A stretch of DNA of 63,354 nt, filler included, from Reticulomyxa filosa (taxonomy: Eukaryota; Protista; Foraminifera), in NCBI GenBank assembly GCA_000512085.1. It is 13 parts of 13 records of this genome, joined end to end, with 100 filler letters (N's around TTAATTAATTAA, not from the genome) between each part and the next. Parts side by side here need not be neighbours in the genome. Positions count along the whole stretch, not along the records: positions 20,739 to 42,299 come from ASPP01012842.1; 12 more parts are not named here. One strand, given 5' to 3'. The first letter of the stretch is position 1. Each line of letters begins with the position of its first letter. Shown here piece after piece: positions 1-63,354 of this stretch. The position numbers and the translations under genes were made by a program. Under the pieces are notes generated by a model. That model worked only from the letters and a program-made list of their open reading frames with translations, was not told where the DNA came from and ran no database searches.

Positions 1-3000
1 AAAAAAAATATAAAAAAATGGACAATTGATCCGATTGCGTTTGATAATTATCAAAACGGAAACAGGTCTTTCAATCGTATTGCATTTGTTGCATACCACG
101 TGTCACCGAAGTCGTCTTGCAAGCGCAATTGTGTTTCGCAATTGCAGCACGCTTTTAGTTAGTATCGCCGAACAGTGCGATTTGACGACGCCGTGGTTTG
201 GACTCTTTGCAGACGTATTGCTGGATTGTGGCAAGCATTTTCCGTCGCTTTTGTTCAAGTTCCTGGAGAGAGAGGAGGTGACTAATGTCAACTTTGAACA
301 AATGTGGAAAATGCTACCGAAATTGGACGGCCTATTGCAAAAGCGTTTTACACAGCCACTTCGTGAAGACGACACTTTTCTTGTTAAAAACAAACAAAAC
401 AAAACAAAATAAAACAAAATAAAATAAAACAAATGCAACGAATGATACAAAAATATTCTCGTCTTTAATGGCCATAGATTGATATCACACAAGGGGTACT
501 GAAGATTCTACAAGCCATTGGTGTGCTGAGTGTAGTACAACAAAGGGCGGAAAAGATTGATGACCAAGGGGGACTGACTGCTATGCTACTGCGATGGCTT
601 AAATATAAATTACCGGGGAATTTCATGGGACACATATTTCGATGCTTGGCGCATTTGGTATCTCGGAAAGATACCGCGCCCGCAGATCGATTGTGGGAAC
701 AAATCGAAGACGCACAAGTATTGGCCACTCGAAAGCAAGTGACAAAATCAATTGATGATGGAATTGAGATGGAACTTATCCATACTGTTTCGCTTTCATC
801 AAAAAAAAAAAAAAAATAAGTACATATATATATATATATATATATTATATCACAATGAAGTTGTTTTGGAATGTGCTTGTTACATATACAAATGGATGAA
901 CGATTCTAGTCGCAAATTGGGGAAAATGTATCATGTCCAGCGACAGTTGGGTTTTGTTATTTATTGGAGACGCTGATGCGGACAACAGAGATACCCAAAG
1001 ACTTGGGCTCTGAAATGCGCGATCCCGGGGTGCAAGTGTACATGGAATATGTGAGAACGATGGTATTCTTGGACTGGAACAAACGCAATTATGAACAAAT
1101 TCGAGAAAAATGGGAACTGGCAGGAATTTGTCTCAACATTTTCGTTATTTTGTTAGAAAAAGAAAACCCAACTGACTTTGATCCTGCCAATTTGACTATT
1201 CCTCAAATATGTTAAGTATTGTTTTTTTTTCTGAGTATTATTGCATTACGGACAAAGATATATACATGTATATGCATAATATGTATAGTATCGAGCCGTG
1301 CTTCGTTTGTGATAATGACGAGTATGTTAACACGCCATTCAAGTATACTTGATGTGGTAATGGAAATATTCCAACAAGGCTTTAACATTTTGCAAAACAT
1401 GGCTTCAGTTCACGATGAAGGGATCGATTTGGTTGAAAAAGCTTTTTGTAATGCTTTAAACTTATTGCAAGGTTGATTTTTTTATATATGTGTATATATT
1501 ATTGTTATTGTTATTATTATCATTATCATTTCTCTTCTCTCCTTCTTCCACGTATAAATACGAAGTGTGGTTTGCATGCAGTGGTGATGGAACACGAAGA
1601 ATCGTTTTTGGAATTTACTCAAAGACATCGTCCGGGATATTTCAACTTTAATCGATTGGAAACTCGCCTGCTGTCGGTGCAATATCGTCCACAAATGATC
1701 AGTTTGGCCGCTTGTGTGAACTACGTGCATCCTTATATTCGTATTCAATCACTTCGCATTCTGAAGCATCTGAACAAGTTCAAGCAAGATGACACATGCT
1801 CTTTGAGCGGTTGTTTTGTTGGACAGCAAGCGTTGGAGACCATCCAACACGCGTTCAGCTCGCAACTGTGTCTTAGGCCGGCACCACGAGACGTTGACGA
1901 GGACGCCACTGACAATCGAATTGACATTGTTCAGTTCCTCATTGACTCCACGTCTGCCAAACAAGGACACGCTCTGGCATTCGCTTTGTTGGGATTTTCC
2001 AACACGTCGTCATCTAATGACAACTTTCATTGTGCGACGTCGTGTTTGGGCCAAGTATTTGTCTTATGTCGTTTGACCAAGTTGACTACTAACATCTTTG
2101 TCGTTTTTTTTTTTTTTTTTTTTGATATTTCCAAAAAATGTATTCTTGTTATTATAGCTTTTGTCAAGAAACCCCGGAATTGGCCGCAAAATGCTTTGAA
2201 CTGCTATATATGCTGTTGCAACATCCAAAAATATCGAGTCGCGTCGTTTGTGCGTATGAGGCGTGCCACTTGTCATTTGTGAATCTGCTGTCGAATTGTA
2301 TGCAGTGCACCCGCGTTAAGCTCGACGAAGGAATAGCTGAGGAACTGGTCGACAGCGATGCTGATGCGATCATTTGTCTGTTGAATCAAAGACTGTGGCT
2401 CTTGAAATCAATCGCTTTGTACTGCGCGTTTTATAAACACTTTCCGTCGTTGTTTGCATCGAAGCAGATCGACGCCTCGTCTCTGGAGCAGATTGTTCAC
2501 AACAGCAGTCCCTTGGACACACATAACTTGGTCTTTTTGGGTTTGATCAAGGACTTACAACGTCGTCTTCCTGGCGCAAGGAATACCACAAAGCCCGTCG
2601 TGCAAAATGCCTTGAAAGTGTTGTTTGAAGAGTTTGCCGTTAATGATGTTGCGGTTGCGTCTGATAGTAAGGATAGCACTACTTTCGATCAGGATGCCTT
2701 CGAAAATAACAACCAAGTTTCTTACTTGTTTTTTTGTGTAAACATAGAAAGAAACACATTCATTTTTATGTGTTTGATGCACGACAATTCAGAGAGACAA
2801 AGAAATAAAAGATGAACAAGTGCGAGAGAGAGAATCTGACAAGCGAGCTCAACTACAATTTACTTTTACAAATACTTGTGAAGCATGGGCCGAATCTCAT
2901 CAGTTTATATTTTTAATTGTCATACTTTACAATATATATATATATATATGCATATATAATATGATATATGTTGTTATTGGTCAGCAATAATGATTGGCTA

Positions 3001-3539
3001 CGAGAATGATCTCGAATACGATAATTCGCTTCTGCTCGATTTGATGCTGTTGATTTTAACTCGCTTGAAAGCAGAGACGAAAGAAATCTCACCGCAAATT
3101 GCGGTAACTGCATCCAATGTGGCGTTGGTGATTATGAATCGATTCAAAAACTCGTTGCGAATATCCAAACCTGTGTACCTCTCCTCATCCAATCTGTCGG
3201 TTTTCTGTTTCTAAGTTGCATTTTTCTGTATTCATTTTGTTTGATTTTTTTTTTTTTTATTGTTTAACATGTGGAAGCACATTTATTGTGTTTTGTATAT
3301 CGGGACCGATCGCAGTGAGTTCATAATACAGCATTTAGTGTCCGCACTGATAACGCAAAAGAAGCATCGAGATGTACGCAGTCGTTTGTACAATATCTTG
3401 CTCATGTTTCTGACCTATGTCACGGTGAAAGGCACACACGTGCCAGAACAGCAGAGTGACTCTGATACCAATCTTGATCTGTTTCGAAGTGCACTATTTC
3501 AATATTCCATTTTAAAAGAGATTTAAATATAACATATAC

Positions 3540-3577
<38 letters not shown>

Positions 3578-5571
3578 ATATGTAAAAGAAATAGTAAAAG
3601 ATTTTGTTTGGTTGTTTGTACATATAAAACTTCTTTAGATATGATACAGTGGTGACAAAAAAGTTACAAATAGAATTGAAGATTACCAACATATTGTTAC
3701 AGAGCAGAAGAGAATTGATTACAGTGTTGCTCAAAGACTCTCGGAGAGATGATCCTTACTTGTGCTCGTTGGCATCTCTCGTGTTTACGCAACTATTGGC
3801 CCCGCCGTGGTATCACTTCCACGCTACAGAAATGATTCAAGCGAATGCAAAGTCCAGCGAAAAATGGATGGATGCGTTGGTAAACACTGCTTTCTTGGAT
3901 TTGATACAACGGTGTACTCTTTTTGACAATCATTTGTTCAATGCCATCGCCTCATCTCATCATATTGTGCACATTTATCAGTTTTGTGACGTGCATTTAC
4001 ATCACTTTATTTTGACACATTACATCTTTTTTTTTTGCAGATTCAATTGTTGGATGGGCATGGTGATCGCTTTGGCATCCTACGAAGGCATTGGAAAGAC
4101 ATTGGTCGAAGATGGCTTTGTATTGATCATGAAAAATTTAAAGGGTTTGAAGGCGAAAATCCCTTGGAACGGAGAAGACCAGGAATCAAAGAGCAAATGC
4201 CAAAGATATTTGAAAGTATTCATTCCTTGTTTGCAATTAATTTCTGCTTTGTTTTTGTCGTGCCCAAACGAGTTTCGTCTACATTATCAAGCGCACCAGT
4301 TTTTGGAAGCAGTTGGGTTGAACTTTAATTAAATTGTATTTGTTTATTTTTATCAGCAAAACATAGATAAACATAATCCATTGATAATTGTCATTAATGT
4401 TGTTGTCAGCATAATATAGTCCGCGATGTCCTGGTAATCCCTTCGGAAGATCCTTTGCTACTTCGCGCAATTCGTCTATGGCTTGAGGTGAAATACATGA
4501 TTTGTAACAATGGCACTGTTGATACAGACTTGGCTGATGCCACATTTGCTGAACTTAATGAAAGTGGATCCAAGAGCAAGAAAGAGCACGAAATAACTTG
4601 TCTGAGAAGAGACAACAATCTATTGTTGCCCTTGTTTCGATTGCATTCCAACAAACTTGATCACGATTATAATGATATCAAATTCGATCCAATGTATGAA
4701 CGTGTTACAAATTCTTTTACTACTATTATTTTTGTACTTTCTCTTCAAAGTTTGTTTGTGTCGTAGAATGGATAGCAACACCATAAATTTGGTTAAAAAG
4801 AATGTTCAAGACGATGTTGAAGAAACAATACACTTGAGGTATGATATACTTCGAATATTGTTGTCAATATTTCGCGTTCAATCATTGGGTATTCGTCAAA
4901 TGTCACCTATTTCTTCCTTACTTTCCACTGAGATTGATGTGGAAATAAGCTTTACGCCGTTGTTTTCATCGAAACTGGATACATTTTCAGAAAGTGATTC
5001 TTCAACGAAACTGTCATTAGGGGATTTGTGTCATCGTCTTGTTGATGTCTGTAGTGCTTGTGACAGAATTAGTCATCATATTTTGGTTATCAATTGGGAA
5101 TTAGAAAAACCAGAAGAGTGTAATCTGCAAGAAATTCAAAATTTAATCCCTGATTTGGAAAGTCAAATATCATTGTACTTTCATATTATTGAACAAATCT
5201 TAACATTACTCTATTTCCACTGTGAACATTACCTATCCGCTGCTGACGCATCTAAATACGATAGTAATACTATATCATTTTTTTCCATATTTCAAAAGAA
5301 AGTAATGAATCAAATTATTGAGCCATTTCGAGCATGGATAGTTGGTGAAACTGAATCCGAATCTGTTAAAAGTATTTGCGTATTAAATATCAATCAAGAC
5401 AATATTACAGAAATCTTTGGTTCCAGAATAGAGCCTTTGTCCCGTGACGGTAATTCGATCAGAGAATATATCGACGTATTGATATTAAAATTTCAAAGGT
5501 TGGAGCAAGAATATCAAACACAAGAATCCACTTCCATCATTCAATCAAAATCGGATGTAGAAAATGCATGA
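1..5571 (+). CDS. NUP205: Nuclear pore scaffold protein Nup205/Nup192 homolog, multi-exon, 5'-partial
   Basis: Exons join via GT-AG introns (e.g. 383-477, 787-909, 3981-4040). Peptides LWEQIEDAQVL...DDGIEMEL and DLGSEMRDPGVQVYMEYVRTMVFLDWNKRNYEQIREKWELAGICLNIF resemble the Nup205 block LGAGLRPPGFDPYLQFLRDSVFLRFRTRAY..AEKWEVA. Stop TGA at 5569-5571. Confidence 0.8.
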
Positions 5572-6400
5572 TTTATTTAAATGTCTCTAAGTGAGTTTTT
5601 TTCGATGATCATTACCCTATGCAGCTCTTGAGCATTGGTTTGTTTTAACGTTGCAATTTTTATATTTACAAGCTGGCACAATATGCCATTGCTCCAAAAA
5701 ATATTCCTCAATTTCAAAGGACTTGTAGCGTCACTGCAAAAAATCGATTGAATTTTTCTTTTTATTCGCTAATATTCTACATCTTTTTTTAAATCCTTTT
5801 TTCTTTACATGCTGCTTTGTTATCGATTGTTATACCAATCGAAAAAGAAAAAAAGACTCATCTATTATGATAAAAATATTGTTGATAATCGTTCTTGGGC
5901 TACTTGTACTTTTTTCTTCAAGTTTTTTGTGAATTTTCTGTGCACAACAGCTTATTCTTTTAATTGGGTTTTTTGCAGAATAATTAGGCTAGCCTTTGAA
6001 TTAAAATTTCCTGTATACATGAAAATTATGTGAAAGTCTTTTTGATCGGAGAATATTATTAATCAAAGGACAAACACCAAATATTTGAAAATATACATTT
6101 ATATTGTAATTAAACAATGTTTTCTCACAATGAAAATATTATTTTGTAATTCGAATTCAAGTGAATGGATGGATATGCAAAAAAAACTTGTCAAAGTTTG
6201 AGTGGATTACTCTTTCACAAAATGTTGATGAAAATGAAATAATCTCAAGGTATCTTTAAAAAATCTTTCTCTACAAACAGCCAGTAGTTTAATTTTTTTG
6301 TTCACAAGAAAAATGAATACTCGTTTGTGTTTCACAAGCCGGTTGAAGATGTTAACAGTTGAAGTCTCCACTAAAACAGAACTGCTGATGATTAAAACTT

Positions 6401-6500
6401 NNNNNNNNNNNNNNNNNNNNNNNNNNNNNNNNNNNNNNNNNNNNTTAATTAATTAANNNNNNNNNNNNNNNNNNNNNNNNNNNNNNNNNNNNNNNNNNNN
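6401..6500. other. Artificial contig spacer
   Basis: N44-TTAATTAATTAA-N44, a six-frame stop linker. Confidence 0.98.
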
Positions 6501-7640
6501 TTCCAATTGGAGCTGTTATTTTTTTATTAAAGCTCAACACTCCTCTTTATCGTCTTTTCATGTATGAAGTTAGGCAATGGGTGTTATATTTAAAAGATTT
6601 TTGTGTGCTTATAGTTTTTTGGTTATAATTGCTTTAACCTCCAATTTTTGTTACAGAAGCACCTGCACAAGAAAACCATGATCCTCACGGCTTTTCTAGG
6701 TATGTTCAGTTTTCCAACTTTGTTTAACTTGGACTAGCGAACTTGTCGCTTTTTTTTAAGAAAAAAACTGTACTGTTTTGTTCAAACTTATCGTATACAA
6801 CCCTCCTTTTCTTTTCAGAGTTTGCAAGTCTGTTTTATCGATATTTACAGATAAGAGTTATTACGTGTGGTTCTTCAAGTTTTTATATCACCAAAGCTAG
6901 ACCAGAACTGATCCTTATCACTTTCCCATTGTTTTTAAAAAAATTCCAAATAATAACACTACGTATGACCTGCTATAGAAGAGAAGCTAAGTATACTTTT
7001 TTGGGATATATCTAGGCTGAAGAGGGAGGGGCCAGTTTTTGCATTTGCAAAGACATGAATTGGCAATGACAAAGGCAGTATTGGATGCATTGGGATGTAT
7101 CGTGACGTTGAAATCGACTAGCACCACCGTTACAACATTAACACTTCAATTTGGGACATCATCATCTTCTCAAGACTCTGATGACGCGTATTTGCGAATC
7201 GAGTGTGTTTCCGCAAACTCTTTCTTTTGGACATATTCCTCTTTTTCTTATTCTTCTTTTTTTTTTGTTAGATATGTTGTTGTGGTTTCGATGATGACCC
7301 GGTTGTTCACTGAACCGTTTGTTTTGATGATCTTTCATCACTTATTTGGACTCAAATTTGTATTCGGATTTAACTGGTGCGTCGATACCATGGAAGGCAA
7401 TGTGTATGTATGCAATTCGTGTCCGTTGTCGTGATCACCGTAGTTGGATATTTGTATTGGTATTCTTGTGAGAAGAGCTTGCTTCTTTGCTACTGTCGCA
7501 CTGCAACTTGTGTACAGTTGGTAGCACGGAACTTTCTCAGAACCTTCCAACACCATTTTCAACTCATTTTCAAACATGTGCTATTCGCTTTTAGTCAATC
7601 TTTCGGTCTTCGATTGTTGCCTTCATTTTTTTTACATCTT
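6501..7640 (-). pseudogene. Decayed coding-like sequence, family unknown
   Basis: The minus strand gives protein-like stretches (MFENELKMVLEGSEKVPC...) broken by many stops and frameshifts. Confidence 0.3.
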
Positions 7641-7942
7641 CCCAAGCAGATTATAATATATATTTTTTTGTTTTTTATTAATTGCAATTTTTTTTAAAAA
7701 CACAAACAATAGCGAAACTGCTTGTAATTTTTCAATTTGTCTTTGACAAATGACAAAATGTAATGAATTGATGAAATTTCAATTCAAAGTTCAATTGCGG
7801 AAAGGACTAAAAGTAAAAAACTTGATGACAGTACAGCCTTTGTGATTTTTTTTTCTTAATAATAAAACGAGCTCCTGCAAAAACTAGTTTGTATATGAAA
7901 AAAAAAATGAGTAATTTTTTTAGAAATGCATATCCACGTATC

Positions 7943-8042
7943 NNNNNNNNNNNNNNNNNNNNNNNNNNNNNNNNNNNNNNNNNNNNTTAATTAATTAANN
8001 NNNNNNNNNNNNNNNNNNNNNNNNNNNNNNNNNNNNNNNNNN
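7943..8042. other. Artificial contig spacer
   Basis: N44-TTAATTAATTAA-N44. Confidence 0.98.
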
Positions 8043-8482
8043 AAAAAAAGGACTTATGTTGCAAACTTTTAGCACAATCAATAAAGCCATCTCCAAAGAT
8101 TATAAGGGTATATTCCATACTTTTTTTCTTTGTATGTATTTCCAATCTGTTTGCTTGGTTTTTTTTTTGTGGCGAATGCCTTTGTTGGGATAGTTGTTTG
8201 TGTTGTTTTTTTCTCCCCCCACCACCTTTTTCAAGAGGTTAAATCGTTTTTGTTTTTATTCTTTCGTTTCTTAAAAATTGTTGCAAAGTTTTGTGCAGCT
8301 AAATTACACTGGTTCAAGTGTTAGCGTTGTGGCTTATATAATTATATTATATATCAGAGTGTGATGCTTTAACATCGCAAATATATCTGCAACGATACAA
8401 ACTTGTTTCAATCTTTATTTTTGCTTATTGTAAAATAAAAAAATGTTATACTTTACATTTCAATATCTTATATATATAATAT

Positions 8483-8770
8483 AAAAAAAATGTGTACCAG
8501 TGCTTATTTATCCTATCCATATGCACTCATGACTAGTAACATTTAATGCTTAACACATAGACCCTTACCCACCCATTGCATATCTCGCAGTATGCAATCT
8601 TGTTGCCTTCACATTAACTGGGTTATACAATTGAACTGTCACCGGTACCTTCAATTTATAACGTACGACATTCGCTCCAATTCAATATACTTTTCATACA
8701 CTAATTCTAGGTCTTGATGCATTACACGTTATATTTATTCACTAGGAGCTTGTGTGTTACTACTAGTTGA
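8483..8770 (-). ncRNA. Candidate structured non-coding RNA (unassigned)
   Basis: No ORF. Several stems (8575-8598, 8622-8662, 8657-8664 with 8726-8733). On the minus strand there are GNRA-like loops and G-U extensions, end-to-end complementarity, and a T8 run at the 3' end. Confidence 0.4.
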
Positions 8771-8942
8771 TAAATATATTATATAAAATGTTACATAGAT
8801 ACTCGAAAATTTTGTTCATAAACCACAATTTTTGTTTTCAAAAATGAAGAATTATAAAAATAAATAAGATTTTAATTTATCTTAGGATATGATTTTGTTT
8901 GTAATTGATTGATCTACAATGGAGTATGCGAAATTTGATCAA

Positions 8943-9329
8943 TTACTTGGCTTCTGCCATTGTAACATCTCCACTGGCTGGAGGTTTTGCGGCTTCAGTT
9001 GGTTTTCTTGCCACAACTGCAGCATTAATTAACTTGTTTTTTTCTTGTTTGGACATTTTTAGTGTTTTTCTGATTTTTTGCGTGGATTTCCAATCCTTTT
9101 GGAAGTTTTGATGGATCTTTGCGAATAGCAACTTGGGTCTTTCGGATCAATTGTTCCAAGTTATCTGCTGTTACTCCTCTTTAACAAATTGCGAAAATTG
9201 CTTGTTGTATTTATCAGTGTTGTCAGTCTATTGCAAAAAAAAATATTTCGTTTTGATTTATATCAAATAAATAAACAGATCATCCACAACGAAACTTGCA
9301 ATTTTTTCATATAATCAGCAACGTGTTGT
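8943..9329 (-). CDS. RPL5: 60S ribosomal protein L5 (uL18), 3' part
   Basis: HVADYMKKLQ|TDNTDKYNKQFSQFVK..VTADNLEQLIRKTQVAIRKDP matches the RPL5 C-terminal region. Intron 9228-9295. Two frameshifts (sequencing error or pseudogene). Stop at 8943. Confidence 0.85.
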
Positions 9330-9429
9330 NNNNNNNNNNNNNNNNNNNNNNNNNNNNNNNNNNNNNNNNNNNNTTAATTAATTAANNNNNNNNNNNNNNN
9401 NNNNNNNNNNNNNNNNNNNNNNNNNNNNN
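9330..9429. other. Artificial contig spacer
   Basis: N44-TTAATTAATTAA-N44. Confidence 0.98.
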
Positions 9430-9463
<34 letters not shown>

Positions 9464-9504
9464 GGAGGAAGGAAGGAAGGGGGAACATATGCAAAAAAAA
9501 AAAC

Positions 9505-10239
9505 TGTTGACGTCCGGATCTTTTCAAACCACAGCCTCTTAAGTACTTTGACGGTCCAATTTTCATCGTATAAGATCACTGGCTTGCCGTCTTTGCATGT
9601 TTCCAACTTGATTTTAAGCGTGAGAATTGTGTTCTGAATAACGCTCATTTGATCTCTTTGTACGTAAATGCTCACGTAATTGTTCAGCTGCTTGCTTACC
9701 ATTTGTAAGTCCTCGTGCTCGATTTGTATCCACTCTGTGCTGTCCTGCAGGTTGTGCTTCTTCGATGGACAGTTCGGGCAGTTGTCAATGCAAAGTGGCA
9801 TCGACGCTTTCGTCGAATACCCCTCTCCTTTTATAAATTCGATCACGTGGCATCGCGGGCACAGGTGATTATATCGTCGCAATTTCTCTTCGCCATGATC
9901 GCATCCTTTTCAAAAAGTTCATCTCCTTAGATCTCAATTTTTTTTTTTCTTCTCCCACCCCTCCCTTGATTCAATACTATCTTTTTTTTTTGTTACGTAT
10001 ACTTTTTTTGTTTTAGTTTTTGTTTTACCAAGTCGTTTATGCTTGTCTTTGTCAAACTTTCTCCCAGTTTGCTTAAAAGACCACTCTAACATCAGCACTC
10101 GCAATCGCTCGGACGTGCAATGCAGCTTACGACGCTTGTTTTTGGGCTCTTTCCCTTTTGCTGCAGTGTCACAGCTACAAGCGTTTGTGGAGCCATGCTT
10201 TATTTCTGCCTTACATGATGTTCCAAAATCACAGGCCAT
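9505..10239 (-). CDS. Hypothetical Cys-rich protein with basic NLS-like segment, 3'-partial
   Basis: ATG at 10239 (MACDFGTSC...KNKRRKL). Phase-1 intron 9906-10028. Exon 2 has CPRC and CPNC pairs. Confidence 0.6.
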
Positions 10240-10912
10240 GAAAAAAAAGGAAGAAGGGGAGAAAAAAAAAAGAAGAGAAGGAGAAGAAAAAAAAAAGATA
10301 ACAACAAACTTTGAGTCCCAAAAAATTTTGAGCAAAGTTTTTTCGAACTTGCTTGTTTGAGTGGAAACAGAAAAACGGAAGCAAAATTGAGTTACAAGAA
10401 ATTTAAACATTTGCCTGATATTATTGCTATACACCTATATTTTTAAACAAGCTATTTGTTGAATAGCACTATTTTAATTTGTTATTGTTTTAAGGTTGTG
10501 GACTACGCTAATGCTCAGCAAAACAGATTCTTTTCAAAAAAGTACTCGATTCTTTTTCACTGTAAAATACAAAAAAAATTATAAAGAAAAGCTAATATTC
10601 AAAATCTGGGAAGAGAATTGAAATTTAGAATATAATCCTTTAAAACAACTTTAGGCTTCCTCCAAAGCAAAAGATGTAAAGGAAGCTATTACACACGCCT
10701 TTTGAAAGTGAATTATGTTGTAATAATGTAAACACTTATAAAAACTTTAAAATAACTGTTTTTGGATTATGCATATGCATTAATTAAAGTAGAATTACGG
10801 TGACATCTCTAACAAATAATTTGTAAGCAAGTTATGGAATTTTCGGGTCCCTCTTTAATGTCTGGAAATTTATTACTCTATTCAAGCTAAAGGAGAATTT
10901 CTTTGTGCTAAC

Positions 10913-11554
10913 ATGTCCAGCAACGAGTTTGAAGAAAATGAAGTAGTAGAATATGGTGATGTTATAAGATTTTCAGAAAACTTGAAGCACTTGAAGCACG
11001 TGAAAATCAGCTACTTGACACCACAATTTTACCAAACGAAAACGTATCACATAATTCCATTTATGATTAAAGGACGTGAGAATGGAGACATATTATTTGT
11101 AGAAATGGGTTATCTAAAAGAGTTAGTGCGTTTATCCAGACGCAAAAAAGGTCAATATGAATGCAAAATTACCCAAAGATTCCAATATGGCCAAGTTATG
11201 TATTTGATAAAAAAATGTACATATACATTTTTCTAAGTTTCCACACCCCTCTCCCCCCTTTTGAGTGAACAAATATTCCCCAGACAAAAAAATATATATA
11301 TATAGGACGAAAAGCCATCAAGTGTCAGATATGTGGTACTTCATAATAAACAAAACAAGCCGGAGCAACACATTTTTTTGAAAAAAATGGAATATATGGA
11401 TGCCATTGCAATTGTTGCAAAAAATATCAAACGCAAATCTCTTCTCAAAGCCGCAAGTCGTGCTTTAGAGAATGCCGGAGAAGAGGTTACCCCTCAATTC
11501 TTTAATCCAACAAGCGATTTCTTAGAAGATTTTGCTCCACCAAAAAAGAAATAA
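10913..11554 (+). CDS. Hypothetical protein, two exons
   Basis: ATG at 10913. Intron 11195-11305 (GTTATG..ATAG) joins the exons in frame. Stop at 11554. Confidence 0.65.
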
Positions 11555-11890
11555 ACTAAAAAAGGGAGAGTTTTTTTAAAAAATTGAGTTGTCGATTTTT
11601 TTTTCCCCGCTCTTTCTTTTGAATGTGTGAGCTGGCGTGTATGTAGGTCACTGTTACTACTCCATTTCTTGCAAACATTATCCCAAAAAATTTTGAAAAG
11701 ATCAGTTGTCAAAATTTTTTTTTTCCTTGTGTAAAGACCAACAACAAATTAATGATTTGCGACTTGGAAGAATTTTTTGAGTGACTAGGCTGTTGGTTGA
11801 AATTTTTGTTTGTTCGTTTGTTTAGAAATAATGTTGTTATTGTCTCCCTGTCGATCTTCATTTCTAAACCCCTCAAAAAGAATTGGCATA

Positions 11891-14418
11891 TCACACACCA
11901 CCAAGCTGTTGTTGTTGACTCTTATTTTGTTTATTGTTTTTTATGGCCTGCTTGCGAAATTTTGAGGCAGTTTTGTGAGCTTGCCGGAGTCGACGTTTGG
12001 AAACGTGATGCTCGGTTTTAATGTCTTCCTTTTCTTTAGTGTCTTCGGCCATCTCGTTCGGTGTTTCTAACAGTCTACACATATTATATAAAATATATTT
12101 TAAATTGAGTGAATCTCAAACCAAACAAAAGATTGGAATGTACGACATATTTTTTCCTCCCAAGTCTGATTTTGCTTGGTCGTCAAGACAACGGCATACC
12201 TATGATACGGACGTTGATCCTCATCGTCCGTGGCTGAGTCGCTCAATTGATGGATCAATTTCAAAGTGATATTTTTGACATTTTTTGGTTTTCGTTTTTT
12301 ATGACTTTGGGCTTGACATTGCTTTTCATAACTTTCAGAAACGGTGATACGACTTACTTGGACTTGTCCTGGTTTTTGCTCGGTACAAAGAATGAACTCT
12401 CTTTCTTTCCATTGCTCTTTTAGCTCGCAATCCACCGAAGAAGAAGGGTTTAGAGCCTGTTTCAAACGGTTTGCCATTTTGAAAGACTGACAAAGTTTAT
12501 TTTTAGGTGTCAAACTGCCTCCAACACCTCGGTTTATTTCGTCCAGTCTGGATTTGAAATCTTTGGTGGCCTCTTGCACTTTTTCTTTTTCTTCGCTGTT
12601 TTGTTTCGTTTTGCCTATCATGCCATCATTTTTGGCGTCTTCCGCTGGCGGAGTCGAATACGACGAATTCCAGTCCGGAAGTGGCTCGTCGTTGTATCGT
12701 GCCAATATATCATTGACACGGTTTTGCAATAGGCTGTCCACATGTTTCATGTTGGCAAACTCTTTGATAAGCTTTTCTTTGAAGCTTTTCACAAATGAGA
12801 GTCCGCCCTTCTCTTGAAACTCTTCGCATCGCCTCTTTCGTTCACTTCCATCCAATCTTTTTTTTTTTTAAAAAAAAAGTGGTACATATCGCTACGTACA
12901 ATGTATGTACATACGTAAAAGAAGGGGCTCCAAAACTGTTGTAAGTACTTTGCACACGTATCCAACAATTCACAAATGGCAAAAACAGGGAAGCGATCAT
13001 TTTGCTTTAGTCGCGCAGACAAAGATTTGTCGACGAACTCCAAAACGCTAAGAGTCGTGTCGAAGTTGATACCTTGGTTGACATAAAGCTCTCCCAAATA
13101 TTTCATGCACGACAGATGGTAAGAGCTTTGACTGGAGTCGTTACTGTCCATTGCCATTTCGATTTGTTCCACAATAGCATCCGACAACTCTGTTCCGATG
13201 AGATGCTCTTCTATTAACTTGGAAGCGACAGCGGCCATTACTTCGATGTGACTGTAGTGAACACATAATTTCCAATGCAATAACAATAATAACAATAATA
13301 ATAATAATAATAAATGTATGTGTCAATTATTGATTGGGTAAGATACTAAAAGGCGATAGAAAAAGGAGTATATAATGTATACGTATACACATACACATGC
13401 AACTCCCTGTATATATTTGTACGCATGTTTATCAAAAGTTAACTCATCCGACAACAACCGGAAATCAAAAAAAGTGGCGATGATGAACTTTCGGGTTGGA
13501 ACATCGTCCCAAGGCATTTTATGTAGCTGTTCCAACATACGTGGTTGCGAATAAGTTTTACTCCAAACTAAGTTGCGGATATATTGTTGAATGTTCGTGA
13601 GTGGCTCTCTTTTTATACGTGCGGAGGGTCCCGTACCTTTGGCTTCCTTTGTTTCCTCTTTTTTGTCTTCCTCTTTCTTTTCTTCTTCTTCTTCCTCCTC
13701 CTCCTCCTCCTCTTCCTCCAAAATACACTTTGGCATCTCTCTTCCCATACTTAAATACAGCTGTGTGATCAATTGTCGCCATTCCTCTTTCATCGTCTTC
13801 AAGTGTTCAATACTTTCATTATCCTCCATATCTTCTTTCATGTCACTCATTTGCTTTCTATTTTTTTATTTTATTTTATTTTTCAAAAAAAAAAAAAAAA
13901 AAAGGTGTGTAAAAGTGACGTACACACAAATAAACTGCAATTCTTGTGAAAATTTGCAATACAATGGATAGGCGCAATCGTCTACGTATTTATCGAGTAC
14001 GTGTCGCAATTGTTGTCGCTGTTCGTCGGAGAATATACCGTGCAAGCGGGGGACATTGTCGCAGTTGGCATGTGCGTCACCTCCCAGCAATTGCATGTCG
14101 TCTCGTACAGACGTAGGGCAATAGCCGGCACACTCTTCGCCGCAATAATCGACAACATCGCGTATCAAATGGAGGGTGTGCTTGGCAGCCCCCTCGTGCA
14201 GCTGCACTTGGTCGAGCAAAAAGCGTCGGTTTTCGACATCGCTTTCTGTTTCTTCCTTCGTGTCCTCGCCAAGCGGACACGACAAAAGGTACTTACTCGA
14301 CGTCTCCATATCTAATATACTCGTTATCGCATTCAGCAAACAGGACACGTCGTCAATGGCTCCAACATAGATCAGCTCCGCCAACAAACGCAAGGTCATT
14401 TTGTGACGACTGAGTAAT
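11891..14418 (-). CDS. UPF2: UPF2/NMD2-like MIF4G protein, 5'-partial, lacking MIF4G-2
   Basis: MIF4G-1 motifs TLRLLAELIYVG and VVDYCGEECAGYCP. MIF4G-3 motifs IQQYIRNLVW...LHKMPWDD, CMKYLGELY and ICELLDTCAKY. Confidence 0.8.
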
Positions 14419-14488
14419 CTGATTTTTATCCATTCAAAAACAAATATATAAACATTTTGCTATAAAATTACATGTACATATATATGTA

Positions 14489-14588
14489 NNNNNNNNNNNN
14501 NNNNNNNNNNNNNNNNNNNNNNNNNNNNNNNNTTAATTAATTAANNNNNNNNNNNNNNNNNNNNNNNNNNNNNNNNNNNNNNNNNNNN
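14489..14588. other. Artificial contig spacer
   Basis: N44-TTAATTAATTAA-N44. Confidence 0.98.
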
Positions 14589-14711
14589 TTCCTCTATTAT
14601 ACTTCCCCATGATTCTCCCAGGATACTATTTAAAAAGTCTTTCATTATTCCCTTATCTGAAAATACCTTCTTAAATGCCAGGTCATTTGTTGCATCCAGA
14701 TATCTGCTCAT
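14589..14711 (-). CDS. Rpn family recombination-promoting nuclease / PD-(D/E)XK putative transposase, N-terminus (bacterial)
   Basis: MSRYLDATNDLAFKKVFSDKGIMKDFLNSIL is the typical Rpn N-terminal motif. AGGAAAGAG lies upstream of the ATG. Cut by the contig end. Confidence 0.85.
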
Positions 14712-14938
14712 CTCTTTCCTATTCAATCTAATTTTATGTTTTTATATGGTAACATACCTACCATAAATTAATAGCAGGTAATACGAGCTACTAGCTCTGT
14801 AGCAACATATGTTTAAATAACTCCACCGCGCTTATAACCATTCTAAAGCGAGTAACTCATTACAGTTATGTAAAAGGCAACTTAATGCCATAGGAGAGGA
14901 GTTTGCTCTGAGGTACTTATCTCCGTTAGATTAATATA

Positions 14939-15154
14939 ACTCGAGTTGTGCTAAGGATATGGTAAGCTATTGTTATATAAAAAATTTCAATTGTTTGGTT
15001 TTTATATAATTTCTAGTATTTTCTTATAGAAGTGGCATTTTTCCTGCCTTTTTAGGTTCAGGTTGTGAATGAATCATTTGGGTATGACAGCTTTCGTTTT
15101 TGTTAAATCCTTTATTATTCAATAAGTTACCTTGTCCTTAAGTGCAACTCGGGT
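14939..15154. mobile_element. MITE / IS remnant with IS982-like terminal inverted repeats
   Basis: Left end ACTCGAGTTGTGC-TAAGGATATGGTAAGCTATTG versus reverse complement of the right end ACCCGAGTTGCACTTAAGGACAAGGTAACTTATTG: 27 of 35 columns identical. No internal ORF. Confidence 0.6.
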
Positions 15155-15271
15155 TAGTAATAGCTGGGATTTTGCATAATAGAGCATTAGATACTTGTAT
15201 GAAGCTAAATCGCTTGCGTATAAATTAAGGTATGTTATGTTTTTGAGGCTAAATTAAATAAGTAAAGGAAA

Positions 15272-15331
15272 ATGGCAACAGGAAAAGTAAAGTGGTTCAA
15301 TACTGATAAAGGCTATGGATTTATGTGTTGA
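15272..15331 (+). pseudogene. csp: Truncated bacterial cold-shock protein (CspA family) fragment
   Basis: AAGGA ribosome-binding site, then MATGKVKWFNTDKGYGFMC*, with the stop straight after RNP-1. Confidence 0.8.
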
Positions 15332-15410
15332 TTTTGTAAGATATAATTAATAAGAAAAGTGGTTTTATATATCTTTGTTGTAGCAAATTAATAAAATAAG
15401 AGGAGAAGAA

Positions 15411-16151
15411 ATGAAAAGGATAAGTTTGAGTACTATGTTGCTATGTATGGCTATGAGTAATGCGGTAGCTGGTGAAAGCAAGGAAGTGAGTGAAACTAAG
15501 AATTATGTAGCTTTGAGGGGCGGGCATCTTTGGGATAAACCAACAAGCGGGAAAGATCCGCACGCCCGTGCCTGGTTTAATACAATCGCTATAGGTCGCA
15601 GTTTCTCTAATAATACGAGAGCAGAAGTTGAAGGAATAATGCAGTATAATTTTAAAAGCAAAAAGCTACAAGATGAAACTGTAAGTATGTATGATATGAA
15701 AGATGGCGTCATGAAAACAATGACCACACATGCTTCAAAAGCAAAAGTTACTGCTAGACCATTTGGAGCTTTTTTAAATGGCTATTATGATTTTTCAAAA
15801 TTTTTGATATTTAGACCATATATTGGAGCAGGTATTGGCTTTATGAGAGAACAGGAAAAGGTAAACGTGCCATACACTCTCTATACTGAGGATAGGCTAA
15901 GTCGCGACAGTGTCTTGTCCTCGAAGAGCAAACCTTTTTATCATGTGGCTGGGCAATTAGGCGCTGGAACAACTATAGAGTTAAATAAAAACATGGCGAT
16001 AGAAGCTGGGTATAGAATGATCGCCTTGAGCAAAACAACTGCAAAATATAAAGTCACTGACAATTTTACTAAAGAAGCCGGACACGGAAAAGTTAAAATT
16101 AAACCTTCATTACAACATATGGCGATGGTTGGACTTAAGGTAAGTTTTTAA
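15411..16151 (+). CDS. Outer-membrane 8-stranded beta-barrel protein (opacity/OmpA-like/surface-antigen family)
   Basis: AGGAG ribosome-binding site, signal peptide, motifs RAEVE, FLNGYYDF, RPYIGAGIG and IEAGYR, C-terminal Phe (GLKVSF), no introns. Confidence 0.85.
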   Translation: MKRISLSTMLLCMAMSNAVAGESKEVSETKNYVALRGGHLWDKPTSGKDPHARAWFNTIAIGRSFSNNTRAEVEGIMQYNFKSKKLQDETVSMYDMKDGVMKTMTTHASKAKVTARPFGAFLNGYYDFSKFLIFRPYIGAGIGFMREQEKVNVPYTLYTEDRLSRDSVLSSKSKPFYHVAGQLGAGTTIELNKNMAIEAGYRMIALSKTTAKYKVTDNFTKEAGHGKVKIKPSLQHMAMVGLKVSF

Positions 16152-16384
16152 AGACTTATTAAGCTGGCTTTATGTTATGTCACGTTTTGAATTAGGCACA
16201 TGAGTTTAGAAAAACAGTAATAAATAGAAGTGTAGTATTAGCCACATAAAAAAGGCTAGAATTGCATCCTAACGATTTATTGCACTTGTCCTGTTGACTT
16301 ACACAAGCCATAAAGGATTATAAGCATTGTCTGCTTTCTTCTAGAAGTAATATTACATACTTTCAAGACAGGCTCTTAGTATTT

Positions 16385-17388
16385 TTAATTTTGCGATGAA
16401 GTCTCGTTCGCTCCATACTTGGTGAAAAATGAGACTGCATCTATATTTTTAGGATCTATTTTTATTAATTTTGCATATTTCTCTCTCGCCAAATCTATCT
16501 TTCCCGCCTCTAGGTACATCCATCCAAGCATTTTATACGGATAGATACTTCCTTGAAGGAGCTCTTCTGCCTTTAAGTAACACTTCTCTGCTAGTTTAGG
16601 ATTGCTCTTATCAGCATATACATGAGCAAGGGACATATAAAGCTCTCCATCTTCAGGAGTGATTCTAATTGCCTCTATATATTGTTGCACTGACAACTCA
16701 TAGAATCTTTTCTCTTTTTTTTGCCATCTTCGCTTTTTGTAGCTCCTCGCATTAGATGCTAGCCATGAATAAATAGCCCCAAGAGCAATACGGGGGTCTG
16801 CAAAATCAGGATCTAATTCTACTACTTTTAATAGCTGCTTTGCTGCCTGATCTCTATCCCAATAATAATTCATATATATAAAATAAAGATAATAGTAGAG
16901 CTCTATGCTTTTAGGACTTTGTTCTATAGCTTTTTTGATATATGCTTCTGCAAGCTTATAGTCACCTTTAGTATAGCAAACGAGTCCAAGTTCAGTATTT
17001 GCCTCATAATCATCTGAATTAAGTGCAAGAGCCATTAATGCTTCTTTCTCAGCCAATTCTAATTTTCCTTGATTTCTATACACTTTACAAAGTTTGCTAT
17101 GAGCAATGGAATCATTGGGAGCATTCTTAATAGTCTTTAGTAATGTTTTCTCAGCAAGTCCCCAATTCTCTGCTTCTATATATTTTTCCGCAATATTCAT
17201 GCTATCTATGCTTCTAAATAACATACTAACTATCGACCTTTTGCTTCTTGTAGCTGGTTTAACACAAGGTATCGGTATATATTTCCTAGCGGGGTCAACT
17301 TCTCCTTCAGTACCTTTTACTCTCACCCAATCTCCCTTCTTCAAATTAAACTTTGAATTGACTAAATTTTTGCCCACCACTACTTTAT
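16385..17388 (-). CDS. Bacterial TPR-repeat protein, 5'-partial
   Basis: Intronless 331+ aa ORF with tandem TPRs (e.g. ANTELGLVCYTKGDYKLAEAYIKKAIEQSP). Confidence 0.85.
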
Positions 17389-17488
17389 NNNNNNNNNNNN
17401 NNNNNNNNNNNNNNNNNNNNNNNNNNNNNNNNTTAATTAATTAANNNNNNNNNNNNNNNNNNNNNNNNNNNNNNNNNNNNNNNNNNNN
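17389..17488. other. Artificial contig spacer
   Basis: N44-TTAATTAATTAA-N44. Confidence 0.98.
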
Positions 17489-17519
<31 letters not shown>

Positions 17520-17599
17520 AAAAAAAAAAAAACTTATAACGTATAACTTATAACTTTTCAATTTTTCAATAAATCAAATCAAATCAAATACATACTTAG

Positions 17600-18390
17600 C
17601 ATCAAGACTCAATGCTATTCTCATACAATAGCGAGCAATATACTCGCGACGGCAGTAACAGCACATTGCGTGATGAAGCGAGTGGCTCTCCTGGACACAC
17701 TCCAGACTTTGACCCCTCATTGACACCCACGTCGGTGGCGTCTTCTGCGAGGAGTGTGCTGTCTCCTTTCCGCGCTGATGTGTCCGACTTGAAGTTGGGA
17801 GAGTCCTTGATCACGCCAAAGGTCAGCAAGCCGATGAGCGAAAATATCTCCGCGATGACCCCTGCTGTGCCTGTGATCACGTCGGCTGATTTGATGAGCT
17901 TAAATGCGGCCGCCGCCGCCGCCGCCGCTGCTTTGGCCAAAGCCGATAAAATGTCAAAGAAATTAAACAATATCCCCACTGGAGATGTGCTCGCCAGAGA
18001 CCCCAAACTGAGGGAGGGCTTTGCCAACAAAGAACTCTATTTCAAAGCCTTGTGGGTTCATGAAACAAAAAGACGCCCCCCACCTAATCCTTCGGCTCCG
18101 GACAAATTCATCGACGAATCGCTGTGGAGCAAAGGGCCTTCCATCACCGAAGATTGGGGAGCCGCTTTGGTCAATGCGCTCAACAAAAATGCTGATAATG
18201 AGAAAGATACCGACTTGGAAGGGTTTTTGAAAAATTTGGCCACCAGAGAGAAACAGAGAAATGGAAAAATGGAAAAACGAAGAAAACAGAAAAGAGAAAA
18301 AATGAAAAATTTCAAAGCAAAAATGGCATGGCTTTGTCTCTTGCCATTGATGAAGATAATGAAGACACTATCGTTACTATTGCTCGATGA
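17600..18390 (+). CDS. Hypothetical protein, last exon (Ser/Pro-rich, poly-Ala)
   Basis: GC-rich ORF after the CTTAG acceptor at 17599. A probable frameshift in the A-rich tract gives the end ...DEDNEDTIVTIAR*. Confidence 0.55.
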
Positions 18391-19512
18391 TACTTTTTTT
18401 TGAATGTGATCTTTTTTTTTTTAATACTATCCTCGGGGCTCAATGTTTGTTGATTGATAACACTGTGTGTAGTTTGTTGATTGAATCATTCCACTGAGGA
18501 GAAGGGAAAAAAAGCTGCACTATTCAATTTCATCAAGCCATTGATACACAACATCCTATGTTTTTTCAGTCTTCCGTTTTTTAAAAGGTCCCAACTTAAT
18601 TTGAAAGTTCAAACCAAACAAGAGCGCGCTGTCAAAAGTGCACTATGTGCAATAAACATTAGGCTGCAGGCATAAACTGGTCCGTGGCCTGCACCACTTC
18701 GATCGACGACTGATTGAACAGCATGTGGTTCAAATAGTTGATGATACCCAACTGAATCGCCGACCCGACAAAACCCTCCACCTGACGCGGACAAAAATTT
18801 CTCACACGTCGCTGTAATTAGATTCGAACTACTGGCCTGGACATGAACTTCCGTTTGTGTCGTCACAGTATTGTGCGTCGCTTTGTGTCAACACCACATA
18901 TACAAAACCTAACAATACTACCAGGATTTGGGAACACGCCGCCTTCACTGACTTTGTCGGTTTACTCGGGATTACACTTCGTCTTCGAGGTGGCACAAAC
19001 TTCCTCGACATCTTGTCCGATTCTAACTGCTTTTTTCCGCTTTCTGTCAACATTGTTGTTAGACAGATTCTTAGCAACTTAAACCAAAAGCATCACTTAT
19101 TTTTGATCTGTGTAAAAAGTCTTGAATAGATATAGGATCTTAATACAATAAGTGTCTGTTACTTTTTTTTTCCGCTTAAAAATCATGTTTTTATTATTAA
19201 TTTGATAAAAAAGTTGAATGTATTATGTTTATAATAATTTTTTTAAAAAAAAAATTAGATCAGACAATTACAGTATTGCGATAGGATAATTGTACTTATT
19301 CAAAGAATTTGCGTTGACTTAAAAATCGATCAACAAGAATGAATGGATTAGGTTTCATGTTTCAAGATAAATGTTTCTCCAAATAAAAATGAAACCACTC
19401 CACACTTTGACACTAGTAACAAATATAGTTTTAACAAGTGAACTGATCTTGTGACTAATTTACTAAAACAAAGTTATTTATTTATTGAAAGTGAAATACA
19501 AAAAAGGAAATT

Positions 19513-20498
19513 TTAAAGTCCAGTCTTCAATTTTGCAAATCTTGCTTCCAAATCATCCACATCATTTCCATTAGAACCATCTGTAAGAACAAACCAATTA
19601 CAAAAATAAAAAACAAAACAAAAAAACGACGACAAAACACATAACTTGATTTCGAATTTGGTACATCTGGCAAATCTGATGGATCTGTTGACTTTGCATC
19701 GTCCAAATCAGAATGAGTAGAATAAGTTGTATTTGGTTGAGAGGGAAAATCACTGTTGGAAGGTCCAGGATATCCCATGACAGTGCCACTATGTGCATTT
19801 TCTGTTTCATGTATGTCGGGTTGTCGATTCGAATTTTCGATCTATATTCGTGAGTTAGTTTGCCAACAAGAAACATTACATCATTTCTTCTTCTTCATCT
19901 TTCCTTTTTCCTGTTCCTTTCTTTTTGCATTTAAATCACGCAAGAGATATAAACATGCCCTTTCTCTCACAACTAACTATATAATTTGCCAAAAATACAG
20001 CAGCTGCAATTTCAGCAGCATTTGCGCCTTGCTTTTTGCATATATCTTCTTTCTGTTTGTCATTCAACTCCCAATTGTCTGGATCTTTCAATAAGGCAAC
20101 GCATTTATTCACAACTTCTGGATTGCACTCATCCTTTTTTTTAATGAGGTTTTTTCCATTTGTAATTTTATCACAAATAAATGGGCATGCAAAAAAAAAA
20201 GATGCTAAAGAACTTTGTTATTTGGGACATCAATTCCAGCAGGTCTACGAAAAGTTATACGTAGAGGTAATCCACACGAGGCAGATTTGTCGAAAATGGT
20301 TTGAGCGCCCATGTCTTTGATATCAACCCCATTAAGTGCGATCAGCATTGAGCCAGGGACTACACCTTTGATCGCCGCCTGTGACTTGGATGCAATCGCA
20401 CTTACCCACAGATTCTTTCCATCTTCTGTCGGGGTCCAATTCATGCCAAAAGGTTTGGTATCGAATTCGATTGTATACTTTTGATTTGTTTCCACATG
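19513..20498 (-). CDS. PDZ-domain protein with Pex14_N-like segment and IST1-like MIM2/MIM1 tail, 5'-partial
   Basis: PDZ: KPFGMNW...LWVSAIASKSQAAIKGVVPGSMLIALNG...LRITFRR. Spliced C-terminus: DLPDVP...DVDDLEARFAKLKTGL*. Confidence 0.7.
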
Positions 20499-20638
20499 GG
20501 ATCATAAAAAAACACACCCCCCCCAAAAAAAAAATTTAGCATTATGGTTCTTTTTTTTTTTTTATGTATATGCAAACAAAATAAATTGAAAATGAAATTA
20601 TATACAGAAGCAAAAAAAAAAAAAAAAAAAAAGGGGGG

Positions 20639-20738
20639 NNNNNNNNNNNNNNNNNNNNNNNNNNNNNNNNNNNNNNNNNNNNTTAATTAATTAANNNNNN
20701 NNNNNNNNNNNNNNNNNNNNNNNNNNNNNNNNNNNNNN
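20639..20738. other. Artificial contig spacer
   Basis: N44-TTAATTAATTAA-N44. Confidence 0.98.
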
Positions 20739-21530
20739 CAACAACAACAACAACAAAGTAATCAGACAGCGACGACGACACAGGGATCAACGGATCATTG
20801 GGACTTGGAAGCGTATATTTGGAAGGAATTGCATAACAGGGACAGAGAGTGCAGTGACATATTTGTGCAATTGACCCATGGCAATGAGTGCGTGTATTGG
20901 TGCAAGATGATTGGGGACTTGTACCAAATCGAATGTGAGTTGATGGGAGACGACTCGATCGACTCGGATACCAAACTTATAAGCCAATGGAAAACACTTG
21001 GCTTTTATTCTATTGCTCAATGCATTGCTTGTCGACACTTGCAACCCTTTGCTCCTGTCGTCTTGGCTTTGGCCTTCAACTCCGCTAGGGTATACTTCCG
21101 TCTTCTTGCTCGACCGCAAACCGCCTTTCTTTCTCTTCTGCGTGCCTACATGCGCGCTGTCACATTCCTACAGTCACAAATGCCGGGCTTTGACGTCTTC
21201 TTGCGCAAATACAAATTGCTACCTGTTGTCCCTGCTTTCGCTGATACCAATGCGTCGAAATTCATTCTCTTTGAACAGCCTGAAGAAGAAGGAGAAGAGG
21301 AGGAAGTGACAGTAAGACTGAGAGTGGAAGCAGAACCGGAAGAGGATGAGGAGAAGCGGGAAAACAATGACGATAATGATGAGGAAAAAGAAGTCAAAAG
21401 AAACCTTTGTTCTGATAAAGAGAAAAAAATTGATCAAACTGTTCACGAATTTCAATTGAAACATAATGATACCTTACTTTTACTGCAACAGTTGCACCAT
21501 CAACTTACAAACTGGTTTCCTTTTCAATGA
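20739..21530 (+). CDS. Hypothetical protein, 3' part with acidic tail
   Basis: GC-elevated 241+ aa ORF running from near the contig start to the stop at 21530. Confidence 0.55.
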   Translation, partial: QQQQQQSNQTATTTQGSTDHWDLEAYIWKELHNRDRECSDIFVQLTHGNECVYWCKMIGDLYQIECELMGDDSIDSDTKLISQWKTLGFYSIAQCIACRHLQPFAPVVLALAFNSARVYFRLLARPQTAFLSLLRAYMRAVTFLQSQMPGFDVFLRKYKLLPVVPAFADTNASKFILFEQPEEEGEEEEVTVRLRVEAEPEEDEEKRENNDDNDEEKEVKRNLCSDKEKKIDQTVHEFQLKHNDTLLLLQQLHHQLTNWFPFQ

Positions 21531-24280
21531 ATTTTCTGTTGCTTTTTTGGAGGAAAAAAAGCTCGTGCAGAACATGCATATACAAAATATGTACGTTATG
21601 TATGGAGGGTCTCGTATTCGTAACTTAATTGGTAGTTGCTAGGGCAAAAAAAATGACATTGTCTATTATGCTTTGCTCACAAGAGCACATTCTAATACTC
21701 AGCAATACAAATTTTGTCAATCATTTTTATTATTGGCTAGTAATAATTGTTCGATGCTAGTTTTATTCATTATTGAAAATTGATTTAAAAGAAATATAAG
21801 ATTCTCAATTTGATAAGCCCAATTCAAGTAATAATACAAAAAGCTATTCAGCTGGGGCATATCAGTAAAAAGAAAGTAATGCTTTATTAACCAAATTATT
21901 TATTCACAATAATTAGATTTTTTTTGTTTAAAATACTATTGTTTAATTTTATTACTAATTTAAATTTTTTTGTACTTTAAAGATATAAAATACAAAACTT
22001 AAATAAACGCTTTTGCATATAGTCAATTTGACTTTCTTTTAAAGTGCAAAAAATATTTAAAATATTTTTATTAGTAAATATAATTTTTTATTTTAACTGT
22101 TTCAAACAATATTATTCACAAATACAGTGATATCGGTTATGAATGCTATTGCGAATCGAAAATCTTGTGACGAAAAGGAGAAGCAAACGAAAGAGAATTG
22201 ATTGAAGCTGTTTATGTCACTACATCACATTTGATAGGTAAAACTCGCGACTAGACGCACAAAGCTTATACTATCATTAGCGCAACTGCTTCTTCTTGTT
22301 GCAGAACTCAAAGTCCAAAATCTAACTGTTCTTTTAATGTCGCTATGCTGCTTTTGCTCATTTATCGTTTCATTGTATTATTTTTTTTTTATATTATTAT
22401 CATTGTCATTAGAATTGTCTCTTATTCTAGAATTACTTCATCATCGATATTTACGTTGCTATTTGCACGCTAACTTGCGTTTAGATGATGTTATATAATG
22501 TACGTTCAAAAATATATTTATGTCAAATGTTAGATAATATCGATTGTGTAAATGCTTTTACTCTTGATTGATCAGCTACTTTATAATATAATAAATTCTT
22601 TTTACTTTTTTCATTTTTTATCTAAGTATCTTGTCAAAGCTAATTTTTCAATTAAGACAATTTGTCATATTTATAACAACAAAAAATAAACACAATAAAA
22701 CTATTACTAATGATATGTTGTGAAAAGCTTTGTGTATATATTATATTGACATGTAGGGAAAGTAAATACATTAAATCATTAAATACTAACGGAACGGTGG
22801 GACCACCAGTGGGTTAAAACCATCCTCTTAGCACTACTAGCTTTCATCTTGTTTTACTTGTTTCTTTACTTGCGTTGTAATTATTTTCTTTAATTAACTT
22901 TCTTTTACTGAAATTACTCTATTGGAACTAAGTTCCTTTCGTATTACATTTAATCTTATCACAAGTCCCACATACATATAGTCAATTTTATTAACAATAT
23001 AATATTAAAAAAAAAATTAACTTCGGCAATTGCATAAAATAAAGCTAATATTTCTATTTTTTTATTATTACATAAAATTTAATATTTATATGTTAATGAA
23101 TAATATGTATTAAACATATATAAAATTAATTTAATATTTTTGTAACTGTAATAAATATTTTTCAATTTGCATTTAATTATTTTTCTTAGTTTGCCAAATT
23201 TACTTATAATATTATATTTACTTTCTTTTTTATGACATTGTAACATCATTATTTCGATAAGCAATTCTAATAATTTAATTGCAATAATATCATACAATAT
23301 CAATTAATTTTCTTACTATCTTAATTTGCTCATTCGACTGAAAAATTAAAATATTTATATATTTATGTAGTATATATAAAACAACTTCTGCTATGTATTT
23401 ATATGTTGTAATTTTTTGCAATATTTCGACTTCTCTTTTGCACTTGTCTGTATTGTTATGTACAAATACTGCTTTTTCATATTCACAAACTCAATTATAA
23501 AAATAATTCGCCTTCGTGTTTTCGCAAAACCTTTTTAGTTCAATGACAAACAATTTTGCTTCAGTTGGTTGAATATGTACAAGAATGGAAAGCAACTCTA
23601 CTACAAGTAAATAAAAAATGTACAAAAGAAAAACAAAAAGTTAGTTTGTCGATTTTTTTTACTGTGGAAAAGAAAGGCATCCTTAATAACAAAGAGCTTT
23701 TTAACAGAAAAATGTATATTCGTGGAAATGTAAGATATGAAATATTAATTATTTATTTGAAGTTTTTTCAATCGCCAACATTCACCTTTTCTTTTATCTA
23801 CATACATGATTACCAGGATTGCGTAACGCAATGTAGGTGTTCAACAAAGAACTAAACAAGTACTTTTATGAAGATATACAAATTCATAGTCTGTATATTC
23901 TTACAAAAGAGAGCCCATGTTCAAAAATAATTTTGTTTTGTCTCGTTTACTTTTATTTTGATTTATTCCACAAATTTAAATTGCCAGGATCTACGATATT
24001 GGTAATAAAAAAAGGATAATTAGAGGAATATGTCATTCTAAAAAAAATGTACATGAAAAAAAGAAAAAGAAAAAGAAAAACAACAATCACAAAAGTTGAA
24101 TGATACCAAAAGGTAGAAAAAAAAAAAGAGAAAAAATGAAAACAAAGATCACCAAAAACAGTTTAAAATAAATGAAAGTAAACACCACATTGTTTAGCCC
24201 AAACGACGCGGACATAGAAATGATACATAAAGTTAAAAAGACAAACGAAATGAGAACATTGTATTAAAAAAAACGAAAAT

Positions 24281-26526
24281 CTATTTGTTATCCAACAATC
24301 GACAAAATTGACGCGCTCTCGCCTTTAATTTACTGGAATCAGTAATCAATAGATTTAATTCATCTTTCGGCAGTGACAACAACATTCCGGTGAGTTTAGC
24401 GACTCGAGAAGGAAACTCTGATTGTAATTCTCGATAAATGATATTACCAACTTCGCGTTGCTTTTCACTCCAGATACTTGAGCTATTACTGTTGTTACTA
24501 GAGACGCTGCTTGCAACACTTGCAGTAGATGACGTTTTCTTCATCGAAGTGGTAATGGATGGATCAGTCACAATTAGCTGTTGTTTTTTGTGTAAGCTTC
24601 CATCTTCAATTTTCTTTGTAAAAAAAAAAGATTTTACCTTAACAGAGTTAGCAACCGACGAGCTGCTCGAAGACTGATTGCCGACAGTGGTATTGCTGAC
24701 AACACTTGGTACTGAGCTTGTTCCACTAACTTGAACACTTGGCAAGGTTGGAATTTGATTGGGTGACCAAAGATATCTGCCATCAACGTGATTACTAACC
24801 TGGGTCGGCAAAAACGGACCGCTGTTTGGAGATGAAATCATTATTTGGGGCGTAAATGGCAAGCCATTTGAGGTTAACTGAGGTGTGACAATACCTGAAC
24901 AGGCCGACATTGGAGTGACACAATTTGTATTGCTACCCCACCAAAAAAAACAACAAACCGATGTTGAAGCTTTAAGTTATTCCTCTTCAACAACCAACAT
25001 GTTGAAAAGAAATCATTACTAAACTGTGGCACAGTCAAGTACGGACTGTAATTGCCAGCGGTAACAAATCCAGTATTGGGAATTAACAACGGCGCATAAC
25101 ATGAAGGCATCCCTCCGTTTGCAAATCCTGAGGCTTCGCACAAGACAACATTGGGCGAACCATTCACACCTTTACCATTGCTCTGTGACAATTTGGGCAA
25201 AAAGTTATGTCCTTGTTGAACATTGGCATTATCAAAACGAGGAACAGTCAGCGTCTGTTGATTGCCATACACGGGGGGAATCAAATTCACTCCGGTACCG
25301 CCATTCACTTGCGAGGTAAACCAGCACTGGGAATTGTTCATTCGAGTATAAGCACGCGATACATTTTCATTCACCGAACTATTTCTATGTTTGTAAAAAT
25401 TATATGTACATATATACGCACATATGTAATTATATTGTGAGATCAACGTTAATTCTTTTATCACTACGTATATTATGTATTATGTAATACACATAAACAA
25501 ATATGAATATATTACGTTTTTGGTCCTGTTGATGATTTGGAATTACTAGTTTCGGGCTGTTTGGTGCGACTACGTTTCGATGGAACCGAGCAGCGCACGT
25601 ATTCAAACAAATTACGTTTCCATTTAACGTTCTGAATTTTTTTTTAAAAATGTGAGATGGTCCACAAAAAAAAGGGGTACGTATAAATATTGAAAACTCG
25701 ACACTCTCAAACACTTTTTTTCCCATATTTTTTTTTAAAAAGAAAAAAGGGAAAAAAAAAAACTAAACACGAGTATCAGGATTGACCAATTTAACACACA
25801 ATCGGGAATTGTCGCCTCCACTGGTAACAATCGAATGATGCATTTCTTGGCACGCGCGAAGCGCATAATCGACACGGGCAAATGAAACCCATGCCACCTT
25901 TCCATTGTCCATTGGCTCACTCATTTTTTCGTCACACCAGCTGTTCGTGCCCTCTTCGTTATCTTGCGTCAACATATCACGCGTTTTGTTGAGGTCAATG
26001 TCCACAACCTCTCCAAAAGGCGAAAAATATTCCAGTAAAGAGTGTTCAGTAACGTCTCTGTACAATTGTGTTTTATGTTTTATTAATGTTTTTAGGGGGG
26101 GTTTTGCACATAATTCTTCGCAAACACGCAACAAAAAAACGTACAATGGCAGGTTGGACACTTTCAATGTCGTCAACGTTTCTTTGCGGCTCCATACAAC
26201 TTGAACCCGAATTACTGAGTCTGCGAAAACTATTTGATCTTTTTCTGTGTCAAAAAAATAGTTTGTTTTTTTTGTGTTTGTAAAAATAAATATAAATATG
26301 TGTATATTTATACTAGCAACAATGTTCATTCAAAGACAGCAGAACTTATTGCGGCCAATCGTGCCTTTCTGCCATTGACAAATTGAATAAACGCGGTCGA
26401 TTTTAACAACAATTGAACACGTTCGATTTGGATTCGTTTAATTGACCCAACATCACCAAACATATTTATTGCTTCTTCTTCGTCATAATAAAAAGGCAAG
26501 TTTATCACACGGATCCAGTTACTCAT
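24281..26526 (-). CDS. RNA-binding protein with two RRMs and a C-terminal MLLE/PABC domain (PABP-like)
   Basis: RRM1 IRVINLP...AFIQF. RRM2 LKVSNLP..YFSPFGEV...AWVSF. MLLE-like QREVGNIIY...VAKLTGMLLSL. Multi-exon. Confidence 0.8.
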
Positions 26527-27035
26527 ATTGTTTTGTTTAGTCTTCTCAAACTATTTCCAACAAAAAACACAGTGGTATAATTTAAAACGCCAGAAAAAAT
26601 ATTGTAACATGAAGATTGATAACTTGTTGAATAAGCAAAAAATTAAAGAGATAAAGCACCAGCGTTCAAAAAACCAAAAGTTTTTTGAAGTTACTCTCTG
26701 GTCCAAAAAGCAAGATATAAATAGTAATTTGAAGTCGTGGAATTCCAACAAGATTAAAGTGTTTAAATTCTGCTAAACAAATTGGTTTACTTGAAAATAA
26801 ATGAAAAATGGCAATATATCAAATGTAAAAATGAACAAGTGAGAAGGAGAAGATGGAAGAGGAAAAAAACGACAACAATTTTCGGAACACTTTTTTGGCA
26901 ACACAAACAAAACAATTACAACGTCAAAAGTGAAAGGAAATGAAAGGTGGCAAATAACAAAAAAAAAAGAGCAAATTTCTTTTATTTCTTTGGAGCCACT
27001 CAATATCATAGAGTGTATTTTCACATGATCTCGTA

Positions 27036-29293
27036 CTAACTGATAACAACAGTATGCAATTTGGGTTTTTTGATTTGCCCCTTTGCTTGGTCTTGCACTT
27101 CTTCGATCTTTTTGCGCAGCGTTTGAATTCTTTTCTCAATGTCTCTAATGTACGCCAGTTTGCTCAGTGCGTTGTTTTCTTCTTCGTTCACTTTCGTTCT
27201 TAGTTCATACACTATTTTTTTGGATTGTGAATTGCAAAAGGGGTAGACACAGCAACAACAATAACAACAACAATAAAATTAATGTATTAACATTTTTGAA
27301 CAGCGTAGTGAGTTTCATAAGATGCTAATTCGCCACGCAGCGTTGCTATTTCTTGCATTAACTATTTCATCTCATTTGAAACAAAGAAAAAGTTAAAACA
27401 TGTATTTTTTTTTTTTAAAAAAAGAGAAAGTCGAATGTATAAACAACGAAAAAAGAACTGTATGCATTCTCTTTCGGAATGTTTCCATCCTTTGTTTGTG
27501 TCTTTCTTCGGACTGCCACTGACTGCATTATATTTTGAAAGTGTCTGAATGTAACTCGAGTGACGCATATCCACACGTACAAAACGACAAAACAAAACTC
27601 AGTAGCACTACGCAAGAATTGTGCTCTTTTAATGTCTTGGTATTTAATTAGACTTTGTTGTTCGAACAGCAATCGTTTAATTTCAACATACTCTCGCATC
27701 ATTGTCTCCGCAGTTTCACGACAATTGTTGCGTGGAATTTTGAGAAACTTAAAAAAAAAAAAAAAGTCAATCACACGATAACAATCTCAAAGATTTATAT
27801 TCAATAGAAGCAATTGAGCCAAACAAAAGATAGCAAACCTCCAAATCACTTTGGACGTGATTAGCTTGAATCTGTAGTCTTGTGAAGCGATCTTCGTATT
27901 GCAATTCCAACTTCTTTAATGCTTCTTGTATCTGTTCCTTCTCTTTGATACGCGCATCCTGCCACAATCGAACTTTGGTCTCGCTGTAGAACGTGGAGAA
28001 ATGCTCTCCTTTTTCTGTGAACAACGTGTGTCGAATGTCTTGCGTTTGGTGAGACAAAATATCGATTCTGGCCTGTTTGATGCCTAAATTGACATTCATT
28101 TTCTCTTGCAACATGGTGGCCGAGGCATGCCTATCCAACAAACCGTAATCTCCCCACGTTTGCCATTGGCTCTGCTCTATCTTCTTATCTTCCTCCGATT
28201 GAATCTGCGCGTTACCCCCATTCTTATTCTGGCTATTGCCATTCACGCTTTCCAGCAATTTCTGTTCGTTGTAATGATGATGAAATTGGAACTTTGAGGG
28301 CACCGACTCGCTCAATTGAGCGAGCAAAGGGTTTATCAATTCATTTCTCAAATGGAGCAGCATTTCTTCTCTTTTCGTAAAATCAAATCGGGGTAGCCAC
28401 ACTATTCAAAAAAAAAAATATATATATATGTATATGTATATGTATATATATGGATTGTATATCAAATATAAAGTATATTATATAATAGATAACATTGAGG
28501 ATCAATTTGTGCCAAATGTTCGATGGCCATTTCAGCGGTGACATCAAACTTGTAATCAGGCAAAGGCGCTTGCTTAGGATTTTCGATGGCCACTCTTGGA
28601 ACAATTCCGGCAATGTGATCCCGAATATACACACGAATCATATTTCGAATGGCATATAACATCTTCCAATCCATAACCTCATTAACGCGTTTTTTGAACT
28701 CGTTCGACCATTTCGGTTCAAGCCATAACTCTTCCCATGATATTCGACCACTCATCACGTGAGCTGCTACTTCGCTTCCAAACAGCTTCGACACCACTGT
28801 AAAATTTGCTCCATATTTTGCTTTTCCCAACAAATGCAATAGTATGCGTATTTGATATTTGTGGTCTGCATGCAACAAATTTTCCAATAGCACATGCTTT
28901 TTTTGTTGGTTGTTCTTTTCCACCGCTCTGAAGCGATGACAGGTTGAATAGATGTCCTTGCAAGACATTGTTGCTATTGTCATCGCCGCCACCGCCACCG
29001 CCGCCGCCACCGCCGCCACCGCCATCTCCTCCACCATTCTCATCACCGCCATCCAGGCCCGCTTTTCGTTCTGGAGCCTCAACTGATATTTTCAAGTTCT
29101 TCGCGTTTTCCATGTCATTGCCATTTGCAGTCGGTGTTCCGCTTGGCATTTGCCCTGCTAGTCTGTCTTCGCTCTTCAGCTCTGTCTCCAGTTGCTTTAT
29201 GAATATCCCTGGAAGATTCACTTCTTCTCCTCGACGTAGCTTCTCTTTACTCTCATCCCAACGCTTCCTGCCTTCCACATATGAGGGCTTCAT
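27036..29293 (-). CDS. Hypothetical coiled-coil protein with poly-Gly tract, multi-exon
   Basis: Chain of minus-strand exons from ATG 29293 to TAG 27036, with E/K/Q-rich helical segments. Confidence 0.6.
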
Positions 29294-29673
29294 GTTTATT
29301 ATCTTTCTTATTAAAGAATTTTCAGATAAGAAGGGTTGCTTTTACGGTCGTTCATTATTGAAACTTTTCGTCACTATTTTGAGAACATCGAAATAAAATA
29401 TGATGTACTTGTAAACATTTTTTAAGATCATGTAGTTTTTGCGAACCGACGTTTTTTTTCAAAAGCTTAAAAACTTGAACCAAAGATAAAATGGTTAAAT
29501 TGTTTTAAACTTTCAAATGTCAAATTAAATAAAACCAACAACCCCCCTCTTTCGTTCCATACAAACAAAAATTGACCATTTGTGTGCAACACTACAAAAA
29601 CCAATTGCAACTTCAAGACCAATGCCAACAATAATAACAAAAAAAAAGATATTAAATGAAAAAAAAATCAGTC

Positions 29674-32600
29674 TCATTGAGCCGAAGACTGACTCATAAC
29701 ACTTTTCCTGGCAACACCAATATGGCAATCATTGACTTTTGCAGCAAAGCGCAAGGAGCACAACGACTCTGTATTGTTCGTCATTCATTTCCAAACCAAA
29801 ACATTACAACTATGTTTTCTTTGACAAAAGCCAAAAAAAAAAAGAAATTACCATCGATTTTATCACTTTCTGGACACAAGTTCACAAACATCAAAGTCTT
29901 GCTCTGCCCTCCAAAATAATTCATTAACAAGTGCGTCAATTTACTATTTCGATAAGGGATATGTTTATGGTTATTTGACAATGCACTGATAACATCGCCT
30001 AAACAACTCAAAGAGCTATTGATATTTTGGGTTTCGATCAATTGTTGTCCCTTTTTTGTTGTTGTTTCAACAAACACATGCGCACATACACTACGTTATA
30101 AGATAAAAAAATAAAAAATAAACTTGAGCATGTGATTTTTTAATCTTTCGCTTCCGGCCAGATCAATCAAGTTCAAGACTCCAAACGTTTGTTGTTGGGT
30201 GATTGGGTTGATACCAGTTAAAAACAATTGGAATACTGAGTGTGATCGTGACGAGCGATCGTTGCAATCGGTCTTGCCCGTGGTACGATTTTTGCTGGCA
30301 CGCAATAGCAATGGATACACGTCTTGAGCACATTGCACAGTGCATTGAGTCAAGTCCGCCACTTCCACTTCATTTTTGTTTTTTCCGTCTTTTTTCAATG
30401 CCAACTCCAAATATGCATCGTCTTTTGGTGCCAACAGGTCACGAATCTATTTATTTATTTTTTTTTTTGCATTTCAACTTTTTTTTTTTTTTTGAAACTT
30501 GAAAGAAATTTGGAAAGATGTACCTTTTCATTGTAAATTTCCAAAAAGGAAGCCAGAAATTGGTACTTCCATCCTTTGGAAACTAGGTTCTCTGCATGGG
30601 CAAAGATTTGCTCCACTGCTCGTGGAATCATGCCTCTGTTTTCATCTTTGCTATTCAACGACGGACCCTCCATTGTATACGTCTTTCCGGAGCCAGTTTG
30701 CCCATACGCAAAGATGCAGACTTTCGCAAAGACACACAATATGCAATAAAATAAAAAAAAAAGATCAACAGCGATGAAAATAAACACGTCAAAAAGACGA
30801 ATGGCGTTACAAACCTTTGAATCCATCCAAAGCAGATTGCACCAACTGAGAAATTTCCGAGAACACATCGTCTTGTCTGTCGCAGGGTTGGAATACGCGA
30901 TCAAAATTGAAAGCGTAGCGTTTGCTTTCGCCCTTTTGGCCAGTGTAATTCACGCTCGATTCGCCTATCAAGACAATAGGCTGTTGCTCCGTTGTTTGTT
31001 CCGGGAACTCAAACACCAGATTGTTGTCTTTCTCTTCGCCATTCAATATTGGCCGAATTCGGCAATACACGCGGATATTACCTTTTAACTCTTGAATCGT
31101 GTTGTGCAAATGCTTTCGCAATTCTTCGTCCTTATCACAAATATATATGTATATATACATATATATATATACATATATGCATATATATATGTACATATGC
31201 AAATGCTAACTCTTCTGGCTCGATTTTCGAGTGCTACAATGGTTTGTTCTAGTCTGACAATACGTTCCTCTCGAGCGACGAGCTGTTTCATTTGTTCGGT
31301 ACAGGTCATGTCGAGCTGTTCATATTGCATTTTCAAGGACATCATTTCGCCGCGCTTTTGCATCGCCTGCGTGTCGTTCAAGGAAATTACGTTTTGCAGG
31401 GTTCTGCGAGTGCCTTCAAACTCTGTCAGTTGCTTCATTTGGTTTTCAATGGTATTGTTCAACGATTGGTTTTCGAGTTGCAATGAGCCATTGATTTGTC
31501 TTTTTTTTTTTTTTTTTGTGTGTGTGTACATATACATACATGTGTAATTTGTCTTTTTTTTTTTTTTCCTTGCATCCTGTGTCAGCAATGTATTTCGAAA
31601 CTTGGCTTGTTGAAGCTCTTGTTTGCAAATGGTCAACGACTTTTCCATTTGCCCCAGAGAGTCGTGTTGATGGGTCATTTGTTTGGACTGAATGTTATAC
31701 TGTTCGCGAATAAGCACCAACTGTGAGTCCAGCATTTTCAGCTCCGACGCTTGCGATTGAATGGTCGAGTCTTTCAAGCAAAGGTTCATTTGCAACGTGG
31801 TCACTTGTTGTTGCAAGGTTTGCTTCGATTGGTCCAACGCACAGTATTGATTCTTCAAGCTGTCCATCTGCTTTTCCAGTCGCTCTTTTTCCATCTTGGC
31901 ATTTTCGACAGATCTTTCCATTGTTTCCAACTTTTGTTGAAACTCACGCAATTGCAACTGCCCATTCTTCACTTCTTGCAAATGTTCGTCTTCGCGCGCG
32001 TTTTTTTCATGTTCCAACTCAATATTGTGTTCTATTATATTAAATATATATACATATATGTATATGTATACATATATATATATATATATGTATGCATTAA
32101 TCCAACCTTGCAATTGTTCAACGAGAGCTTGTTTGTCTTTCAATTCAGCTTGTAATTGGACGAGTTGTTCTTTGAGTTGAGGCAACGTCAAGGGCTTGTT
32201 GGCACCGCCCAGGTTACCTCTTCTTGATGATGTGCTCGAGCCTCGACTGTTGCTTCGATCTCTGCTGGCATTGCTGTTTCTTGCTAATGCGTTTGTTGGA
32301 TTCATGCTGCTTTTGTGGATTAGACTTCGGCCTCGCATCAGCGCATTGCGTCTGTTATTCTCATTGTCACTGTCTTCCGTGTCCTGTCCATTGCCACTAC
32401 GCAGTGAAGACGAATACATTTTGTTGTTGTTGTTGCTACTGCTGCCGCTTACGTAGGTTGAGCCACGTAGGCCATGACTATTTATCCCAATGTCTTTGCT
32501 CCGACACTCGAACTGTTCTGACTCTTCGAGTTCATTCCATCAAATCCTTTTTTTTTTTTTTTTTTAAGTGTACTTTGTAAATTCCCTTCTTTCCTCCTCT

Positions 32601-33741
32601 TTTCTTCTTATATATCATGTACCTGCTGTACTTGTGCTGGGCACCCAATGCAATGTGTTTCGAGTGGGGCGTCGTGTTGCCGGCCTGTCAAATTACAATC
32701 ACACAAATCAGAAGTTTTAACTTTTTTTTTTTTTGCAAACTTGCTAAAAAAGGCGCACTTTTTTTAAAATGTGTTCCCCCCTCAAAAAAGTTAAAGTCCT
32801 GGCAATTTATTTTGTTTTTTTTCACAAAAAGCCCGTTCTTTTTCAATTATAAATTTCCCCACTACTTTTTATTTTTTTTTCTCCCTCTCCTCCCTACCGG
32901 AGAAAATCTGAAAAAATTAATTTTTTTTTTTGTAAAGTGTTGTTTGTCCGTTTGATCAAATAATGTGAATAGCCTTTTTTTCTTTCCCCTTTGGTGCTCC
33001 TTCCCCTGACAGGTATGACACAACATAGACAGAACATGGCAAAGCCGTCCCCATCGACATGGCTGAAATCATTGGAATGAATGGAATTGGAAAGCAGATT
33101 TTTGTTGTTTGTGTTGTGCAGTGCGCTCGATTTAATGGATTGGCGATGAAAAGAGTTAAAATCTACAATTTGATCGACTTGTGTCTTATCTTTCTTCATT
33201 TGCGCTAAATCATTCGTCGCTGTTCCTGTTGCCATTCCCATTGCTACTGTTGCTGTTCCTGTTGCTGTTGTTTTTGCTGCCATTGAAGTGCGACGCCAGT
33301 CACCGACATTCTCCTTGTCATCAAATATCCCGCATTGATTCATTTGTCTTCCTAGTCCTTGCTGGTTCGTTCTTGCTTCTTGCTCGGCCAGCTCCCTTTT
33401 TTTATGAAACAAAACAAAAGGTGGCGTGCCTCAAAATTTTGTGTATACATGTTTATTCATATAATCAGAGGACGATACAGCTCGTGTTCTTTTAATTGAC
33501 AAAAGTGTTATATGAACCTGCGATGAGCCTCCAACTCTTTGCTTGCTATCGTGTTAAGTGATGCTCTTGGATATTTCAGTCCGGAATCCAGTGTCATTCG
33601 CTTTTGTCCCAATTGTGACAATGAAGTCGATTGCTGTTATATTTTTTTTGTAGAAGTTGACGTACAGTAACGTTTCTCGTATAATATCACAAAAAAACAT
33701 TTAAATCTCAATTTGGTCAGAAAATACTAAACAGAATGCAT
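29674..33741 (-). CDS. Kinesin-14 (Kar3/Ncd/KIFC1-like, C-terminal motor)
   Basis: Long coiled coil, neck [24 protein letters not shown]-loop [38 protein letters not shown]. Exons upstream of ~32420 are less certain. Confidence 0.9.
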
Positions 33742-34560
33742 TGTTTCCTCTGTCTTGAAAAATGAAAAATCTTTTGCACAACAGATGACTGAACCCTTTG
33801 AGCTTGGTCAAAAAATTTGAGCTGTTATTTCCCCGAACTTTTCTCAGCACGGTTAAGAGTGTACTGTTCTTTGCTCAAAAATTTTTTGTGGAATTTGCAC
33901 TTAACCACTACATCATCCGTAATAATGTGAGGGAGAAATCAAAGACAAAGGAATAGCGCATCAAAATAAGTTCACAAATTTTATCAAAAAGAGTAGTTGT
34001 ACAAATAATTTATAAGTTAGGTTATTTTAAGTTTTCATTTATCAGTGCTTAGACTTTTTAAATGAATTAAAAATCTTTTATATGTGTTTTTATTGGAATT
34101 AGTTGTTTGAGTTTTGTCTATATTTTGCATTTTTACACTGTTTCTTTTTTTACAAAAATGAGACTACTTTATTGAGAAAAGTAGTTATTCAAGAAAAAAT
34201 AATGCAAAATTTTCCACAAACAAAAAGATTACAAGCTGTCCAACAAAACAAAAAAAGGACAAAAACGCAAAAAAAATTTAATTACAAGTATATTTTTTGA
34301 AAACATTTAAAAAACTGTAAATTTTAAGAATAAAAATAAAAGATTCACGATTTGTGGATATTTTCAAAAATATTTAGATGTATTTTTGTGAAGAAAATCG
34401 GTTATCTCTATAAATGGTATTTTGGTAACTTTTTTAATGCTATGTGAGGAATGAAGTTTACTCTGAATTATGATCTTCCACTCACAGAAATAAGAAAGAT
34501 ATCGCATTGAGTAATTGCAAATTTGTGGTTAGTGTAATTTTATATAAGATTCTTTTAGAA

Positions 34561-34637
34561 ATACAATAGAATGCAAAAGAAAGTTTATATCTAAAACGTA
34601 ATCTTATAGAGATAATCGATTTTCTTCACGAAGAAAC
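34561..34637. repeat. Dispersed repeat copy, inverted relative to 35777-35853
   Basis: 67 of 77 positions match the reverse complement of 35777-35853. A partial third copy lies near 34340-34415. Confidence 0.8.
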
Positions 34638-35776
34638 TTTTTTTCCGAGTTAAGTTTGCAAATCTTATCCAAAAGGACATAGCGCACAAAACATGTTAAT
34701 TGACACAACGATTTATAACAAATAGAAAATTTATTCATCATAGTAATATTTGTTTTTGAAATTATTTTAGTTCAACGTTTTTAATCTGTTTGAAATTGTG
34801 ACAATTTTATTGTTTATCTCCACAATAATCAAGTTGTAATTTTCTTGATCAGTAAGTTATCTGTTTGCATAGTGTACATATAATGACTTCTACTGTTTTA
34901 CTACAATATGAGCAACAAGTTGAATTTTGATGTTTGGTCATTTTAGATATTCTTGCACTTTGCTCACTTTCAGTTTCCTTTTTGCCACATTTTTTACTTT
35001 AGACTATATAATCATTTAATAATCTTCTTTCTTTTTATAATCATTGTCATAACTATAACATGATATATTTGTCTGCTATTACACTGGGTGTAATCTTGGT
35101 AAATGCAAATTAAAAGCTTATTGTTTATTATTGAAAAGTAGACATAATATATAATTAATTTTTGATTATGTTTTCCAATTACACTTCGTAAATCTCTGGA
35201 TTTAAATATATTTTGCATTGAGTCCAAATGAAAATACTATTGTCAAATCTTTTGAAAATTTTTGCTTGATTTATTTTTAAGCAATATTTATATCGTTTAT
35301 TATTGCTATTAGCGCTTAATGAAAGATAGATTATGCAAAAAAAATACGTAATTTTTAAATTACTAGCGAAAAATTGACAATTAATGGAAAAAAAACAAAA
35401 ATTAAAAATTAAATTTAAAAACTTTCATTTAAATTGTGACATTCATAACATAAAAATTACTTGCCGTCATTTGTTTTTGTTTTTTTTACTCTTTGATGAT
35501 TTTTGTTTTTGATGTATTTTTTCAATAAATTTTTGTATTCATTTCAATTGCAAAAACTTGCTATTTTTTAAAAAAATTAGTGTAAAATATTTATTGTGGA
35601 ACATTTTTTGAACTGCTTTAAAAGACTTGCAAATTTCATGGTTATAAAAATATATAAAATGTTTAAATTTTTGAAACAATTAGGAAAGATGGAATAAAAA
35701 ACTAAAATCAAATCATGTTTAAAAACTACACGATTCGTAGGTATTTTTTAATATAAAAAAAATAGGACTGGATGTT

Positions 35777-35853
35777 GTTTCTTCATGAAGAAAATTGATT
35801 ATCTCTATAAGATGACGTTTTAGTTGTCGGCCTTCTTTTGCATTCTACTGTAT
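35777..35853. repeat. Dispersed repeat copy, inverted relative to 34561-34637
   Basis: 67 of 77 positions match the reverse complement of 34561-34637. Confidence 0.8.
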
Positions 35854-36269
35854 ACGAATATCAAACTAATGTATGTCAGGCATTATGCGCAATATCGAAG
35901 AAGATGATTGATTTGAAATATGTGAATCAAAGTAATGTAGATATTGTGTACAATGAAATAGCATAGATAGTTGCTAAACATACCAGAAAGAATATTGAAA
36001 ATGATAAACAATATCTGAATATTAATACTCCATCGATTGCAATGGACAACATTGAATTAATGAATGTACAGAAGCAATATATTGTTATAGTTTAATCAAA
36101 ATTTATATTTTGATCCTAAGTGTTGTTGGATTTGTTGGTGAAATGTAATATCTGCTGTATACTAAACTGTCACGTGTTTACAAACAGCAGAGTGCTCAAG
36201 AGCACACTTAAAAAACTAGCCAGGGTCTGAAGTTAGTTAAATTGTTTCTAAGTACAAAAAGAAACAACA

Positions 36270-39200
36270 ATGGCAGACACAGAAAATGTGGCAGAAATGG
36301 CAGTGCTCACTGATAAAGAGGAGGAGATAGTCCCTGATACAAGATACTCGAGCAGCGATGTTATTGCGGCTGCAGAGGAAATCAAGTTCAAACAACAACA
36401 AGCAGCGGAAAAAGTGGAAAGAGAAATAAAGACAGGGAAAAAAACACCAGAGGAAGCACAAGCAGAATTGCGCAAAGCTTACACAACAATGGCCCATGTC
36501 CTGGACAAGTTGGAGCTTGCGAAGGAGTTCGATACTAACCTTGAAACGGGGCTGACATCAAAACAAGTTTGAACGAACAAGCAAAAAAAAAATTGCGATT
36601 TTTCTTTTTTTCCCTGCCTAAAAAAGGTCCTGAAAAGCATTTTACAAATGTTTTGCATAATAAAACGCGTGTGTTTGTGGTTATGTTATAGGTGGAAGAA
36701 AAACTACAAAAATTTGGCTTCAATGAATTGTCGCCTGCATATCGCGAGCCGTGGTACGTTAAAATGATACGATTTATTTTCGGTGGTTTTTTCAATCAGT
36801 TGCTGTTGACCGGAGCAGTCTTGTGTTTCGTTGCGTATGGTTTGCAACCAACCATCCCAAGCAATGTTAAGTGTTGCTATTTTGAAAACATTTTTGTGAA
36901 ACGTGCTATAACGCGGTCATGAGTATTCGCCGCAACAACTAATGACACACAAAATAATGTTGCTATGACAGATGTATTTAGGCGTGTGCCTGATAGTCGT
37001 GGTGTTGGTAACGGGTTTGTTTGGATTTTATCAAGAGAGTAAATCCGATGACCTAATGGCTGGGTTGTCAAAAATGTTACCACCCAATGTAATCGTATTG
37101 CGCAACGGTGAAAAAACGAGTATTTCTCCTACGTTATTGGTGCCAGGGGACATTGTCGACATGTCCATGGGAATGCGTATTCCGGCGGACATTCGTATTT
37201 TTGATTGCACACCGGACATGGAAGTTTTGTTAATAAGAAGTTTTTTTTTAAAAGAAAAAAAAGGGTATACGAATGAAACATAGAACCAAAAAAAAATTAA
37301 AAATTTTGAAGCTTTTACTCCTTTCTTAGTTCCCTCTTGCAGCTTCTCCAATAAATAAGTTAAAAGTTATGAACGTGAAAACAGGTCGACAACTCATCTT
37401 TGACAGGCGAGTCAGAACCCCAGAAACGAGATTGGCGAAAATCAAACCTCGTTCCAGCAGAATCACCTAACTTGACATTTTTCGGTACTTTGTTGGTCCG
37501 TGGCAAAGGCACGGGAGTAGTAATTGGTACTGGAGATACCACATTTATGGGTCACACGGCCAAAGCAGCTGCGTCCACAGAATCAGAACCTACCCCGATT
37601 GCCTTGGAAATCAAAGACTTTTGTTTCAAAATTTCGATAATCGCTTTCGCACTGGGAATATTGTTTTTCGTTTTGGGGATGGCCACCAATCCAAATTGGA
37701 TTGTTAATGTGGTCTGGTTGATTGGGATCATTGTCGCAAACGTTCCTGAGGGTCTGCTTGCTGAAGTCACCGTATCTCTCACTCTTACCGCAAATCGAAT
37801 GTTTCATAAAGTTTAGTTTATGTTGCTCTCTTTGCTTTATTTTAGTTCGCACATGTACACCTGTGTACGTATGTTGTATATGACGTGTATAAATCATTCC
37901 GGATTTTGGCTTTGTATAGAATGTGCGTGTGAAAAACTTGGAATCAGTGGAAACGTTGGGTTCCACCACAGTGATATGCTCAGATAAGACAGGAACACTG
38001 ACGACAAACGTAATGACGTGTATGTATGTTGTATTTGATTTGAAAGAACGCGAATGTGACACAACATCACCAATGCAAGCCATTGAAGGAGATTTTTACG
38101 ACGTACGCGATAAAATGGTAAAGCAAAGAAAGCCTGATTTCTTGCGATTGGTCCGCTGTGCCGCGCTATGTAACAACGCCGAATTCATTGGCGAAGAGAT
38201 TGACGAAACTGCAAATGCGACAGAAACAGCAATGGTTAAATTCGCTTTTGGACATGTCAATTCAGCCTATTCCACCACCGTAGCCAATTATCGAAAATAC
38301 CACAAAAAATTGCATGAGATCCCATTCAACAGCTCTAATAAGTGGCAAATATCAGTGCATGAACTAATGTCAAATTACACAATCGACGAAGAAGGAAAGA
38401 TTGGCAAAAGTGAAGGAAACGAAGAAGAGAAAAGTAAAGTCGATGACTCGAACAAAAAGTTGGCATTGATCCAAATGAAAGGAGCCCCGGAACGTGTGTT
38501 GACATTTTGTGATAGACATTGGATGGACGGCAAATCAGTGGAATTGACAGAAAAAAACCGCGAAGAAGTAATGGATTTAGTGATGACATTAGGAAGTCGT
38601 GGACAGCGTGTTTTGGCATTGGCTGAAGTGATTCTCGATCCCCAAGAATACGACTTGAATATAGAAGAGCCTATTCCAGAGTATTTCTCCGAAGAAGTTG
38701 AGGCAGTTGATGAGGACAATTGTGTGGTCGTAGAACTTAACGATGAAAAACACAAAGTCCCTGTCAGCGGAAAAAATGAAGCAGGCAAAGAGTATCCATG
38801 GGAGGAATTGCAAATCAAACACATTAAAGATGGAATCAATCAAACATTAAATATTCCTGTTGCATCGCAGCGAATTTTGTTTGGAAATCGAGGTCAAATT
38901 CTCGATGATGAATTGTTATTCAGTGACCTGAAATGTGAACGTGGCAGCGTGTTCCATTTGCGATTGGGTCCATACAAATTTGCCGGAACCAAAGAAGAAA
39001 ATGTGAACTGGCCATTCCGTCGAAATGGAGAACAAGGATTGGTATTCATTGGTTTGATGGCCATGATTGACCCTCCAAGACCCGGTGTACCCGAGGCTGT
39101 GACCAAGTGTCAGTCGGCAGGTATCAAAGTGATCATGGTCACTGGTGATCACCCCGTCACGGCCAAGGCCATTGCGTCCAAGGTAGGAATTTTGGGCCCA

Positions 39201-40899
39201 AAATCCCAAACTTTGGAAGACGTGGCAAAAGAAAATACGGAGGAAACAAGGCACTGGTCAAAGACGAAGAATATGACGCTGTCGTCGTGCCTGGCTGGGA
39301 ACTGCAAGAAGAATTAGACAAAGACCCGAGATCCGTTGCCGAGTTTTGGAACCGAACTCTGATTAAAAATAATGTCGTATTTGCCCGAACGTCTCCTCAA
39401 CAAAAATTATTGATTGTCTCTGCATGTCAAGATCGAGGAGGAATTGTCGCAGTCACTGGAGATGGTGTAAATGATTCCCCGGCCTTGAAGAAAGCAGATA
39501 TTGGTATTGCCATGGGTAAAACAGGTACTGAAGTGGCAAAAGAAGCTGCAGATATGATATTGCTAGATGATAATTTTGCATCAATTGTCAACGGAGTGGA
39601 AGAAGGACGTTTAATTTTTGACAACTTGAAAAAAGCAATTGCGTACATTTTATCTTCAAACATTCCCGAATTGATTCCATTTTTATTGACCCAAATGATT
39701 GGATTGCCATTACCATTGACTACGGTGATGATTCTTATGATCGACTTGGGAACAGATATTGCCCCGTCCATTGCTATGGCATATGAAGAGAAAGAGTCTG
39801 ATATCATGCATAGACCACCAAGAAACGCCAAAAAGATAAGCTGGTGCAGTGGAGATTACTTGGTTTTGCGTACGGACAAATTGGTATTTTGGAATCCTTT
39901 GGCGGAATGTACACTTACTTCGTGGTGTTGGCAGCGTTTGGGTTACGTCCCGAATTTTTATTGCTGTTAGATCGTGACCTGGTGTTTGAGGACATTGTTA
40001 CTCACGATTTGCGAAAATATTCCTATTGGTTGCATTGCTTTGAACCAGATTTTGCCAAAGATTTGGACCACTACTGTTACTTTATGCCCGATTTTGGCAA
40101 TACTCAGATTGGAAATGTACCTTCTGACAAACTTTCTTTTAACAGTTCACACGACTTTTCGGATTGGTTGGGCAATACACGCTCATTTATCAAAAGCAGC
40201 AGAAAGTTTTTGAAAAGTTCCAAGACTTCAAACTTCCAAAATGCAGCAGCATTGACAAATGCAATGAATCAAAAAAACTGGACTGCTTTTCAACATGCGT
40301 GGAACAATGGGTTCTATGATGATATGTCAAAACACTTGTTCCGCACTAATTTGTATCCCACCCGTCCGTGTCATAAAACAGATTTTTTTGGAGAGAAATT
40401 TGCGTATTGTGACCATAGTATGACCAAAAGCAGAACTTACCCAGGTAGAAATTCTTTATTTCCAATGCAAGCTAAAGATCGCAACGAGGCATTGCTGCAA
40501 GCACAAACCGCATTCTTCATTTCTGTCGTTACACAACAATGGGCAAATATTCTCGTTTGCAAGACCAGAACTCGTTCTTTATTTGAACAAGGCTTGGGGT
40601 AAGTGTTACACAGTTTCAATTTTTCATTTATTTTTGCATTTGATGTCTTTTTTAATGTTCAAAACACACAAAATAGAAATGGATTTATGAACTATGCGCT
40701 TCTTTGTGAAACGCTTTTGGCGGGAGTGCTGACTTACATTCCGGCGAGCAACATTGTGTTGGCCACTCGTCCTGTTCGATTTGTTTGGTGGTTAGCTGGT
40801 TTGCCATTTGCAATGTCTATAATTGCTTATGATGAAATTAGAAAGGGCATCATGCGCAAACATCCTAATGGTTGGCTTGTTATGGCAAATGCCTGGTAA
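36270..40899 (+). CDS. P-type ATPase IIC (Na+/K+-ATPase alpha-like)
   Basis: Motifs [76 protein letters not shown]. Introns 36567-36691, 36866-36971, 37224-37384, 37811-37919, 40599-40676. Homopolymer frameshifts near 39230 and 39830. Confidence 0.95.
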
Positions 40900-41099
40900 A
40901 AATTTTTCTCGTTTCACATCTTTTTGGTATTTTCGTTTTTTTTTGTATTAAATTCAACATCTTTAACTGGTTTTGGTTATCGAGGGATTTTTGTTCTTTT
41001 CCTCGAAACACACAAAAATTGAATTCTCTGCTCACTTAATCCACTTAATCTTGAGATCGTATTATTTCTGAATCCAGTCAAACTATTTCAAAAAACAAA

Positions 41100-41690
41100 A
41101 AGTTGATCACTGTATGCAAACGGTACACACGAGAAAATTTTCGGCATGGTACGCCTCTAGTATTTTCTTATTATTTATAATTCATCTACAAAGTAGATCA
41201 TTAATCACTTTCGACAATATATTGCATTTATCTTTTTCTTTTACTAATTTTAATGTCACTGGTATCAAGAAAAGTGTGCCAAAAAATGTTGTATGATCAA
41301 TTATCCCATAAAAAAAATTCAAAACAATATGGAATATTTGATCTTTTAATCTTGTACAGGAATCCATTCAATACCATTTTACACGTGATGATTCACGCAC
41401 AAATTTGTGATCATGCACATACAATCGATGCAATAAAATCTTTTCAAATGATTGAGCATCAATCAAATTACATAAATATTGTTTGTGATGCTTGTGGTTA
41501 CATTTCACTTCATTCACAAATCAAATGTCTATTCATCTGTAAAGAACGCATTTAATAAATGGAAATTCAGGAATTGCGCTGTTCGATCTATATTCTAAAT
41601 AATTCAGGCTGATCGAATTTTGCTTGTAACCTTGCAATCTTTGCTACAGCATCTGCCCGTTCATTTCCGGGAATGCCAGAGTGTACTTGA
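41100..41690 (-). mobile_element. Degenerate non-LTR retrotransposon 3' part (RNase H)
   Basis: The minus strand reads VHSGIPGNERADAVAKIAR (RNase H C-terminal motif), followed by stop-riddled sequence. Confidence 0.65.
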
Positions 41691-42299
41691 AAAATGAAAA
41701 TTTGATTGTTAAAATTTAAACATTGCAAAATGGAAACTAAACTTTTTTTTCATCTTTTTGTTGTTGTGGCATCAATCGTGCAAGTATGAGTTTGAAAGAG
41801 TTTTGTTCTTTATCTAAATAATGTACAAATTGTTTTTAAACTTAAAAAGTGTATGATTACTTTTTATACGTTATGCAAAATGCATGAATCTTTTTTTATT
41901 ATATTCTAAAAAAAAATCTATATTATAACAATTAACGATCATCGTGAAAAATCGTCAAGATTATCTCGAGATCACTTTAAGTAAACTTAGAACAAGTATA
42001 TATCGATATATCTCAAAATCGTCGGAAAAGTCAAGTCGTTTCAACAAAACAAGAATCCTCAAGTCAAAGTCCGAAAATTTTTTTTACTAGTAAAATTAAT
42101 TTTTATATTGAGTAAAAAATTTTTTTTATAGCAGTTGGATTTTTGTGATTGTTAATATTGTGTGGTTTTTGACCTTTTGCACCATTTGGCATATTTTTTG
42201 TTGTAATTTATTTTCGGGGGGCTATCGTCATCGGTTCTGCATCTTGCGTGCTGTATGACTGTGAGAGGTGGAAGTGCTTTAAAACTTACTGCGTATATT

Positions 42300-42399
42300 N
42301 NNNNNNNNNNNNNNNNNNNNNNNNNNNNNNNNNNNNNNNNNNNTTAATTAATTAANNNNNNNNNNNNNNNNNNNNNNNNNNNNNNNNNNNNNNNNNNNN
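42300..42399. other. Artificial contig spacer
   Basis: N44-TTAATTAATTAA-N44. Confidence 0.98.
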
Positions 42400-42426
42400 A
42401 AGCCATACAAAGAATCGAGGTGAGAC

Positions 42427-43576
42427 ATGAAGGCTCGCTTTGAGACGTTGGATTGTTTACCGACTCCACTTCCTCTGAGCCAGTGCGTGGTGTACAAGGA
42501 TGAGATTTTGATCTGCGGGGGCTTTCATGAAACGGCATGTTATTCGTACCACACGAAGAAAAAGCAGTACAAACAAATCTGTTCCTATCCAAAAGATGTC
42601 AAATTGTTCGGCCACTGTGTAGTGAAGCGAGTGAATCAGGACAATCCAAATGCGATTACATTGTTATCATTCGGAGGTAAGTACAAGCATACATTGGTGA
42701 TGAACTATGTGAGTGTGTGGACGAACGTGGATAGTGATGATGGTGATGAAGACGATAATAAGGAGGACCAGAAAAAAGAAATACGTCCAAGCGCAAGAGG
42801 AAAGAACACATGGCTCCCTTTTACGGACAAGCAAAACAGAGTCATTCAGATTGGGAGGCCGGAAGATTACTACGATGGAGCGCGTGCTGTAATCGGAGGG
42901 AGTCTCCAACATTTGTTGTTCATTACGTACGCTCCAAAACATATCGATGTATTTAACTTGGATACGTATACGTACGTCCTACGTAGCACGTTACCGTTGG
43001 GAGACGACAACACGGACATATTGTACCATTGTTTTGTATGCAAGACGATGCCAGCAATGGACAAGAGCAATATAACTGAAATGGTGTTATTTTATAAAAA
43101 ACTAGGCTTTGCTATTACTTACGACGAAACAAAGCACGCCTTTGAATTTCAAAAGCTGACCGTTTCCGATGCCATCGCTCCATTTGTTGACTATGCCTAC
43201 GTATACATCAACGGCGACATTTTGTTCTTTGGTGGCGACAGCAGCGACGTTGGAGGGGTGTCCAAGGCGGTGCACAAATACTCGACGAAAGAGAAAAAAT
43301 GGACCAAATTCGATCACACTTTACCAGTCGCTTTGAGCGACTGCATCGGAATTGTAAGCGAAGATCACTCGTGCGTGCACATCCTTGGTGGGTTTGACCA
43401 CAACTACAATGGAGTATCCACACATCTCAAAACGGATGCTCGCCAGTGGCTCGGCGGCGTCAGAGATGAAGATACGTATACAAAAGTGAAACCCAAAGTG
43501 CAAGCTCCAAAACCGAGTCTAATGAAGATGGATCCCGAAGAAATTTTGAAGCATCCAGAAGCGGTGGAAAAGCAAA
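42427..43576 (+). CDS. Kelch-repeat beta-propeller protein, partial
   Basis: Kelch GG motifs EILICGG, LLSFGG, ILFFGG and VHILGG, plus W/LP motifs. Continues into an intron at the contig end. Confidence 0.8.
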
Positions 43577-43629
43577 GTTTTTTTTTTTTTAAAAAAAAAA
43601 AACGCACAAATATATAATATATATATATA

Positions 43630-43729
43630 NNNNNNNNNNNNNNNNNNNNNNNNNNNNNNNNNNNNNNNNNNNNTTAATTAATTAANNNNNNNNNNNNNNN
43701 NNNNNNNNNNNNNNNNNNNNNNNNNNNNN
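43630..43729. other. Artificial contig spacer
   Basis: N44-TTAATTAATTAA-N44. Confidence 0.98.
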
Positions 43730-43906
43730 GTTTTGTAATTAACAGAACGAAAGTTTCACTTTTGTAGGGCAAGGCTATATCTTTTAGGGAGGGCTCTGAA
43801 ACCACTTTTATCTAAACTTACTTCACACTTTCTCTCACCTTTTCTTATTTGTATTCTTTGAAAAATTACTCAGTGTTCATGTAGTACACTATTGTTTAAT
43901 CAAAGT

Positions 43907-45120
43907 ATGGCAGCACGCCTCAGACATTGAACAGTTTTTTCAACAAAATAATCTTTCAATCATTTTGATTAAGTTGAATGTTATATTTTACAATAAATAA
44001 AAAAATTTATTTAAAATTATTTTTTCAATCCAAAAATTTTTTAAATAAAATATTTTTGAGCATAATTTTGATCTATACAAAATACCAAAAACGCAAATAA
44101 CAGGAACATTATTAAAATTGTTGAAAGCCGTAATGCTCAACATTGTCAACAATTTTTTTTAAAAAATAAATAATATATATTGTAATAGCAACATTTGCTC
44201 ATTAACGCTGAAAAATTGAATAAAGAAATTCGTTCAAAAAATGATTAAATTCGACAATTGAAAGATAACATAAAATTAAAGAGAAAAATTACGAAATCAA
44301 GATCACCTCAAACAAATCAACACAATAATGCCCTTGAATTACTGAATATTGCTTTTACTGAAAAAGAAAAACAAATGATAAAACAAAATAACGGACTAAC
44401 AAAATTATTGAAAAAGGATAAATAAATTGATCAGTTTAAAGAACAAACAAAAAAATACTTATTCAAAGGGTATCAAAATAATTACAACATCTATTTGATA
44501 CTTTTGGTTTTAGCTATCATTTTGCCATTACATAAAGCAATTCCTGTTCGTTGGTACTTATTCAGGAGATTATAATAATAAACAATATGACAAAGCTATT
44601 GAATACTATGAAAACGCACCGAAATAAGATTGAATATTTTTGAAACAGGAACAAGGAGATTACTTTATTATACAATGATTTAGGAAATTCCTATTACAAG
44701 AATGGTCAGTGGGATAATGCTATTGAAAATTACGAAAATGCATTAAAACATGGATTGATGATGACAAGTCGACACGAGTTAATGTCTCTAACTCACATAA
44801 TAATTTAGGAAGCAATTGTAGCAATAAAAAAATTTGCAACGAGATAATTGAAAACAATAAAAAGGCATTGGAAATAAGATTAAATATTTTTGGAACAAAC
44901 CATTTAGCTGTTGCCTGGTTGTATAATAATTTGGAGAATTCATATTACCTTAATGACAAATCCATTGAACACATGAAAAAGCTTTACAAATAAGATTGGA
45001 CATTTTTGGGTTCAATCACTCAAATGTCGCCAATTCCTATAATAATCTAGGTGTTTCTTATGCCGATAACGAACAATAAGACAAAGCAATAGAATATTAC
45101 AAAAACCATTGGAAATAATT
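43907..45120 (+). pseudogene. TPR-repeat (kinesin-light-chain-type 42-aa repeat) pseudogene
   Basis: Remnants YNDLGNSYYKNGQWDNAIENYENAL and NHSNVANSYNNLGVSY...DKAIEYY with many stops and frameshifts. Confidence 0.7.
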
Positions 45121-46507
45121 TACATATTGTTGGAAATCTTTCTATCATTGTCTCGACAAAATTGGTCATTGGAATAATTCATATATCTTTTCCATTTGAC
45201 AATTAAAAGAACATGCCACTGATAGTACAGAAAACAGCGGGATTCATTGTTAACTCCAATCAAACTTATTCAATGCGTATCATTTAGAAGGCATAGTGTT
45301 ATTCATGTCATACAATTAAAGTACAAATAAAGTTACTGTTTAATTTAAAGCATATCAAACTAAACGGGTACCGTATATCAACTTGTAAAAAATAATAAAT
45401 GTAGAGTAACAAACTGTACTAGTATACAATTTTTTCATTAGTGTCTAAAAAAAAAATAAAAAACAATAGAAACAAATGTTGGATATCACAAAGGACAACT
45501 ATAATAAAAAATTATTTCTTTGCGTTGGTAATGAAAATGGTTATAATTCAAATTACAGATCAAAATTAACAACAGTAATTAATAAATTAAACAACTCCAA
45601 ATAAAAAATTTAAAAATGTGGTAGTTGAAAAATGTAAATTAAAGCACAAATTACAAATGGTAATAAAAATCAAATTAAAATTTTTAACTTCATTTCAACA
45701 AAATAGTAATACTAAATAAAATAAAAAAGTGTCACAAAAAAATTACGCTAATGGCCACTTCTTTTAACACAGTAATGATATAAATTTCTTCTTAAAAAAA
45801 GCTATGAAAAAAAATTGTACAAGTAAACCAAATTTCAAATTACAAATTATGTTCAGATAAAACTACAATATTAAAAAATAAAAAAATTAAAAAAAAATAA
45901 AAAGAAAGTAAACAAAATACTTCTTTTTGATTTTGTCTTTTCATTTTTTTTTATTTTTTCCAAATCACCTTAAAAAAAAGTTATGTGCTAAATATACTTT
46001 TCACATTGTAAAGAGACTGAAAAGTGTCTTTGAAAACTTACGAAAAATGACTACTATAAAACATAAAAAATGAAAAAGAAATTGAAGCTTCCAAACCAAG
46101 TCAGGACGTTAGAACAAACTTTTGCCAATCGATTGGTGAAATTCCGTTGAAATAACTTTGCTTTGTGACAAAGTTAGACAGCGATCAGTGTTTTTATAAT
46201 AAAATATTTTGCTATATGTTATTATTCGCAAAAAACGTGAAAGCAATCCAAAAGTTGCTGCACAACAAACAAAATAATTGTTGTGGAAATTTGAATTATT
46301 TTGAACTGTTGATATTTTGTTCGTTGCAATCTGATAGAAAAAGATGAACGTAAAAATTTCACAAAATATTCTATTGAGATTGTATTATGTGAGAAAAAAT
46401 TTACAAATGGAAAAGTGCATGACAGTTTTTTGGTGTTAAGGCTGCTTTGCTTAGAACCACTTTAAAAATTAATGTGTATGAAAGCGGATAGTCGAAGTTG
46501 TAGGTTA

Positions 46508-48401
46508 TTACAACTTGGATTTAAGTTCAGCAGGGCCTTTGCTGTGTAATTGCAACCACTCTGCTTGTGATTTTGGACACATATCTTGTTGATTTTTGAG
46601 TAAGCTTTCGATGGATAATTCCTTGTGAGTATAAGGACGTTTGAGCTTAAGCTTTGGATTTAAAGTAACACCAAATCCAAATTTTTCGTCGCTCAGTTCA
46701 ATAAATCCATCTTTAGGAACAGGTTCATCCACAAACAAATCACCAAACAAAGGCTGAATGGAATCAGCATGAGGGGACAGCATTAAAAATTCGGCCATTG
46801 GACAATTTGGAAAGGCGATTTGCAAATGATAAGAGTAAACAGAAGATCCATGAGGAATGACATTGATATCATAGGCACTGGCCAAACTGATTACCTTTTT
46901 CGCTTCCGTGATTCCTCCCAGCCAAGTTATATCAGGTTGCAGCACATCCACGCAATTGTTTTCCAATAGCATTTTGAACCCATACCTAAGGAATAGACAC
47001 ATTGAATGCATTGATAATGGAGACAACAATTGTTTGTTTTTTTTTAACGTCTAAAAAATAGACCTTGTATATTCATGTTCACCACAAGTTAATAAAATGG
47101 AAGACAATTGATTGCTAGATTTGCAATAATCATAAATGTGTTTATATCCGGCATAATTATCTGGAGGTAAGTACTCTTCCACCCATTTCACTTTTACGAA
47201 TCTTTTTCAAATAAGATGTTGTTCTTACTTGTAACATTTGCAAAGCAAAAGATAAACAAAGAAAAAAACTGATTAAAGTCTGGATTTTGATTGATTTGGA
47301 CATTAATCAAATTGAGCAATTCTAAAGTGTAAGGCACAGTCAAAGACATATAGCAATCGATCATCAAAGGAAAAGGAGAAGATTGATGATTAAATGGTGG
47401 TTTTGGATTAATGCTCTTGCAACACTCTTTGATTCGATCCATATTTGCTTTCATTCCCAAATCACCATCTCCAGGACCATAGGGAAGAGGTATTTTGGCG
47501 CCCACAAAGCCGAGCGACTGTGCAATGTCAGGTCTCACTGTCGTGGCATACACCGGTAATTTCTGCTTGCACTTGCCGCCCAATAAATTAAACACTGGCT
47601 CTTTCAGTAATTTTCCAAGACAGTCCCATAACGCCAAGTCCACTGCGGATATGCTTTGAATTACCAATCCTTTTCGTCCATAGTTGATCGATGCTTTAAA
47701 CATGTGATCCCACATTAACTCGACATTATGTACATCTTGTCCTTCTATCAATCGAGCGAAATGTTTCTCCACCAAATAACAACCTTTTTCATTTTTATTG
47801 TTCTTTTCTTTTTTCCATGTCATCAAATCTCAAAAAAAATAAAATAGTTTGTTTGTTCACTTTTATTTACCTGGCTCTCCGCCTATGCTCACGCCGTGGC
47901 CAATGATACCGCCATTCAGTTCTACTTCCACTATCATTGTTCTTTTTATTGGGTTTGTTGCTTGTTTTTGTTTTTTAATACATTTATTTTTTTGTTTTTT
48001 GGAAAACATACCCAATCGCGTCAATACCCCAATTTTTACGGCTTGTCTTGTAGTTGTCATAAATTGACATCGGTGTGGATATCGGGGTGTCCACTATCCA
48101 GTGTCCTTTGGCCTTTTTTGATTACACGTTTTAAATAAACCCTTTGTTGGTCAACACGCCAACAAAACATACACACAAATTGACAAACTTGTGAGTGACA
48201 ATCCGCTCCTATTTACATACATACATTTTTTAAAAAAGGATTGCGCTTGTTTTTATACAATCCAAAAATTTACATACCTCCTCCAGACGATTCTTCCAAC
48301 GCTTTATTGTCCAACACAAAGGCACGCACACACTTGATCAGTGCATCTTTGTTTTTTGGATTTGGCTTTACGTGTTCATGTGGGGTAAAAAATAGCGACA
48401 T
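46508..48401 (-). CDS. L-rhamnonate dehydratase-like (mandelate racemase/enolase superfamily, RhmD/LRA3), C-terminal SKL
   Basis: GADCH, GHWIVDTPISTPMS, INYGRKGL, SAVDLALWD, LMIDCYMSL, WVEEYLPPD, TCGEHEYTRYGF, QPDITWLGGITE, IPHGSSVYSYH. Seven exons. Confidence 0.9.
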
Positions 48402-48671
48402 TTTGTTTTTCTTGTTTATTGATGAAAGTGATATAATCCCTTCTAAAAAAACGAGACATGCGGTAGTGTGCTGAGATATGTACTGTTTGTTTCATTTATT
48501 CATTTAATAATTTTCATGTTGAAATGTTTTGGTAGGAAAAATACAAGTTTCCTCTTCTGCAGTTTTAATTTTGTTCATAGTTACTTAAAAAGAAAATCAC
48601 TGTGACAGAAAGTGATAAAACAATAGCATTAAAAAAAAATTGTCCAATCATCTCATCAAAATGTGAAGTTG

Positions 48672-49572
48672 TCACAATTTAGTTTTAAGCTGTGGTAGAG
48701 GACTAGATTTGAAATGAGGAGAAAAATCCCAAACATTTTTTTTCCCTAATTGAATATCAACAATAGCATCAATGTGTGCTTGTGCGCTACCGACAATCAA
48801 AATGTTCGGAACATCCGATGGTTGGATGAGTAAGCCAATCTCTGTGCAGCCAAAAATGCAAGCTTGAGCACCCTGTTTCTCAACCAATTCGGATTGGATG
48901 ACATCTTGTACCATCCATTTTCTGGACTTGTCCAAAAATTTTCCAAAAGATAATTCTTTTTCAATAATCCGTTCCATTTCCTCATGAAAAGCCTCCTTTG
49001 GAGTCAGCACAGTCAAACCATGGAGTTTGAGACGATCTTTTATGTACGCTTTTTGCATCGTATATTTGGTTCCAATCAATGCCACTTTTTTGATATTTTT
49101 TTCCAAGCATTGCAATGCACAACAATCCGCAATATGCAAATACGGGAAATGAGGCAACACCTCTTCAATACGGGGAATGGCAATATGCCCAGTGTTGGAC
49201 GCAATCACCAAAAAATCTGCTCCAGCACGATAAAGTCTCATTGCCCCGTCACATAAAATACTACTCACCAAATCCATTCGATCTGCGGACAAATAACTCA
49301 CATATTCTTCTAAGTTCACGCAATACATCAAAAGCTTGCTTGTATTACCTGCGTGTTTCCATGGCAAAGCCTTTTGAATCTTTAGTCAATGTTGTTTATG
49401 TTCGCTGACATTTGTATGATTTTCAAAATCGAAATGGGAATTCACTTAGAGTAACCTTAGCGTTTATTTGCTTGAAATAATCTTCTCCTGACTGATGAGA
49501 TATCCCCTCTAATATCCCAACTGTTTTCATGTTCTTGAAAACATAGGTGACATCAACGGGAGTTTTGGTCAT
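48672..49572 (-). CDS. PLP-independent aspartate/glutamate racemase family protein (YgeA/RacX-like)
   Basis: MKTVGILEGISHQS, GADFLVIASNTGH, LHIAD, LIGTKYTM, FGCTEI. One intron at 49380-49455. Ends TKL. Confidence 0.9.
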
Positions 49573-50328
49573 GTATCCAAAATTCAAGTGATTATTAAGT
49601 ATGAGCTGCCTCCTTTTGTCTTTTTGGTCCTTGTTACAGCGAAACAAGAACCTTTTTCACGCGTTCGGACGAGCAACCTTTGAAGAAATGTTTGCTCTTA
49701 TTTTCTGTTTTTTTCAAGAAAAAAAACATCAAGGAGAAGATCAAATGGCTCAATCTCATTGGCAATCATTCGTAAATTTGGTAAGTCGGTCAAGTATGTA
49801 TCTATTTTTTGAAACAAATTTCATTCAAAAGTATTTGTTAAACCAAATGTTAAATCAGACCCGATATCTAAATGAAAAACAAATAAAAGACTTCAAAGAA
49901 TATGTCAAAAGTTTCAACATATCATAAAAATTTGAACTATAATGTTATCAAAGATGTAGGACCAAATTTGTAGCGTTCTGCGATATGCATATTGTTCGAA
50001 TGCCACAGTTAAGTCTTTTTAAAAATCATTTCGAAGACTAGCCATAAAATTACTAACGAGTTGAATATTTTAATTATCTGATCGGTGAAGAAATCAGAAT
50101 ATTTGGATTAATATTTTTCAAATACTTCTTTTCAAAAAAAACTCAGAGATATCTGCTTAGCAATATGCGTTTTGAAATAATAAGGATTATGGATCACATA
50201 ATGATATCCATTTGAATAAATGTTAATTGAACATTTAAGTTGTTTCTGAATAGGTTATGGCTGAAATATCGAAGTAAAAAAATGTTGAGTTTGTGCAACC
50301 AAAACAACACACAAAAACTAATCAATTT

Positions 50329-52761
50329 TCACAAATTTTTGTACACCACTCTGTTCTTTTTCGAGGGAAACTCTTTGCGGAAATAGTGGTCTTCGATAAC
50401 TCCACCAACTCGAAACAAAACATGTTCACGCCAATGATAACCGTACAGTTGCACACAGACAGGTAAGCGATCGTTTTCCTTGTCTTTGCCGTCGCTGGCA
50501 TAGCCAATGGGCACAACTAAACCGGGAATGCCAACAAAATTGCCCAAGGTAATAAAGCGCATGTATTCACTAATCAAAGGAAGATTGCTTTCTCCAAACT
50601 TACTATTCAAAGTGGATTTGGTGAGAAAAGCAGGTAAGCAGGCACTGCTAGGAGTGATAAGCACATCGATCCCCGATTCGATGAAGATGCGATCCATTTG
50701 CCGTAATGCATAAGTACGTACTTTTTGTGCATTTATAAAAGTACCGGCTTTGAATCGGCTGCCTGTCAATAATGGCACCCAACTGGAAGGTAAATAATTT
50801 CCCCCATTTCGAATCTCACGGACTGATTGAGCTGCAAACTCTGACGTAACCCCAAGTTCGTGAGATCGAACCATTTCATACAAATGCGAAATGGAATATT
50901 CTTTGACACGAACTTTGAAGTTATTTTGCAGATATTCCAGCAATGCTTTCAGTTGCTTCACAATCTGTGTGGCGATGTTACAATAATATATAATCATTAC
51001 ATGTTGTTATTATTAGTGGTTACATTATAAAAACAATGTGTTTTTTTCGAATAAAAAACCTCTGGGTCGGCATCAGTGATCCAATCCCACCATACCCCGA
51101 TGGTGATATCCGATAAATCTTTCTGTTCCAAAAACGAATCAAAATGTTTCGGAGGATTGGTCAAAGACTTTGACGGATTGCAAAGTAGACTACCATTGAA
51201 GCCACCGGCCAAGGCATAATACATCAGCATTTGATCGCGAATGGTGGATGTAATAGCGCCTGTTTCAATGTCAATCCTACTTTTGCAAGAATTGATTACA
51301 GTTGTGTCTTTTCATTGAGCACACAGACACAAAAGTGCAATGTATTTCAAACTGTCGAATACCTTTGTGAAGGTGTGACCAAGCGCCCTCATAGCCATCC
51401 ATTGGGATCCTTCCAAATGTTGCTGACAATCCAACCACTCCATTTGCCCCGGCGGGTAAACGAATGCTTCCCCCCGCATCCGCGCCCAAAGCAACGCAAA
51501 GCAAGCCCGCAGCAACAGCAGCAGCTGATCCGCTCGAACTACCACCTTTGTTCATTTGTTTCACACACACACACACATATACATTGCGATCTCACAAACA
51601 CAGAGATATGACATACAAGCATCTCGGTTGCAGTTTGTTCCATAAGGGTTGAAAATATGTCCAAAGTTTGGATTGATCGACGTCGGATTGCATCCGATCT
51701 CGTGCATATTCATCCCAGCGACGATCACTGCTCCCAATGCGCGTAAGCGAGTGATGAGAATATCATCTTCGGCTTGCGGACCATCCACCTGAGCTAAAAA
51801 TGTGGTGCCGTGTGTGCACGGAATATCCTTCACATGAGTCTCATCTTTCACACCAACTGGTATTCCATCTAATATCTTGTTTTTGTTTATTTGAGATGTG
51901 ATATTTATTATATGTTATACATTACACATCATATACACATATATTCAAAACTGATAAAGGCTTCCCTGCTTGCCATCGCTTAGTAGATTCCTCGGCTTGC
52001 TTCAAAATGTCCTCTTTATGGAATTGGATGAACAAATTCAGATGTTTCAAATCTTTTTCTTGAAATGCGATTAATTGGGTCGCCACGTCCAAGGGGGTGC
52101 ATTTCTTCTCCACATAACTGTTATAAAGAGCTTCGATTGTCAGTATTTCGTGCTTATCGTATTGCACATTTTTCTCCCAAATATTACTCTTTCCTTTCGA
52201 ATACAATAACTCGCGGCGCGCTTTCGCGTCTGTGAGAATGTTTTCGTACGGATATTTCTTAGATAATTCGACGTGGTTCTTTAATTCTTCGTCGGAGCAA
52301 AGATGAAATGGCAAATACGTTGGCAATACGTCGATGAAATTTGCCAAATTGTCAATGTTGTCAAAGTCATTTGTGCTGATTAAATGTTCCTGCACCAAAT
52401 CTCCAATCATCGGAAAGTCCAAGAGATGTCTTTGTATAATTTTTTTTGAGATTTCTTTCCAACACTTGTAAGAGACCGGACAACAGATAGAATTTTAAAA
52501 AAATTTCTTTTTTTAAATTTACCGAAACAAAAATAAAAATGCTCCATTCGCGACAGGTGCATCCGTCTTTCGAACGTTATAGACATTTTCGGGAGACATT
52601 TCCTTTGGAAATCTCGGTTTGGAATGGACGTACTTGTGCAACAACACAAAGCCTGCACCTGTAATTATAACAGGAGCTGTCCATTGTACACATTTTTTCG
52701 TTCGGTCATGTTGAAGAACAGATAATGCAGTATTATACCAATCTTGAGTAGAACTCATCAT
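50329..52761 (-). CDS. Amidase signature family protein (FAAH-like)
   Basis: GIPVGVKD (catalytic Lys), [24 protein letters not shown] (catalytic Ser). N-terminal hydrophobic segment. Multi-exon. Confidence 0.9.
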
Positions 52762-52974
52762 AAACTGTCGCCTTCAATTAAAGTTTTTTAAGTTGGAGGT
52801 CACAAAGTTGTTGTTTGAGACAAGCCAAGAAAGAAATCTATGAGCAGGCGAGTGCTTTTTTTTTAAGAATACAATTTAATATAATCGCAAATTTAGCACG
52901 CTTTCAAAAATTGACGTGCTAATTTGCAAGAGGTTCGTCGTGGTGAAGGGTTTTCTTTGTGGGAAAAAAAACTA

Positions 52975-53738
52975 ATGAAGCAATTTTCCTCAAATTCGTT
53001 GGATATCGGACATTGTTTAAAAGAGGGCTGGCTACAAAAAAAGAGCAGGCATATAAATCAATGGAGACGACGGTGGATAGTACTAGACAAAAAGTCGTCG
53101 ACAATAAGTACGTTCAAACACAAAGAAGAGTACAAGGACCCAACTGAGCACATATCAATGTATGCACTGTCGTTTGTGATGCCATTGGCCAGAGTTGACA
53201 GCGTGCAAGAAGAAAGCAAAGAGAAGCTGTATGCGTCCTTTTGTGTTCACTGTACTTACGGTCATACGTTTGAATTTCGGCCGGTCAAAGGGTCGAGGAA
53301 TCGAGCAAAATCACGGAATGAAAGTAGGCATAAGGAGAATAGCGACATTGAAAAGTACGAAAGACAGGAGTCTACGGAAATGGAGGAGAGCGGAGAAGAT
53401 CTGGCCTTGCCTCACGAAGTGCACAATGAAGTGATAGAATGGGTGGAGTCGATTCAGTCATTCATTTTGTCGATGTATCTGAATTCATCCGACTTTTCAA
53501 TCTTTGTATCTCCAAAGTGCACGACCATCAGCGAGGTGGACCTGTCCACCCAATCAAAAACGCCGCACCCAATCAAATGCCTCGCCTTGGAAGAGTCGTT
53601 GAACAGGCATGAAAAGCCAAAAAAAAAAAAGAAGATTGTGAAAGCAATAGCAGTGATAATAATAACAGCAATGATAATAATAACAGTAATAATAATAACA
53701 ATGATAATAATAACAATGATAATAATAACAATGATAAT
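52975..53738 (+). CDS. PH-domain protein, 3'-partial
   Basis: LKEGWLQKKSRHINQWRRRWIVL...EVIEWVESIQ. Ends in an AAT-rich repeat at the contig break. Confidence 0.8.
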
Positions 53739-53838
53739 NNNNNNNNNNNNNNNNNNNNNNNNNNNNNNNNNNNNNNNNNNNNTTAATTAATTAANNNNNN
53801 NNNNNNNNNNNNNNNNNNNNNNNNNNNNNNNNNNNNNN
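53739..53838. other. Artificial contig spacer
   Basis: N44-TTAATTAATTAA-N44. Confidence 0.98.
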
Positions 53839-55794
53839 TATCCTTCTTCTCTTCTTCCATATTCTTCTCCTCTTCCTCTTCCTCTTCCTCTACCTCTACC
53901 TCTGCCTCTTCCTCTTCCTTCTCTTTCTCCTCTTTCTCCTTCACCTTCTTCGAACTTTCGATCAAATGAGTTATATTGTGCTGATGACTTGGGAGCGTCG
54001 TATGAGTAGCTGTGTTGATGTTCATGATCTGCCATCGGCGGTGGAGGTGGCAAAGGAGGAGGAGGAGGAGGAGAAGGAGGAAGTGGTCGCGAAGGAAACG
54101 ACGCACGAGGCACTGGAGAACAAGCTGTGGTGGATATGTACGGATCCTCTTTGATATGATCTGGGCCTTGTTCATTGTTATATGCATCGGGATTGGCTTG
54201 CTTGTATTCCAAATGGAACTGATGGGCCGATTTCCTTGGAATGAGTTCTGACATATCATTCGTTTCTTGTTCTATCATAAATGGCACCACTTTTTGATGT
54301 TGTGGTCGAGGCTTTAGTCGGATCTCTCTTATCTTGGTTGTTGGTCGTCCTGTTGAATTTTGGTTGTTCGCTGCAATGTGCTCGTAATTGTTCAGCTTTC
54401 TGCGTTTCGACGGTGTTATGTTTATTTCTTCAGACAATCCGATTTTCATTGTTGATAGCTTTATTTTTTTTTTTTTTTGTAATTGATATTTGTATGGTTA
54501 TATGTATATGTATATGTACATGTATATGTATGTGTATATGTACATATATGAATGAAAAAACAAACGAAACATCAGGTAGAAATAAAACGTCTGAAGAATT
54601 ATTCTCTCTCACATCATCCTTGACACAAACAGACTCGACGTGATCGATGTTGTTATCACCATTATTGCAAGCGTGCTGGCCATTGGTCAATGTCCCGTTT
54701 GGATGCTCGCTCGATAGAGACGCTGCGAATGAACGCTTGTCCTGCTGTTTGCCGTTAATATCGACAGCTACTAAGTAAATGTCATCTGCTTCCTTGCCTT
54801 CCATTGGCTTTGCAGCGTCCTCCTTTTCTATGTTCTCTGTCGATTCTATCTTCGGTATCGACGCTGTTTCGTTCTTATTTGACGGAGATTTTGACTTTGA
54901 CTTTGACTTTGATTTTGCTTTCTTCTTTGGTTTCGATTTCGGCTTCGGTTTTGATTTTGATTTCGATTTCGATTTCGATTTTTTTTTGGACTTTGAATTT
55001 TGACTTCGACTTCGACTTCGACTTCGATTCGTCATCCGATTCTACTTCTGCTTTGTTTTTTTTTTTGATTTTGACTTTGATTTTGATTTCGATTTCGATT
55101 TCGATTTCGATTTCGATTTCGATTTCGATTTTGGTTTTGATTTTGACTTGGATTTCAATTTCTTTGATTTGGATTTGGATTTTGACTTATATTTTTTTGA
55201 CATATTGTCATCATCTGTTTCACTCTCATCGTACGCTTCCTTCGATTTCGTGTATTCTTTCACTTTTTATTATTGTATATGTAATATTCTTTTTTCCTTC
55301 CCAAAAAAAAAAAAAAAAAAAGTCAAAGATACATACATTTTCCGGTAGTTTTCAGTGGGAGCATATGAACTATCGTTGTCTGAAGTAGCGGATGGAGTAG
55401 TGTCTTTACTGGCTGACGCTGTCCTTTGTTCCCGTTATTTTCTTCTTCTTCTACTTCTTCTTCTTCTTGGTCGCTTTCCATTTCTAATACTACATTTCAC
55501 AATTTTTGTTATTGTTCCTTACATAGTTACACAGGAAAATGTAAGAATAGAAAGAAACCACAACATACTGGGACCCCCTCCTCCATTGGCAATATAATTC
55601 TTGAGTAATTCCAAATGCTTTATATTCTCATAAGGCTCCCACGTGTATTCGTCTTCATCATCATAACCTTTCCAGTGCACTTGGTACACCCGTACTTGCC
55701 CTACGTCGTTCCATTTGTCCGCCAGGATTGCTTCGACTTCGAAGACCCCGGGCTCATTTTCATCTGGATAATCATTATGTCGCTTTGATTGCAT
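53839..55794 (-). CDS. Chromodomain protein with KS-dipeptide repeats, poly-Pro and RG repeats, 3'-partial
   Basis: Chromodomain FEVEAIL...YQVHWKGYDDEDEYTWEPYENI with aromatic-cage residues, followed by low-complexity exons. Confidence 0.8.
54885..55190. repeat. Coding hexamer repeats (GATTTC/GACTTT) giving KS dipeptide tracts
   Basis: Two tandem arrays read directly from the sequence. Confidence 0.9.
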
Positions 55795-55853
55795 AATGCT
55801 TTGGGATATTTTTTTTTCTATCAATCGAAGCTCACTTTACCCTTTTTTTTTTT

Positions 55854-55953
55854 NNNNNNNNNNNNNNNNNNNNNNNNNNNNNNNNNNNNNNNNNNNNTTA
55901 ATTAATTAANNNNNNNNNNNNNNNNNNNNNNNNNNNNNNNNNNNNNNNNNNNN
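55854..55953. other. Artificial contig spacer
   Basis: N44-TTAATTAATTAA-N44. Confidence 0.98.
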
Positions 55954-56150
55954 ACAAATATTTACCACTATTAAATGATGAAAATGCAATACAGTTGACA
56001 ATGCCATTATATCCTTTGAATACACCAAGCTGTTCACCAGTAATGAAATTCGAAAGAAATATCCTTTGATCTAACAATGAATAGCAAATGACATTTTCAT
56101 TACAAAGTGAAAATTTTACACATTTTGTAGGTTTTCTTGTTTCCAATGAT
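55954..56150 (-). pseudogene. Degenerate WD40-repeat fragment
   Basis: TGEQLGVFKGYNGIVNCIAFSSFNSGKYL, with eroded GH/WD residues. Confidence 0.5.
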
Positions 56151-56949
56151 TTTGTTCATGTCAATTCAAGTGTTTCTTTTCATTTTCTTTGTTCGAATAT
56201 CCATGCAATGAAAGAAGACAGATGATCACAAATATGTCTGAGTTTTTCAATCTCCAAAATCAATCCATACAAAATGCCATACAGTTGATGTGGTATAAAA
56301 AATGTGGTGCCACTTTTGACTTTTTTTGAAGCTTGTCAGTGTAGAAAAAAAAGAAAGCATTAAGCATTTTATTTCTATTATTGTGTTAATATCAAACTGA
56401 TTGAAGTAAATTGCGTATAAAGAGAGTTATTGATGAAATACTGAAAATTACTCAGTAATAAATATCTTTTTTATTAACAAAAGAAATTTCATTGTCAAAA
56501 AACGAATTGATTTTTGTGATGACCCCAAAAAAAATTCTCAAAAAAAATTCTCGTTTCATTTAAACAGTATCAATTGTCAAATAGAAATAAATTTTTTTTT
56601 TACTTACATAGATTCGCTTGCACATTTTACAACTATCAAAATTTCAAATAATGAATCAAAATAGAAAAATGAAAAGAATAATTCACATAATTAAAAAGAC
56701 AACGGCAGTGACATAATTAATTTTATCTCTTTGTCGATGTTTTCATATTTTGTTTCAAATTGTCTCCAAAGTCCTTTTGTTGATTTAAATATTTTTTTTT
56801 TTACATATCCTTGTCTTTACTATCATTAAATGAATGAATAACAATCTCTTCAAATGATTTTGCTTCCATTATATTAGATAAAAAATATCGTGGCATTATA
56901 TGTCTCGGAGTATCATCTCATTCGCATATCAAATGTCTATTCCATTGAT

Positions 56950-57940
56950 CTGTAAAGTATGAATTTAATCTAAGATTATTCAGGAATGCTGTTGATCTAT
57001 GTTGTTGGTTTAAATCTTTTGCAATTGCGTAGCTTTTATGTATCATTATTTGCAACAAGATCAACACTATCATTTCCAGGAATATAGAATGACCTTTAAT
57101 CCAGTAAATTTCTGGAACATTATCCCATTAAATGATCTCAATATCTTCTGACAATCAATAATTTGCACTTTATAGATGTCAAAATCCCATTTGTTAAATA
57201 TTGCATTGCATCAGTCAGAATAATTAATATTCCATAATATGATTTATAATGATTACCCAAATATTACAATGCAAGTCTCATTGCTTCTGTCTATGATACA
57301 ATGTCTGTTGTAATACCAATGATTGGTAAACTTGGGTCTTAAATTACACGCTATGCGTTTCCAATACCAGGATTTGGATATTTGCTTCAATTACAAAATA
57401 TCACAATGTAATCATTACAACGATAACAAAATCTGATCTGAAGTTGGTTCATGAAGATTGCAAAAGGTGACTTATTGGATTGTGGAATCATTGCAATTTG
57501 TGTTTACGGAATATTTAGAATTGCATGTGATCTGGTTCGACTGTCGGCAACTGAGTGAGCACATACACGAATAATATCAACAATTTGCCATATAATTCAA
57601 ATATACCTTTGGTCTTGGTTCATTCCAAATATTTTATGCCAACACAATATTATGACCGTTGAATCGACCTGACAATCCAATATACTTGTGATACAACTTC
57701 AATTGTACCATAAGCAGTCTGGTTCATTAATCCAAAAATGCGAATTGCAATCATTTGTATTTTTTTCAATAGTCTTTTATAAGTGTCTACAGCACCACTC
57801 CAAAAGGCTGACATAACTCAAGACTTTACAAATAATAGTCTTGTATAATAAATTATACGTAGATAAACTTGATCGAACACCAAGTTTTCTTGCTGTTTTT
57901 CCATAAACATGCTTGTAATAAGTCATGTGTGAATCAAGGA
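56950..57940 (-). mobile_element. Degenerate non-LTR retrotransposon (post-RT region and RNase H)
   Basis: Minus-strand remnants SKYPNPGIG and EIYWIKGHS..PGNDSVDLVA with stops and frameshifts. Confidence 0.7.
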
Positions 57941-58040
57941 NNNNNNNNNNNNNNNNNNNNNNNNNNNNNNNNNNNNNNNNNNNNTTAATTAATTAANNNN
58001 NNNNNNNNNNNNNNNNNNNNNNNNNNNNNNNNNNNNNNNN
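57941..58040. other. Artificial contig spacer
   Basis: N44-TTAATTAATTAA-N44. Confidence 0.98.
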
Positions 58041-58299
58041 TTTTTTTTTTCAAATTATACGTTATGTAAAGAATGATACCATGGTCCATAATCAATGCAC
58101 GCCGCTGTTACTATTACCATTATTGCCGGTGATTCACTTCATCGCCAATAATAAGATTAACAGCAACAACTTGCACACTTCCATTTGCACACCTCCAAAG
58201 ATCCATTCAAAAAGTTCAAGCAAAACATAACACAAATATAAATAAATAATAGTAATAAATATATGTTATAAAAATGTTTTATGTTAAATACGTACACAT

Positions 58300-60290
58300 A
58301 AAACAAACTTTTTCAGGCAATGGACCAAATCACGAATTATAGCGTCAGATAACAGGAAAGAGACAACCGCACAAATTACCAACGAAATAACTTGAACCCT
58401 TGTTGAAATGTGCGTGCGAGTTTCAATGATAATGCTTCCCATCAAGTATTCCGTTATTTGGAACAATCGAACTGACTTGAAGGAAGCCAGCATCAGTGAA
58501 AGGCTACCATTTCTTTGAATGGCTGTTTTGTCAATTGCAGAACCTTCTATTTTTCGAATTCGGATGATTCAGTTTTTGATAACCGAACAGCTTGTTCGTA
58601 TTCACAGCGACGGTGTCTTTGAGATGAGATGAGAGAAGAGAGATTGCTCCACTGCTGATATAAAATATTGTTAAATATCCACTCAGCAGGCCCAGCGCCG
58701 TCAATACATTGCAAATATCCAAGATTTTTATTTCATTCAGCAAATGGAGCGATTTTTGAATCGTCAATCCGTGTATCCATTGGCACGGCCTTGTTGCTTT
58801 TTGTTATAAATAGTGCAATAACATTAGCTCTCTTCCGCACACACACACCAACAGCAGTGATATATACTCAAATATTGTGAAGCACAAAACGACAGTCCGA
58901 TGTATTGAAATAATTGACAAATAAGTAGGAGGAACATGGACTGTGTTATTATTGTCATTGTTGGCACTACGCTTGGCGTTGTCACATCCATCCAGCAGCT
59001 TTCATTGAGGGGTACACTATGTGAAATAGTCCACGTTAAGAACCCGCAAAGTCGCTTACTTGTGGGTGTGAAGAGTCATGTCCAAAGTAACAGCGATAGA
59101 TGATCTTTTTTTTTCTTTTTAAAACGAATCCAACGACTCTATGGCCTTGTAATCCTCTTTTTTTCGAAATCATCCTCCTCTTCTGGTTTGCTAATGGTCT
59201 TGGCTTGAGTATCGCAAACTAATCCACCAAATTGGAGCCACAACAACATCGGAATAATGATTCCATGTGAGATTGGCTTACTCGACCGCCATATGCGATT
59301 ATTTCATACAACGTCAGCATCTCTTTTTTTCTTTGTCTTCTATCTTTTCAATTTCTTCGATTAATCCAATCGCTGCTGCTGCTGCTGCTGCTGTGGGGAC
59401 ACCGTGATGTTCATATCGTTTTTATTTTGCGCGCGATATTTTCAAGTTTTTCTTTCTAGATCTTGGTGCTTCCCGACTACGAAAGCAAGCTTACCAGAAA
59501 TATTGTCCGCGATTGAACTATGGACAACTTGTTTTAACTATTCCAATGCCATCTTATGATGGATATTTTCAAAATACGAAAGCTCATCCAGTCTTGCTGC
59601 CCTTATGATGATGAGGAGGACACATTGGCGTTGAATAATGGCCGTCCTTAGAAATGTTTGCATCCATCCATTCAATAATATTTGGATGAGCGATTCAATG
59701 ATGGGGTGAGTGTACAATTACTACTTCTTTCTTCGTTATTTGACGTATTTGTTCTTGAGTGCCAGGTTCAACGATTTTTGAGCTTACTTTGCGATTCAAA
59801 ATTTAAAACCACTTCGATTCGAATTCACTCAAATTGGGACCTGCACTTCATTGTCCTCCAATCATTGTGATAACGCAGCGAATACAAAGTATTGTGTTAC
59901 ATCCAACACAACGTCTGTGGTTCAAAGTCGATATGGAGACCATCACTGCAAGAGTATAGTGCCTTGTGTCTACCGATCATCTTTGCCGAATTGAGCCAGT
60001 TCGCTCTCTATCTCTATCTTTTCACAATCATTAGTTCTTATGCCACTCGCGCTATCACCATTTCTTCCATCAGCAGCACACGGACGACTACTGCAAAGTC
60101 AATGTTGCGAATGTGCGTACGCTAACGGCCAGTTTCGACATTAGTAGTTTGCGCTATTTTTATAACAATCGCGCTTCCACTTATCGTTGGAAAATGTAAA
60201 TCGCAGCTCGCCTATCTCTTTGCGGATGATTGTTGGCTTGGCACAGCGCCAGAGACTTGAGTGTACCTATGATAGCCAAGTCATTTCCAC
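58300..60290. pseudogene. Decayed coding-like region, unassigned
   Basis: GC content above intergenic level but no ORF longer than 80 aa. Confidence 0.25.
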
Positions 60291-60460
60291 ACACACTTAT
60301 TTATTTTCTTTTATTGGAGCGTTCTATTAGAAGATATTGAATGTTTGAAAACACGAATTTTCTACTCGTTGGCGTGAAGATTCAGTGCATAACTATACTA
60401 AGAAAATCTGGATACATTTTTTTTAACATTTCCAACGCGATATTGCTTTCGATTTTCTCT

Positions 60461-60560
60461 NNNNNNNNNNNNNNNNNNNNNNNNNNNNNNNNNNNNNNNN
60501 NNNNTTAATTAATTAANNNNNNNNNNNNNNNNNNNNNNNNNNNNNNNNNNNNNNNNNNNN
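60461..60560. other. Artificial contig spacer
   Basis: N44-TTAATTAATTAA-N44. Confidence 0.98.
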
Positions 60561-60632
60561 ATGCATGTATATGTATGCATGTATATGTATGCATGTATAT
60601 GTATGCATGTATATGTATACGTATATGTATAT
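60561..60632. repeat. Intronic minisatellite (ATGTATATGTATGC)n
   Basis: Tandem copies visible at the contig start. Confidence 0.85.
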
Positions 60633-60644
60633 ACAAAAACAAAA

Positions 60645-61764
60645 CGAGTCGAGAAAAACGCAAAATGGACGCAGTGGGGATAGAGAAATGGTAGGCTTGG
60701 ACTTGATGAATAGGGTTTCTGCCCCCGAAGCAATGAATAGACATATGATGACTGGTGGCGACACAGGTGAGAGCGTAGACATGAACGGGCAGGTGAAGCT
60801 GTTGCAGCGTCCATTGTTTGGTGGCCATGGAATATACGGCGACATGATTGGTGGCATGTCGATCCACCACTCCTCCCATGGTGATGATATGGTCGAATAA
60901 ACATACGTATCCAAAGTGGCGTCGAAAATGGCCACTGTCATTGTTGCCGTCGCCGTCCATCTGCAAATGTCCATTTTCATGTTGGATGCTCTCTTGTTTG
61001 ATAGTCTTAATCTTGTGTGTGTTTTCGTAATCCTCTTTTTCATCATCTTTAAATGTCCTCCATTGAATGGACGCATTGACTTCGTCAAACTTGAACAGCA
61101 ACGAATGTTCCTCTTCCATGACGAGAAAGTGGTTTGTCACTGGTATGTTTTTATGAGTTAAAGGCACCATCAATAACGAGCTTGAAAACACATGTGGCAA
61201 TTGCGAGCTCTTCAACACATATTGACATGTGTGCAAATCCAATATATCGATGTTCTGTTGTTCGATCACAAACAACAAATGACCTTGCTCTCCGCCCACA
61301 CACGCTCGTGCTTTACTCCCGTATGCACTCAGCTCTATTGCTTGCTTTGTCTTGCCATTCATCAATGCTTTCCATTTATTCGCTCCTTCTTTCTTTTTTC
61401 CTTCTTTCCACACACTTTCATATCTCATCCATAATGTATGACTGTCGTTCCCATTTGCTTGTCCTCCAAATGACAACAGTAACCATTCTCCTTCTTCTTC
61501 TCCTTCTTCTTCTTCTTTCTTTATCTCACACTCGTGGCTCAATAACTTCTTACATTTCACTACAATGTGACCCCGCATTCTCCATATGCGTTCTGGATAC
61601 GTGGTTATGAACCGGTACGATTGCTGTCTTGTACTGTACGAAAAACAATTTGGATTACTTATTGCTCCGCATATCAACACTTCCTCCGTCAGGCCTATAC
61701 AAACACTTTTTGACAGCTCTAAGGGCAATGGTGGGGCTTTTTCAAAATCTTTCGCAGTGTCCAT
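60645..61764 (-). CDS. Kelch-repeat protein, 3'-partial
   Basis: Same family as 42427: LPLELSKSVC...EVLICG, LLSFGG, IITMGG, IHCFGG. Confidence 0.75.
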
Positions 61765-62207
61765 TTAGTTGGGTTCTTTGTTTTTATTTATTTTCTAATC
61801 TCGCAAAAAACAACAATTCTTTTTTTTTTCGACGCTCTTACATCAAGACACACCTTCTCTGAACAACCAAGTCAACACATTTTTCACCGAATTAACATTA
61901 GTATTTAAATAGTTTATATAATGGAATGAAAATTATATTCTTTTTTTAGTTATTAATTTTATTTTAATTATTTATTAATGTTTCTTGATATTGATGTCTT
62001 AACATTAAAACTTATGATTTTGCCACATCACTTATATACTTTTTTTAAAATTGCCGAGGACCGAGATACAACTTCAATTTAGTGATAGGAATTGACCAAT
62101 AAAAATCCATAATATATATATGTATATCATATATTTCTTTTTTGAACAAAAAAACTTAAAAAATATTATCTCATGTGTCGTATTTCATTGGTTTAAAAAA
62201 AAAAGGA

Positions 62208-63261
62208 TTATGTGCCCCATAATCTTCCCCACAACTGAATAGTTTTTGCTGTAAATGATGCAATGAGACTCCCATCTTGTGAAATATCCATGCCTGAGAG
62301 AGTAGTATTGTTCAATACTATTTTTTGCGTTTTTATTTCGAACATAGTGTCCCACAATTGAATCATTTTTGATGTGCATGACACAATTATTTGACTATTT
62401 GGTAAATATTTCGCATCTTTAATGCTTGAAAAGCACATTCCAAAGTCTCTAATTTTCATTCCTGACATTACGTTCCATGCTCGAATCTTTTTATCTTTTG
62501 AACATGAGACAACGAATTTACCGTCAGCAAAAAACTGTACTTTCCATACATCGTCCAAATGTCCGCTTAATACATGAATACGTTCACCCGATTGCACATT
62601 CCATACACAAATTGTTGTGTCAGCAGAAGCTGATACAAGTAGTTGGCCATCAGGTGAAAACTGTACATCATTAATTACACGTGAATGTCCTTCAAGTTTT
62701 CTTATTTCCATCCCAGATAAAACATCCCAAATTCGAATCGTAGTATCTACCGAACAAGAAGTAACAATAGTGCAATCGGGTGAAAATTGAGCACTTGTTA
62801 CTTGATCTGAATGTCCCGTTAGTGTTGTAATCTCTTTTCCAGATTTTGCATCCCACAATCGAACAGTTTTATCGTTTGAACATGACACGATCATTGTTCC
62901 ATCAGGAGAAAATTGTGCATCGTTTACTTTGTCTGAATGTCCTCTCAATGTTTGAATTTCTGTTCGTGATTTTGTGTCATATATTCGAACTGTTTGATCA
63001 TTCGAAGACAAAACAAGTTTATTGCCATCTCGTGAAAATTTAGCACTATTTACAACATCTGCATTTACATCAAATGTTTGCAATGGTCTAAAATAGGGCT
63101 TCTATTTTTGTATTTGATATTTTGATGACAATTTTAGATTTAAAAAAAAGACAACATTGTACCATAATATATCGTGAAATAATCACGTCAAATTCATCAA
63201 TCCATCCCATTTTGGTAATAAATAATCGAATCCAATAACTAATAACCATTTCAATGTCCAT
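62208..63261 (-). CDS. WD40-repeat protein
   Basis: Repeats GHSDKVNDAQFSPDG...VRLWD. Upstream exon MDIEMVISYWIR...WIDEF splices in frame to KPYFRPLQTF. Confidence 0.9.
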
Positions 63262-63354
63262 TTGTCTCTGTTTATTTATATGAGAATAGCAACTTACATT
63301 TTGCAATCATTATGCAAAAAAAAAAAAAAAAAATAAAAAAAAAAAAAAAAAAAA

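Follow-up and report, generated by a model that had tools for sequence, protein, structure and literature searches.

A putative integral ubiquitin-like domain in the nucleotide-binding domain of type IIC P-type ATPases from Foraminifera and Acantharea

Introduction

Few membrane enzymes have been studied as thoroughly as P-type ATPases, whose nucleotide-binding (N) domain normally forms a compact module for binding ATP. Why a Na+/K+-like pump of the foraminiferan Reticulomyxa filosa should carry some 100 additional residues in that domain, and what those residues are, are questions raised by a gene in a 63,354-nucleotide stretch of the R. filosa genome, referred to here as the window. A sequence-only reading of the window had proposed that the extra residues are a ubiquitin-like domain (UBL) that might connect the pump to the ubiquitin system or regulate movement of the N domain. 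Here, we ask whether the insert is real, whether it has a ubiquitin fold, how widely it is distributed, and what it may do.

Results

The host gene was resolved into six coding blocks (Table 1), and its product is, by motif content, Pfam domains, and closest solved relatives, a type IIC pump (the subfamily of Na+/K+- and H+/K+-ATPase alpha subunits). Pfam recognized PF00122 (E1-E2_ATPase), PF13246 (Cation_ATPase), PF00702 (Hydrolase), and PF00689 (Cation_ATPase_C). Catalytic motifs read in the translated exons are intact, namely, DKTGT, TGES in the A domain, KGAPE and FNSSNKW in the N domain, the MIDPPR hinge, and TGDHP in the P domain. Moreover, every one of the 36 PDB sequences matched at an E value of ≤1e-20 is an alpha subunit of a Na,K- or H,K-ATPase, and named relatives carry Na+/K+ ATPase alpha annotations. 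The pump has the same domain order and the full set of catalytic motifs seen in solved members (8k1l, 2zxe, 3b8e, and 5ylu), and its best PDB matches reach an E value of ~1e-23 over a 236-residue region surrounding the insert. Queries were either references limited to one exon or proteins recovered by earlier searches. A public model (P0319), annotated as the Na+/K+ transporting ATPase subunit alpha of R. filosa, is 100% identical over positions 37920 to 39053.

Some features set the window pump apart from Na+,K+-ATPase alpha. The loop between TM7 and TM8 is long, and inspection of this enlarged loop did not reveal the SYGQ beta-binding motif. Among cation-site residues, PEGLL, SSNIPE, and DLGTD are present, and an Asn (in WANIL, 40540 to 40554) occupies the position equivalent to Asp926 of animal pumps. 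Other lineage-specific inserts are also present in the same gene. The large coding block 37920 to 40601 contains two 1-nucleotide frame slips and, given these slips, the window copy might be a pseudogene. The same UBL occurs not only in this frame-slipped copy but also in two other R. filosa paralogues and in many relatives.

Table 1. Features of the pump gene and its insert, in window coordinates
Feature	Position	Strand	Basis
Type IIC (Na+/K+-like) P-type ATPase gene of R. filosa	36270-40899	+	Pfam domains, GT-AG junctions, colinear tblastn of relatives
ATPase coding blocks	36270-36567, 36692-36865, 36973-37223, 37379-37811, 37920-40601, 40678-40899	+	GT-AG junctions read
DKTGT phosphorylation motif	37983-37997	+	Read in sequence, in frame with ORF 37923-39317
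Arg of GQRVLA, final N-domain strand upstream of insert	38607-38609	+	Aligned to GERVLGF of 8k1l
Acidic N-terminal linker of insert	38649-38717	+	Alignment A1; AF2 pLDDT 65-85
Ubiquitin-like beta-grasp domain (predicted), 84 aa	38718-38969	+	Pfam PF00240, profile versus PDB, AF2, Foldseek, VIA-align, alignment A2 (31 sequences)
UBL strands (predicted)	b1 38721-38738, b2 38745-38762, b3 38868-38879, b5 38946-38966	+	AF2
UBL helices (predicted)	a1 38814-38849; 3(10) helix 38919-38930	+	AF2
Return segment, 16 residues, like short loop of canonical pumps (Y-x-F-x-G...N-F/W-P)	38970-39017	+	Alignment to P0014 and P0017
MIDPPR hinge joining N and P domains	39063-39080	+	Read; aligned to solved pumps
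First 1-nt frame slip, within an A-rich run, shifting frame 1 to frame 3	39224-39236	+	Relatives align across without break
Second 1-nt frame slip (gccaaaaag), shifting frame 3 to frame 2	39820-39844	+	Relatives align across without break

The insert spans positions 38649 to 38969 and consists of 107 codons with no stops within one large exon, as an acidic linker of ~23 residues followed by a domain of 84 residues. The protein sequence quoted in the sequence-only reading was found in place, in an ORF (37923 to 39317) that is open around the insert and has DKTGT in the same frame. The insertion site is a surface hairpin loop of the N domain, directly after the GQRVLA strand, the Arg of which we take to be the counterpart of ATP-binding Arg544 in animal pumps, and ahead of the strand running into the MIDPPR hinge. 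The start of the linker (Y-D/N-I/L-N-I/V-x-E-P) is conserved across insert-bearing pumps in alignment A1, and the return segment that follows the domain aligns to YEFSGDGRDGANFPF of P0014 and to YKFQGDSPDEANFPF of P0017, both of which are insert-free pumps. The distance from KGAPE to DPPR is 196 amino acids in the window pump versus 80 to 119 amino acids in 77 of 93 related pumps in which both motifs occur. When aligned to solved Na,K and H,K pumps, 127 residues of the window pump lie opposite 15 in 8k1l, and the other solved structures likewise have ~15 there. Thus, the claim of about 100 extra in-frame residues in a single exon holds.

Whether the insert could be an intron was considered because in-frame GT...AG pairs span it. 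The donor and acceptor contexts of these pairs are poor compared with those of the real introns of the gene, and we rejected them. The GC content of the insert is 0.40, compared with 0.415 for the flanking exon and 0.23 to 0.36 for the gene's five GT-AG introns, and this exon-like composition, together with the open frame, disfavors an intron. Moreover, the insert is kept in frame in homologues based on transcriptomes (EukProt Astrolonche, Nonionella, Sorites MMETSP0191, and Bolivina) and in MERC/Tara proteins, and an independent Tara metagenome scaffold has it within a single 2-kb ORF. As far as sequence evidence goes, the insert appears not to be spliced out.

The resemblance of the insert to ubiquitin goes beyond chance, as judged from profile matches and a predicted structure. 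Pfam PF00240 matched the isolated insert at 26.8 to 26.9 bits (E value of 4e-6), above the curated cutoff of 25.4, and scored 24.1 bits against that cutoff when the whole exon was queried. Ten of 19 homologous inserts matched PF00240 at an E value of ≤0.01, and a profile of the 19 matched ISG15 (3e-7), the Dsk2 UBL (1.5e-6), and NEDD8 (1e-4) in the PDB. An AF2 model built from the 19-sequence alignment had a pLDDT of 83.8, a pTM of 0.76, and the topology beta-beta-alpha-beta-beta-3(10)-beta; single-sequence AF2 of the whole exon gave a pLDDT of 32 and was unusable. The best 50 Foldseek matches to the UBL model were all members of the ubiquitin family, with a TM score of ~0.8 by target, and VIA-align superimposed the predicted model on ubiquitin with a Z score of 10.8 and an rmsd of 1.4 to 1.8 Å over 72 to 74 of 75 residues. 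A fold search of the ESM Atlas returned generic ubiquitin-family clusters only, and a feature-based search of the same atlas gave nothing usable. The proposal that the insert tracks ubiquitin is thereby borne out at the level of profiles, and the expected beta-grasp fold is present in the predicted model.

How widely the insert is distributed was determined from 396 relatives, 96 of which carry it. Most carriers are marine metagenome or metatranscriptome proteins, with a taxon known for few; the named ones are the foraminifera Reticulomyxa (three paralogues), Nonionella, Sorites, and Bolivina and the acantharean Astrolonche. The insert was absent from Bonamia ostreae (Endomyxa) and Cercozoa sp. 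M6MM, which are among the nearest insert-free pumps, from all other pumps examined beyond the carrier clade among the 396 relatives and the solved pumps, and, as a UBL, from 36 of 36 distinct solved IIC sequences. Two other long loops were rejected as UBLs: P0038 has an unrelated insert of ~40 amino acids nearby, and P0053 has a G-rich stretch resembling a retained intron. The search for foraminiferal and rhizarian homologues thus recovered the same insert in other foraminifera and an acantharean, and the insert is not common among IIC ATPases at large, being limited to one clade with solely Foraminifera and Acantharea as named members.

The 11 insert-bearing rows of a pump tree cluster when the insert columns are left out. 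Two long-branch, insert-free pumps (P0130 and P0142) were nested among carriers in a free quick tree, but a tree constrained to monophyly had a log-likelihood 18.5 higher (p-AU of 0.79). We therefore attribute the nesting to a search or long-branch effect and reject P0130 and P0142 as losses of the insert; neither a loss nor a decayed remnant was seen among the 96 carriers. The data are compatible with a single origin of the insert, from a ubiquitin- or NEDD8-like sequence, in a IIC lineage whose named members are all Retaria. Pairwise identity is ~24% for the UBL versus 46% and 63% for its flanks, such that the UBL evolves faster, and its surface is poorly conserved. Positions that are kept in the 31 sequences of alignment A2 (Q41, R42, L43, F45, ELGI, GS, and G-P-Y) belong to the core, a turn, and the flank. 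The fold thus seems to be maintained despite divergence to about 24% pairwise identity.

As had been claimed, the domain lacks a C-terminal Gly-Gly, ending in HLRLG and running on through PYKF into the pump. Across the family, a single near-invariant Gly at the domain end is followed by a near-invariant Pro (alignments A1 and A2). Because the domain is continuous with the pump through this Gly and Pro, it is not a conjugatable modifier. The Lys48-equivalent position is never Lys in the 31 aligned sequences, and, with neither a Gly-Gly tail nor Lys48, the domain is classed from its sequence as a type 2, integral UBL. Over all 31, residues at the Ile44-equivalent position are G in 7, M in 5, A in 5, F in 4, S in 2, C in 2, N in 2, and others; G, A, S, C, N, T, and R together account for 20. 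The Val70 equivalent is variable, and the b1-b2 loop (Leu8 region) is polar. The Arg42 equivalent is Arg in 28 of 31 and the His68 equivalent is His or Tyr in 21 of 31; in the window copy, Leu stands at the Ile44 position and the His68 position is His. A conserved Leu8-Ile44-His68-Val70 hydrophobic patch of the kind found in Rad23, Dsk2, and parkin UBLs was not found in the 31 aligned inserts. A canonical ubiquitin-receptor signal is unlikely because neither the Ile44 patch nor Lys48 is conserved.

Discussion

What the insert represents is best explained, and in our view somewhat probably, by a Retaria IIC pump with an integral, nonmodifier UBL whose role would be regulation or docking. Two frame slips in the window copy and a fragmented assembly might instead suggest an artifact, be it an unspliced intron, an assembly chimera, or an insertion specific to a pseudogene. 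That explanation is effectively refuted by 107 open codons of exon-like GC content, by the same insert in proteins that five or more named species contribute from transcriptomes and in Tara metatranscriptome proteins, and by its recurrence in a metagenome scaffold and two further R. filosa paralogues. The main idea of the sequence-only reading was a built-in ubiquitin mimic, read by receptors such as proteasomal Rpn10 and Rpn13, p97 adaptors, UBA or UIM proteins, or ESCRT- and epsin-type sorting factors, which would couple abundance or location of the pump to the ubiquitin system. Membrane proteins can be sorted by way of ubiquitin fused to them in frame, and the nearest relatives of the domain are ubiquitin, NEDD8, ISG15, and the Dsk2 UBL. 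The window copy retains Leu and His at the Ile44 and His68 positions, and His or Tyr is frequent at the latter across the family. We nonetheless consider a mimic improbable, as most members have a small or polar residue at the Ile44 equivalent, the Val70 equivalent is variable, the Leu8 region is polar, and a constitutive degradation tag would be costly for a housekeeping pump.

The UBL might also be a tolerated passenger, in which coding sequence for a ubiquitin-like domain entered a permissive surface loop on one occasion and is now a stable, inert, well-folded spacer. The loop is variable in other pumps (as in P0038), the same gene has other lineage-specific inserts, and poor conservation of the UBL surface, along with its faster evolution than the flanks, means that a mere spacer also fits. 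An inert passenger is less easily reconciled with retention of fold, length, and junctions (Y-D-I-N-x-E-P and G-P-Y-x-F-x-G-T) across Foraminifera, Acantharea, and multiple paralogues, with the lack of any loss or remnant among the carriers, and with the conserved Arg42 equivalent; we regard it as unlikely. We infer instead, as a plausible reading that falls a little short of probable, that the UBL serves the N domain as a permanent module for regulation or docking and not as a ubiquitin-mimicking signal for degradation or sorting. Such a module may use some surface apart from the canonical Ile44 patch to recruit a partner specific to the lineage. Alternatively, in line with the N-domain movement named in the sequence-only reading, it may change closure of the N domain on the A and P domains, which sets pump kinetics. 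A partner might belong, for example, to the machinery for trafficking or the cytoskeleton in reticulopodia and axopodia.

Integral UBLs are usually terminal, and many bind proteasomal or UBA partners by the Ile44 patch. The pump UBL resembles those of Dsk2/ubiquilin (2bwe), UBL4A (2dzi), BAG1 (1wxv), ISG15, and the OASL tandem (7sbi) in profile and predicted beta-grasp fold and, like other type 2 UBLs, would not be conjugated, but it is internal, sits in a loop of another domain, and is variable at the Ile44 position. A UBL covalently joined to a nucleotide-hydrolyzing module is also found in SMCHD1, where the UBL is reported to be needed for stability or dimerization of the GHKL ATPase module (PMC6620310, PMC8286825). 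The SMCHD1 UBL is N terminal, whereas the pump UBL is inserted, and the HAD/P-type fold of the pump is unrelated to the GHKL fold. Alveolates and stramenopiles have a P4-ATPase-guanylate cyclase chimera (PMC13466520) that is likewise a SAR P-type ATPase with a lineage-conserved extra folded domain, but that chimera is an end-to-end fusion of a P4-ATPase with a catalytic domain, and the pump described here has an internal, noncatalytic UBL in a IIC ATPase.

That no P-type ATPase was known to have an integral UBL stands in part. No description of one was found in the full-text literature searched, but the window gene is not unique, and the insert is a family trait of Retaria. Insert-bearing proteins are already public as ordinary Na+/K+ ATPase alpha entries, and precomputed Pfam lists show a ubiquitin domain in just one of the relatives returned (P0008), so the domain seems to have gone unnoticed. 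We tentatively propose that these are the first P-type pumps with an integral UBL, that the UBL arose by one ancient insertion in the ancestor of Foraminifera and Radiolaria as a synapomorphy of Retaria, and that it may provide a new regulatory or partner-docking surface adjoining the ATP site. As a rare genomic change uniting Foraminifera with Acantharea, and one that the two other rhizarians sampled do not have, the insert is a candidate marker of Retaria. Ultimately, a conserved ubiquitin fold inside the N domain, beside the presumed ATP-binding Arg, suggests unexplored regulation or anchoring of a primary ion pump.

Results

The open reading frames of the pump gene match the Pfam families E1-E2_ATPase, Cation_ATPase (the nucleotide-binding [N] domain), Hydrolase (the phosphorylation [P] domain), and Cation_ATPase_C, and its exons contain TGES, FNSSNKW, KGAPE, TGDHP, and a 16-residue motif in addition to those in the table. 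Searches were run on single, unjoined exons of the gene or on the proteins of fetched relatives, and comparison with the PDB returned Na,K- and H,K-ATPase alpha subunits exclusively as the best solved relatives. Thus, by motifs, Pfam domains, and solved relatives, the translated gene is a type IIC pump. Over 37920-39053, the window shows 100% identity to P0319, a protein in public databases under the title [quoted passage not shown]

Features of the pump gene in the window
Feature	Position	Strand	Remark
Type IIC P-type ATPase gene, multi-exon	36270-40899	+	short AT-rich GT-AG introns
Large exon holding the insert	37920 to about 39230	+	
DKTGT motif	37983-37997	+	read in translated exon
Acidic linker of the insert	38649-38717	+	
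Ubiquitin-like domain (UBL)	38718-38969	+	84 residues
Ordinary pump loop, 16 residues	38970-39017	+	comparison with P0014 and P0017
MIDPPR motif	39063-39080	+	read in translated exon
1-nt frame slip	39224-39236	+	A-rich run
1-nt frame slip	39820-39844	+	A-rich run

The pump carries an insertion in its N domain. KGAPE and DPPR lie 196 residues apart, and among 93 related pumps showing both motifs, the spacing is 80 to 119 residues in 77 and at least 183 in 10. Alignment to solved pumps breaks in two at this place, where 15 residues of 8k1l face 127 of the window, about 107 of which (linker plus UBL) are new. Compared with the nearest insert-free pumps, P0014 and P0017 (Bonamia ostreae), the insertion falls exactly between "...LELDG..FP.." and "Y-x-F-x-G....N-F-P-F." Within the N domain, the insert occupies the distal hairpin loop and starts 14 residues past the Arg of GQRVLA, which we take to be the ATP-binding Arg544 position of Na,K-ATPase. 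The sequence-only reading had counted about 100 extra in-frame residues inside one exon, and there are indeed 107 stop-free codons (38649-38969) with a GC content of 0.40, against 0.415 in the flanking exon and 0.23 to 0.36 in introns of the same gene. We note that the N domain has a second, smaller insert, Lys/Glu-rich and about 25 residues long (window ~38370-38460), between SVHEL and a 10-residue motif; its length varies among UBL-bearing relatives.

The same reading likened the segment to ubiquitin and proposed a Pfam check, and the likeness held. The isolated insert matched PF00240 at 26.8 to 26.9 bits (cutoff, 25.4 bits; E = 4e-6; profile positions 19-69 of 72), and 10 of 19 homologous inserts individually matched the family as well. 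Against the PDB, the lone sequence matched weakly (NEDD8, E = 0.01; single ubiquitin, E = 0.2 to 0.6), the low E values of polyubiquitin being a product of summed repeats. A profile of the 19 inserts found ISG15 (3e-7), NEDD8 (1e-4), single ubiquitin (5e-4), and, across the whole domain, the Dsk2 UBL (1.5e-6; profile 38-110, Dsk2 4-74). The AF2 model predicted with that alignment (mean pLDDT, 83.8; pTM, 0.76) has the classical beta-grasp order b(27-32), b(35-40), a(58-69), b(76-79), 3(10)(93-96), b(102-108). When the model was compared with the PDB by Foldseek, the 50 top-ranked structures were all ubiquitin, NEDD8, UBL4A, Dsk2, SUMO, or BAG1 (TM ~0.8 by target; rmsd ~2 Å), and an ESM Atlas fold search returned ubiquitin-family clusters only. 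VIA-align superposed the model on 72 to 74 of 75 ubiquitin residues (Z, 10.8; rmsd, 1.4 to 1.8 Å; ~26% identity); compared with ubiquitin, the pump domain is extended by ~10 residues where b2 leads into a1 and has 2 residues inserted behind Phe45. We conclude from profile and predicted structure that the inserted segment is a ubiquitin-fold domain.

An exhaustive search of 1.84 billion representatives with a 296-residue query centered on the insert yielded 12,127 pumps; the alignment ran unbroken through the insert in about 22 of the 30 best clusters. Together with two word-index searches, 396 proteins were fetched, and an HMM built from UBL columns only identified the domain at the corresponding position in 96 of them. 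Carriers include three R. filosa paralogues (P0319, the window gene; P0001, ETO21357.1; and P0315), the Foraminifera Nonionella stella, Sorites sp. (MMETSP0191), and Bolivina argentea, and one named organism outside Foraminifera, Astrolonche serrata (Acantharea, Retaria). The only named non-Retaria rhizarians sampled, B. ostreae (Endomyxa) and Cercozoa sp. M6MM, are among the nearest insert-free pumps. Thus, the insert is a family trait rather than a one-off. A tree was built from 74 pumps after the insert columns had been deleted. The 11 carriers in it all fell in one 13-row set with two insert-free long-branch pumps, and constraining carriers together improved the likelihood by 18.5 (p-AU, 0.79). 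A single origin, the better tree found, is therefore compatible with the data but unproven.

None of 36 solved IIC sequences has a UBL, PF00240 appears once (P0008) in the relatives' precomputed Pfam lists, and a full-text search of the literature library turned up no P-type ATPase described as having a UBL or beta-grasp domain. Within that library, the insertion of a UBL into a IIC pump appears to be undescribed.

Other features of the pump and its surroundings were noted. The TM7-TM8 loop (window ~39960-40470), in animal pumps the beta-subunit binding site, is ~150 residues longer than theirs (AYGQIG to CKTR, 230 residues versus 80 to 99) and has several Cys; no SYGQ motif was seen in it. 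Long loops are also found in other protist IIC pumps that lack the UBL, and the two traits are therefore not linked. Asp926 of animal Na,K-ATPase (WADLV) belongs to the third Na+ site, whereas the window pump has Asn there (WANIL, 40546-40548), and its ion specificity may differ. A marine relative, L001:2191-6572 (Tara metagenome, TARA_SAMEA6001874_METAG-scaffold_10076), is 59% identical over the large exon and is split into only three long ORFs with the UBL inside the middle one, so the gene is intron-poor there. Finally, a kinesin-like gene (29781-32419, minus strand) has motor motifs (a 24-letter string and LIDLAGSE) after a long coiled-coil, which suggests a C-terminal motor; its introns are full of (TATA/TACA)n microsatellites translating as YIYIYI.

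Discussion

The state of the window copy bears on its annotation. Relatives are colinear across both frame slips and the exons are stop-free; homopolymer assembly errors are the simplest reading and the probable one, and the slips could otherwise mark a young pseudogene. Around window 39054-39181 and 39941-39966, P0319 bridges them with artificial introns and two wrong-frame stretches. It omits 39054-39181 and thereby LMAMIDPPR through a 16-residue stretch, loses the MIDPPR hinge and TGDHP, and counts 36569-36652, which belongs to intron 1, among its coding sequence. The model is probably wrong around the slips; the UBL is contained in it as residues 664-747.

What the UBL does for the pump may be approached through what is conserved. 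The domain ends in HLRLG and runs on into Pro-Tyr of the pump, the terminal GG being absent as first read. Because the LRGG tail is missing, the UBL, by its sequence, cannot be a conjugatable modifier. Its terminal Gly is conserved at >=90% and the next Pro is nearly invariant. Among 31 UBL sequences, Lys is never found at the Lys48 equivalent, 20 have G, A, S, C, N, T, or R at the Ile44 equivalent, and the Val70 equivalent is variable; the window copy has Leu at position 44 and His at 68. Conservation in this alignment thus does not extend to the canonical receptor-binding patch, and a built-in ubiquitin mimic for proteasome, p97, UBA, or sorting receptors seems unlikely. Conserved positions are mostly core and turns (Gln41, Leu43, Phe/Tyr45, and the ELGI and GS motifs), and Arg42 is kept in 28 of 31. 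Both junctions are conserved as well (Y-D/N-I-N-x-E-P upstream, G-P-Y-x-F-x-G-T downstream). Mean identity among carriers is 24% in the UBL versus 46% and 63% in adjoining pump segments; the fold is maintained under relaxed sequence constraint.

An inert, tolerated passenger is about as doubtful as a mimic. That the insert is an artifact is highly improbable. Several carrier sequences derive from transcriptomes or from MERC, a catalogue built on Tara Oceans eukaryotic metatranscriptomes, and relatives' mature mRNAs therefore keep the insert; moreover, L001 holds parts of the actuator (A) domain, N domain, UBL, and P domain in a single uninterrupted 2-kb ORF.

We tentatively favor a regulatory or docking module, because fold, length, and junctions are kept across Foraminifera, Acantharea, and several paralogues while the canonical ubiquitin-receptor surface is not. 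As a permanent folded module on the pump N domain, the UBL would provide a lineage-specific binding surface or would affect closure of the N domain on the A and P domains.
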